From positions 26,476,001 through 26,536,000 of the forward strand of contig OZ249436.1 in assembly GCA_965235115.1 (NCBI GenBank): a stretch of 60,000 nucleotides of DNA, written 5' to 3'. The notes under the pieces were generated by a model that saw nothing but the letters and a program-made list of their open reading frames with translations, ran no database searches and was not told where the DNA came from. The stretch is from Laetmonice hystrix (Eukaryota). The number at the start of each line of letters is the position of its first letter. Positions within the stretch are counted from its first letter, which is position 1. Below, piece after piece: positions 1-60,000 of this stretch. The position numbers were made by a program, and so were the translations under genes.

Positions 1-3000
1 GGCTATATGCAAAATTGTAGTCAGGAAATAAGACCACATTTTGAGGCACTCCTGCAATATTTCATGGCTGCCATATTTTATGGTACACCTGTAGTTGATA
101 AGAGTAAAACGATTTCAATGTGTTGTGTCATAATTTGGCATACGGATGAAGGGTACATCTCCGGAACATAATCGTTACCTATTGCCAACAGTTTTGTCAT
201 TATCCTACAGACGTCAGACCGGTTTCGAAAAAAACACTCATCTTGAAATGACCTTTGGCCCGAACTTTTTCACAGCTAACGGATATAGCTGTGTTGACAT
301 TGTACTATGTGACACCTTGAAGAGGGTGTGAACATCAAAGGGATACTTATATCCTCTATGGGGGATATACTCCATCAACAAACAACAAAACAACCAATGA
401 AGGTCTCAATGGAGACTCTCAATTAAAAGTTTATACCTATATGCAGGAACAAGGATAATACTTGTATTTATAAACATTAACGAATTCAAACCGAATAGAA
501 ACAGTAAGATTTTTTTTTTCAAACTTGGGGCGACTTAATGGCTGTGTTTTTAAATTGTATACATTTGGGTTCGTGATGTGATGTGAAGTTCGTGAAGTGC
601 AATGATGAAAGCATAATAATGACTAAGCTGTAATGCATTCAATATTAGATTAATAGGAATATAGAGCAAACGTTCAGCCTAGTTTGGTCGGAAATACTCC
701 TTGAAATTTCGACCAAGGTTTTCAAATGACGAGGAGGTTCGGGGGGGGGGGGGGGGGGGGGTTCGCGTGGAGAGAGGCGAATTCAAGGCATTGAGAGGGA
801 ATCCTGACATTGTGCAGTCGAGATGTGAAAATAATGCATGCTGCCTGCCAGGACAACCAAAATGGCCGTTGGGAAGTGTCGGCTTTCACGACTCAGGACT
901 TAAAAGTTCGGATAAATATCTGTGATAGTCTAATAGCACATGGAAAGTGCACATAAATGCGTATTTAGAAGGACTTGATCAGTTGTGATAGACAAAATGA
1001 CTAAAATTTCGACAGTTTGTCCACATCGAGTAGTGAATGAAGACGCCCATTGCGGCTAGGTTTTTAACCAATGTTATCCATGACATCATAAGGATGTCAT
1101 GAATATTTCCCTAGGGCTATAACTAGTAAATGGTGGAAGGTAGAGCCATAGTTACTATACACTAATAGGAAGTAATATATGACCTTTCCTTTGACACCAT
1201 TATTGTTTAAGTCACTTGTAAATGGTTGAAGTCAGTGCCTCAGTGTAAAGGACTCGGATGACGTTTCAGTAAGGTCATCCAACAGGCTTTTTCTTTTTGG
1301 TAATGGGACAGGGTGTGGAGCGAAAGGCATGGATGAAGTGTAGAAATCGTGGATGGGCTGCTTGTTACAATGCTGACATAATCTAGGGTGATCTGCTACA
1401 ACTCGTTTATCAATACAAAAGGCAGTCAAGCCACTTGGATGCTACTGCCTTTTAACATGATTTCAAATTGCACAACTTATGCTTTGGTCTCAGAAACGAA
1501 TGACACACAGTTTGATATTAGGTATATCATAGGCCTACCTTGTAGAATAGTCGTTCTTTTTTGCAATTCCCAACAAACGGAATAGAATTGGTAGATTGGC
1601 CATAACAGAATTTTATTTAAAAGAGTTCTACTGACTATCCCGTTCGTTTCAGGTGCAGAGCATAACCTTGTTTGCAGACAAGTGGTGGCGAACTTCTGGC
1701 CTCGACTGATCTTGACGACATGGACAAAGTTTTCAATGTGAGATATAGTATAATGTTACGGTTTGCAGATAATGTTGTAGTTCATGAAGCGCCTACCATA
1801 TTTTTGTGTGTTATATTCCATTAGATCTACGAGTGTGAGGACACGGAACAGTTTACGCCATAAGTTCATTCAAAACATACGGCATTGACCAGTCAGCCGG
1901 CTTCCATCGATTTGTATAAAGTCTGGTCTGTGAGGTCCTTAGCATTTATTAACTTTGTTTTAGAACATCAAGCTAACAAGATCTTGCTCACCGCCCTTTC
2001 CATAATCATGTGTTTTTCAAAGCCAAACATTCACATTGACCGTTCGCACGGAACTAGTAAACTTGTTAGGCATGTGATCTCCACGTAATTTAGAGACCTA
2101 CCGTCACCAGTCTGTGTCAACTCGAGACAGTTATCGGTTAGAGGGTCTCATTTCAACGTCGCAAATCTCTGATTGGCGATCACGCATCGATTTCATGGCC
2201 TTTTATAGACTAAAATCTATATTCGGTAGACAACGAATGCTATATCTAGCTATCAGGATCCGCCAGCGCCATTTCGAGTGATGTCCCTGTCTAAAAGTAA
2301 AGCTGGCCAATTAAAGCAGTAATTTCCCCCTACGCAAATGGCTCGGCGTTTTGACGTGTGATGGGGACGACTATCATGTAGGAGAGACCGACTCACCTGG
2401 TCTGCCCAGCCCCAGTGCAATGTTCTACTCAAATAAAATGTTATCAGATTTATGATTTGGTATGTAGTATGGTTGACTGTATATTTCCAGAAATAATATT
2501 ATTAATGTTTATGAGGAATACCTATGATGATAATATGTGTATAATAGTTATTAACATTTTTAAAAAGATAAAAAAAAAATGTGGGGGATCTAGGCTTTTG
2601 ATAAGGGCAAACGCTCGGCATGATTTTATTGTGGCTGTAGGCCTATTACTGCATCTTTATACAAAAAAGGAATATCTAAAATCTGAGCCCCCTGGATCCC
2701 CCACTGATTAATACATTATTTTGACCAAAAGGTCGGCACCGGAAGCTCTTCAGTTTGATGCTGAGAATCCCGGAAGTAGCATCTATGGCCTTTTTATGCC
2801 CCCCCCTCGGCACCGGAACCTTCTGACCCCCCCCCCCTGCAAAAAACCCTGGATCCGCCCCTGAGCCCCCCCCCAGTCGACAATGTGATCTCACGGAGAT
2901 ATCGCTATGATCTCAAATTATGAGAAATATGACGTCACATTGTGAGAAATCTGAGTCGTCACCGAGAGCTCACTTTGAAGCCAGGTTTTGATCCCACGGT

Positions 3001-3014
3001 GGTATCATAACCTT

Positions 3015-3220
3015 ACCTCATCAAGATATCGAAACGTGACCTCCTCAGGATGTCACAACGAGACCTCGTCAAGATGCCAAAGTTTGACCTCTTCAAGATG
3101 TGATAACCTGACCTCATCATGATGTCACAGTTCGACCTCTTCAAGATGTGACAAGGGAACCTCATCAAGACGTCACAGTTTGACCTCTTCAAGATGTCAC
3201 AGTTTGACCTCTTCAAGAGG
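3015..3220. repeat. 24-bp minisatellite (~8 copies)
   Basis: Unit approx. TGACCTCTTCAAGATGTCACAGTT. Confidence 0.85.
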
Positions 3221-3789
3221 TTTTCAAATAAGGTTGTGGTACGACCTTCCTACAACCTTTTCAAGATATTTAACTATTATTTTGTAGGTTGGTCCTACCA
3301 ACATTTTGAAATTACGTTGTAGCAACGTAGTTTTGTAGACACCCAGAAAGGGTTGCTACAACGTTGTGGCACGACCTTCCTGGGTTCCAACAAGGGCACT
3401 CCAGGCCCAGGCAATTTAAATAAACTCCCAAAGAAAATCCTGGCTCAGGCAGAACCATTGCGTGGGCACGCTATAGTAAGTCAAGTAAGTATAGTAAGCC
3501 AGTTAAGCATTGAAGCTTAACACTCAAACCCAGTCCTCACTATTGATGTTTCCCGTCGGAAATGCAAATTGGTGTTTTCTATAATGGGTTGTTTAAAAAC
3601 AAGATATAATCGCTATGTCTCCATCTTGTTCTTCTCACAATCAAAGACAAAATAAAACATACTTTTACACAATAAATAGCTCTACTTGTATTACATGCGA
3701 ATGACTTAAAGTCGCTATAAGCTCACCTAGACTGTGTTTCAGACAGTCTAGTCAGTCTCACTGATAATAGCGCCAACTAGCGCACACAA

Positions 3790-4145
3790 CAGTGACGTCA
3801 CAAGGGGAGAATCGTGTGAGATCTGTGAGAGCTTTTCAACGGATCACGAGTATGACATCACCCTGTGAGAAACTTGTGACATCGCTGTGACGTAGTTCTA
3901 AAATCATATCTGTGACGTCACATGGTGAGAATTTTGTGAGATCTGTGTGAGATTTTCAATGGATCACGATTGTGATATCACTGTGTGAGAAACTTGTGAT
4001 GTCACTGTGAGGTAATTCTAAAATCATATCTGTGACGTCACATGGTGACGATTCTGTGAGATCTGTATGAGATTTTCCATGCACCACGAATGTGAGATCA
4101 CTGTGAGGAACTTTTGACGTCACTGTGACGTAGTTCTGAGATCTT
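3790..4145. repeat. 120-bp tandem repeat (~3 copies)
   Basis: TGTGAGATCTGT recurs at ~3815, ~3935 and ~4055. Confidence 0.8.
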
Positions 4146-5046
4146 TACATCACTGTGAGCTCACTTAGAGATCACAAATGTGATGTCAGCGTCTGAGATA
4201 TTTGTGATAACAGCATGACGTCATGTTGACATCAGGTGTCGACTGGCCTCCCCCCCCCCCCCCCGTAGGTAGGCCTGTCTCCTGACAGAATGCGCGCAGA
4301 TCCAGGAGTCATTCGGTCTTGGTTAACGTTGTAGTGGTTATTTCACGTAATGATCCAGAGCGATGCTGACTTGTAAGCTGACCAAGGTAACGTTCATCTC
4401 TCGCCGTGATTCCTTTCGGTCTACCAACCAGGTAATCTGATTCAAGATCCATACTGCCTGAACCGTCTACGGACTCTTTTCACAGTTCGTACAGAACATT
4501 GCAGGCGTATTGCGATTCTAGCTCTCAGATAGACAGACACCTCATAATGTTATTTTTACTCCACCGAGTCGATCGAAACACATGTAATGTAACTCTGAGG
4601 CCCGTATGCATAAAATAGATACATGTATAACTATACTTTGGTTTAACCAAAACCTGGTTTAGGTATTCCTCTGTCCCTGGTGTTCGGTTGACTTGAGGGG
4701 AAATCTTTTTATAGATACCCTTCAGAGGTGTAGGCAGAACTGAGCTAAAGGGGCGGGGGGGGGGGGGGGTTCCAACTGAGATGGGGGGGGGGGTCCAACC
4801 ATAATATTAGTCAGACTTCATTTATTCAGTTATTTAATTATCTATTGGGGGGGGGGGGCAGGCCGGAAACCCCATGGCTACACCCTTGTCCTTGACGCAT
4901 AACCCTATAAGAATCACGAAAGAGGCTGCTGTTCAATTGGTGAAGTAGTGGTCAACATGTCCTCACAACGAGGTAGGCCTACAGTCAGAATGGAACGGTT
5001 ATTCACGTGTAGTAATCTGATTGCAACCTGGCCTAGGGGCGTGCAT

Positions 5047-5622
5047 CATTCGGGATTCTCTCGGGCATATGACGTCACTTCCTGCTATTCGAATATACCC
5101 TCGGGTGAATTAGTGGCCATGTTGGCAACCAGATACATAGCCGAATGGAGCTGTGTAGTGAGTGGGTGAACCGTCATATCCCATCGAGCCAGGAAGTAGT
5201 GCATTACTGAATCCTGCTCCTTGGCATCGTATACATGTGCAAATATAAATTTCTGGTATGAAGGGGAACGTTTGAAGAAGAAAGATTAATCACCTAATTT
5301 ACCTAAATCGGCGCGTGATATGGAAATTTATCAAATTATAAGAAGCAATATGCCCGCGCCCATGAACGACAACAACACGACACATGGTAGGACTACTTGT
5401 ATCATGAACATGATTCTATCGCATTATTGCCCACTGGCTATGGGAAGGGCACTAGAGGCCTATTTTAGTTGCTTCCATGCCTGATGCAGACAAAATACGT
5501 GTACTACAAGCACTGCCGTGATTTCCAGAGTCCCGGCTCGAAGTACCCGCGATGCAATGCTCAAAATGGCGCTCAATTCACCTGAGGCTACTTTCGAAGA
5601 TATGGCCGAGGATTCCCGATTG
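5047..5622. mobile_element. Mutator-like MITE, copy 1
   Basis: ~24-bp imperfect TIRs CATTCGGGATT... / ...GATTCCCGATTG. 10-bp TSD GGGCGTGCAT / GGGCGTGCGT. Alignable over its full length with 21476-22033. Confidence 0.85.
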
Positions 5623-6199
5623 GGGCGTGCGTGAGGCACGGATTTTGGTGAGTCTCAAATCACTTCCGTAAACAGACATGAAACAAACAACGTTAGCGGC
5701 CACTTTAGCAAACGCTCGTTTTTCATAAATTTGCGTCTTCCGCCAACGCTTCCAGTAAAATGCTGTTGTATATTTTATAGTCCCCCACGGATATCAAACG
5801 CTATGTGCAGATTGGTAGAAAACAACGATATGCTTATAGTTTGCCAAATAGACCTATTATTATGGAACTTTATCTTACTTTCTGCGCGGCAGGATAAGCG
5901 CACAACGCTGGCGTAGTAATTATTTGTGAGCCATTCTGGTGAAATGTGCTTGGCTGTAGGGAGGATTACTCGTATAGCGTAATCTGACCTGGGATTCCCC
6001 GCTATATTTATAACTCTGCCACCGTCAACCACTGTGTAGCGAAGGAGGCTCGCTGCTACCGTTATCGCACGCTGCCGGTATTCTAACCATAATGTGCAGT
6101 TGTTTTGGTTCAATTTTAATGTGAGATTGTAGGTAAATCCATTTGGTGTCATATGAGAGGCAGCAGAGGTTGCAGTTAAAAGATAACAATAAAGAATCG

Positions 6200-6240
6200 A
6201 AACGAAAAGAAAAACAAACAAACAAAACAAAACAACAATA

Positions 6241-6271
<31 letters not shown>

Positions 6272-6305
6272 CAACAACAAGCAACAGCAGCAGCAGCAAC
6301 AGCAA
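6200..6305. repeat. A-rich plus (GCA)n/(ACA)n microsatellite
   Basis: Direct inspection. Confidence 0.9.
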
Positions 6306-7270
6306 AACACCGCAGCTTTAAGAACCCCCACATTCCTGGGTGATAATAGGAGAGCAATCGTGCCATTAAGTATATAGAGGCTTCTTTTCACAATTGATGC
6401 GGCTCCTTTTTAATGCTCCTATATATGCGAGAATTGGAAAAGTTTATTTTCAGGGAACATGCCACCCACGAAGAAGGTTGAGGCAACTAACTAATTTCCG
6501 ATATGCCATTACAATTTTAACATTGACGGTAGAGTGAGATGTAACTAGAGTTTGATAATATTTTTACTTGCCTAGTTTGGATCCCGAGCTTTTATGCTTC
6601 AATGAAATAAACTGCCTGCAATCAAGACAACATCAACGGTGCCGCCTTCAGAACTGCAGATGTAACAAAAACTTGAAACACGGTAACATGATTAAGTGTT
6701 GGCTACACGCCCGATGGCATGTTCCTAGAAATCATTGTTCCTGTGATGTTTCTGCAAGATTCGTTTTTATTCGACGGTAAATAAAATAAAATCAAATAAG
6801 TGACAAAAAAGGACCAGAAAACTATCTATATCCGAACGCTGTCATGCTACCATGATTATAAAGCTATATTACTGTCTATTATCCTGGCGATGGAAACGTT
6901 GCCATAACTTGGGCCTGGGGGCCAGTTGGCCGCCTAACTTGTCAATGTCGTCTGCGCGACGCTGCCAGCCGCGTTTCACAACGGCCCGACTATATACGAT
7001 GATAGTGTCACTGCCAATGACGCTGTCACGAACGGATTACCGGCCGTCAGACAAAACTATCGTCAGCATTCAAACAATGCCAGACATATAATTCAATCGT
7101 CATTATTCTGGTGGAAACGTTTAATAAAATAATGGTGGAACGTGTGGATGAATATTCATGAACTGAGAAAACAACTTATGCTCCTCAGAACTTTTCTGGC
7201 TTACTATATTGTATTCTGTCCTTTACCAGCTCCCCCTACACACCCACGTATAGAAAATACGTAGAAAATA

Positions 7271-7300
7271 AAGAAGAAGTAGAAGAAGAAGAAGAAGAAG

Positions 7301-7332
<32 letters not shown>

Positions 7333-7336
7333 GAAG

Positions 7337-7368
<32 letters not shown>

Positions 7369-7482
7369 GAAGTAGGCCAAGAAGAAGAAGAAGAAGAAGA
7401 AGAAGAAGAAGAAGCAAAAGAAGAAGCAGAAGAAGCAGAAGAAGAAGAAGAAGCAGAAGAAGGAGCAGAAGAAGAAGAAGAA
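7271..7482. repeat. (GAA)n microsatellite, ~210 bp
   Basis: Direct inspection. Confidence 0.97.
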
Positions 7483-8391
7483 AATGAACAGTTTTTAGTT
7501 TCTGTGGCCGATTAACTAAAGGGCCGAATACAGTTCTCTATAAAGTCGTGTTGCTTTAAGTCAGTAGAGTTCAAAACAAATTGTAATCCTGCAATCAGGA
7601 CTTATGCCTACCTCAAGTCCACAATGATAAAACGGAAAAGACAGGGGGAATATTTAATATAGGCCTATAGATTAAAAGAATTGTAGGCCCATGCTAAATA
7701 GGCGAGGCATATGATCCTAAAATGCCGGGTGATCGAGGTGTATCCGACGGAATACAATCTAGAGTGATAAAAATTTTGGTTCATCATATCACGGTCGACG
7801 TTTACAAGGTCCGCTCGTATAGATAGTCGACAGAGAGTTCAAAGATTGACGCTGACGACATAGGAAGTGGAAGCCCTCTCCCGGGGACTTTGAAACTTAG
7901 AGTGTAAAGTAATAGAGTAAGTCGCCGATAGGTGGCAGCATGGGGCTTTCTAACACCACTTTCCAGACAGAGATCGGTCTCTTCATTCGAAGGACCACCA
8001 CACTGCATTATGGGAGATTGTTCTAATTAACACATCACCATGGAACGCTAAATATAACCTTCCGTCGATGAAACAGATCATTTTACTAAAAGTAGTTTGA
8101 GGTGCTTGGTGTCATAAATAGGAAAGACTCCAAATCACAGCCAGTTCCAATCGGAACGACCGAGCCATGTCTGATTTAGGCCTACTTTGCTTTCGGGAAA
8201 TAGACTCGGATAGTAAAAGTGTAGAAATTCGACCGTGCGCGGACATTTAACGGGAATCCGCCGGTTGTGTCGTGTGATCTCTGATCCGGCCAACTGAAAA
8301 TTTAGCAGTGTCTGGCTTGTTGAAAAGCAGATATCCGCTTGATACCTCTGACAAATAGATAGACGTCAAAAAAAATCTATTCAGGTCTCTA

Positions 8392-8760
8392 TACAGGGTG
8401 AGTAAAAAAAACTAGACACTTTTTAAAAGGCCCATTGTTTTATTGCGTACCAATATATACAATATATATTTGCTTGTACTTATACAGCAACTCTTCCTGC
8501 ATCTTTTGGTACCAGTCATGCTTGATTGGTTTTCATGTGTGACCGCACAGGAGACAGTTAAGGTACAAGGGTGAAATCTGACCTATCCCTCGCATAGGGA
8601 TAGGATAGTTAAGTGTTATATCTCAGATGAAAGAGTGAAATTTACTCTTTCCTTTGATATCAAGCACATCTTGCTTCCATGAAGTCTTCTGTAACTTACT
8701 GACAATTCAAAATTCAAATATTATGCAGTAATACAAACAGATAATATTGAATATTATCAC
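8392..8760 (+). mobile_element. Left end of a Tc1/mariner-type non-autonomous element (right boundary unresolved)
   Basis: TA-CAGGGTGAGTAAAAAAAACTAGACAC terminus. A similar-type right end (CACCCTG-TA) of an unrelated insertion lies at ~50191-50199. Confidence 0.45.
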
Positions 8761-9207
8761 AGCTTCCCAACATTGATGCACACCTCGGGCACAGCTTTTG
8801 GCCTGGTTTTATGTCCTTTTTTGTTAGTTTACTCAAACTTTGAGACCCTATAACTCAACGTTCACACCAGATCACTCTGAACATGCCGTCAAAACATGTG
8901 GTCACTGCAGTGCTGCCACCTGCCAGCTAAGCCACATATTGGAGCATTGGAGAACTCACCTTTGTCTTTCTTAATGAAGTGGAGTGTGACGAGGAACGAT
9001 CAGTGGAAAGAGGCAAAAAACCGCCCACAAAATCTTCAGTGGCCTACTGGAACATGATGTATCACTGCCTGGCTCATAGTTACAGACAGAGATATGTGCG
9101 ACCTATCCCTCCTTTTGAAAAATGTGCTTGAAACTGTACTATTTTTTCATTTGTTACGAATTGGGATGCCCATATCTCAGCAGTTCTAATTAACTGAGAA
9201 CTCATAT

Positions 9208-9511
9208 GAAGAGTCCACGGGAAAAACGATCTGCCTGGCTATTGATCAAGCTTTGTTATAACCCAAGAGAAAAAGGTCAATTCGATCTGAGTCCGTAGCT
9301 GTGGGGGTATAATGATTTAGCATCCTTGTCCAAAACGATCTATGTCCACGGCGTCCAGAACAAGAACGATCTAAATCCAATGGTACAGCATAGGCACAAC
9401 ATATCAACAGACGAAAACGATCTAAGTCCATAAAGTCGTTTTTAATTTTCTTCGTCGTTTTCTAGCAAATCACTAAAATGTGACAAAGATCGTTTTTCCC
9501 GTGGACTCTTC
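9208..9511. mobile_element. MITE with perfect 25-bp TIRs, flanked by ATAT (Sola-like)
   Basis: GAAGAGTCCACGGGAAAAACGATCT ... AGATCGTTTTTCCCGTGGACTCTTC, with ATAT on both sides and internal AACGATCTA repeats. Confidence 0.85.
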
Positions 9512-12500
9512 ATATTATACACACTGGTAGACAGAAAGCTAGAGATGTTGTACACAGAGTTTCAAGGGATTTAAGCCGTTTGTTTTTGTCTGGCTCGTGG
9601 CCAAAAGTTGGTTCGCAAATATTCGTGTTGATGAAATCATGATTTCTGACTTGATCTGTACCACATGTCAATAACTATAAAAAGCATCGATTGATATCTC
9701 CTGATAGCAGCCTGTCAGATGAACCAATCCTGAAAATTTCAGAGCTCTACTTCTTCTGGATCAAAAGTTATAGGGACTTGAACATGACATGAAAAATAAC
9801 ACGCGAAAAAAAGCTCGCGAAATTCGCACCCCCAGGCATGTTTAAAGGGTCATGACTTCAAAACTATTGGATATTTTGCCCTAAAATTTTGCAGGGTTTC
9901 ATAATATATGTTGTAGTACATGTATGCAAAAAAATGGTTGAATTCTAAGGGGGTCACCCGGGGATTTTTCTGAAAATTTGACGATTTGACGTGGAATGAC
10001 CCATGTCGCAAGCTGGTAAAGTCGTATGATTTCATAAATACTGCAAAACTGAATGTGTCGCGGCTGCTAAAAACGATTGAGACCGCAAATCTTCGGAAAT
10101 TATCCATCTTTCCCGATGAACAATCCCGCGTTAGGCCGAATATACCGATGATCTATGAACTACTTTGCGCACTACGCGAGTTGTGATGTGCCCAAACCCG
10201 TGGGTCCGAGACCACAACTAGCGAAGCGACCGGAAGTTGGGCCGAGGTGTTCCGAATGCTGTTTTAGGTGTTGTGTGCGAGTCCGCAAGTCTTGCCTGTC
10301 CTTTGTGAATGAGGCCTCAGGTTACTGGGGAATGCGTCATTCCTCGGGTTACCACCAGGTGGCCATCTCATCGCACGTTCTGCGATCAAATCCACCATAG
10401 CAAGTTCTTCTGTTCAGTACTAGTTGTGTTGTTTTGTTTATAGGCGTCTAAAGCATCACTGGGAGGTAGAATGCTCTCAATATATATATAAATATACGCC
10501 GCAACTGCCGAAACTGCACCAACAGGCATCGGCATCCTTGCTTATGTGCATTGGCGTCAGCTATGCATCACAACCCCTTCATGGTTTTTAATGGGGGTAT
10601 CGGCTGAGTCATTGAAAGAAGAAAGAATATCGGATCATCATCAGTAAAAAATAAAGTATCTCAACTGACAAAGCAAGTCAGGATAGGCCTAATATTGTTT
10701 TCTTATTGGAATGTTGATGAATGTCGCCCCTCAATGGTCTCCGGTTTCAAAGGTCCTGATTTTGTAGGGAAATCTCACTTTTTTAGACCGTGACCTTGAT
10801 CTGAGGCCCACATAACCTTGCTATGACCTTGACAACATTTGTACCTGTTTTGAGGTTAATGGGGGTCAGCACAAAAACTACTAGGTGGGTACTGTGCGTT
10901 TCTATTTTTAGCCCCAAACTGACCTTTGACCTTAACACTGTGCCAACGTTAACATGCGAGAAAACATCCGTATCTCAGTGAGAAACGGGTGAATTGGCTG
11001 GCACAACTGATTTTGTGCAGTCAGGGCTATATCATACGTGGAATGCAAAGAGGAATCCACATAATCCCATTTTGCCGATAATAAATGGAGACATGTTGTG
11101 CTCAACTGAATAATCTCTAGTTTTTCAAATGAAATAGGCATCTTGTCAAATAAATAAGTGTTCACCATGTCACACATGTCTTTTCTTGCCTTCGTTTTAA
11201 AGAGGACCACTACTTTCAATATTAATTCTAAATCACCTTTAAAATGATTTCCTACTAAATCATTTTATACACATTTACCTGCAATGTTGAATACAATTAT
11301 ACTTTCACCAGATTTGATAGGGATATCCCCTAACGATATTTACTGCTGGGCAAGCTGTAAATTTGAACTTCATCTATTGTGAAGAAATCTCGGTTTCGTC
11401 TCCAACCTGCCCATAGTAACATTGTTCCCCGCCAAATTTGAATGATAGTCTCGATTTATGATAACAATACGTTTATTGCACAACGCACAGTGACACTATT
11501 CATTGATGAATGATGCGATTAAAACGGATATTGAAAAACCCAGTTGTGGTCCAGGCTGTAATAAAATGTCAAGTCTTGCGCACGTTTAGATCCAAATCAT
11601 TTGACATTCTAACCATATATGATCTAGTCTACACCCGCATGTTTTATTCCGGTCGTGCGAATTAGAAAGCGGTTCGGATGCTGCATAATATAGGACGCTG
11701 ATAATGACCTACGTCCAGTAGGCATGCGGCACTCATCGAATAATTATGTTTACGGGTGTGGGACTTTTGAACACGCTTAATAGCACCATGAAAGTATGAA
11801 GGTATCACAACAACGCAACTTACCTAAATCGACCTGTATGCTGGCAGAATCGATCAAAATGAATTTGTTACGGGCCGAGTGTCATGAATATAATCCATTC
11901 GCAGTAGAGTTTGAGTCATATAAAATCATGAATAGGAAAAGGGTGATAAAAAATACGGATGGAGTAGTTTGGTCGATGACGAACGACCGATTGGTATAAT
12001 TAGAACTGGTTTTCGAGTCCGCCCCAGTCGGGCGTCCAGTTTGGCTGACTAGGTCTGGATATTGAGTGGATAACTACCATAGATAAGGGCTATGTGCAAC
12101 GAGCGACACGAGCGGCGCTAATGAACACCAAGTCCAAACAACACCACGGTCATCATGAATCAATCACTAGAGAAACCTATCCTAGCATAGAAACCATCTA
12201 ATCTGGGGCAGTCTGCGACAGGCGTCATGCATAGGATTGATTTAGACGATGCAACGGTGTCCAAAGGCCTAAACTCTGACAGCTCCAACATTTGGATGAA
12301 TCGGAGATTTAATATTGGAAGATATTGGGCTCTTTCCCCTGTTTATTATTGATATGCCATGCATAAAAAGATATGATTTGCGACCTCACGTATTTGAAAG
12401 CGGATAAGGTCATCACTTTGTTTGGATTCTCTTGACTTTCAGGTACCGGGCGCTCGGCATTGGAAGGAGCTATCCCCACTTCATCCCCAAAGAGGATGAA

Positions 12501-14248
12501 AATTGTATACAAATGCGTTAAGGTTGTCTGACAGTGTCAGAAAGAAATAATTTGTAAGGTAAACAAAGCAAACACATGGAAAATACACACTGTCACCTAC
12601 TTAGGCCTTGTGATAGTTATAGGAAGCCCACCGGGTGCTGTTGTGACTGGTTGAAATGGCAGGAGGTAAATAGGCTATAGTTTTTTTTCTGAGATAGTGC
12701 CTTTCCAAGAGAATCCCCATCACAGACCTGTGGGGTCCTGGTCGTTTTTGCAAATAAATAATTTCGGATGGGAAATTTCCCCCTGGTCATGCCAGAAACA
12801 AATAATGTGTTATAAGTAGAGCTGAAAATAAATAATGTTGCACTGCAGATTATGAATCAGGTCAAATTTAAAAGTGTTCAGTCAAATAAAAAGAAAATGG
12901 GTGTTGTGACGGCGTCGCTTCACTCGGCCAATGATCCAGCTACTGTTTGTTCAAAAGTAGGGGAATGTGGGTCATCTTTACCCAACGAAAATTTGATGGG
13001 GGGGGGGGGGGGGGTTCTATACATAATGATGTGTGTATAGGACCCCAACCTCAGTTACTGCTACAGCCAGAATTATTCATAGTAACAAAACATACCTGCA
13101 AGTCCAATTAGGAGTAATTTTATTAAAACCTCCTAAACATGAACAAACGCGATCGAGTTGACTTTACAGGTCATGGCACAGAATGGAACAACGAAATATT
13201 GCATCTTGAACATTATCTAATACTGCACAGCATAGTCCGAAAGACGACGGGCATACCACAAATGAACCCCCCCCCCCAAAAAAAAAGAGAGAAAAACTAC
13301 CAGCCTCATGTGAAATAAATACAATTTTGCCATGAGGGTTGGGGAAAAATAATTGAGGCAGTCCGCTGTCTCGAAAAAAATATTCCCAAGAAAAACCACA
13401 ACCCCGCCCCCCCCAAACATCTGATGGTCGCCTCCTTATAAAAAGGTCATATAAATCGTATCGTATGGAACGATTTTCAGCTCTTTTAATGAAGCCACTA
13501 TAATTTCTCGTCGATTTGCCGCCCGAAAGTACGCCACTTGAAGAAGACAATAATTACGGTATTCATTGGATCGGGTTGCCATCAACGGTTTGAAGTGTTC
13601 GGGACGGGTTCCCGGGGAACAAGGTAAACAAACATGGTCGTACCGTACGTGCAGACTGGCCGACCAACATGGTCGATCAACATATCGTCATGACGACTCA
13701 CGAGCTGGCCGGTGTGTGACAGGAATGGCTTTTGTTGTTGGAACTAATCGATGGACTCTGTGGACAAACCTGACACGACGTTTGCTGCACGCTGCCATTG
13801 AAAGGCGCCTTGCCTTTGACAACCCGTACAACAGTCGTAAGGGATGAAGGACGACAATTTTGGAGGATTTCAAAGAGCTTCACTTTGTTAACCATGGTGT
13901 CTTTCCAATGACTGTTTTGTTTAGCTTAACGGGATGGGCAAAAACGGCATAAAACAACGTTAACAACCCAGTCGATGTGTCAGTTGTTACTCGGTTCCCA
14001 GGCAACGTAAAATGACGAATTCAGACATAATTATGAGCCCTGTCAGTACAAAGTGCCTTTGTTCAAAGCTCCCCTTTAAAAAAATCTTAACTTTTGTTTA
14101 CCTTTAAGAAAGTCTTAATCTTAATAACCTAACCTCGCGAGTCTCATGTTTAAACTCTAGCGTTTGGGTACTTCAATCCAGGTTTTCATTCCTTGAGCAT
14201 CCTGTACAATACATGCACGCCAAATAATCTTCTTTTGTCAAAAAATAT

Positions 14249-16097
14249 TTTATTAAACAAACAAAATAAGTGGATGCATGGGTCATCAATTCCTTGTTGT
14301 ACGTATGATCATTTTATACTACATGTATTTATATAATGAGAAGAAACGAAATAACCACACCACACCCTACAGGTTATAAGATTATACATTGTAGTTTTCA
14401 AGGAGTTTTCAACAAGGTAGTGCGTGATGTATGGTTATAGAACCTACAAACGTTTACCTTGCAATATCTTCATCAGACAAGGAATGAGTTATTCACCCCC
14501 AACAAGGAACACAGATAAAACATTTTATGCCACGATGATACATGTATTAGTATTGTCAATCCAACGACGCACATAAAACTTGGCGAATTTAAATAGTTGA
14601 TATTCTTTATAGCCTCAATTGTTTTTAATCATTTCAGTGGTTTGAAGAGACTTTAAAAAAATATTGATTATCTAGTACCTCTTAGAGAATAACCTTACTA
14701 TCATTTCTGTGGTACCTCTCGGGGAGAGAAATGGCACCCCAGCAATATATTCCTTGCGAGTGACGGGCCAAGGGGTTTTCCCTACGATTGCATAATTAAT
14801 GCAACGAGCCAAAGGTGTTAGTAACTTCGAGCCGTCCCTAGCACTTAGAGATCTGTTTATTACGTCGCGTCTAATGTGTCATTTCCCCTTAATTGAAGCT
14901 ATAAAACACCTTGAAAACTAGAAACAATAGTTTAAGGCAACACGCAATCGATAAGACAAAGCAAACTAGTCCGACTTTACTGAACGCTTCGTACCAGATA
15001 AATCCCAACAATGTAGTCGTATACCGCTCTGTCGCCTTTATTTCATGGCATTTTAGATGTTCATAATATTATAATATTACACATTTTTCATATATAATAT
15101 ACATCCAGTAATATTTATATTAGTATGGTCAATTCCAATGATGATTAAAGACTATATATACACAGATAGTTCACACAGAGGGAGCAATATCACAGATATC
15201 TTTGATTGCATAGAGTCAAAATTCATAACTTAAACACCAAACAACGATAGGTTCACGATTAAGACCGTAAAGGTAGACAATATTTCAGCCTGCTATCTGA
15301 AACAAAGGTACATTGATCACTTACAATTTTTGTTGCGTGTTCTGGCCTGATGAGTGGAATTTTGATATATCTGAAGGGAATGCGTGAAAAATCTGGGCAG
15401 AAAAACTCAAGATCATGGTTAAAAGTACAACAAGAAACAACTTGTGTAGGCCCAAATTGAAGAGTTTCTTTCAATACGGTCTTCTTGAGATATTTAAAGG
15501 CCACAGAGGCATACCATATTCCCTGATTGGTCTTCCGTGTAAGACAATTATAGATGCGCATGATAAAAACAACATACACAAACATATAAACAAGTAACTG
15601 ATAAAATTAAAAATTAAAAAATAAACAACTAAACATAAATAATTATGTAAACCAACAACACTGATAGTTTTTGTAGAATTAATAACAAACAATAACAGCA
15701 AAAACCCCAACCATACATATATCTGCATGTTGGAGAAAGATATCGACGGTTCAACAAAATCTCGTTGTCCATGGTGTAGCTATGGGAACTGATGAAGTGT
15801 CCACAGCAAACGGAAAGGCAGTCAGCAGTACTTGAAAGACATGTTCATAATATACATTGAAACATAGGTAAATATTGTAGACCAAACGGATACGATAGGA
15901 ATGGTTCTCGGTTGTCAGGAGGTATGTAAATATATGTATATTATATTATATATCCGCACTCGTCTTAAAGTTTACCGACAAAATTCCAAAGTTGCCGAAC
16001 TTGTCAGGAGCTAGAGATTTGAAGGCTTTCTCACAGAGAATCCCTGACCAAATACGAGGTTGTTTGCACATTGAAAAGGAACATCCCACGTTTCTGC
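14249..16097 (-). other. Probable 3'UTR of the K2P gene with candidate AATAAA signals (~15040, ~14858, 14254-14249)
   Basis: AT-rich stretch downstream of the stop with no recognisable transposon ends. The AATAAA at 14254-14249 is followed by T/GT-rich sequence. The true 3' end cannot be determined. Confidence 0.45.
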
Positions 16098-16637
16098 CTA
16101 CTTAATATCATCGTCATCTTTCTCAATGATACCAATTTTCTCCCCGACCCATTTGAATTTTGCGACTATCTCTTCTTGAATGAGCGAGAAGCACATGGAA
16201 ATAATGGCCATTCCAAAGAGCATATAGACGGCCGAAAGAATCATTTTGTACTGGTCCGTAGCATTTTCGAAGTTAGCTGCTCCCGGCACGACGTCGCCGA
16301 AGCCAATGGTTGAGATTGTCACGAAACAGAAGTAGGAGGCTTGCAGTGGCTGCCAGTTCTCCCACACCCCAAACAACAACGCTCCCATGAAGATGTAGAA
16401 GCCAATGATGGCCATTGTGATTGTAAGCGGCACGCTGATTCGTTCGTCTTCGTCTTCGTCATCGTCTTCGTCGTCGTTGAGAACGACTGGCCCGCCCTCT
16501 GTGGGCGGGAGGCCACCCTTCTGCTCGGCGTAGTCCGACTTCCAGGCCTCGGGTGTGGTGCGGCCCTTGGCTTCGTCCGAGTTGATAGATTCCACTTTGT
16601 TCTTATCTTTCCTCCGACAACATCCACAACAGCAGAC
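16098..16637 (-). CDS. K2P channel coding exon 3 (M2-M3 loop, M3, P2, M4, C-terminus)
   Basis: Acceptor TTATCTTGGATAG|GTC, then VCCCGCCRRK...ERISVPLTITMAIIGFYIFMGALLFGVWENW...SYFCFVTISTIGFGDVVPG...YMLFGMAIISMCFSLIQEEIVAKFKW...DIK-TAG. The spliced CDS is 1287 nt (~428 aa if started at the CUG). Confidence 0.97.
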   Translation of the reverse strand, partial: VCCCGCCRRKDKNKVESINSDEAKGRTTPEAWKSDYAEQKGGLPPTEGGPVVLNDDEDDDEDEDERISVPLTITMAIIGFYIFMGALLFGVWENWQPLQASYFCFVTISTIGFGDVVPGAANFENATDQYKMILSAVYMLFGMAIISMCFSLIQEEIVAKFKWVGEKIGIIEKDDDDIK

Positions 16638-16867
16638 CTATCCAAGATAAACGTTGAAAGCGGGCTTCACGTTTAACATCTGGTACTCGCAATCGATATC
16701 AGTTTTAACCGCGATGTTGAGATTTGTTTTTTCAATCCCATTGAGGGAACATATTTGCATTTCATTTTGTTTTTATCAAACTGGTCAACTTCCGCCGAAC
16801 TCTCCTGTTTGCCATTGAAGGTTTGCTGAACATGTGTTAAGGAATTATTTTCCCACTAAACACCTAC

Positions 16868-17010
16868 CTTTGAATAGACGAACCTGAAAACGTCTGCCAT
16901 AACGTCACCAATATTTGCAAGGAATAGCAACATCAACGGGATTCCTAAAACAGCGTAGGCCATACAAACCAGGCGTCCCCAGAAGGTTTTTGGAGCGATG
17001 TTTCCGTAAC
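16868..17010 (-). CDS. K2P channel coding exon 2 (end of P1, M2)
   Basis: Acceptor CCTGCAG|GT TAC GGA completes TTIG-YGNIAPKTFWGRLVCMAYAVLGIPLMLLFLANIGDVMADVFRFVYSK. Donor is AAG|GTAGGT. The 143-nt length keeps phase with exon 1. Confidence 0.96.
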
Positions 17011-18889
17011 CTGCAGGTATTAAAACCAAATGGGCCATCTTAACGGTAAATGTAGGCATTAAGAATCACACTAATACTTGTCCAGACCTAACATAGAAAA
17101 TATAGCAATTTCTAACAATATTCTGAGTGCCCCGCGGTGCCATTTGTATTGTAAAAAATAGGTAAAATGATATAGTTTTAGGCTACTACTGCCCGTGATG
17201 ATAGAGCAATTAGGGGCCTTCAAAATGTTGGTCTTAAATTATATCATGATGGGACATGCCGTTTTCAAATCAAACTCTAATTCAACAAAGGATTTGTACA
17301 AGTAAGATGTGCCAGACTGAATACACACCATGGAGCTTCGCTTCCACATATTAAGACACATTATTACTAGTTCACCTTTTGGAGCGATACTTGGTAGGCC
17401 CTATTCGTCTTAATGCATTGTTTGTTAAATGAGATCAATTTTCCAATATTCCAAAAGGCTTTGGAAATTAATTGAGAAACTGAAGACTCTCCACACATCG
17501 AATTAGCATAACTACACTTTAAAAAGTGACCGACGAAAACAAATTTCCTGCAGAGAATTCCCCAATCACATAAAAAAAAAAGTTTAAATTTTATTGCGTA
17601 ATAATTAAGGGCTTCATGAAGCGTCCAACTCGTTTGACAGTGTTTCGAGATACGGTATTGATGGTGTAACGTGCCTCGGCTCCGACTCGGGCATATTATC
17701 TGGCATACTAGCGTACATGGACTCCGTCGTCGTGCAATATCCACTAATTTTAGCGACAGGCGGGAAGGTCTATCGCGGACAGGTGGCACGTGGACGACCG
17801 CCTATTATGTTTTGGAAACTGCGTTTAGGGTAGGGTCTATCCATCTGGTATTATGATAGGCTTATATTATACGACAAAGCCTCATTGCAGCAACAGCAAC
17901 CCCCTAAAGATCCTCACAGCACATAATAAAGTTAAGGTTCAAGTTGATCCAGACAGAGAGACAGAGAGCCTGGGAATGAGCGACACGGCGTAAAACGCTA
18001 TGTCAGCAAACAGCAAAGTTTTACTATTTTATATTGCATCATTCTCGCCTTCCTTGAGATACCTGCGGTGAAAAATCGATAGCTCGCTGCCCACCGGCAG
18101 GGTGAACCTGTTTATAAACTGCTCGTCCTGCCTGTCTGGGGTCGACTACACCCCCCCCCCCCCTAACCGCCCTACCAGGTAACAGTCTAGTCTAGAGTGT
18201 CTTCCATGTCCCGGCATAATCTCACCCCAATGGCCCAGGAAGGGTAACGCATACATTTGCTTTAATCAATTAAACATCAGTGCCATGGCTATATGGTCGG
18301 AGGGCATGTCGTTGGCATGTTGAAGCAGACTCGACTCAGTGCAAACATTAGAGTGAATCACTAACTTAATACCTCGATCAATCCACCAACTGTCTGTGTC
18401 TTTGGGGATGAAGAGTTGCTAGATTACAGTCTGGTTGCTTTTGTGGTAGAAGAAGAAAAGTAGAAGATGGGTGTTTTAGGGTATTTAATAATACAGTTTG
18501 GGGGTTAAGTTTGCCTAAATTACTTGTAATGAGATTTATTTGTGCTCTAAGGCGTCCTACATGTTGACATACTCGTTGAAGCTCTGTAAACTATGATATC
18601 TAAAAATAATATACAGGTACTAGATGAATAAAGATCGCATTGAAAATTCACTTGTACATGTCCGAATGAAGTCTCAATTGCTGCAAGCCCTAATGGGCTC
18701 GAGGCGCAGCCGAGATCTTATCTAGGACATAAAGCAAGAAAGGGTCAAAAGTGACATAAAAGTCACCTACTTGCAGTATCTACGTTACTTAAGTCCGAGT
18801 TCTGGCATGTATACACGTATTAGAAGTGGCGTTCCCCGAGGAAACCAGAATTATGTCAAACACGTGATCAACGTAGATGATTAAGCTAA

Positions 18890-19566
18890 TACCCCCATCA
18901 CACTAGAAGGCGATCTAGCTGCGCTCTAGAAAATGGGCCAGATCGCCGTAGAGCGTGGATAGAGTGCCTTGAGGTCCTTCTGAGCGTCATAGGAGCGAGA
19001 TAGTGTCTCCCTGGATCGTCATATGGTCACCATGAGCGCCATTATAGCGGCGACCAATTTTGAACATGCACAAAATTTACGCCGCAGGGTCGCCGTGGAT
19101 CTAAAAGCGCAGATAGATCGAAATGCGATCACCATCAGCGTCCTAGGAACGCAGTACCAGCTTCCTGAGAGCGCAGGTCGAGCGCCAGTGAACGGTGTAG
19201 CATCGGCCTTCCCGTCCCATGGCGCTGGCCCGGCGCTCTTACCACGCTGCTACCGAGACCTCGGTGACCCCTATGAGCCCTTTACAAGCTCCGCAGGGTG
19301 CTGCCGCTGCGCTCATGACGTCAGAGCTGCGTTCTTGCTGCGCAGTGAGCGCAGTGTGATCGTATAGGACGTGGTAGCAACGCCATATGACGTGGTAGGG
19401 ACGGCCTAAATTGTCCGAGAATTGCCTTTTGTCCACGTTGTGGCAGCAGGGTGGGTGCGGCATTGCAGTCACATTTGGAGGGGTTTTCCGATGTTGACGG
19501 CGACCAACGGCGATCTGCTAGGTCGCCGTGGTCGCCGTTAGGTCTTTATCCGGTGTGATGGGGGTA
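18890..19566. mobile_element. PIF/Harbinger-type MITE
   Basis: 14-bp TIR TACCCCCATCACAC / GTGTGATGGGGGTA. TAA TSD on both sides. GC-rich interior. Confidence 0.88.
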
Positions 19567-19636
19567 TAAGCAGTAACGCCGTATACTCGCGACACCGAGA
19601 TGAGACGATTACACAACCTGAGGTTACATGTTACAT

Positions 19637-19655
19637 GCATGATTGCATGTGTTTT

Positions 19656-19754
<99 letters not shown>

Positions 19755-19795
19755 TTCTCTCTCTCTCTTTCTCTCTCTCCCCTCTTTCTCTCTCG
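19637..19795. repeat. (CT)n microsatellite
   Basis: Direct inspection. Confidence 0.97.
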
Positions 19796-21475
19796 ATGAT
19801 TGCATCGACCTGAGCTGTTGACCTGAGCTAGAGGGAGGGGAGGGGGCACCTTACACGTTGGTCTATCGCCTATCGGTCACGTTTTCCATTGTCGAAGTTG
19901 TTATTTATCACGTGCCATGGCAGCTTGCCCGATGTAACCCCTTTTAGTTAACCCTGATTTCCCTCGGTCCATTCGTGTCTCGGTGCTTTCATACCAAGGC
20001 TGGTCTTTAGGTGAGCCTTCGTAACCTGATTGTGAGGCTGAACACGTTGCCGCTTACCATGTCGGTAAACAGGTATAAATGCCTTGTCCCAACGATTGTC
20101 ATTAATTTTGGCTTGCAATAGAACTCGGGTTACCTAAAAATGGAAATCGATAATTTCGTTCTGGGTTGGTATTCTTTGGCAGAGGAGCGAGTATTCGATT
20201 GGCAACGTTCACATCCATTGAGGTCCATGGAGGAATTTCAATATCAGATTCACTGTCACTCACATTGACCGCGTAGGAAAGATTTATAATCTTCATCAGT
20301 TTATCTTTCAGCAGATGTGATGACTATAGGAATTGGTTCTATATCATAACAATACCCCTTCTTCGTCGGTAATATTTCCGCGAACGGTCCACATCAACAA
20401 CTAAAACATTGGGTGAATATTCATAAACTCCTACAGTGTTGCATAGTCTTCCCTTCAAACGCACTAGCTTTTTAAACACACCTTTTTTTCAGACCTGACG
20501 ATTCCAATGGCATTTTGCTATGATAGAATAGAGAATCAAGCAAAAGCTAGATATCGCTCAGGCGATTTTTAATAAAACAAAACTATGACCATGCACGTAA
20601 TTAAGGCCAATATCTAGGATTTTTGCAACAGGGTCAAGTCTGAACGCTCTATGTAATAAAAGGTGGAAGACTAGTGTCAAGGGGGTGTCTGACCCCCTGA
20701 ATCCCCCCCCCGCCTCTGCAATTTGTATATTGTGAATCAGGAGTTGCCTCTGACGTTGACATGTGGCACAGGGTTTTATTACCATAAATTGCTTTGCCAG
20801 CGGATACTGACGCCGACGTGTATATGAGCCCCTCCCCCCTTACTTCCACAGCACAGCTCTCAACAGATGAAGTGTGCTGCAGGGTGGGGAAAAACAGGTG
20901 GCTTCCGTGTCCAAAGTAATTAGTATCCCGCTGGGAACATTTAACATGATTAAATACAGCTTAACGATACCGTACTGCTGGCTGCTAATGCTGGCATAGT
21001 TTCTTTCCCCAGACAAACAGGGAACACAGAACAGTTTCCTATGGCAAAACGGGATTTCTGGTCAAATAAAGCTACTGTGAAAGGTGCATTGTGAAAGGAT
21101 GCCTATTCGATCAAAATATATAATATAGTTGCTGCTACTTTGATCTACAAACTATTAACATCCAGAAAGATTGGTACAGCTCTAAGCTGAAAGTTAACTA
21201 GAATTGAACTATACCCCACAATGTCTGCCGTGGAGTGTCACTCGCAGGTCTAAGTATTAATCTGCATGACGTTTGAACAGATAGCCACCGTGTAATATTC
21301 CTGATGTTGCGGAATTATGCAGTTACAGTGTTAGGGAGGGGGTCCTTACGTATCATTTATTGACCGGCGTATTGGTGTTAGAAGTATTGTGAACGGGTGA
21401 CATAATTATTTAAGCCCATGTAGCTAGTCCTCGAGAAACATGAGAGCATTGTGAGGATCATTACATGGTCGGAAA

Positions 21476-22033
21476 CATTCGGGATTCCCTCGGGCATATG
21501 ACGTCATATCTGCATATACCCTCGGGTAAAATGGGCGCCATTGGCAACCAGGTACATGGCGAAATCGACCTGTGTAGCGAGGCACTGAGTGAACCGTCAT
21601 ATCCCATCGAGCCAGAAAGTAGTGCATTATTGAAACCTGCTTCTTGGCATTGTATGTGCAAATATATATTTTGTGGTATGAAGGGGAACGTTTGGACTGA
21701 CAAAATCAATTACCTAATTTATCTAAATGGGCGTGATACGGTAATTTATCAAATTATGGGAAGCAATATGGCCGCGCCCATGAACGACAGCACCACGACA
21801 GATGGTACGACTACTTGTATCATGAACATGATACTCTCGTAATATTCCCACTGACTATGGTGAAAACACTGGAGGCCTATTTTAGTTGCTTCCATGCCTT
21901 ATGCAGGCAAAATACTGCAAGCACTGCCATGCTGGCGAGAGTCCCAGCGAAATGTACCCGCGATGCAATGCTCAAAATGGCGCCTATTTCACCCGAGGCT
22001 ACTTTCGAAGATATGGCCGAGGATTCCCGAATG
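21476..22033. mobile_element. Mutator-like MITE, copy 2
   Basis: TIRs CATTCGGGATTCCCTCGGGCATAT / ATATGGCCGAGGATTCCCGAATG. Perfect 9-bp TSD GGTCGGAAA (21467-21475, 22034-22042). Confidence 0.9.
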
Positions 22034-22042
22034 GGTCGGAAA

Positions 22043-23330
22043 TGAAGATCACATATTATTTGCGTGACGTAACACACACGTCACGTTATGTCATATTACA
22101 CGCCATGTGACGTTATACATGACACCACGTGACGTTATACGTCACGTTATGTTATACGTCACATCTAATGGTCGGAAGTGAAATGGTTTGCTATTTATGA
22201 TAGATAGTAACTCTAGCCATAGGGCGTTTAAGTATGTCACGAGAATTAAGGAGATTTCGCGTTAGCGGGACAAGAAGTAGATAGCCTCACTGGTTTAGCA
22301 TTGCGATGGTCATAGGGGCCACAGTCAACTAAATATTTTCATTCTGCAGTCAAGCCACTGTAACTATTAAGCGTTACAATACATGATCGCTGGGATGATT
22401 ACTCCAGGATAAAGTTTGTGTCATAGTTTAGATAGTCAGTTTGTGAATATACAGGCTGGTCTTTGTAAACCTGCCGGCCTTGTCAATGTTAATCCTATGG
22501 GTAAATTGTTGGCGTCACAATCGCTTGGCGCACGTTTGGCGCTACCGTGAACTGGTTTGAGGTTATTTAACGTCATTGCATATATCTATACACTTCAAAG
22601 GGCTTGTGACTTCACATTAGTCGCTGTCACGTTACGTCACATATAATGGTCGGACATGAAAGATCTAATATGATTTCCTATTTGTGTTTTATAGTTTAAC
22701 TATTATAGCCGTAACTGGTACCGTTACCTATAATATTATATAATATTATATAACATTATATATAATGACCATATCACCATATGACTGTAACACACCCAAT
22801 ATAATTATAAATTTCAGGCAGATACACTACTTTTTTTCTCAAGTTATCATCACGCGACGTTATACGTTTAAAGATCACAGTCATATGATTTTCTATTCAT
22901 AGGCGTGAGAACCAGGGGGGGGGGACGGGGGCGACTCCCCCCTTGTGATCCAAGCAGGGGGCCTAGACTAGGCCGTAGCCCCTCATGGAAAAATTATCTT
23001 CTGATGCTATTCGTCTTATACAGTAACTATAGCCGTAACTGGCACCGTTACCTCGTTAAAGACACTTTTAAAAGAGGCTGTGTGACGTTGTGTGACGTCA
23101 TGTTACTGATATACGTCACGTTACGTCACTTCTAATCGTCGGAAATGGAAGATCACGTATGATTTCCTATCTATGTCTTATAGTTACTACTGCCGTAAGT
23201 GTGTGATGTCATATAAATGGGTTCCATATTTAAATCGGTCCGCCATATTTAATTATAATCACTGTATCACTATTATCGAATTTAGCCAGGCCCCGAGTAA
23301 AACACATCTCATATAAATTTCAGGCATTAC
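22043..23330. repeat. Old diverged ~450-500-bp repeat with GTCACGTTACGTCAC / TAATGGTCGGAA / TAACTATAGCCGTAAC motifs
   Basis: The motif block recurs at ~22140, ~22625 and ~23115. Confidence 0.55.
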
Positions 23331-24614
23331 ACTCCCCCTCAGGTTATCGTGTTGACAGCAGAATGTGGCGTACTTCTGCCATGGCTAAGGTCAAACCAGT
23401 CTGAAAATAGAACACCGGATGGGAAACCTTTTCCTGATATGGTATATCAATTTTCGTTTTATTCTCACCAAACGTGGCCGAATTATATGAAAGTCAGAAA
23501 CTCCGATTTGCGACTAGATACAAACCATGATTTATGGTGATAACTATATTGTGTGGTCGGCCAGGAAAGCCCTCGAACAGTATGCGGAATGTTACTAAAA
23601 TATGACCGCAGGGATAATACATGGCTATTCATAGCAACATACAGGTGGAAAGCTCAGGGATCTTCGCTTGATTATTCAACAAAGCAAAATTCGCATTATG
23701 CCCTGAGGTTGGAAATCTTTAGTTTAATCAAAAGTGATCCCATTAAAAGTAAGTCCTGGCATGTTAGCAATATATAAATCATCCTTTGAACAACATAATT
23801 TCCGTCTAAAAACAGTCATTATCTAAAGGTTGGCCGTCTCATTATCAGGAAGCAATTATTTTATTCCTTCGTCACCATAGATAATTTCCCTTTGTATGTG
23901 TGACTCTCAATGTGTTTTAGACAACTCCCGGGGGTGTTCACACTAAAAGTCATCGACAGACTACAATGGCCGACCGCGTCAATCTGTAACTGTGGTTACC
24001 TTTGTCTTTAAAACATAGTTTTAACCCTTTACTTCATCGTAGCAGATTTGGTTTTGGTTTTGGAAATGGCACAGGACACATCCCATCCATTTCCAGTCGT
24101 GCAGGTCGCCTTAAGCACGGGGTCATACTGCAAAATACTCTATTGCCCACTGGGAGGGGTTATACGGGGACGGTGGCTAGGGCCTGATCCACTGGCCCGG
24201 TCGGCTGATTTGGTCATTTCACCGTTATGATTGGCTGTAAAATAAAAAATCGCGAATACATGATTTCATGTATTCGAATATATTTTTCTCTACATCAATG
24301 CATTTTTAATTTGTGTCCACCCGGCCAACCATACCAAAATCGGCTGCCAGTAACTGTTGCCAGCTCACCCCTTCTGGCCCCTGTCGGCTTATTGGTTAAG
24401 GATGATCGAGGGTATTTCTCAGCTGCCAACTTCGGGCTCTGCAGCAGCAACAATTTACGACATGCAGCCTATCCATATTTTATAGGATTTTTTTTCTGGT
24501 AAAATTCGTATACATTACTTCTCAGTAACTGTAACGGTTACACTCGAATTGCGAACCTACTACCGTTAACTGTGTCTATAGCATGTTTGTTTAAGGTAGA
24601 TGCTATTCTTTAAC

Positions 24615-24787
24615 CACTAGTGATTAGGACCCTATGTGTACCACATGACTGTAGTGATTCGGAACCTATATACCCCTCCTGCCTGTAGTGATTAGGAACC
24701 TATACGCCACCCGCCTGTAGTGATTAGGACCCTGTATACGCCACCTGACTGTAGTGATTAGGAGCCTGCATACGCCACCTGCCTGTA
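24615..24787. repeat. 33-35-bp minisatellite (continues at 25994-26026, 26351-26442 and ~32531-32565)
   Basis: Unit approx. GTGATTAGGACCCTATATACCCCACCTGACTGTA. Confidence 0.9.
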
Positions 24788-25992
24788 TTTTTCTTTTGAA
24801 ATGCACGGGCATCAGGGGTAACCCAATTACTTTGACAATGTCCCTAAAGAGAAAAGTTGTATAGTCCTCTACAGGAATCGAACCCAGGCCCTAAGATTAC
24901 TGCACCCATTCGCATAGCATAAGGTGTCGACATCCATGCCCACTAGGCCACCGCCACTCCCCTAAAAAAAGGAGCTTTGGTGGTCAAGCAGGACAATGGA
25001 CCCTCCCCCCTACACACATCTTTTTGAAATGAGACGGAATCCATATTTTTCCTAGTTAGAGCTACACATGATTTCTACCGAACATTGACTGTTAAGGTAA
25101 TCCTGGCACTGGCGTAGACTGTATTTTTCTTTTGAAATGCACGGGCATCAGGGGTAACCCAATTACTTTGACAATGTCCCTAAAGAGAAAAGTTGTATAG
25201 TCCTCTACAGGAATCGAACCCAGGCCCTAAGATTACTGCACCCATTCGCATAGCATAAGGTGTCGACATCCATGCCCACTAGGCCACCGCCACTCCCCTA
25301 AAAAAAGGAGCTTTGGTGGTCAAGCAGGACAATGGACCCTCCCCCCTACACACATCTTTTTGAAATGAGACGGAATCCATATTTTTCCTAGTTAGAGCTA
25401 CACATGATTTCTACCGAACATTGACTGTTAAGGTAATCCTGGCACTGGCGTAGACTGTATTTTTCTTTTGAAATGCACGGGCATCAGGGGTAACCCAATT
25501 ACTTTGACAATGTCCCTAAAGAGAAAAGTTGTATAGTCCTCTACAGGAATCGAACCCAGGCCCTAAGATTACTGCACCCATTCGCATAGCATAAGGTGTC
25601 GACATCCATGCCCACTAGGCCACCGCCACTCCCCTAAAAAAAGGAGCTTTGGTGGTCAAGCAGGACAATGGACCCTCCCCCCTACACACATCTTTTTGAA
25701 ATGAGACGGAATCCATATTTTTCCTAGTTAGAGCTACACATGATTTCTACCGAACATTGACTGTTAAGGTAATCCTGGCACTGGCGTAGACTGTATTTTT
25801 CTTTTGAAATGCACGGGCATCAGGGGTAACCCAATTACTTTGACAATGTCCCTAAAGAGAAAAGTTGTATAGTCCTCTACAGGAATCGAACCCAGGCCCT
25901 AAGATTACTGCACCCATTCGCATAGCATAAGGTGTCGACATCCATGCCCACTAGGCCACCGCCACTCCCCTAAAAAAAGGAGCTTTGGTGGT
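24788..25992 (-). mobile_element. Tandem array (3.6 x 336 bp) of a tRNA-headed SINE-like unit, subtype 1, insertion A
   Basis: Near-identical units start at 24783, 25119, 25455 and 25791. Each has a minus-strand A box TGGCCTAGTGG and B box GGTTCGATTCC. Confidence 0.85.
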
Positions 25993-26026
25993 TGTGATTA
26001 GGTCCCTATATACCCACCTGACTGTA

Positions 26027-26350
26027 TTTTTATTTTGAAATGCACGGGCATCAGGGGTAACCCAATTACTTTGACAATGTCCCTAAAGAGAAAAGTTGTA
26101 TAGTCCTCTACAGGAATCGAACCCAGGCCCTAAGATTACTGCACCCATTCGCATAGCATAAGGTGTCGACATCCATGCCCACTAGGCCACCGCCACTCCC
26201 CTAATAAAGGAGCTTTGGTGGTCGAGCAGGACAATGGACCCTCCCCCCTACACACATCTTTTTTTTGAAATGAGACGGAATCCATATTTTCCTAGTTAGA
26301 GCTACACATGATTTCTACCGAACATTGACTGTTAAGGTAATCCTGGCACT
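26027..26350 (-). mobile_element. Single near-full unit of the tRNA-headed element, insertion B
   Basis: Same sequence, flanked by minisatellite CTGTA | GTGATTAGG. Confidence 0.85.
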
Positions 26351-26582
26351 GTGATTAGGACCTTATGTACCCCACCTGCCTGTAGTGAATAGGTCCCTAT
26401 ATACAAATGTAGTGATTAGGAACTATACCCCACCTGCTTGTATTTTTCTTTTGAAGTGCACGGGCATCAGGCGTAACCCAATTACTTTGACAATGTCCCT
26501 AAAGAGGGTCTAGATGAATCTCTAAAGGGTGCTAGGACACTTAAAGCATTCAAGCACAATCTTAGGAAATCTCTTATTAGTA

Positions 26583-29500
26583 GACATGCTAAGAGCTCAA
26601 AAAGGGGTGAACACTGCATTTTATAGTGCAAATGTTTAACTTGGCATGATTGATCCTTAGGGCAAAAGGAAACAAAATATCCAAAGAGACAAGTTGTCTC
26701 TATGCATAGAGGCCCCTAATTTGAATAAATTATGCTAATTAGCACCCGACGGAAGTTGATTTCTAACTTTTGAACCAATTCACTTAGAAATACGTGTGAT
26801 AGGTGGATTTTAACTAATTTGGGGGTCAGAAATCCATCTGCAGGGTTATTTTGACATTTGGCGGCCATTTTCACCCTCAAATCCAAGATGGTCGCCAGCA
26901 ACCATCTGAAATCTAGCCTAAAGGTACTTCATAATTTAAACTAATTGAGGACATACTTGTGTTATGCATGGATTTTCATTTGTGGGGGTTGGGAAACTCA
27001 TTTCTGTCATTTCTTTGCAATAAGAGTCCATGTTGAAGGTAAAATCCAAGATGGCTGCTCTTGGGTTAGCCTATAGGGCCTATTAGAAAACATGATTGGC
27101 CTAGGCCTATATCAAACGCATGAAAATTGAATATAGTCCGGCAGCCAAAGGGCTGAACCTGGAAATGTGGTATAACTTTTATTTTTTGATGGATTTAAGG
27201 TGCCAAGGTCGTCCTGAGTGAGAATCCGCCTGATGCCAGCTTGGCACCCTTGAGCATTTTTTATAATTTGCATAAATCCAATATGGCCGCCATCTTACCC
27301 ATGGCGATCCACTTTTGGCATTATCTCCACCCGTAAATTGACTTTTTTCATTATATAATATTTTTCCTAGGAGGTTCTGGGACAGAGGAATCGGTTACAA
27401 GAAAAAAAAGAATGATTGACCGCGCCCTCATTTGCATAAATTAAATATGGCCGCCATCTTAACACGAATTTGAGCTATTCTGGCTATATCTCAACGTCAA
27501 AATGGAATATTACTCTTTATAAAGTACTGTTCAGGGGATAAATGACGTACACAATCTTTTTGCAGTGATACATATTCGAATTGGTCCACCCCTCATTTGC
27601 ATAAATCCAATATGGCCGCCATCTTACCCATGGCGATTCACTTTTGGCATTATCTCCAACTGTAAATTGACTTTTTTCATTATGTAAATTATTTTTTAGG
27701 AGGTTCTTGGAATCGGTTACTAGAAGAAAAAGAGTGATTGGCTCGCTCCCTCATTTGCATAAATTAAATATAGCCGCCATGTTGGCCAGAACTCTGGCTA
27801 TTCTGGCTAAATCTTCAGTGAGTTTACTCTTTAAAAAAGCTCATTTGCAATATGTAGTCTATTTCTTGTGGCAAGAAAGTGAAGTGGCGAGCAATCTATG
27901 TTGATATTGTTACCAATGAGGGCTCCCTTAGCCTACATGTTTTGACTGAACTTAGACTGAAACAAACACTAGAGTGAGGGCTCCCCACAGGTATTGACTG
28001 CCCTTGGGCTGGAGCAAACACTACAGTGAGGGCTGCCTCTATGTATTGACTGCCCTTCGGCTGGAGCAAGCAGTACAGTGAACGCTCCCTACATGTATTG
28101 AGTGGCGTCATACTCGAGCAAACACTACTCTACATGGATTGACTGAGTTTAGACTGGAGCAAACACTAGAGTGATGGCTCCCTACATGTATTGACTGCGC
28201 TTGGGCTGGAGCAAACGCTACAGTGAGGACTCCCTACATGTATTGACTGGCCTTATACTCGAGCAAACACTACAGTGAGGGCTCCCAACTGTCTGGCCTT
28301 TTGCGCTCACTGTTAGTCTTTGCTCGAGTATAAGGCCAGTCAGTACATGTGGTGACCCCTCACTGTAGTGTTTGTACGAGTATAAGCCCAGACGGTACAT
28401 GTTGGGAGCCCTCACTGTAGTGTTTGCTCCAGGCCTAGGGCAGTCAATACATGTAGGGAGCCCTCACTGTAGTGTTTGCTCCAGTCTAAGGCCAGCCAAT
28501 ACATGTAGAGAACCCTCACTCTAGTATTTGCTAGAGTATAAGGTCAGTCAGTCGATGTGGTGACCTTTCACTGTAGTGTTTGCTCGAGTATAAGGCCAGA
28601 CGGTCCATGTTGGGAGCCCACACTGTAGTGTTTGTTCGAGTATGACGCCACTCACTACATGTAGTGAACCCTCACTGTACGGTTTGCTGCAGCCCATGGC
28701 CAGTCATTACATGGAGGGAACCCTCCCTGTAGTGTTTGCTCGAGTATAAGGCCAGTCAGTACATGTTGTGACCCCTCATTGTAGTGTTTGCTCGATTATA
28801 AGGTGCCCTCACTTTAGTGTTTGCTTCAGTCTAACCTCAGTCAAAACATGTAGGGAGCCCTCACTGTACTGTTTTCCCCAGCGCTAAGCCAGTCTTTATA
28901 TGGAGGGAGCTCTCACTGTAGTGTTTGCTCCAGCCTAAGACCAGCCAATACATGTAGAGAACCCTCACTGCACATGTAGTGTTTGCTTCAGTCTAAGCTC
29001 AGTCAATCCATGTACAGAGCCCTCACTGTACTGTTTGCTCGAGTGTAAGGCCAGACGGTACATGTTGGGAGCTCTCACTGTACTGTTTGCTCCAGTCTAA
29101 GGCCAGCCAATACATGTAGAGAGCCCTCACTGTAGTATTTGCTTCGGTCTAAGCTCAGTCAATCCATCTACAGAGCCCTCACTGTAGTGTTTGCTCGAGT
29201 ATAGGGCCAGACAGTCCATGTTGGGGGCCCTCACTGTAGTGTTTGCTCGAGTATAAGGCCAGACAGTCCATGTTGGGGGCCCTGACTGTAGTGTTTGCTC
29301 GAGTATGACGCCGCTCACTACATGTAGTGAACCCTCACTGTATGGTTTGCTGCAGCCAATGGCCAGTCATTACATGGAGGGAACCGTCCCTGTAGTGTTT
29401 GCTCGAGTATAAGATCAGTCAGTGGATGTGGTGAGCCCTCACTGTAGTGTTTGCTCGAGTATAAGGCCAGGCAGTACATGTTGGGAGCCCTCACTGTAGT

Positions 29501-30512
29501 GTTTGTTTCAGTCTAAGCTCAGTCAAAACATGTAGGGAGCCCTCACTGGCAACAATATCAACAGAGATTGCTTACCACTTCACTTTCTTGCCACAAGAAA
29601 TAGACTACATATTGCAAATGAGCTTTTTTAATGAGTAAAACTCATTTTGACGTGAAGATATAGGCAGAATAGCTCGAGTTCTGGCTAACATGGCGCTATA
29701 TTTAATTTATGCAAATGCGGGAGCGAGCCAATCACTCTTCTTCTTCTAGGAACCGATTCCCAGAACTTCCTAAAAATAATTTACATAATGAAAAAAGTCA
29801 ATTTGCAGTTGGAGATAATGCCAAAAGTGACTTACAATGGGTAAGATGGCGGCCATATTGGATTTATGCAAATGAGGGGTGGACCAATTAGAATATGTGT
29901 CACTGCAAAAAGATTGTGTACGTCATTTATCTCCTGAACAGTACTTTATAAGGAGTAAAATTCCATTTTGACGTTGAGATATAGCCAGAATAGCTCAAAT
30001 TCGTGTTAAGATGGCGGCCATATTTAAGTTATGCAAATGAGGGCGCGACCAATCACTCTCTTTTTTCTTGTACCTTGTCCCAGAACCTCCTAAGAAAAAA
30101 ATTATACACTGAAAAAAGTCAATTTACGGGTGGAGATAATGCCAAAAGTGAATCGCCATGGGTAAGAACCATGTACATGTACCGTAAGCTAGATTTCAGA
30201 TGGTTGCTGGAGGCCATCTTGGATTTGAGGGTCAAAATGGCCGCCAAATGTCAAAATAACCCTGCAGATGGATTTCTGACCCCCAAATTAGTTGAAATCC
30301 ACCTATCACACGTATTTCTAAGTGAATTGGTTCAAAAGTTAGAAATCTACTTCCGTCGGGTGCTAATTAACATAATTTATGCAAATTATGGGCCTCTATG
30401 CATAGAGACAACTTGTCTCTTTGGATATTTTTTTTCCTTTTGCCCTAAGGACTAATCATGCCAACTTAGACATTTGCACTATAAAATGCAGTGTTCACCA
30501 CCTTACCATGTC
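26583..30512. mobile_element. Foldback-like non-autonomous DNA transposon, 3930 bp, near-complete palindrome, TA TSD
   Basis: TA|GACATG ... CATGTC|TA. 26606-26917 is the inverse of 30188-30499, and ~27293-27980 is the inverse of ~29490-30167. The central 52-bp minisatellite flips orientation at ~28300. Confidence 0.9.
27915..29548. repeat. 52-bp minisatellite, ~7 units in one orientation then >20 units inverted
   Basis: Unit approx. CTCACTGTAGTGTTTGCTCGAGTATAAGGCCAGTCAGTACATGTAGGGAGCC, with CTCACT at 28411, 28463 and 28515. Confidence 0.92.
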
Positions 30513-31875
30513 TACATATGGCAAACTATTGATTGATATGTGATCAAGCTTCAACAAAATGTATGTACCTAATATATCTGACTGTATGTAACTACGTATT
30601 CGTGGCACAACTGACATCTCTTTATCTTATACGGAAAAGGATGTTATCTAATTAAGACATACAAGCTAACTGCGACACAACTGCTGTCTTTTACTCTACT
30701 TATGTAGTTTCTGGGTACTCATTACTGTATTGGGGTTTCTGTGTGTATGGAGGTCACAGACAGTTATGTCTCTAATGCGTACCCCCTGAAAGCATCACTG
30801 TGTAATATATTATATACCTGCATGTGTATTGCATCTCGGAGATATTGTATGCTTCCAGGAAATAAAACTATCTATCTATCTATCTAAAAAGGAAGCTTTG
30901 GTGGTCGAGCAGGACAATGGACCCTCCCCCCAACACACATCTTCCGAGATGAGACGGAATCCATATTTTCCTAGATAGAGCTACCCATGATTTCTATCGA
31001 ACATTGACTGTTAAGGTCATCCTGGCACTGGCGTAGACTGTATTTTTCCTTTGAAATGCACGGGCATCAGGCGTAACCCAATTACTTTGACAATGTCTCT
31101 AAAGAGAAAAGTTGTATAGTCCTCTACAGGAATTGAACCCCGGCCGCAAGATTACTGCACCCATTCACATAGCATAAGGTATCGACGCCCATGCCCACTC
31201 GGCCACCGCCACTTCGCTAAAAAGGAAGCTTTGGTGGTCGAGCAGGATAATGGACCCTCCCCCCTACACACATCTTCCGAGATGAGACGGAATCCATATT
31301 TTCCTAGATAGAGCTACCCATGGTTTCTACCGAACATTGACTGTTAAGGTCATCCTGGCACTGGCGTAGACTGTATTTTTCTTTTGAAATGCACGGGCAT
31401 CAGGCGTAACCCAATTACTTTGACAATGTCCCTAAAGAGAAAAGTTGTATAGTCCTCTACAGGAATTGAACCCCGGCCGCAAGATTACTGCACCCATTCA
31501 CATAGCATAAGGTATCGACGCCCATGCCCACTCGGCCACCGCCACTTCGCTAAAAAGGAAGCTTTGGTGGTCGAGCAGGATAATGGACCCTCCCCCCTAC
31601 ACACATCTTCCGAGATGAGACGGAATCCATATTTTCCTAGATAGAGCTACCCATGGTTTCTACCGAACATTGACTGTTAAGGTCATCCTGGCACTGGCGT
31701 AGACTGTATTTTTCTTTTGAAATGCACGGGCATCAGGCGTAACCCAATTACTTTGACAATGTCCCTAAAGAGAAAAGTTGTATAGTCCTCTACAGGAATC
31801 GAACCCCAGCCCCAAGATTACTGCACCCATTCGCATAGCATAAGGTATCGACGCCCATGCCCACTCGGCCTAGGG

Positions 31876-32527
31876 AGGGTTATCAATCGAACACGTGACC
31901 TGTCTATGACGTCTGCATAAATTAAACGTTTACCAACTCCAACTCAGTCTCCGCTGACGTGTAGGGGGCCTACCAAAGCCTGAACATGCTTCTGGGCTCT
32001 AACTGTCGAGTATAGATATCATAAAAAGGATCTACGGCCTGGAACTGAAGATTCGCTGTAAAAAATAGACATATGTAGCCAACATTACGTTAGATTGTGT
32101 TTGTCTACATGTCGAAGCGAGCCTTGTCGCCGCGCCTGCCAGCTACTGTCAGCTCACAAGGTGCATGGGCAGGGCATAAAGACGGCTCCACCAATAAGGT
32201 TAGAGGTTTGAAAATTTGCATATGGGTCGAACATAATAGGATGTCGATGGATGACAGAACGGAGTGGTCACGGGAAGGCGGAACGGGCACGCACAAACAA
32301 ACGCCAAAAAATGCGAGTAAATGTAGTGTCAAGCGCTTGATTCAATATAAAATTTGGTTTATAAAGGCATTATACCCTCGGGTCTGGCGTCAGATAACCC
32401 TCGGGTCTGGCGTCAGATAACCCTCGGGTCTGGCGTCAGATAACCTTTCCCTCGGGGCTTCACCCCTCGGGAAGGGCTATCTGACACCAGACCCTCGGGC
32501 GACCACCAAAGGCAAGGATCTAACCCT
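31876..32527. mobile_element. Probable non-autonomous element with AGGGTTA/TAACCCT ends and a subterminal hairpin
   Basis: Three tandem 23-bp ACCCTCGGGTCTGGCGTCAGATA units (32393-32445), then an inverted copy TATCTGACACCAGACCCTCGGG (~32478-32499). Confidence 0.5.
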
Positions 32528-32763
32528 TAAATATACCCCACCTGACTGTAGCGATTAGGAACCTAATCCCGATGGGGCGGGGCCGGACATGCCAATTTGA
32601 TTAATTTATCGACAACATGGTGGAAAATCCCTTACCGGGCGCGTAAAGTAACAGGGATTCGTCGCAATACCCGTTGACTAATGAAATGATTGCTCAAAAC
32701 TTTTATTTATAAGGAGAAATATCGACTGGAGAATTATAGACTATAGGCCTCGGCCCCTACACT

Positions 32764-33162
32764 CATGGGCGCCGGAAGCAAATTATTATTAGGGGGGGGG
32801 GGGCAAGAGAGTTGAAGCGAAAGTGATAGGCTACAACATGTTTAGTAAAGCAGGGTTGGAGGCCCTCCCCGAGAACATTTTGAAAACTACACACGCTAAA
32901 ACGCTTTTTTACACCATTTTGAGGCAGGATTTTTATGTTTTCAAAGCCTGAATGAATAGATTACATGTAGGCCTATCATTAGGACAATCGACCCAGTCTT
33001 TGACGCACCCAAGTCCTGGTTTCAACAGGCCTATACTGCGTATGTGGAAAAAGCTGCATTTTTTTAATTATGATCACAGATTATTGGGGGGGGGCGATGC
33101 CCCCCAACCAGATTATTGAGGGGGCGGTCGCCCCCCTGCCCCCCCCGCTTCTGGCGCCTATG
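32764..33162. mobile_element. hAT-type MITE
   Basis: 16-bp TIR CATGGGCGCCGGAAGC / GCTTCTGGCGCCTATG. Perfect 8-bp TSD CCTACACT. Confidence 0.92.
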
Positions 33163-33389
33163 CCTACACTTGGGACATGGAGTCTGACATTATACTGGGA
33201 CATGGCGCGTATGGGACATGGAGTCTCCTACCCGGGGATTGATGGTATTCAAGCACTTCTGGGAGAAAAAGTGGGAGACAAACAGGTTGTTAGAGTGACT
33301 AAAAGCAAGGCTGTAGTAGGAAAGACTACTTCAAAAATATGAAGATTTAATTTTTCCCTCTTTTATGGACCCTTAGGACATTTTTGTAA

Positions 33390-33600
33390 AGTGCTGAACC
33401 CACCAAGGCGATTCCCCTTGCGACGCCCATGCGATTTTGACATCACCTTTTTATTTTACTGTAATTTTGAGATTAAAGGATGGAACCCATTTCCTGAAAC
33501 GGAGAAGGCCAGCCAGGAAAACTTTCAGAGTGAAATTCCACCATTAAATCAAAAACCGCATGGCCGTCGCAAGGGGAATCGCCTTGGTGGGTTCAGCACT
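33390..33600. mobile_element. PIF/Harbinger (Tourist-like) MITE
   Basis: ~50-bp near-perfect TIRs AGTGCTGAACCCACCAAGGCGATTCCCCTTGCGACG...; TAA TSD. Confidence 0.92.
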
Positions 33601-34309
33601 TAATGCTTTTCTGTCAGGGTATACATGTACATGAAAATATTTTCTATTTTGATGTTAGATTGCTTGCACAGATAAAACAATCAGGCTGATGTCATTATTA
33701 GTTTTGAAAATACCCTCGATCACTCTTAAAACACTCAAGTTTAGGTATAACATCTAATGCAAAAAATGAAGATATTTAAGAGTAAGAAAATTGTTCGGGG
33801 GAATAGAAATTGCACTATTGTAGTTCTTATATGCAATTCCATTTAGTTATTAATCTTTTTCTAACTTTCTGTCATCATTGGATTATCGCCCATTTAATAA
33901 TAACTGTATCTACAACTTTTAATTAATCAATAGAAGGCAGCACAAGGCTGCAGCAATAACTTGGTATACCCAGTGTATCCTTTGTTTCTTTATCAGGAAA
34001 AACATATTGATTAGCACAACAAATACAAAGAATACATTTTTTTGTTAACTCTGATGCTTATCCCATACCTCCGTTCACAATGCCACTATCAAATACAACA
34101 TGTATTCTCAATTTGGACCTGTTCATGGGCCCTCCGTAGCACTCAGAAAACCAGAGAATACACGCAAATATTGCCGCAATAGATTGTACAGTTGAACGGA
34201 TCTATAAATCATTTCTCGGCGAACCGGTTAGGACACGGTTAGACTGAGTTTGTGGCTTAGCAACTATCGACACACTCGCTGTCCTTAATGACGCGTGCCG
34301 TTTTGTTGA

Positions 34310-34838
34310 CACATAACTTCATGGGTGTGTGCACCCACACAGCGTGTGCACGTACCGCCTCACCTCCGTATCTAAAGTATTTTTATCAACAGATCCTGCT
34401 ACGGATTCTACAATAGCACTCGTGTGTCCGTCCACGGTCGACAATACAACACACTTCATGGGTGGGGGTGCCCTCGCACAACGTGTGCACGTAGGTACCG
34501 CCTCACCTCCGTATCTAAAGTACCAACAGATCCTGCCACGGATTATACAGCTCGTATGTCCGTCCACGGTCGACAATACAACACACTTCATGGGTGTGTG
34601 CACTCACACAGCGTGTGCACGCACCGCCTCACCTCCGTATCTAAAGTACCAACAGATCCTGCCACGGATTATACAGCACTCGTGTGTCCGTCCACGGTCC
34701 ACAATACAACACACTTCATGGGTGTGTGCACTCACACAGCGTGTGCACGCACCGCCTCACCTCCGTATCTAAAGTACCAACAGATCCTGCCACGGATTAT
34801 ACAGCACTCGTGTGTCCGTCCACGGTCCACAATACAAA
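34310..34838. repeat. ~128-135-bp tandem repeat (4 copies)
   Basis: ACTTCATGGGTG recurs at ~34316, 34453, 34585 and 34713. Confidence 0.92.
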
Positions 34839-34872
34839 TACATGTAGGCCTACACCTCAGCCTGTCGAGCTG

Positions 34873-35063
34873 CAGAGGCGGATTTAGGGGGGGGGGGGGT
34901 TACTGGGGTTACAACCCCCCGTTACGAAGTATTCTTTTTATTTTTTCCTGCTTGAAAGATTCACATAAAACATACACCCCGCAACCCACCCCCCTTGGCA
35001 CCCCCCCCCCCGGTTGGGTTATAAAGACGACGCAATAACAAGTGAAACCTGGATCCGCCCCTG
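34873..35063. mobile_element. Short poly-G/poly-C MITE with CAG(G/A)GGCGGAT-type termini; related fragments at ~2690-2863, ~4723-4888 and ~20615-20718
   Basis: CAGAGGCGGATTTAGG ... CCTGGATCCGCCCCTG. TSD not evident. Confidence 0.7.
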
Positions 35064-35427
35064 AGATGCTATGCGACTGAAAAGCTCCTAATTGTTTTTC
35101 ATGGCGTCAAACAAACCTGACGTGACACTTGTAGCGCCAGATTTATTTACTCTCATTGAAATACATTTGGTAGCTATTTTCAGAGCGTCGCCAATAGCGC
35201 GTAGCATTGAGTCAGGCGCCTCCCACGCCTTAAAGGAGAAGAGACTGCAGACAAACAATATTTGTGTGGTCCACGCAGACACTGTCCACCTGCACTCTCC
35301 CCATTTTGAGTTTGGACATGCCATGCGTGCTATGCCCCTATATAAAGGCCGCTAATGGTCGACACGTGAATCAGTCGTGTCACCTGAGACTGTCCCGTGC
35401 AGAACTCGTGACAAAGCCGCAATGGTA

Positions 35428-36317
35428 TAGGTCTGACCTATCGGCCGAGCAACCCGTTGACCGATCCACCGATGGGTCTGACTTATCGGCCGAGCAACCC
35501 GTTGGCCGATCCACCGATGGGTCTGACATATCGGCCGATGAGCAACCCGTTGACCGATCCACCAGTGGGTCTGACCTATCGGCCGAGCAACCCGTTGACC
35601 GATCCACCGATAGGTCTGACCTATCGGCCGAGGAACCCGTTGGCCGATCCACCGATGGGTCTGACATATCGGCCGATGAGCAACCCGTTGACCGATCCAC
35701 CAGTGGGTCTGACCTATCGGCCGATGAGCAACCCGTTGGCCGATCCACCGATAGGTCTGACCTATTGGCCGAGCAACCCGTTGACCGATCCACCGGTGGG
35801 TCTGACCTATCGGCCGAGGAACTCGTTGGCCGATCCACCGATAGGTCTGACCTATCGGCCGATGAGCAACCCGTTGACCGATCCACCGATGGGTCTGACC
35901 TATCGGCCGAGGAACCCGTTGGCCGATCCACTGATATGTCAGACCTATCGGCCGAGCAACCCGTTGACCGATCCACCGATGGGTCTGACCTATCGGCCGA
36001 AGAACCCGTTGGCCGATCTACCGAGAGGTCTAACCTATCGGCCGAGTAACCCGTTGACCGATCCACCGGTGGGTCTGACCTATCGGCCGATGAGCAACCC
36101 GTTGACCGATCCACCGATGGGTCTGACCTATCGGCCGAGGAACCCGTTGGCCGATCCACCGATGGGTCTGACCTATCGGCCGAGGAACCCGTTGGCCGAT
36201 CCACTGATATGTCTGACCTATCGGCCGAGCAACCCGTTGACCGATCCACCGATGGGTCTGACCTATCGGCCGAAGAACCCGTTGGCCGATCTACCGAGAG
36301 GTCTAACCTATCGGCCG
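35428..36317. repeat. GC-rich 45/48-bp minisatellite (~19 copies)
   Basis: Unit GGTCTGACCTATCGGCCGA(TGA)GCAACCCGTTGACCGATCCACCGATG. Confidence 0.96.
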
Positions 36318-37325
36318 GTGGGCCATATTGACCGATGGCGGGTAACATAATCGTGTGCGCCATATTCAGCGCGGGAATTTCTGATTGGCTTGACTGGAAT
36401 GTTGTTTTTCTCCACGCATTAGGAGAAACTGCATATTGCATCAAGGCCATATTGCCTACCGACATGTGACAAGTTTTTCAGTTTGTATTGTACCATAGAT
36501 AAGGGGTATTTGTTAATTTGTTAACTATTTCGATAACTTCTCCTGCTCATTGCACAGTATTACACCTATTTTTTTTGTCAAATAAAAGGTTTGTTAAATA
36601 CTGCCAAGTCTTCCGTATTACAGTTTTCAGCAGAATGTAAAGTTCAGTTTCTGGGCATGCTCACAATGGGAATGATTAATCGTTGTATTTTGGGGGAATG
36701 CAGCATCATTTAATTTTAACTTGATGCTGCTGAATGCCTAATGACATGGTGTGAACTATTCCGGCCCAAAATGTTAAAAATGTAAAATATATCCCATAGA
36801 GCTACTACGTATGCCTAATGGAAATTACTAGCAGGCTGGAAACACATATACCTCAACAAAAATATTGAGATGATCACAAAGTGGCACTCCCGTCAGACAC
36901 CACATTGTGTGCACGGAATGAATGTATATGTTATGGACGCGTGACCACCACGGGCATTGAACAGAAAAAGGTTTAGATTTACTCGTATACGTGAGGATTG
37001 GGGATAATATTATGCTGGATCCAAGGAGGTATTGGCCTTGCAACTCCCATTCAAAAGTTTTTCATCTTCTTTTTTCTTTTTTTGCTTGAAACTTGCAGTC
37101 CAAACATACACATCCCAGCACTCATGTTAAGGCTCTGAGATGAATACGGCCCGGGGAGCTGTGTGTCTGCTATAACATTTATTACATTATGGATACGACA
37201 ATATGACATAATAACATTATCATGATAGCGTTTCTGAACGCCCACAGCAATGCTGAAATGGAAAGAAACAGGTCCTGATATAGAACTCGAGCATCGATCT
37301 GCACCTTTGATTTGCCCCTTGTCTC

Positions 37326-37885
37326 CGGCGAAAAAAATGTTCGGGTTCAAAACTCAGTGAGCGCGTTTAAAATCAATGCATGCTGACAATATTGTGTTGG
37401 TCATTTATCATATTTCTTGACACAAGGCCGTATGCCGACCTATGTACACCGAAATTCTCTCTGGGGGCAGCTGTGGCTTGATTACAGGCCAAACAACGCT
37501 ATTTTCTGGGTAGGAATATGTGTTTCAGACCTCTTTACGCTATCATATAAGAACAACGTAAAGCCAGTCGGAAGACTGTGCCCCTTTAATGATGAAATCG
37601 AATTTAGTACATTTTGTAGTTGACGGTTCAAGCACGACACGGGTGAGCGACGGCCTTGCTCGAGATTATGGGATGAATAAAATGTCCGTGCTGTTAACTC
37701 TCCGCTGTGTGAATATGCCCGAGTATATTAAATAATTGTTTATAATTTTCACGTATTATGCCGATCACCAGCCAAATAGAACGGCGAAAAAAATGTTCGG
37801 GTTCAAAACTCAGTGAGCGCGTTTAAAATCAATGCATGCTGACAATATTGTGTTGGTCATTTATCATATTTCTTGACACAAGGCC
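37326..37885. repeat. 104-bp exact direct repeat (37326-37429, 37782-37885) flanking a segment duplicated at ~45538-45812
   Basis: CGGCGAAAAAAATGTTCGGG...GACACAAGGCC occurs twice. The interior TATGCCGACCTATG...GTGCTGTTAACT matches 45538-45812. Confidence 0.9.
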
Positions 37886-38624
37886 CTCTGCCATCAGCTA
37901 TGCGAACTTGAAAAAAAAAACATTCACTGCTTTGCCGTTCCATGGGAATCAGTGAGGTAAACTATAAAGAAATTCAATCACACTTAGTCAGAGCATATTA
38001 AAATAGTAAAACCACACAAGGTTTCCTTTCCTAGAAAGGGTTATTGCGGTCAGATAAAGCCTCCACTGACGACAGTACACGCATGCCTATAACCAATGCG
38101 GTCTATACGTTATAGTTTGTACTTCCAATCACCCTGTCAACATACTATGAAGAAAGGAATGAAGATTACAAATAAAACGTCTAGATACAAGACATAAAGA
38201 GCATTATAATGGGTTTAACTCGTTCGTAGCCGATATAAACAGAGAGCATTGCATGGCCTCACGTCAGTTCATGACGATTCTATAATAAAGGCACGGACTT
38301 GTCTGTAATTTGCTCTCCAAACACTGTCAATTTCTCATAACCCCTGAAATATTTATTCACCTCTCATACTCGTTTGTGTATACACAGAGATCACTATGGC
38401 AGTTATTGCAATCAATAGTTGGAAAATAAAGTAAAGCAACCATGTGGAGTCTGTGTGGAGCTCCCTCGGCAAAAATAGCATGCGCAGTATTTGAAGACGT
38501 GCCTATAATTGCCACGAGATTTCGTGTTACCTGCACACTCGTGTGGAGTCCAACAGGAAAAGCTACTTTGTAAAAGGATTCCAGCATCAGGAATGGACCA
38601 ATCGCTGTAGCTCCTGATATATGA

Positions 38625-38779
38625 AAGAGAGGTGGGAGGGAGAGAGGTGAGGGGGAGGGAGAGAGACAGGGAGAGAGAGAGAGAGGGGGGGAGGGAGAGA
38701 GAGGGAGAGAGAGACAGAGAGACAGAGAGAGAGAGGGGGGAGGGAGGGGGGAGTGAGAGAGAGAGAGAGAGGGAGAGAC

Positions 38780-38842
<63 letters not shown>
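38625..38842. repeat. (GA)n / G-rich microsatellite
   Basis: Direct inspection. Confidence 0.96.
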
Positions 38843-39268
38843 CAATACCGTCATACACTATCGAAACATCGCCCAGTGAATCCACTGTCCACGTTCGCAC
38901 ACTGCTAGAAAAACATCAAGCCATTTATTATCGATGGAGCGCATTTTAAGGAACTCAATGCACTTGTCGGCCTTGTGTTCGTTGCAATGACGTCACTAAG
39001 TGGTAATTTCGAGATCACCACAATTTTTTTTTCTCTGAAACGAACGCGATTAACTCATAATTAATGACGTCATTGAGTCGTAATAACGAGTTAATGACGT
39101 CACTAAGTGGTAATTTCAAGATCACCATAAACATTTTTCTCAGAAACGATTTTTTTCTTCATGTCCCCAACAGGGCTCCGTATGCTAGTGATTAGGTACT
39201 CGCACGACACTTGAATATTATCGTGCATGTTTCTTCTACCTGTGGACATAGCAATCGGTTTAAAAGGC

Positions 39269-39824
39269 GTGATCCACAGAGGCCTCCGCCGGCCAATTTT
39301 GGGATCGCGACTGGTCGGCGGCTACTCGCTCGACTCGTACGACTTCAGCTGCAGTGGAGCTGACCTCCGCGCCGACTTATCCAACCACGCCAGTATATTT
39401 TAAATCGGGGGAGCACACAGAGAACATCAACATATTTTGATCGAGTTTTGTTGCTCGTACGTGCGACGGTTTAATTCTCGGATCTCCACTGCCATGTCGA
39501 TCATGTGATCATTGTTTTTGGCCATGCGCGAAAGGAAGACAACGTGCACAGAGAAACATACCTGTTTGATCTTCCACCGTGCTGAGGGAGTGATACTCAT
39601 GTGATTTAAACTTGGCGGGACATTCAAAATGTTCCGCTGAAAATTGTACTCGGTTTGTGGACCTTACAGTCGTGCGTGCGTAAAGAATCGTACGAGTTAA
39701 AATCGCGGGGCCTATGGATTTGAGCGCCGCATACACTCATGCGACTTTTAACTCGTGCGATTCATGACGCGTAAACACATACGACTCCAAAATTGGCAGG
39801 CTGAACAGTTTCTCTGTGGATCAC
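39269..39824. mobile_element. Non-autonomous TIR element, superfamily unassigned
   Basis: 13-bp TIR GTGATCCACAGAG / CTCTGTGGATCAC, flanked by AGGC on both sides. Confidence 0.65.
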
Positions 39825-40289
39825 AGGCTCGCACGGCTAAAACACGCACGAGTCAACATTCTGGAAATCGTGCGACTAATAATCGGCTGCCTGAACCTTC
39901 CTTCCGTGGACAATATCCATCAGACGTTCCTATTCTAGCGCATTACTTTAGTTGTCAATCATTATGTTGTTTGAAGATCTATACGCAGCGTATGCAAGGT
40001 AGTATTTTCACTGCCACCAATGCATGTCAACAAAGAAATTACCACCGACAGTTTTGGACACTAATATGATTGTAATCATTTCTGAGGCTTGATCGCAAGT
40101 TCGAATAAACACGTAGACGGCGGTCCCGTCAAAATGCCGTCAACACATTGACAGTTGTTTGTTTTACCTAGGTTTAACTCCGAGTTAATGCCACCAACTC
40201 GACTATCGAAAGGATTGTTGGATTATTGGATTCCTAGGGGTTATATCATATAGATGTCAGGAATGTCAAAATATAGGCCTACCTGCCCT

Positions 40290-41401
40290 GAGGCGGGGAA
40301 ATCCCACTTATCTCGACGTCATACCTGTCGGAAATATTCTAACATCCTGACTGCTCCATTGAAATTACCTACTCCTGACAGTGGAATATTGGACTAACTA
40401 ATATTCTAACATCCTGACTGCTCCATTGAAATTACCTACTCCTGACAGTGGAATATTGGACTAACTAATATTCTAACATCCTGACTGCTCCATTGAAATT
40501 ACCTACTCCTGACAGTGGAATATTGGACTAACTAATATTCTAACATCCTGCCTGCTCCATTGAAATTACCTACTCCTGACAGTGGAATATTGGACTAACT
40601 AATATTCTAACATCCTGACTGACTGCTCCATTGAAATTACTTACTCCTGACAGTGGAATATTGGACTAACTAATATTCTAACATCCTGACTGCTCCATTG
40701 AAATTACCTACTCCTGACAGTGGAATATTGGACTAACTAATATTCTAACATCCTGCCTGCTCCATTGAAATTACCTACTCCTGACAGTGGAATATTGGAC
40801 TAACTAATATTCTAACATCCTGCCTGCTCCATTGAAATTACCTACTCCTGACAGTGGAATATTGGACTAACTAATATTCTAACATCCTGACTGACTGCTC
40901 CATTGAAATTACCTACTCCTGACAGTGGAATATTGGACTAAATAATATTCTAACATCCTGACTGACTGCTCCATTGAAATTACTTACTCCTGACAGTGGA
41001 ATATTGGACTAACTAATATTCTAACATCCTGCCTGCTCCATTGAAATTACCTACTCCTGACAGTGGAAAATTGGACTAACTAATATTCTAAGATCCTGCC
41101 TGCTCCATTGAAATTACCTACTCCTGACAGTGGAATATTGGACTAACTAATATTCTAACATCCTGACTGCTCCATTGAAATTACTTACTCCTGACAGTGG
41201 AATATTGGACTAACTAATATTCTAACATCCTGACTGCTCCATTGAAATTACCTACTCCTGACAGTGGAATATTGGACTAACTAATATTCTAACATCCTGA
41301 CTGACTGCTCCATTGAAATTACCTACTCCTGACAGTGGAATATTGGACTTAGAAAATGTCGCCCAGGTATGACGCCGAGGTCAGTTGGATTTCCTCGTCT
41401 G
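40290..41401. mobile_element. TIR element filled by a 67/71-bp minisatellite (~15 copies, 40333-41349)
   Basis: Imperfect ~38-bp inverted ends (GGAAATCCCACTTATCTCGACGTCATACCTG / CAGGTATGACGCCGAGGTCAGTTGGATTTCC). Unit AATATTCTAACATCCTGACTGCTCCATTGAAATTACCTACTCCTGACAGTGGAATATTGGACTAACT. Confidence 0.85.
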
Positions 41402-41723
41402 TTCTAAATTATATCATGGAACCTTATAAAATTCGAACTGAGAGAAAAATGCATAAGAATGAGCCAGAAATGACCAGGTAGGGTGCATTACCCTCTAATA
41501 AATGCACTCGTTGTGGATGGTATGATGCATTTTTTACTCGGCTTGTGATAAAAATAAATAAAACTTTCTTCAAAGATAAAAAAAAAAGCTGTGAGCCCCC
41601 ATCAATCAATGATTTGTTGTGTAATTATTCCATGCGAGTTTGAGTCAGTTAGCTTAACGGTCTGACAATTTGTTTCTATCATAATGAAACCAGCCTTACA
41701 GTGGAACGGGAAAGGAGACTCAC

Positions 41724-42327
41724 CAATAGTTGTAATCACGGTGACTGAGAAGAGCAGGGCCCCGGCAAATGACCACCGATATCCAGGGCCGTTGGGCTCA
41801 CCCATAATGCTACAATTCTTGCCATCATATCCGAGATCCAGAACAATTCCGCGATACTTCCGAAGGAGTTTCGTTGTCTCCGTCATGAAAAATTCCTTTG
41901 TATCTTCGTCCAGCCCCAGGTTTGTTACCACCTCCCACATTTTGTGTGTTGTCTCATTTTCCGCTGGGTTGTATTTTTCTTCCGCGAGAATACACTCTTG
42001 TTTCTCGTTGGTTTGTTCTAGATGTCTGAATATAAAACCACCAGCTACAGCATATGCTATAACCATACCACTAAGGCCGATGTGTGAAAAGATAAATTTC
42101 AAAGCCCTTTTGCAGCAGTTTCGATTGGAACTGCGTTTTTCATCTCCGGTCGGGTCGGCGACGTCGCATTCCGCGTCGCGACTATCGCGATCAATGCGGT
42201 CTTCCCCTCGTCCAGTTTGGCGTTCCTTTTCATCTTCGGAGGATGATATATCCCGTGGATTCTCCGGATCTGTTGTCGCATTCTTCCGAAAGCGAGTGAC
42301 CGAGGCAGTATCTTCCTTTGGATCCAG
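41724..42327 (-). CDS. K2P (two-pore-domain) potassium channel, TWK-7/KCNK18-like, coding exon 1 (N-terminus, M1, cap, P1 up to TTI-G); start placed at the putative CUG 42327
   Basis: The frame reads ...NCCKRALKFIFSHIGLSGMVIAYAVAGGFIFRHLE...YDG...WSFAGALLFSVTVITTIG and ends at a phase-1 donor G|GTGAGT (41724/41723). It is open upstream to TAG 42351-42349. The 5' boundary is uncertain because there is no in-frame ATG. Confidence 0.93.
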
Positions 42328-42441
42328 GGTGACAACGTGATTCTCTAACTACTTATACTGCTACACAGCGACCAGTCAGATTCATCCACCTTGAGGGTCC
42401 ACAGTCTGCAACTCTCTGAAATTAAAGGGTAAAAAAGAGGG
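42328..42441 (-). promoter_or_regulatory. Strong splice acceptor (42416/42415) and 5'UTR part of the first coding exon, containing a 10-codon uORF (42385-42353)
   Basis: CCCTCTTTTTTACCCTTTAATTTCAG|AGAG. There are four stops in the channel frame between 42415 and 42349. The uORF reads ATG AAT CTG ACT GGT CGC TGT GTA GCA GTA TAA. Confidence 0.7.
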
Positions 42442-45400
42442 TTGTTATTAAACATCCGGTCTGAAAATGCACTCCATGAACTTAAACAGGAGGGACTTCC
42501 CCTTCACGATACCATACCTCAAGGAGATCGTCACAGTACCTCCGATGTGTTCAGAAAATTAATAACATCCTATAAAGTATACGTTACAAATTTCATTTCC
42601 AACGCACGATGGCGTCCCATGTAGGTCCTAATAAGTTGTAAATGCAATGTACCTGATCCAGCGAAGAAATGATTCGGTTACACTCTTAAGGAAATCACCA
42701 TATCCACTAACATTTTCCAAGTCACTAGCCAAACGACAAAATGGCTGCTGTTCCATCCAGAAACTAAAGGACACCACCAAACAACGACCTCAGAATACTT
42801 TCTATCATCAATATTAAAGGACTATTGATCGAGGCAGTCATGCAGCTATTGTCTGTTTCCTTGAGCGCCACTGACCGCCACTTGGACATGTATCGTCTTT
42901 TTGAACCAGCATCAACAATATTTAGAAGTGATATGAATAGATAGTACGCTAAAGTCGTCGTAAAAGATCAAAGGTCTTTTCTATGGAACTGACTCCAGTC
43001 ATAAAAGAAAAAATGTAGAGTGTATAGGTTATAATGTAAATTAAGAACTTTTGGAAGCTAAACTAAAGTAAATTATTCATGTACTGCAATGCCTTTGACA
43101 AACACGCGTCTGCCTACTATGACGTATACTTACATACAATCATATTGTCAATATTTAAAGGCCAAGCATGAACCTATGAGATGGAATTCTGCATTGGACC
43201 GTCACTCAGGATATTGTCAGAGAACTATATTCAAACCGTGACAAACATTTTAGTACACCCTTTCACCGTTTCTTGTTTCTGTCATATAGAGTGAAAATTC
43301 TCCTGGGTTTCTTTGCTGCATGGATGAGGGCTCAATATACGGCTACCTCATGCCTTGGTGTTCACACCCTTTCTGTCTTCTACTGCGGGGTTACATGAGA
43401 GGGCAGACACTACCCCCTACTGTTCAATATGATAGCTTCGTACGTGCCAATCTTCTCCGAGAGAAACACCAGATCGGTAGCTGTCAGGCCAATAATTTGT
43501 CTCGGGCAGACACGTATCAGAACGATCCATTTCATGGTAAAATATAGGACAAGTGGCATCTCTCACGGAAATTGATTATATGACGTTAGTGGAGCGTAAG
43601 TCAATCTACTCTCCTAACGAACCTGTTGAAATACACAGAAAGTGGAAAGGTAAATTCTACTGCTGTTGTTAAGGCCCCTTGTTGTTATGAACATATTAAC
43701 ATCTTACATCAACTTACTGTAACAGAACATGATTAGTCGCTCTCTTTGGAGTGAAATCATCGAGGAGCAGTCGACTTCAAACGTTTCAAGTTTGTCTGCG
43801 GCTGTTTGCCTTTTCTCCGGAAGTACCAATATATTACCAATTTCAGCAATGTATATTTTATTAGTCAGCCTTGAGATGCAATTATAGTCAGTGTTCTTTG
43901 TGTTTACATAGCTAAATTGTCCAGTGTTTCATAACCGATTGCAAAACTTTCATACCCTATGTAAAATTCCCTGTATGTGAAAACTACCGTAATAGGCCTA
44001 TATAAAAAATATTTGCCCGTATATAGGGCCTAAAACTCCCGCAATGTGTAAAAATTCTGCCCGTATGTAAAAAATCTTCGTTCCCCCAGTATGTAAAATT
44101 CTGCCAGTATAGGGACCTAGAGGCTGTCAAATTGATTTTTACCCGTATACAGGCTATGTAAAATATCTCCCCTTAGGCCTAAATGTAAAAAATACCGACG
44201 AATATAAAATTGAGAAATCAACAGCTGGTTCACGCGTCAATAAAAATACATTATAAATTAATAAACTAATAATTAATTTGTTTTGGTCATGATGACATCC
44301 CGCAAACGAAAAGCTCCTGTAGTTGAAGGGCCACCCCTTACACCTAAACAAGCGCTCCGGCCACCCGCGGCGCTTGACCCCCGCCAGAGGCCAGTCAGCT
44401 AGCCCGTGTGTGTCAGCCAGCTGCTGTCGATCGGCAAATCAAGGTCTGAAACACACCTTGATAACGGTACCAGTGACGCTTTAATATTTGGAGGGATGAT
44501 CGTAGTTGGGGTCCGGTCCAAGTTTCGAAATACTCAATTTTGCAAGGTTTTGTGAGCAGTTCAAAATCAGCTCTCTCGAGTGATTGCCCGTAGGTTAACT
44601 ATGGCGAACTCCGGTCGTCATGTAGGCGCTTGCACCGAGTTTCAAAACGAGGCAGCATAGCAACCCGCAACGGAAAACGGTCTATGAGAGGAATCCAAAT
44701 GTGGGGGGAATGGCTGCAGAAGGAACTTTAACAGATGAATCTTATGAATAGTGAAAACAACACCCATTACGGTCATTCCTATGAGATGAGCTATACCGAC
44801 AACAATGCACCTCCATGCAATATTCGAGTAACCATGCAATAGATGCCGCCTGAGCTCTGGTTCTTGCATACACATGATCAACCGTGCAAGATGGGACATA
44901 AAACTGTCGTTCGCGCCATGGCAAAGGGCTCCGAAATCTTCCGCCATATAACATCGGGTTGCGATCAAACAAACGTCGAGTATGCAGGAGGAGGTCTATT
45001 GATCAAACCGGCCGTGACATACACCACTCTTGGCCCAGCTGGCTGATTCCGGCCGAGGGAGATGACAACCTAACAGCTTGCCGCTTCCTATGCCCACAGT
45101 TGCCGTGCCATTCTCTGGGACTCGGCCCATCAGGAACAGGTCGAACACTGTAAGCTATACATTGTACTTCCGTGAACGAATGATCGTTTTCTAATCGGCT
45201 CTGCTGCGGCAATTCCACCCCCCCCCCCCCAATTTATAGGATGGCATTTCTATCTTCATGATTTTCTTACTCATGAACTTATTACTTTAACCCCAGTCCC
45301 ACCAAAGCCGATCGTACTACGTTCTATGCCGCTCTATCAAGACCTGAAATTTATTTTAAGTCGTGATGAATCGTGATGAAATAATGACAACCCGAAGACC

Positions 45401-45883
45401 TATAGCTACGAATTCACGTCCAACGGCGATTAAGCAACGGATTTCCTAAGATCTCTCAACGATCACGCTGCGTTCTATCATGTTCTATCCCGACATCGCT
45501 CCGACCTTTCCGACCGAGCAACGACTTAGCAACGTTTTATGCCGACCTATGTAGGCTACACCGAAATTCTCTCTGGGGGCAGCTGTGGCTTGATTACAAG
45601 CCAAACAACGCTATTTTCTGGGTAGGAATATGTGTTTCAGACCTCTTTACGCTATCATATAAGAACAACGTAAAGCCAGTCGGAAGACTGTGCCCCTTTA
45701 ATGATGAAATCGAATTTAGTACATTTTGTAGTTGACGGTTTCAAGCACGACACGGGTGAGCGACGGCCTTGCTCGAGATTATGGGAGGAATAAAATGTCC
45801 GTGCTGTTAACTGGAAATTACTGGAAGGACAGCAAATATAACTATGATAAATGGAGGATAAATACCTTCTACCCCGATTTGCT

Positions 45884-45930
<47 letters not shown>

Positions 45931-45940
45931 CTCTCTCTCT
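45884..45940. repeat. (CT)n microsatellite
   Basis: Direct inspection. Confidence 0.93.
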
Positions 45941-47493
45941 GCCCCTATTGTGTCAGCCATCTTTGATTTATGTGATACAGGAGTGGTCCAATTTTCTTCG
46001 GATGCCCCATCACCAAACACCCATAGGCCTACTATAAGACAGCACTATCATCTTCCCAAGTGACAGGGTTGAGAAGAGGACTTTTTCATCCCCCTATTAT
46101 TATATATCGTATACATTAGGCATCAAAGATGGCGGCCATCTTGAATTTATGTGATAAAGGAACAACCCAAATTGAATGTGAAATGTTCTTTCTCTATTGC
46201 ATTCCCTATCCCCGAAAGCCTATACACCAAAATTACCTTTCTAAGTGGTTTGTTTGATAAGTTATATGACTTTTTCTATCTCGACTCCAGCTATCTTGTG
46301 GCGTCCATCTTGGATTTTTTCATTCCCACAGCAACATTTCACAGGGTTCCTCCTCTAATATTAAAAGGGATGACCAAAGGAAGCTATGTAAAAATGTTGG
46401 TGCTTTTATCCGCCCCGTAACGGTAATGAGGCATTGGTTTGTCCGATACATCATTTCATAATGATCTGTACTTTTTCGCCTTAAACAGTCAGAGTGGCCT
46501 GAAACTTATTGAAGCCGACGATGATAAGAACGTTTTTAAATGACAATTAAATAAACGCCACACGTTGTGGACCTTTATTTAGGCAAAACGAGGAGTTTAA
46601 CTGCTTCCTGATATCAATATAGAAGTCTATGCATACATACGGGGGCCATAGGGTGGGTGTGGGGAGGGAATTCGTGGTCTAGGATATTGTGAGCCTTGTT
46701 GTCTCCACCTATAATGAGGCAAGACTATATTTTATACCCATGTAATTTATTGTATCTCATAGCTCTATAATGTATTATCAGTTATGTTATTATTAGTATA
46801 TGTTATTTATCTATGTTATATATTATATTATAATTACTATATCATTTACATGTTATTTATTTATTATTTATCTGTAGAGTCTCCCCGGTTGGGAATGATC
46901 GACGCTGTAATAAAAGTAACATATCCAGTCTCAAGGGTTTTTACTAATAAATAAAGAAAACGAAACGGATCAACACTGGCTTCCATCCACGATTTACATA
47001 TTGCACTTGAACCGGCAATATTTAAAAAGAAAAGTACGCCTGGCTCAGACATCTGCAACGAGTTCGATAATGCATAGATAGCTTGAACACACCATCGTGT
47101 TTTAGCTGTGAAAATTGAAGTGCTGCTTGAGCGTGTCGCCGCCAATTTAGTTTATGCTTTAGTATCTTGAAAGAACAAAATTAAATACGTCACGTGGAAA
47201 TAAATTGGTTACTACAAAACCTCAATTTTCAGTTCCCGGGGGATGTAATTAAACATCGCAGAGCCTCTTACATTTACGATGGATGGCCAAGCGGTTCGAG
47301 GTGCGGGCTGGGGGCCAGTTTGGGCTCGTACCTCTGTTCGCTGGTATCTCATTATGCTCACTATCACACAAATGGACTAAGGTGTGTCAAAGAGAACCTG
47401 GCAGTGTTATTGAATAAAAGAAAGAGGGGTGGGATATCCTGGAATTGTAGATTTCTTCCATAAGAAATCGTTAATTATGAGGAATCTAGGATA

Positions 47494-48290
47494 TATCGGG
47501 TGGGCCAAAAAATTTGGAACACTCTTTTCTTGACTGTAACTTCTAAATTTTTACCCCAATGTCATAATATTTGGAATATGATATCATCTGGTTATTTGGG
47601 GTCGGTGGTACAACTTTCAGATAAATAGGTCAAAACGTCTACAAATAGGGCCATTTTTAAAAATCCGTGTCAAAAATTGCAATGTCGGACCGGGGTCATT
47701 AGCGTGAAGCCGCACGTCTTTTAAGCGGGAAACTGCCTTGAAAAACGTCCCGTCGCGTTGAATGACCCAGTTTTCTTGGTGTGTGTCCCAATTAAGGCAG
47801 GGTTGTTGCCACTCTGTCTGAATGACGTGACGTCAAATGTATGAAATGCCCCCTGCCAAAAACTGGTGGCCAGTCGCGACTTAAACCCCATGGATTACAC
47901 CATTTGGGATAAAGTCTATAAAGGTCGCAAACAAAAATTCGCCGAGAACGAACGGAAGGAGAAAATTCGGGAAGGGTGGGAGGGAATTACTCTAGAAGAA
48001 GTCAGGAAGTCAGCCGGGATATTCAAAAAGAGACTAAGGGCTGTGTGTGAACAGTGAACAGGATGGGGTCACATCGATCATCTTTTCATTTCAACTGAAA
48101 TAGGTAGGTGACACTTAAATGGCTCTCCGGCATTGCATTTTTCGACATGTGATGTTTGATTTGTTTCCACTTAAAGAGTTTTTGGCCTATCTGCCTAAAA
48201 TTTTCACCACAAAATGATATTAACCATATAACATGATGCCATAAATATCAGTGACAAACTATGAAAATTGTAGAAGCTATAGCCAAGTGA
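47494..48290 (+). pseudogene. Internally deleted Tc1/mariner-superfamily element with a transposase C-terminal relic (~47860-48090)
   Basis: TA-TCGGGTGGGCCAAAAAATTTGGAACAC terminus. The translation SRDLNPMDYTIW...KEKIREGWEGITLEEVRKSAGIFKKRLRAVCEQ...GHIDHL matches the SPDLNPxDY...GGHIE motifs. Confidence 0.85.
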
Positions 48291-51200
48291 ATGCTCTGGT
48301 GAGGAATTATGACGTTAAGAAGCCACCACGTTCAGGATGGTCAGATGGATGTCAGAGCGCATGTACACATGACCTTTTCCCTGATCAATGAATAGATTGG
48401 GCGTAGCTGCATTGGTCAGGTTGTCAGTTCAGACAGGGATGATGAAGGAGGTCACTGAGGGGTACGGCTTGTAGCCTTTACGACGAGAGGAAGGATCGGT
48501 GCAGGGGGTAAGTGAGAACTGCACAAGTCTGTCTGCAATATTGCCGGAGGGGTGTTATTTTCGGGAGCATTAATGCAATTTGACGTCTGCCGGGGAAAGG
48601 GGAGGGGGACTTGCTGGGCTGATTACAAAGGGACATTAGTGTAAAGCGGTATTTTAATTCCCCAGAGTGAAATTTCACGGTCAATATGCTCAATGATTAT
48701 GGTGCGAGTGATGGCTGAGTTTGATTGAAAACTTCTACACAGGGACCTGCTCACATACTGAGATTACATCAGTCGGACTGACAACCACATATTTCATCTA
48801 CCTGCTCTTCAACATCATCCACGCAACTTATTTGTTCTCAGTGGACATTTGCACCTGTTGTGTGTGGGGCCCTGTTCCCGCTAGATATGTCCGAACGGTT
48901 AGTTATATCCGACAGGAGATATGTCTGCAAACATGAGCTACATGTGTCCGGAGAAATTGATATGTCCGCAAATATCAGCTAGATGAATACTGCCGGTCTC
49001 TCTCAGCCTTGGCATATCCATTTTAATACATCGCTGAAACTAGAAGACTAGAAGAAAAAACATTTGGAAAGTTGACATCGTTTTGGTGATAGGCCACATT
49101 AATTCGGCTCATTCAGCCTCTCCCAGGTCCTGATGAATGGGAGGCGAGAGCAAGAAAAATTGAGAACAACTAAAAAATCAGGGATTGGTCTGACCCTTCA
49201 GGGTCCAAGTCCTAATGTTCGTATCTGGCGTCTGGAGACACACGATAGCCCATATCTATTTCTAGAATCCTTTAGAAGAGTTGTCCACGGATCTTCGAGT
49301 TTCACCCTCACCTCTTCGTACTGTCAGGTTTTCAACAGCGTCTGTTTCCAGACTACGACCGAACGTGGAGACCAGAGTCTCGCCTTTCCTAGACAGTTGT
49401 ATAGTGTTACTAATTGCTTTACACACCCCGTTGGTCGGGTACCACAGAACAGGTGTGACAGACACAGAACAGGGGTTGATTACGATATTAAACTATATCT
49501 CAGCGAAATCACAAACCTTAAGGTAGTGTACGTTGTAGGTAAACATTTAAGCATACTTAAGTGCATTTGTTTTGATTCTTAACATTTTGGTTTAGTGAAA
49601 ATCAAAGAAACTTGTATACATCCAGGCAACAACCACCCATGCCAACGTCCTATAGAAGAAGGTGACAACAAGCGTCAATAGAGGTTATGCAGTGACGTCA
49701 TTTGGAGGGAAACAGCATGGTTATGTTTATGTACATGGGTATTGGCGGAGTCGGGTCACGGTTCATTGGCTTCGATTGTCCAGGCCTATTTATAAATGTA
49801 CCTCGGTTTCTTGTCATAAGTTTCTTGTCTCACGTCCATGAATTACTCAGGAGTTCATTACTCGTAAAACATAAATTCTGAGTAACAAAAGATGGAGCAA
49901 GTAAGATACCAACTAAACGAAGGACTTTACGTCAAACATAACAAAATGTGCAACGTGGCCTACACTTTTAGGTGCGAAATATTGGGTCACAGGGTAACTA
50001 GTCTCTCATGACAGGGTTATGAGCAGTCAGTATGGTTGAACCCAGACTTGCCACACAAACATATCTCCCATTAGAAAAAAACACAACCGAATCCGATGAT
50101 TTTGGTGTCATTTTTCATTAAAAAAGATTTTCTTTCCTATCATTACGTACCAGCATAACGGAACTATCCTATTCCGTTTTTTCTATAGGCCACCCTGTAT
50201 TACAGAAGGAGCGCATCATTTCCTAAACTGCGAGCAACACTCCAACGGGTGTTACGGGATTCGTAGAGATAAGAATCGGTGCCATTTCTTTATTTGAAAG
50301 ATTTTGAATATTTCTCTACGAGTTGTCCATCGACCACAAAACGACAGTGTATTGGGGAGAGACATTGGTTAGCCCATACTCAATCCCATCCATCAGCTGG
50401 TCCTGGGAATCCCAAATTCTATCATCCTATCTTTTCCTTGCCGGCAGAATTCCTCAATTCTTAAAATAAAAATTACAGTTTAAAACCGATTAGAAGGAAA
50501 CAAACCATTAAACATAATTACATTAAAACGTTGCACTCTATACGGTGTTTGAATATACATATAGTTCAATAAGTTGACAGTCATCACTGTATGGTTAAGG
50601 AAAGTGACTTCTATATAAATCGATAGGGGCCATTGTTATAACTAAAACCAACCTCAGCCGGCCATCGTGGCAAGAAATTATTTAACAGAGACGAAACACG
50701 GTGGTATGCATGTCTATTGATCGTCTGTACCTAGTGCCTTTAATGGCACGGCACAAGGATCCAATGGTCTGGGTCGTAATCGGCCATTCACCTGGGTTCC
50801 TGCTTCTCTCAGCCAAACTACTTGTAATCACGCGATCTAATTGTACGGTGACAAGTTTATGTATACACCATAGCCATATAAACTACGGTTTTGTTCAAGC
50901 TTTGTTGCTTCCAAAGTAGTCCATAGTTTTATAACGACAATGCGTTTCACATGGCTCACTCTCTGAAAGAATAGGTAGACCTCATTAGCATCTCTAGACT
51001 GGCCAGAAACGGCGCGTTCAGCAGTGGACTTGGAAAAGCTGGCATCATCAGTCACTCGACAGTAAAAATAATACTGTGCAGTGAAGCGAAAGGCGTCCGA
51101 CGCTGTGGTGTCTGCCACTATCTCAACATTATGATAAAAATGGTAATTGCACCAAAAGAACCGCCACAGATAAAGGAAGAGACCAGTGCCAAGTTCCTTG

Positions 51201-53868
51201 TCATAATGCTAATTGCCGTCATTGGCGCGAATTATCGTCACAGCCGGTGGTCAAGTGTAATCTCTACTACTGGAAACTGGTAAAGTAGAAATCAATTACT
51301 TTATTAAACTGTACAGAAACATTCATTCTTGGTGCAAGAGTGTGAGGTTAGGTCCAATAATGGCCACACAATTTATATTTCTTCTTTTTGATACGAGTTT
51401 TCTCATGCATCTTAAACATGTATATTATGCAGGAACCGATCGAGTAGTTTTATCAAATGTTTTACATAAAGGTACCGATTTTTAGGCCGCAATGAAGAAT
51501 AAATTGGATCAATCTATGTCATTATTTGTTTAATACCCCAGATATATTCAGGCATTTGTCCAGACATTAGTAGGCCTATAATCCACTGTCCTGAAATATT
51601 ATGCACACGATGAACGAATGAGACACACATGCATGCCCGACCATATTTATGTAAGACCTAGACTCTAATCGAGATTTATCTCTCCACAGAGGCCGAACAC
51701 AATTATATTACTGACATAGGGGGCCTACATGTTCTGCCCTTAAGGACTGAAGGTTTGTTTGGGGGCCTCTCACAGAGCACATGCTGTATATCATCAACAC
51801 CAATGGCAATATTATCAGGCACTTAGCCATCAGGCTTTGGCCATGAGACCATGTTGATGGTTTGAAGATTGCCTTGCAGCTGACCCACCGATTCCTGCGG
51901 AGAAACAAATTCAATCAAACAGTCGCCACAGCCTTGTTGAGTGAGACCGGCCATTCCGAGGCCAATTAAAGTACACGTCATGTTGGGATTATGGTACTCC
52001 TCCGCAAGGTCTCAACTCTCAGAATGGCTGAAATGTTAATTACCTTAATACTATAGGGGACCTCCGCATTTTGGCGAAAAGGCCAGGTAATTTGGTTGCG
52101 ATGGAAGCAGACGTAGCCCAGCAAAGAACAGAGTATTGGAAAGTCTGAGCAGTGTGCACACTGCAATATGAGCCACAGTGATACAGGCAAACTTACAGAA
52201 CGTCTAAATTCCGTGTTTTCCCGGTCAGACACCCATTGCCAGGACATTCTACTTGGTTCATGTAACCAGGATTTGAACTTTGAAGGTAACAATTTCCTAT
52301 TTGACGTGATATTTCGGGGAAAAAATTCTTCCAAACATTTCAGTTTACCCATCAAAATGGACCTGAGGCGTATTTTATGTCAAACATGATAATGTGCAGA
52401 AAGTATTGACAAATACACTTCTATACCTCTTAATTCCTAGTTGTTGGCTAACATATCACAAACAGAATAGTCATCTTATATCCTAAATTATGCATAAACA
52501 AATCTAAAGATCGTATTTTTCAATAGTATTTAGTGGAAAATAGTCCGCGAATTTCGCAAGGGTATACCCAAAATGAAACCATTAGGGGCAGCATTCTGAG
52601 TGAAGAACTTCAAGCATATACAAATGTGTTTTTAAAATGTCTACTTTAGATGTTTTTGCCAGTTTAACTTCATCTTAAATACAAGACATACGTACATAAA
52701 TATGTTTTTTTTTGTCCTGACAGTAAGTTAGCCAATCTTCACCGGGCCCTTTCCCACGCTCCGTTAGATATTAAAATAGGAGGTTGCACCATTTTTCATA
52801 TATTATTGTCGCTTGCGACAATATGTGCCAGCGACAATATATGCCATAGACAATATATGCCGTAACACCCCTCCACCCCACGCCCCCTTCCAAAATCCTT
52901 AATCCTCCCCTACAAGCGTCATATATGACACTGTAAGGATTTCAGATCAGCCCCTACTATCTTTGCCGTGTCAATCATAATAATTATTTAGATGGCCATA
53001 TTTTGATAAAATTAGTTTCTGTCAGGTGTCAAACAACCCCTTTTAAACTGGTATAGAATAAGCCTACTTAATTAAACTGTAATGATTTCATTATTTTCAA
53101 TGTTAATTGTTGGTAACGCTCATCAGAGCACACATGGTAGATCTCCGGTGATTTATATTTCTCTTTCTCTCTCCCCGCCCGATTACTCTTGCATTAAATC
53201 TTCTTATCAGTCTATGTCCCTGTCGTGGGCGACTAGACGTCGTCCAGTAATTGTCGCGACGTACTCCCGTCAGACTCTATCCGTGTGTCGCCGTCCTTAC
53301 ACATTAGCATTCCACCGACGTCTTGGCCTCAGCCGTGCCGTAATGACAACAGGTCTTGCATCACTTGCCGGTATACACAATATGCACCACTCTCATGCTG
53401 CTCCAATGTTTTCCCTGCCCTAGAACTCCAATACGCCTCCTGTCATTCTGTAACGGTTAGTGTTTGGGTCGGGTAGTGCAACAATAGCTATATTACAAGT
53501 TCCTTCTCTATAGATCCGGGGTTGAACCGCTTTCAGTGACACCCCCTCCCCCCCTCCTCACGACCCCACGCCTATTCTCGTGGGGGAGTGCTTCACGGCG
53601 TCACCTGCTTACCATGCACCTAGATAATTTTCCGTATGTCTGGTGACGACCAATCAGATTACAACACTTTTTGAGGCGCGATTCATAAAATTTAGCTTGC
53701 ATTTCTGGTTAACCAATAGGATCATCCCAAGTAAAGTTGTTGTGGTCGAAGCAAGATAGCGAATCTAACGATGGCAGCAACAGATAGGCATTGAATCCAG
53801 ACAGTGGGATGAATAACTTTGAGTTGACAGGGCTTCAAGAACACACACTAACTATAACCCTATCCCGA

Positions 53869-54281
53869 CCCACGGCAAATAAGGTTTCATAGACCAAATG
53901 AAACACCAGCATTTACCTCAAGGCAATAAATGACACAATTACATTGTCTGAATGAAGTAATTAACATGTAACTGCCCGATGTGTGACGCCGCTGGCTCTG
54001 CTTGCGTGTTCAACACCTCGGACGTTTACAAACGTTGGGACTCCAAACATCGTGTAGACAAGGTCTGTGAGCAGAGTAACACGTAATGTTACGCAATACT
54101 CCGCGGCGTGCAGCATTCGGCTCTGATGAACACACAAGAAGGTCAAGGTAAGAACCAGCGGCGTCATACATCGGGCGGTTACACGTTAATTACTTCATTC
54201 TGACAACGTAATTGCGGCATTTATTGCCCTGAGTTAAATGCTGGTGTTTCATTTGGTCTATGAAACCTTATTTGCCATGGG
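53869..54281. mobile_element. MITE with ~130-bp TIRs
   Basis: 53869-53998 is the reverse complement of 54151-54281 with few mismatches (CCCACGGCAAATAAGGTTTCATAGACC / GGTCTATGAAACCTTATTTGCCATGGG). Confidence 0.88.
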
Positions 54282-56279
54282 TGTTTACCCTGCCTTTAAT
54301 GTTAACCCACGGGCACGGCAGAGGCCGAGACCGACAGCTAGCGCCAGCGACACCGGGCCGAGCAGGCCGGTGCCAGTTTGGATGCCAGCCAAGGCTTGCG
54401 AAGCAAAGGTCGATGCTGAAATCAGGGGAGATAAAATTTAGAATTTCGAGTGTTAAACCGTATGTTAAGTCAAGAGTCCTACAAACTGTATTGTCAGGGA
54501 GGGACATATTGTGTATCAGCGAACTGGGCAAGGCAAAACATTATATATGCTATGGGGCATTTTCGCGAGAAAGCCTGCGGCACGGGGAAGACCGTTTAGT
54601 CTAAGTGCGATCGGAACGTCCGAGGTCATTTCATTTCCGGTCGAGAAATACCCTCGGATGTAAGACAGGCCCAAAGCTATATGCGTAAAACGCTTGTGAC
54701 GTCACATCACCAATCATGTTCTACCGCCCTGCTAAGTAGTGACAACAGATCACGGAAACTTATGAATCTGACACAAATTTAGTGCATTTTTGTGTATCCG
54801 GTGGTATTGAAGTGGAAACACATATTTCAGTCTCAAAAAAGTTGAAATCCCCGAATCCGGAAGATGTTCATCGTTGCCCGCAGCATCGATACCAATCTCC
54901 CATAATGCAGAGGGGCTCGCTCCACTACCCTTCTGCCACACCTGACTTTTTACGGGAAAAATCGGGCCCCTACGCGTTTAACCCTGTTTTTGCAAAGTCG
55001 GCCGCCCTTAATGGTATCTATAAAATTTAACGTACCTCTAAATCCCAAAACCGAGATTATAACAAGTGACATTCACCGTACAAGAGAAATATTTGATGAA
55101 ATATTAGGAACTACATTTGCGGGGGGAAATCAGCTATAGCCGCAAGTCGGTTGGCCAAATTCGGGATGATTCGAAATACTTCGGGTGTTTCCGACTATGT
55201 ACTTCCGTTCAACATAGCGGCTGCATTTGATTTCTCCGAAGATTTAGATGCTTGTGTGGCATCATATTCTGACAGTCTGTGCCGTAAAAGTAAACGACAA
55301 GAGTGTCTCAGCAAAATCGAGCAGCCACGATTCGAGCTCGGCAATGTTCGGCTGTTCCGGTCGGGGGTTTCTAGGTCAGGTCAGGGGTCACTCGAACGGT
55401 AGTACCCAGCCTGTGGCACAGATTGAATGAAGTGAACCATCTCTGTCGGAGAGTGCATCGATACCAATCGGGAATCCCGCGGCCATGACGTCATATCATG
55501 CCCGAGGGAATCCCGAATGCGTCTTGTAGGCATGTCTGGCCTGTCTGAGCTCCACGCTCGGGCTAAGCATACATGTTGCGAAGTTTACAAACTATTTCAG
55601 TTCAAACGTAACATATTTGTTATTAATCTACCAAATTCCAACAATTTCAAGCAACAAACTGTCACGGAGGACAAACAAAATATTATTTGCTCTTTCTAAC
55701 TGCATAGACTCATAAGATAATGAGAGTTGTACACAATTTTCTTCCAACGAAATCAGTTTTTTTTTATTTCCAGGCTACCAAAAAGAAACGTGTGAAGACA
55801 ACGTTACGAGGGTCGTTGTCAGAGCGGACTTTGATTAATGCCACCGCCCGCTGTGTCCGTACAGTGGAGGTGGTATAGATTGTCTGACGTAGACAGAGCT
55901 TTAACGACGCTCGGATGTGGACGCCTTTTGAACCTCACGCCCAACGTCTACCATTCAGGAAGTACTCTTGAGACAGAAAATAAATCAACGTCGGCGATCA
56001 AGGGGAAAGGTTCGAAGGCAATTGCAAGATGTGCTCCCAAATAAGGTTTCCTTCTGATTCTGTTCTTTAAGGATCTGCAGCAGTGGGTAATATAGAGTCG
56101 CTGTTCTGGAGTGTCCCTGAGGTTAGTGGGTGTGATTCATGGCTGGGCTGTAGAAACCTATCAACGAATCCACTGGAGGGACCTCCTATCACGTTTGAAT
56201 GACCAACGCCTTGCTTATTAACACACGTAGGCTTGGCGCTGGTTTGAACCGATAGCAACGTTTGTATAACGTCAGCGCC

Positions 56280-57077
56280 TGTTACGGCCGAAAACGTCCG
56301 CACAACCGAAAACTTTTGCACAACCGAAAACGTTCGCGAATCGCTTGGGACGCGGACCGCTTGGGAACACCGAGGCGGCCCAAAACGTCCGTAGAACCCT
56401 AAACGTCGGCGAATCGTTTGGGAACACCGAGGTGGGCCAAAACGTCCGTAGTACCCGTTTTCGCGCAGAACTAGGATTTTTTGCAAGGGGGGAGGGGTCA
56501 ACAGGTCACACGATCACGACACCCCTTCTGTATCCACTGAGATGACCGCATGCCGGAAATAACATGTGCCTTGTGGCAATTTATTTATTTAACCCATTTT
56601 CCCCACAAAAATAGTTATTTAAAACAATCCAGGCCCACCCAGGTATTCTCATGATCGCCCAGGATCGAAGGAGTTCCATTTACGATCATCCCGATCTGGC
56701 CCCGTTCCAAAACCGTTCCAAATACGATTGTTCCCGTTCTCCAGATCGGGGTCGATCGGCCTAAGTGGAATGAGGGTATTATCAAATGGTGCCACCCCCT
56801 TTCCGGTTTTGGCCGACTGATTTGCACAAAAGTTCGGAAAAGAAAGAAGAAAGAAAGGACGAACGAACGAAGGAAAGTAGTAGTAGAAGTAGAAGTAGCC
56901 TAGTAGTAGTGCAGGAGCAGTAGTAGTATAGTAGTAGGAGTAGCAGGGTATTGCTTTCGGTACAGTGGTAGCCTCTACCTGCGGACGTTTTGGGCGTTGC
57001 GGACGTTTGGGTACGCCATGATGTGGCCAAAAGGTCCGCGGACGTTTTGGGCTATTCGAACGTTACGGGCCGTCACA
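56280..57077. mobile_element. TIR element with inverted subterminal AAAACGTCCG repeats; carries internal microsatellite and MITE pieces
   Basis: TGTTACGGCC / GGCCGTCACA ends. AAAACGTCCG recurs on the left and CGGACGTTTT on the right. Confidence 0.7.
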
Positions 57078-57295
57078 TGTACCGACCTTTTCAGCAACCT
57101 TCCACGCATCATTCCCACAGTTTGTTGTCCCCAATCCCGACAACCAGTATAACTACTATAGGAGTTAGCTGGGAAAGAAACCTTACATGGGGTTGTTTTC
57201 GGCTAGTTGGATCAGTGCCTACTCTTGGAAACATCGTAAAGAGAAACATTATACGCACTGATTGAAGTGTGCCTCATACGTTGTACGATTTATGG

Positions 57296-57325
57296 AGAGA
57301 GCTAGAGACAGAGCCAGAGCTAGAG

Positions 57326-57364
<39 letters not shown>

Positions 57365-57390
57365 GAGACAGAGAGAGACAGAGAGAGAAG
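57296..57390. repeat. (GA)n microsatellite
   Basis: Direct inspection. Confidence 0.93.
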
Positions 57391-60000
57391 ATAGAATTAA
57401 TGTCATTTCATGATTGTTAAGCGCTTGCCATTTAGAAATTCCCCCCATTTTAACCTTGGCCGTCTAATTGACTGACTCATCGAACTTTGGTCTCTGACGC
57501 ACGTCAATATGAAAGTGTTGGATATTTTCATCGATAAAGAGCACGGATCATTCTGTGCACTGACCGGGAAAAATTCCACAAACCACTAGGCCGCGGCAAA
57601 ATACGGACTTAGCAGATCTTGATGCCAACACGCACAAAACCCGGGAATTTCCCTGGGCTTTAATATTTAATCTTTGACATGCAGTGCATGAAAAATGCAG
57701 GCAGTGAAAGGCGTCCGAGGGACGGGGAGTGTGCGTTGAAAAGACATCCAAGTGATAGAAACGAGACGGGCAGAGTCCACCATGGACGACAAACGTCGGT
57801 GAGGGCAAGGCGACGGGCCGGACGGGGAAGTCTGCCGACCACAGCCGATATGCTGGAGTCCTTAAAGCTCTGTCGATGGCGCAACGCAGGCCGCTGTAAC
57901 GGTCGGTCGGAACCACTGCATGGTTTCCCAGTCGGCGTTCACCTGTACACCAACCGGGCTGACACAACCAGCCGTGAGAACAGCAACACTGAATAAAAGA
58001 AACCAATGTCCTTCACAACAAAACAGAGGTGAGGTTGTTGCAGTGGCTCGATCCTCTTACCTTTAAACTGTCAACGGCTGGTAAAGCCTGCACACCATAC
58101 AAGGGCAACAGAAGGCACCGCGATCCGACACCAAAACAGTTGGCCAACGCTTGGGATGGCTTCAACCTGAACGAATGTCTCTTAATGCTTGGTGCACGCC
58201 AGATAGAACCCGTATGGTGGCTGCTTCCCGCTGGATCCGAGAGATCGCCGATCAGAGGCAGGTGGTCGTGGGGGGCGGCTGGTGCGTTCGTAGGTGAGAG
58301 AGACTGGTGCCTGATGTAGCCGTGCTCGGCCGGCTACGCTTGGTGGACTGCTTCCATAATAACGGGCGGCACTATGAGCGGACCAACAACAACCACGATA
58401 TTGGTTCCCATGCAGTATCGAACAGCTTCGGGCAGCCAGCCGCTCAAACCAAGCAGAATAGATTACAATTACATTATTTAGATTTCGTGACCTGACCAAC
58501 AACGGCAAATTCAAACCATGTAGAAAGAAAAGAAGAAGACACAAATGGATAAAAGTAGGAAGGTGCATGGGATGAAGAAAGTTTTTTTTTTAGAACTACC
58601 GTTATAATTTGTCCCAAGAATTGCATTATGTCAGTATGAAGCAATCCTTTTAGAATATGTGTGTTAAACACGGACACACTTATCAGCTCCAAAGTTTCTG
58701 GAAGACAAAACTGACAAGTAACTTTCAGGATATTTGGTCATTTTTAGCTAGAATTATCTTCTTTTTTTAATGATGTTCAGTCACATGCATCTCAGATATA
58801 AAGAGATGGACTCATTATATTTAAACCAAGATGAGAGGTCTCCTCTCCAAACAAGACTTCTCGCGCATACATGTACGCAGATCAGTAAGGAGAAAAAGCG
58901 ACATGCTGTCGGTACGAATGTGAATTCCCCCCCACCCCACCCCGGACTATTCTATTGCGGGATCATAAAGTAGTCCCACTTGTTCCGTAACCCCTTTCTA
59001 TATATAAATATGGATCTACAACCCTTCATTCTGACACCGATATGCGCATGTTCCTGCGCAGCACACTCGTATACCCGAAAGTCATTTCACGCATAACGGA
59101 ACCAAATGCATAATTCAAGGACAGTTCATCTGAGCCCTTCAGTTTGTCCACCCGGGTAGTAACCCATAATATATGCACTGCCCCGGGAGGCATGCCACGT
59201 TTTCCATTCATTTAGTCAAAATAATGGGTAGTCGACGGAAAGAACGTGAAATATTCATAAAAAAAACATGGACAGAATTAGCTGCCCTCACAGAATCAGA
59301 ATGAGAATCAGATGTTAGAGATGACAGGAATTTATCATGCCCTAAATGATCCATATTAATCCTCGAAACATATGAATATTAAAGGACGCCGGATTGCGGG
59401 GTTTAAAAAAAGGTCGCCCTCTTAACCAGTTATGCAATATTATAAATATGTATTAGAATTTGACAATCTCAGTGATAATCCATTAAAATGACAAAGAATC
59501 ACGCAGTGGTTGTACATGTAGGTTTGCCCAAGACCGTTTTCATCAATTTTATCTTCCACCTTATTACCCTACACGTCCCCAGAATATTTCCCTCACTATT
59601 TCCACACCATTACTCGTCACTCTGTACAGCAGCTATTACCGAGGATATAAAGCCGCGGCAAGCAGCCTTAAGGCAGAGTCAGCAGTTTGGAACAAAAATG
59701 TTCTGAAGGTTGTACTTTTTTCATCCAATTGCTACTCCGCCTTTAATTTGAACGGGGCTTCACAACCTTTCAGTCCATTTTTAACGAGGCTTAAGTTTGG
59801 GCGCGGCATAGTAATTGATTTCAGTTCGTTAAAAATGTATTCAATTTAAAGTGTTGAAATGTTTTGAATGTCATGTCCTGACCTATGGAGTGCTGCACTG
59901 GGTTGATGGGTAGCAAAGAATTCGGCCTTTTTGTGATTTAAAAATAAAATGAAAAGTACGTTTTCTGCGGGAGAAACTTCAGCGATAAGACAGAAAATTT

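Follow-up and report, generated by a model that had tools for sequence, protein, structure and literature searches.

A tRNA-headed multimeric retroposon of Laetmonice hystrix, probably mobilised by a Penelope-like element

SINEs derived from tRNAs take their 3′ tail from a LINE and are primed at the 3′ end of their RNA, at an A tail or a simple repeat. The reverse transcriptases of Penelope-like elements (PLEs) form the sister group of telomerase, whose RNA holds a stretch complementary to the primer strand beside the start site. Non-LTR retrozymes, in the sections of the literature drawn on here, are related to the PLE terminal region, are thought to be moved by PLEs, and have been shown to form circular RNA (PMC7229834; 10.64898/2026.07.22.740005). 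Internal initiation in vitro is described for another PLE, Poseidon PAc of Anolis, in the portion of the account cited (PMC11167929). For the locus presented here, the best explanation overall, which we consider highly probable, is a non-autonomous retroposon with a tRNA promoter, mobilised by a PLE of the same genome. The overall interpretation given in the initial annotation of this DNA is supported.

The locus and its genome-wide family

The window (60,000 nt of contig OZ249436.1) contains a 34-bp minisatellite (24618..24787, plus strand; TRF and sequence) that is the target array and has a CTGTA^GTG site in every unit. Positions in the inserted 336-bp unit are given as q numbers, and the RNA sense of the unit is the minus strand. 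Tract A (24788..25992, minus strand; TRF and sequence comparison) comprises 3.6 units of 336 bp, with its fixed (primed) end at 24788 and its variable end at q197; the units are 100% identical, and all carry the private variants 199A and an extra T at 259. One minisatellite unit (25993..26026, plus strand) separates it from tract B, a separate insertion of q1-q324 (26027..26350/51, minus strand), and more minisatellite (26351..26442, plus strand) separates B from C. The initial annotation had described three tracts of one unit, which is right for A and B; C consists instead of two unit pieces around 4,379 bp of other DNA. Its start is a 64-bp piece, q1-q64 (26443..26506, minus strand), and its remainder of 985 bp, about three units from q179 to q162, lies at 30886..31870 (minus strand). 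Both pieces are of the older subtype, and q65-q178 are absent between them.

The intervening DNA (26507..30885; TRF and sequence comparison) is unrelated to the retroposon and holds an inverted-repeat element, at about 26602-30504, that carries opposed arrays of a 52-bp satellite. The arms of this element (26602-26920 and 30504-30185) are 95% identical, and 380 bp ending in (TATC)n follow it before the second piece of C. Beyond C there are 660 bp of another repeat, and minisatellite returns only near 32531, where its last unit (32531..32565, plus strand) is likely the far side of the original array. No open reading frame of 150 aa occurs inside the tracts. The remaining structural observations in the annotation were borne out: A, B and C (26443) all begin at q1 directly after a minisatellite TGTA (flanks GCCTGTA, GACTGTA and GCTTGTA), the minisatellite resumes after A and B at (T)GTGATTAGG without duplication, and two sequence subtypes are present at the locus, A and B being 98-100% and C 92-95% identical to the unit.

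As the annotation expected of other copies, TACAG follows a shared fixed end genome-wide, far ends are staggered and multimers occur. The 336-bp unit represents a young family with at least 2,171 fixed ends and at least 2,513 internal junctions; the pattern for the fixed end gave 2,171 genomic matches, against 0 for its reversed control, and because it excludes C at -11 it drops many sites in the 52-bp satellite. Random breakpoints on both sides, or a unit restricted to one locus, had been named as contrary outcomes. Instead, 141 of 155 unique left ends lie at q1-q3, nearly all after TGTA, while far ends vary, and the family is not confined to the window's minisatellite: of 141 de-duplicated insertions, the 34-bp minisatellite holds 82 and a 52-bp/870-bp satellite 12, and the other 47 are at sites outside both. 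The TGTA bases at -4..-1 are matched in 125-134 of 141 left ends and in 44-47 of the 47 outside satellites. Far junctions are mostly blunt or have small deletions. Clear left-flank duplications occur at a few far ends (15 nt at L043, 30 nt at L119, 24 nt plus added bases at L069), and other candidate duplications are confounded by tandem flanks. When the partner was sought among other inserts of the minisatellite, only a C5 satellite and SINE variants were found, besides two rows starting TTT(A/C)T.

A probable Penelope-like partner and a shared RNA module

An autonomous PLE sharing a segment with the unit, as the annotation had anticipated, is present in the same genome. A GIY-YIG search of the genome identified a young family encoding 759 aa in arrays with a period of about 5.58 kb (unit 5,575 bp), with a reverse transcriptase followed by a C-terminal GIY-YIG domain (RVT_1 E 7e-10, GIY-YIG E 7e-8). 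It also has an upstream 837-codon frame with NADAR and SGNH-like domains, so it is not a single-ORF element. The linker before the endonuclease, CGKRGCECC, fits CX2-5CxxC, its cysteines are invariant in 25 aligned proteins, and this CX4CxxC linker together with the C-terminal GIY-YIG would place the partner in the Neptune/Nematis type. Among 8,000 scored proteins, 1,547 are relatives at E <= 1e-50. A hammerhead-like core can be picked out by eye at 736-767 of the partner unit (CTGAAGA, GGCAG/CTGCC, GAAA, TCGA, TA), where an Rfam scan gave no match. A telomere-attached 789-aa PLE of the same genome has no exact boxes of the kind described below in the 754 nt after its ORF and was rejected as the partner.

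The partner makes tandem head-to-tail insertions with 5′ truncation, and TACAG comes next in 38 of 46 merged non-internal 3′ ends (hand count covering 100 of 109 rows); six ends are in TACAGTC sites, mostly of the 34-bp minisatellite. Aligning the SINE unit with the PLE gives a score of 90, against a shuffled mean of 27.7 and maximum of 53 (n=1,000) and 39.5 for the opposite strand. The homology spans both sides of the fixed junction, which indicates that priming is internal. On these sequence comparisons the 5,575-bp element is likely the autonomous partner of the unit, and PLE-driven internal target priming is nearly certain.

The module common to SINE and PLE (25092..25160, minus strand) consists of a stem, two boxes, an A-rich loop and a stem. 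On the minus strand, box 1, GCCCGTGC, is at 25146-25139, the priming site lies between 25124 and 25123 with the target-matching TACAGTC at 25123-25117, and box 2, GCCAGTGC, is at 25113-25106. In general form, a stem with two GCC(A/C)GUGC boxes flanks a loop that holds target sequence, always directly 5′ of box 2. The box motif is found in 16 of 51 3′ regions of related PLEs versus 25 of 1,674 background windows, and the two-box form in 26 of 77 related-element loci from metagenomes, often with a telomere-repeat loop. Two-box flanks pair at -10.1 kcal/mol versus -3.9 for swapped flanks (permutation p 1e-5). Two outside families (L243/245/251 and L240/246) have a telomere-like loop, and their target-joined copy runs into (TAACCC)n; other loop versions are TACAG, CAC and CA repeats. 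Unrelated tandem repeats dominated the output when the whole genome was searched for the two-box form (361 matches versus 189 for the control), but this search revealed older SINE subfamilies and five other two-box candidates. The literature searched held no such SINE or motif.

The older subfamilies (L328-L330) carry CAC loops; by hand count, 45 of 68 cases join CAC sites and 3 join (T)ACAG. In the young family, 113 of 146 cases are joined to CTGT(A) and none to GTG. Eight copies with the old background and the young ATTTC variant join ACAG in five cases and CAC in three.

Predicted transcript, proposed mechanism and rival explanations

The tRNA-like head proposed in the initial annotation is present as an A box, TGGCCTAGTGG (24940..24950 in the first unit and every 336 bp, minus strand, RNA position 14), and a B box, GGTTCGATTCC (24874..24884 in the first unit, minus strand, RNA position 80). 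Compared with 10 distinct host tRNAs, the head resembles host tRNA-Arg/Thr at z 3.7-5.2 for subtype 1 and 2.7-3.2 for subtype 2; neither ARAGORN nor the Rfam tRNA model calls a tRNA on it, and its boxes are 66 nt apart versus 45 in sampled tRNAs. A T7 run (24964..24970, minus strand), the predicted Pol III terminator, lies directly upstream of the next predicted start. The boxes, the T run and the monomer ends together make it very likely that the unit yields a Pol III transcript one unit long, predicted at 24964..25299 (minus strand). Pol III would start near q176 (25299), pass the unit junction and stop at the T7 run (24970-24964), giving an RNA of about 330 nt in which the last ~45 nt could pair with the first ~40 nt. 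This end-to-end duplex is predicted at -36.7 kcal/mol (12 of 1,000 shuffles are as good); whole units fold no more stably than shuffled sequences (z 0.59, -0.12, 1.17). Far ends of monomers pile up at q141-178 (43 of 81, versus 6 in q179-216, p 6e-8), and multimer ends fall there in 7 of 60 cases, as a uniform distribution predicts. Because the pile-up overlaps the arm that the RNA 5′ region contributes to the terminal stem, stalling during the first pass could also account for it, with no need for a linear 5′ end. The complete predicted transcript fits only in copies of more than about 1.5 units, which would make multimers the source genes.

We propose that the PLE protein loads on the module, which by homology derives from the PLE's own junction. 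Its GIY-YIG domain would nick DNA at CTGTA^GTG, and the freed ...CTGTA-3′ would pair with the loop UACAG(UC), so that reverse transcription begins inside the RNA at the A run. Priming by pairing at this internal position would explain both the fixed end and the target preference. Copying that stops at or just short of the RNA 5′ end would yield the common 141-178-nt monomers, and copying that carries on round one template would yield homogeneous multimers with ends anywhere; the RNA could be circular, or the enzyme could pass from the 5′ end of one RNA to the 3′ end paired with it. It is fairly likely, judging from variants within arrays, that multimers come from one template read repeatedly by either route. 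In nine young arrays, private variants are fixed in all units (for example 189C in 18 of 18 units of L049), and adjacent PLE units share 6/6, 3/3 and 4/4 differences. Contigs of 364 bp from sequencing runs X4 and X7 equal the unit plus an overlap; any tandem array would give them.

A PLE-dependent SINE might have its target set by the protein alone, through GIY-YIG and the zinc-finger linker, with a loop that resembles the target by descent from an old insertion site or by adaptation to the site. We regard this as unlikely. The GTG on the right side (28 of 146 right flanks) cannot derive from the RNA, which argues for a site preference in the nuclease itself; the cited text proposes that the linker mediates repeat bias in Neptune elements (PMC8557442), and the Anolis PLE is described as initiating at a non-homologous site (PMC11167929). 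Against this, the loop follows the target across SINE subfamilies and distant families, always in the same place beside box 2, though such covariation could also appear if the loop adapts to a protein-defined site, and the true driver of the older subfamilies could be an older or unfound PLE family. The SINE and PLE, expected to share a protein, also differ as their loops do at target position 7 (G:C clusters on C1, SINE 36:28 versus PLE 6:28, p 2e-4; after merging, PLE 6:23, p 0.002), a confounded contrast inflated by repeat-borne copies. An earlier version of it (44:14 versus 6:28) was dropped because the pattern barring C at -11 loses sites in the 52-bp satellite. Pairing between loop and primer, as read from the junctions, probably helps select the target.

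For the arrays, a possible but doubtful alternative is that monomers and dimers were retrotransposed and long arrays arose, with no circle or jump, from read-through transcripts of existing arrays (Pol II or leaky Pol III) or from later DNA expansion. The 29-unit array L151 fits this, as it mixes at least three haplotypes, unlike the product of a single monomer circle. Haplotype phase in L151 did not place switches at q176/177. Also in favour is the constant A run at q177-183, which is the T run of the RNA sense at the supposed end joint: it is almost always 6 or 7 nt and nearly always constant within an array, whereas if Pol III ends with differing numbers of U were joined, a shorter or uneven run would be expected; local amplification is favoured for retrozyme arrays in a 2026 preprint (10.64898/2026.07.22.740005). 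Yet identity between the arrays of at least 15 contigs is 99% while several have a private variant in every unit, even in partial end units, and array far ends can lie at any phase. Units within arrays of the 5.6-kb partner are identical to the same degree, and a 207-bp piece of the partner junction (L171) was multimerised without ribozyme or promoter. HUH transfer of a rolling-circle DNA element of Helitron, IS91 or Replitron type, with its own nick site as target, would also be expected to leave one end fixed and the other variable, with blunt junctions and perfect multimers. This reading is nonetheless highly improbable, and the partner largely refutes it: an RT and GIY-YIG element with identical junction behaviour is homologous to the fixed end and to its flanks on both sides. 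In addition, some far ends have left-flank duplications, and monomers end where the Pol III start is predicted.

Meaning and comparison with known systems

We give even chances to the whole of the following reading: a broad PLE group carries a previously undescribed telomerase-RNA-like module, and its capture by a tRNA promoter made the SINE. The module would comprise a covarying stem and two GCC(A/C)GUGC boxes that may serve a dimeric protein, and the last 5-9 nt of its loop would be an alignment region selecting the primer (telomere, microsatellite or satellite site). The SINE would have swapped the hammerhead for a Pol III start and stop, closed its ends with a stem and been rolled into multimers, and loop mutations would have retargeted it from CAC to TACAG sites. 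If this is true, the module is a naturally occurring insertion signal that RNA can program, and offers a living model of the telomerase RNA template region. The system bears on how PLEs recognise RNA, choose targets and build tandem arrays, and a minimal substrate (a module of about 70 nt within a 330-nt RNA), an intact enzyme in the same genome and natural loop variants that differ in target make the PLE question directly testable. It would extend SINE-type parasitism from LINEs to PLEs, offer a ribozyme-free route to retrozyme-like arrays and make possible the one-step birth of dispersed 300-bp satellites. If the loop sets the target, it would provide a short RNA handle to direct insertions.

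Like animal non-LTR retrozymes as characterised in the text cited, the SINE forms tandem non-coding units of a few hundred bases, from monomers to multimers (PMC7229834). Unlike them it has no hammerhead core: as the initial annotation noted, CTGANGA is absent from both strands of the unit, the only similar sequence being CTGATGC inside the stem. Rfam finds no ribozyme in the unit, only an 11-nt T-loop match, though it likewise gave nothing for the core picked out in the partner. A head with A and B boxes and a T run stand in the place of the hammerhead, so Pol III, and not self-cleavage, would set the ends of a unit-length RNA. Retrozyme circles have been demonstrated; for the SINE a circle is one of two proposed templates.

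The tRNA-like head, internal Pol III promoter, partner-derived tail and thousands of copies, many of them 5′-truncated, are shared with tRNA-derived SINEs as outlined in the sources cited (PMC7245038, PMC5786205). Unlike in LINE-driven SINEs, the tail matches a PLE, priming would be internal, at some 160 nt from where the RNA is predicted to end, and monomers lack half of the recognition module, which would leave multimers as the source genes. The passages on MRC1 and other non-autonomous Chlamys elements mention no Pol III head, and in the partner here, compared with the Chlamys elements, a CX4CxxC linker of the Neptune/Nematis type precedes a C-terminal GIY-YIG (PMC8557442).

As in Poseidon PAc of Anolis, reverse transcription would start inside the RNA, in a stem-loop near the tandem junction; the account of PAc gives two start sites non-homologous to the cut DNA and a 30-40-bp tail (PMC11167929), whereas the SINE and PLE here have one start site and a loop that matches 5-7 nt of the target. 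A primer-complementary stretch beside the start is shared with the telomeric Athena/Coprina PLEs, as far as their description cited here goes (PMC8557442), and with telomerase RNA, and many relatives of the partner have a telomere-repeat loop. In contrast to both, the stretch here is flanked by a pair of conserved boxes within a covarying stem, and, unlike Athena/Coprina, the elements with the module include endonuclease-bearing ones, and their loops are also non-telomeric.

The locus and its genome-wide family

In the 627-Mb assembly that holds the window (G000:C1:26476001-26536000), re-reading the sequence upheld the initial annotation of two of its three retroposon tracts, A (24788-25992) and B (26027-26350/51). 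Unit DNA was also present as described in tract C (26443-31870), but not as a single continuous tract: it consists of two pieces with 4.4 kb of other repeats between them, and q65-q178 are absent (unit coordinates run q1-q336, with q1 set at window position 24788). At 26602-30504 lies a 3.9-kb element that combines inverted repeats of ~320 bp with opposed arrays of a 52-bp satellite. Four copies of this element (L182, L184, L186, L190) each contain one identical truncated insertion of a Penelope-like element (PLE), so the 3.9-kb element multiplies the inserts nested in it. Tandem arrays with periods of 128, 45 and 67 bp occupy 34316-34837, 35430-36317 and 40333-41349. Because all tracts sit between two minus-strand, exon-like frames with GFG pore motifs (16098-16637 and 41602-42348), they are probably intronic, in a gene that resembles two-pore potassium channels.

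The unit has at least 219 full-length matches in the genome; the 150 listed are nearly all 99% identical and are spread over many contigs (DNA search; 40 of 336 candidates scored). A fixed-end pattern, which leaves out sites with C at -11, found 2,171 matches outside internal junctions against 0 for its control, and internal unit-unit junctions number at least 2,513. Among 155 unique left ends (120 fetched loci plus the window), 138 fall at q1, 3 at q2-3 and 14 elsewhere, while far ends occupy every 20-nt bin of the unit. The prediction of genome-wide copies with a common fixed end, variable far ends and multimers therefore held.

At positions -4 to -1 of 141 ends, the left flank reads T (128), G (125), T (134), A (128), and the right flank starts GTG in 28 of 146 insertions; together these flanks define the target site as CTGTA^GTG. 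Removing 5 likely duplicates from the 146 complete insertions leaves 141, located in the 34-bp minisatellite (82), the 52-bp/870-bp satellite (12) or elsewhere (47), in a sample skewed to multimers by the full-unit search and to contig C1 by the fixed-end pattern. Some sampled copies multiplied as passengers of other repeats. In the 47 insertions outside both satellites, the final four flank bases are TGTA, with 44-47 matches per position. Left-flank duplications occur at a few far ends (L043, 15 nt; L119, 30 nt; L069, 24 nt plus added bases); others are ambiguous, as the left flank is itself tandem.

Clusters of minisatellite and several SINE pieces recur at distant loci with identical truncation points (L075/L118, L046/L102), which suggests that the 34-bp minisatellite is carried inside another mobile element. 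At G000:C5:31183548-31452327, a long tandem array has 1-4 kb spacing, with a minisatellite end followed by fixed other sequence.

The probable Penelope-like partner

Searching the genome for GIY-YIG gave 126 matches. Most belong to a single family that has a 759-codon frame and forms arrays with a period of ~5.58 kb. The 5,575-bp unit carries, in order, a TATA (unit position 689), a hammerhead core (736-767, read by eye; Rfam gave no match), an 837-codon frame with NADAR and SGNH-like domains, and the RT frame. All copies examined end 3′ in ...CAAATAAAA, and 5′ ends vary, two lying close to the predicted start (719) and cleavage site (776). The SINE minus strand aligns to the PLE junction with a score of 90 (1,000 shuffles: 27.7 ± 5.0, maximum 53), bearing out the expectation of an autonomous PLE with a common 3′ segment. 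Because this homology is present on each side of the fixed end, the fixed end appears to be an internal start site of reverse transcription. An internal start has been demonstrated in vitro for an Anolis PLE, which starts without homology to the cut DNA (PMC11167929); here, in contrast, the start-site sequence matches the target.

We counted 109 PLE ends in ...CAAATAAAA. Of the 100 listed, 37 lie at internal junctions and 63 are joins to a target; after hand merging, 38 of 46 joins start TACAG (28 TACAGTG, 6 TACAGTC, 3 TACAGTA, 1 TACAGCG). The sequence at TACAGTC joins is mostly the 34-bp minisatellite. A main PLE target is an ~870-bp satellite of diverged short subrepeats (L152-L159).

Endonuclease-bearing PLEs are described as single-ORF elements. 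The two PLE families identified here each have a NADAR-bearing upstream ORF (L172:6781-9291 on C7; L165:605-3925), with the SGNH-like domain beside NADAR in the 5.6-kb family. The literature found reports no NADAR in PLEs; the domain has been reported from Gypsy and Tx1 elements (PMC12477816). The second PLE (789 aa, RT and GIY-YIG) lies near contig ends in L164 (C15) and L165 (C21), its 3′ end adjoining (TAACCC)n telomere repeats, and similar matches occur near the ends of C2, C5, C6, C12, C17 and C18. The exact two-box motif is absent from the 754 nt that follow its ORF.

A two-box module and the change of target

A metagenome scan yielded at least 77 loci of related PLEs (best-segment identity 37-56%). 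Of 51 distinct 3′ regions, 16 have the box GCC(A/C)GTGC no more than 250 nt past the ORF, compared with 25 of 1,674 windows of background sequence (p 2e-15). Among the matches listed, two boxes surround a 26-60-nt loop in 26 of 77 loci, a count that includes near-duplicates and three loci accepted with one mismatch per box. The 14-nt flanks of the boxes pair at a mean of -10.1 kcal/mol versus -3.9 for swapped flanks (p 1e-5; 29 sequences including the partner PLE and both SINE subtypes, with 11 distinct sequences giving the same result); L248 and L293 fit poorly. About half of the sequences have a telomere-like (TAACCC) stretch as the 3′ part of the loop; this part resembles a CA or TACA repeat in L258/L259 and reads TACAGTG in the partner PLE and TACAGTC in the SINE. 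In the two families seen in both forms (L243/245/251 and L240/246), target-joined copies depart from the loop sequence within its final 0-3 nt and continue into telomere repeats. Seven metagenome contigs of these related PLEs (L221, L250, L258, L277, L282, L293, L295) each repeat their starting sequence at the end, as expected of head-to-tail arrays or circles.

Older SINE relatives, 78-87% identical to the young unit, have junction loops CACTCTCAC or TCACAATTA. By hand count, their diagnostic 3′ segment has 92 matches, 16 at internal junctions and 76 at target joins. Of 68 older-type joins, CAC follows in 45, directly or one base later; (T)ACAG follows in 3, and the remaining 20 have other sequence. 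The eight with the young ATTTC variant divide into 5 ACAG and 3 CAC. In the young family, 113 of 146 joins are at CTGT(A) and none is at GTG. Loop and target vary together between SINE subfamilies, and ACAGTCTGAC, found in three older-type internal junctions, appears intermediate between older and young loops. This covariation is consistent with either leading, and the nuclease preference of an older partner may have differed. At target position 7 the SINE favors C over G (828 vs 442 raw; 36 vs 28 clusters on C1) and the PLE G over C (28 vs 6), each agreeing with its own loop (p 2e-4). The test is weakened because copies are not independent; merging six PLE copies that look like one carried insertion (four of six checked) gives p 0.002. 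We infer that the module is bound and that its loop pairs with the target.

Predicted transcript, multimers and known systems

On the minus strand, a T7 run immediately precedes q176, and the A and B boxes begin 14 and 80 nt past it. The head resembles host tRNA-Arg(TCG) and tRNA-Thr(AGT) (z 3.7-5.2 for subtype 1, 2.7-3.2 for subtype 2, among only 10 distinct tRNA sequences); neither ARAGORN nor the Rfam tRNA model called it. Starting at q176 and stopping at the following T run, a transcript would have the length of one unit, with its initial 40 nt predicted to pair with its final 45 nt at -36.7 kcal/mol (12 of 1,000 shuffles equally good). Of 5,124 other segment pairs, none is as stable; subtype 2 gives -37.8 kcal/mol (8 of 1,000). 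Far ends of monomers (n=81) pile up at q141-178 (43, versus 6 at q179-216; p 6e-8), by the predicted Pol III start; the pile-up could also reflect a first-pass stall within this terminal stem. For multimers, 7 of 60 fall in q141-178, in line with the uniform expectation.

Among array records with at least three pieces, 13 of 38 have a rare variant in every unit; the young records among these 13 represent nine distinct arrays (e.g. L049, 189C in 18/18 units). Adjacent PLE units have all differences from the reference in common (6/6, 3/3, 4/4; one pair has none). L171 (G000:C20:10225113-10226241), which sits at a TACAGTC site, consists of five tandem units of a 207-bp PLE-junction piece (PLE unit 5438-5575 plus 1-69) that has neither ribozyme nor promoter. 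This within-array identity and L171 are compatible with one template copied repeatedly, but L151 combines at least three haplotypes in 29 units, and where the ends would be joined the run keeps a length of 6 or 7. Multimers may arise through an RNA circle, a same-molecule jump or read-through transcripts. One variant in the L171 array alternates from unit to unit.

The finding is real, general and mechanistically informative: a putative Pol III SINE of a PLE exposes what appears to be a conserved target-matching RNA module. The literature searched, with few subscription papers or Repbase reports and no supplements, held no report of a tRNA-headed PLE-mobilised SINE or of the two-box module; PLE consensus files in the PMC8557442 supplements could bear on the motif. 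Non-autonomous PLE partners include head-to-tail MRC1 (PMC8557442) and short Penelope elements of butterflies (PMC6685494), retrozyme circles have been demonstrated (PMC7229834), and a 2026 preprint argues for a PLE origin of retrozymes (10.64898/2026.07.22.740005). Like non-LTR retrozymes, the unit is tandem and PLE-related; unlike them, it contains no hammerhead, as initially annotated. Like SINEs, it joins a tRNA head to a partner-derived tail, but here the partner is a PLE and priming would be internal. For these reasons the unit falls outside the definitions of both retrozyme and SINE.

Follow-up and report, generated by a model that had tools for sequence, protein, structure and literature searches.

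A CUG codon as the probable sole start of an annelid K2P channel, in a subfamily that probably has an old near-cognate start

The K2P channel gene on the reverse strand of a 60,000-nucleotide stretch of the Laetmonice hystrix genome (hereafter the window, whose coordinates are used throughout) most likely starts translation at the CUG codon at 42327, which would be the only start of the gene. The subfamily to which it belongs probably has an old near-cognate start, and this upstream start of the orthologues is both a stronger and a newer part of the result than the CUG start. Obligate CUG initiation had been proposed in a sequence-only reading of the window; it is now backed by identical contigs from the same sample, by the weakness of the alternative acceptors and by a start-like position above the AUG in orthologues, while the hairpin invoked in its support has fallen away.

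From its sequence, the gene appears to be a working, single-copy annelid channel (Table 1). TTIG and YG meet across exons A and B, TIGFG lies in exon C and the product has four transmembrane helices, all features of the K2P class; a search with an orthologue profile matched the TRAAK, TREK-2 and TASK structures, and exon A searched alone against Pfam gave no match. The product from CTG 42327 has a predicted length of 428 aa, with no stop or frameshift in the 428 codons. Because the three exons are intact, both pore motifs are present and exon C is 86% identical to P0183 (153/177, with 95% similarity), the gene is likely under selection. Its closest relative is represented by P0183 for exon C and, for exon A, by P0051 (80% identical over 123 columns; tree support 99, in an orthologue tree made by a quick method and with many open forks), and these two entries probably sit on one contig. 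The best named relatives are the annelids Dimorphilus, Lamellibrachia, Capitella and Owenia, and the channel belongs to the invertebrate TWK-7/18-like group, not to the TREK group. A search of the L. hystrix genome returned at least three matches: the gene itself and two distant paralogues (41% and 32%), both of which have ATGs; a nearer copy was not among these matches.

Table 1. Features of the K2P channel gene and of its 5' region (window coordinates).
Feature	Position	Strand	Basis or remark
Exon A (leader, N-terminus, M1, cap, pore 1 to TTIG)	41724..42415	-	phase-1 donor at 41723
Exon B (GYG of pore 1, M2)	16868..17010	-	with exon C completes both pores
Exon C (M3, pore 2 GFG, M4, stop TAG 16100-16098)	16098..16637	-	PF07885, 54.9 bits (cut-off 22.5)
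Strong splice acceptor (pyrimidine tract, CAG end at 42416)	42416..42440	-	exon A from 42415
Out-of-frame 10-codon uORF, AUG 42385 in weak context	42353..42385	-	ends 25 nt before CTG
Last of four in-frame stops, TAG	42349..42351	-	frame reading
Proposed start CTG 42327-42325 in GTC ACC CTG G, A at -3, G at +4	42324..42333	-	context
Motif V-T-R-F-R ([IV][TA]R.R)	42286..42300	-	in orthologues above first AUG, beginning at start-like codon
Four out-of-frame AUGs (42281, 42233, 42169, 42143)	42141..42281	-	between CTG and M1 Met
Conserved NCC...FSHIGL, first half of M1	42064..42120	-	ends at first in-frame AUG 42066

The letters of the region are reliable as far as the sampled individual is concerned. 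Single contigs from three runs (X1-X3, depth 44-58) span it, with no ATG at 42327 and no substitution or indel in 42060-42415; the runs come from one sample, possibly the source of the assembly, their contigs are not independent of that individual, and heterozygous sites are collapsed in them. An assembly error, either a one-base indel near 42349 that hides a continuous frame or a CTG misread from ATG, would fit the fact that another phase is open from the 42416 acceptor to 42347. With three runs letter-identical to the assembly, this reading is largely refuted and hardly worth retaining.

The frame itself is as the sequence-only reading had described it. The acceptor at 42416, with 14 of 17 pyrimidines and no AG in -20..-3, is the best among the 24 AGs listed in the region. 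Downstream of it the channel frame holds four stops (42384 TGA, 42378 TGA, 42363 TAG and 42351 TAG) and then stays open without an ATG for 94 codons, up to the ATG at 42066 (GL-S-G-M-VIAY), a Met which profile alignment puts within the M1 helix of TRAAK/TREK-2. Within exon A, no in-frame AUG thus lies between the upstream stop and the essential conserved region. In orthologues, an AUG usually stands 15-70 codons above FSHIGL, which means that the part above the M1 Met has to be translated; and since NCC...FSHIGL is conserved upstream of that Met, translation must begin above it. CTG 42327 is the eighth codon past the TAG stop and is a near-cognate codon in frame and in strong context: GTCACC-CTG-G, one mismatch from GCCACC before the start codon, occurs once in 119,980 window positions, namely at this very codon, and ACC-CTG-G twice. 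The context alone proves little, because near-cognate codons in such surroundings are common by chance (about 1.2 with a purine at -3 and G at +4 are expected per 87 codons); from the last stop down to V-T-R-F-R, CTG 42327 is accompanied by a single other near-cognate codon, an AAG in poor context. Codon usage does not discriminate the start: in a test built on 6,480 codons from 26 channel loci of the same genome, the extension scored 0.122 bits/codon, above 99.85% of the background, and frame +1 (0.094) and the leader (0.130) score nearly alike.

Initiation further down, at the M1 Met 42066 or at the weaker near-cognate codons ATA 42249 and ATT 42195, with or without some use of the CUG, would gain from the G at both -3 and +4 of 42066, from the G at -3 of ATA 42249 and from the shortening of TREK N-termini by alternative initiation described in excerpts of PMC8396510. 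However, all three codons lie below the out-of-frame AUG 42281, which has A at -3, a start at 42066 would remove the conserved NCC...FSHIGL half of M1, and the kept V-T-R-F-R at 42300 would be left unexplained. We consider such a lower start very improbable.

That motif has counterparts in orthologues. Annelid orthologues carry, in frame and upstream of their first AUG, a motif [NKT]-[IV]-[TA]-R-x-(R). Of the 55 proteins in which FSHIGL is preceded by 60 or more residues, 5 carry [IV][TA]R.R in that part. Four of the five (P0001, P0002, P0005 and P0225) fall in the tree group of the window, on three separate branches; in the fifth, a read-through of 1165 residues, the match is as far as 685 residues off. 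The strict motif is absent from P0007, P0067 and P0093, which belong to the same tree group and have long N-termini. As background it occurs 7 times in 119,996 codons, and 1.3% of shuffles of the window's own peptide contain it (P=0.013); since its definition was made with the data already in view, these statistics are only indicative. The 16 other loci for which DNA is available comprise two with the motif in the channel frame (L004 and L006), one with an AUG form (L008) and 13 in which it is partial (L005, L018) or absent (11 loci). The codon before the first residue of the motif starts with A in all seven carriers besides the window, against a background of 0.30; three of these were seen in DNA and four were read from N or T residues, and they represent about five independent lineages. 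This A is kept although the residues encoded differ (N, K, T, I), and 11 of the 12 AUG contexts from relatives likewise have A at -3. Pattern scans of prokaryote and viral contigs gave 15 and 47 matches and no relative.

Several loci depart from this picture. Exon A of L010-L016 is cut short after AYVP, apparently by an extra intron; the AUG is included in six of the seven, and these have an in-frame stop 3-21 codons farther up and lack the motif, which shows that not every relative carries the extension. L005 reads N-W-T-R-F-V-S-R-G-A-T-T-D (L005:2759-2800) directly after a good acceptor and above its AUG, with Trp at the motif position, which resembles V-T-R-F-R-K-N-A-T-T-D of the window; no near-cognate codon in good context is present there.

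Several lines of evidence place a start at the motif. (i) L004, a spliced mRNA, shows an in-frame TGA, then seven codons, then ATA in GTC AAC ATA ACG CGA, with no AUG between; its AUG comes 18 codons past the ATA. (ii) The motif site of L006 reads GTC AAA ATA GCC CGT AAA AGG, and its sister paralogue L008 (support 95) has ATG CCG CGG AAA AGG, with a stop three codons above. This ATG is the only upstream in-frame ATG of L008, which is without a downstream AUG, and it stands 363 nt above a landmark shared with L006, versus 360 nt. The register that pairs the ATA of L006 with the ATG of L008 is the best of 660 both by DNA (26/42) and by BLOSUM (p=0.005 when the best among 220 in-frame registers is taken), and another register reaches 23/42; in BLASTP the two proteins align from residue 3 (E=1e-6), with the lower Met of L006 opposite Val. 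(iii) The codon before the motif starts with A, as described above. The layout of the L004 mRNA, the match between L006 ATA and L008 ATG and the A-starting codon together suggest that the motif marks a start site.

In the window, the motif itself has no start-like codon (GTC after TCG), and the CTG lies nine codons above it. The sequence-only reading had called for a conserved ACC-CTG-G in orthologues: the preceding context was found, since GTC-A[AC][AC] precedes CTG 42327 as it does the ATA in both L004 and L006 (a match expected by chance at about 1.7% over 87 codons), but the codon there is ATA, not CTG. Homology between the CUG and the AUA therefore rests on this context and on a weak match of the leaders of the window and L004, 16/20 without gaps around the uAUG and 6 nt off the CTG-ATA diagonal (p=0.015 unanchored, 0.006 anchored). 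The leader of L006 gave no such ungapped match to that of the window. With gaps allowed, the leader alignments to the 16 loci reached p=0.047 for L004, for which 43 of 593 background segments were as good, and p=0.023 for L015, which scored equally; neither is significant after 16 tests. Coding-type conservation, with the motif, synonymous codons and the AUA/AUG exchange, is seen for the subfamily at a site nine codons below the CTG of the window.

The gene call of P0051 starts at M-FSHIGL, a start taken in only 3 of the 17 entries with that Met, which hints that P0051 too lacks an upstream AUG and that the AUG may have been lost before the two species split. Three other proteins, P0078, P0081 and P0096, are called from a Met at or inside M1 and may be further AUG-less cases or calling artefacts. 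It is tempting to speculate that A-T-T-D-P at 42267-42279 of the window is a remnant of the T-T-I-[DN]-M context of a lost AUG; its P codon and the AUG of L004 are equally far, 156 nt, above the KRALK landmark.

Translation could instead begin in an upstream coding exon that bears an ATG and is spliced into one of the weak AGs at 42349, 42345, 42343, 42316 or 42312, the extension then being ordinary coding sequence and the CTG a leucine codon. This is the main rival reading, which we judge unlikely; an exon of this kind would need one of these AGs for the motif to stay in frame. More than 17 kb of upstream window could house such an exon, and several relatives look compatible with one: the good acceptor of L005 lies directly above its partial motif, in frame and in phase 1, L006 has a second, pyrimidine-rich AAG in frame, P0002 and P0225 are stop-free through acceptor-like sequence above the motif, and the NCBI model of Lamellibrachia (P0005) reads the motif from an upstream Met. 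As L005, P0002 and P0225 are open from acceptor-like sequence and P0005 reads in, some lineages may use an ATG-bearing upstream exon, and the L005 lineage may do so because it lacks a near-cognate codon in good context. However, P0005 is a poor model (it has a repeat insertion and ends at TTIG), the full-length orthologues P0003 and P0006 are called with short N-termini, the spliced L004 mRNA has its in-frame stop above the motif, and the ATG of L008 sits at the matching place just below a stop. The candidate AGs of the window are also poor: located 67-104 nt below the strong acceptor, they are AAG or GAG or have three to five other AGs just upstream, whereas each of the six acceptors that homology fixes in this genome is a YAG whose -20..-3 stretch is free of AG (a set of n=6, from which in-exon TVGYG/DIGYG matches, 7/12 pattern matches, were left out). 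Acceptor phase varies among orthologues, with phase 2 and stops in the window and L006 and phase 1 in L005, which is what a 5'UTR intron would lead one to expect. Finally, blastn of the leaders of three relatives against the upstream window yielded nothing (best E=0.14). The CUG thus continues to be the preferred start. Two other sources of an AUG were considered and dropped: a mini-intron linking the uORF AUG to the channel frame, given the poor donors of the leader, and an AUG brought by a spliced leader to the strong acceptor, which would presumably read the uORF frame and not the channel frame.

Upstream AUGs recur in the leaders of the subfamily (L004, the window, L006 and L008). The L004 mRNA has a uORF with the frame offset of the one in the window; it precedes the ATA by 52 nt, against 58 nt to the CTG in the window. 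Start-stop uORFs, in which an ATG is followed by a stop, are also found, one in frame just above the ATG of L008 (L008:2097-2123) and two above the ATA of L006 (L006:2484-2660).

If the gene simply lost its AUG, it might be a young pseudogene, or the sampled individual might carry a null allele. The end branch of the window is longer than that of P0051 (0.24 vs 0.10), neither the downstream AUG nor a start-like codon at the motif is present, and a second allele with an ATG is conceivable as contigs collapse heterozygous sites. Against this, the 428 codons are free of stops and frameshifts, identity to P0183 is still 86% and similarity 95%, the frame has stayed open while out-of-frame AUGs accumulated, there is no nearer copy among the own-genome matches, and P0051 may be AUG-less as well. 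We therefore attach very little weight to a decayed or null gene and retain a translated channel started at the CUG.

The sequence-only reading had also proposed that a hairpin at 42300 helps initiation. The hairpin exists on paper (-7.6 kcal/mol), but it is no better than expected from shuffled sequence: among 200 shuffles of 42345-42230, 180 reach an equally good fold (z=+1.13), and so do 28-84 of 200 for four 50-nt segments. In structure-assisted non-AUG starts of the TRPV6/PTEN-beta type, a stable hairpin lies about 14-18 nt downstream of the start; here the stem begins about 30 nt downstream of the CTG. The hairpin was thus dropped as an initiation helper. It overlaps the motif, whose codons vary synonymously among orthologues, so the conservation of the motif looks protein-level.

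From the sequence, the frame and their conservation we infer use of the 42416 acceptor, initiation at the CUG, low expression and a possible trafficking role of R-x-R, and the following scheme may be suggested. Scanning ribosomes would mostly pass the weak upstream AUG 42385, and a fraction of them would initiate at the CUG, aided by the A at -3 and the G at +4, yielding the channel of 428 aa, whose N-terminal stretch of 87 codons precedes the M1 Met. If a ribosome misses the CUG, one of the four out-of-frame AUGs would catch it; protein truncated at M1 should accordingly be scarce or absent, and output should be set by the stringency of start-codon selection; the scanning model on which this is based is outlined in excerpts of PMC3105428 and PMC5666671. 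Non-AUG initiation may in this way limit the expression of the leak channel.

The annelid ancestor would have had two in-frame starts, a near-cognate one (AUA, as in L004 and L006) giving M-[AT]-R-x-R and, 18-30 codons downstream of it, an AUG. Both would have persisted in some lineages. In L008, the upstream start would have become AUG and the lower AUG would have been lost; in the lineage of the window, the lower AUG would have been lost and initiation would depend on a CUG nine codons above the first residue of the motif. The R-x-R of the extension resembles arginine-based ER retrieval signals. We thus propose, tentatively and as a possibility that falls somewhat short of probable, that in a K2P subfamily spread across the annelids a near-cognate start has persisted for hundreds of millions of years, making an M-[AT]-R-x-R isoform, possibly with an ER-retrieval signal, beside an AUG isoform that lacks this N-terminus, and that lineages later fixed one state: AUG in L008, CUG only, with a uORF and AUG traps, in the window.

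Conserved non-AUG starts have been catalogued in mammals and are chance finds in flies. A CUG-started annelid K2P channel would likely join the known class of non-AUG-started genes exemplified by TRPV6, R3HCC1 and TEAD1. The sequence-only reading had likened it to TREK-1/2; alternative initiation does occur there, but it is AUG-to-AUG leaky scanning, and the parallel is loose, TRPV6 and R3HCC1 being closer precedents. According to excerpts of PMC8396510, alternative initiation sets the length of the N-terminus of TREK-1 and TREK-2 (K2P2.1, K2P10.1) and affects conductance. The likeness is that the length of a K2P N-terminus is fixed at initiation; the annelid channel, however, is TWK-7/18-like and lies outside the TREK group.

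TRPV6 has an ACG start above its canonical AUG, an N-terminal extension and low expression (PMC12837008, and listed in PMC3105428, both in excerpt). It is likewise an ion channel with a non-AUG start and corresponds to the state with two starts proposed for L004 and L006. In contrast to TRPV6, which keeps the downstream AUG and a stable stem-loop, the annelid K2P gene lost the AUG and its hairpin is not significant. Genes started solely at a non-AUG codon include, in excerpts of PMC3105428 and PMC5666671, R3HCC1 and UFSP1 (CUG, both predicted), EIF4G2 (GUG) and TEAD1 (AUU). The argument made there is of the same kind as ours: in R3HCC1, a CUG in near-perfect context follows an in-frame stop and precedes several out-of-frame AUGs before the in-frame AUG that comes next, and in UFSP1 the first AUG lies beyond a needed residue. 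These four are vertebrate soluble proteins whose codon is kept across species, whereas the annelid codon appears to change (AUA, AUG, CUG). A potassium-channel precedent is KCNN4, with a predicted non-AUG extension (excerpts of PMC3105428), and invertebrate precedents come from Drosophila, with 27 annotated non-AUG genes, 11 of them with CUG, among which are named Fmr1, ewg, Eip74EF, ChAT and Akt1 (excerpts of PMC4528330); these are conserved near-cognate starts in neither a K2P channel nor an annelid. The literature search, which covered few subscription papers and excerpts of the fly study (PMC4528330), whose Table S3 may list channels, found neither a K2P channel nor a nuclear gene of an annelid with a non-AUG start; the excerpts of PMC7515701 concern TASK-3 mRNA but not a non-AUG start.

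If the subfamily has indeed kept such a start, leak current would be tuned by start-codon stringency, and since a leak channel sets the resting potential, a stringency-dependent start would couple translation state to excitability. The family would then form a natural series for a non-AUG start turning obligatory, and its members with two starts, with a start converted to AUG and with CUG only would allow comparative tests of how obligate non-AUG initiation arose. At a practical level, gene callers truncate these channels within or just before M1.

Repeats surround exon A. The 24.7-kb intron that follows it contains a 67-bp tandem repeat (14.9 copies, 96% matches, 40333-41349) and, at 34316-36317, tandem repeats of 128 bp (4 copies) and 45 bp (19.4 copies), the 45-bp array having long open frames on both strands. 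Upstream of exon A, 43925-44400 is a high-copy dispersed repeat with many variants, in which contig depth rises to thousands.
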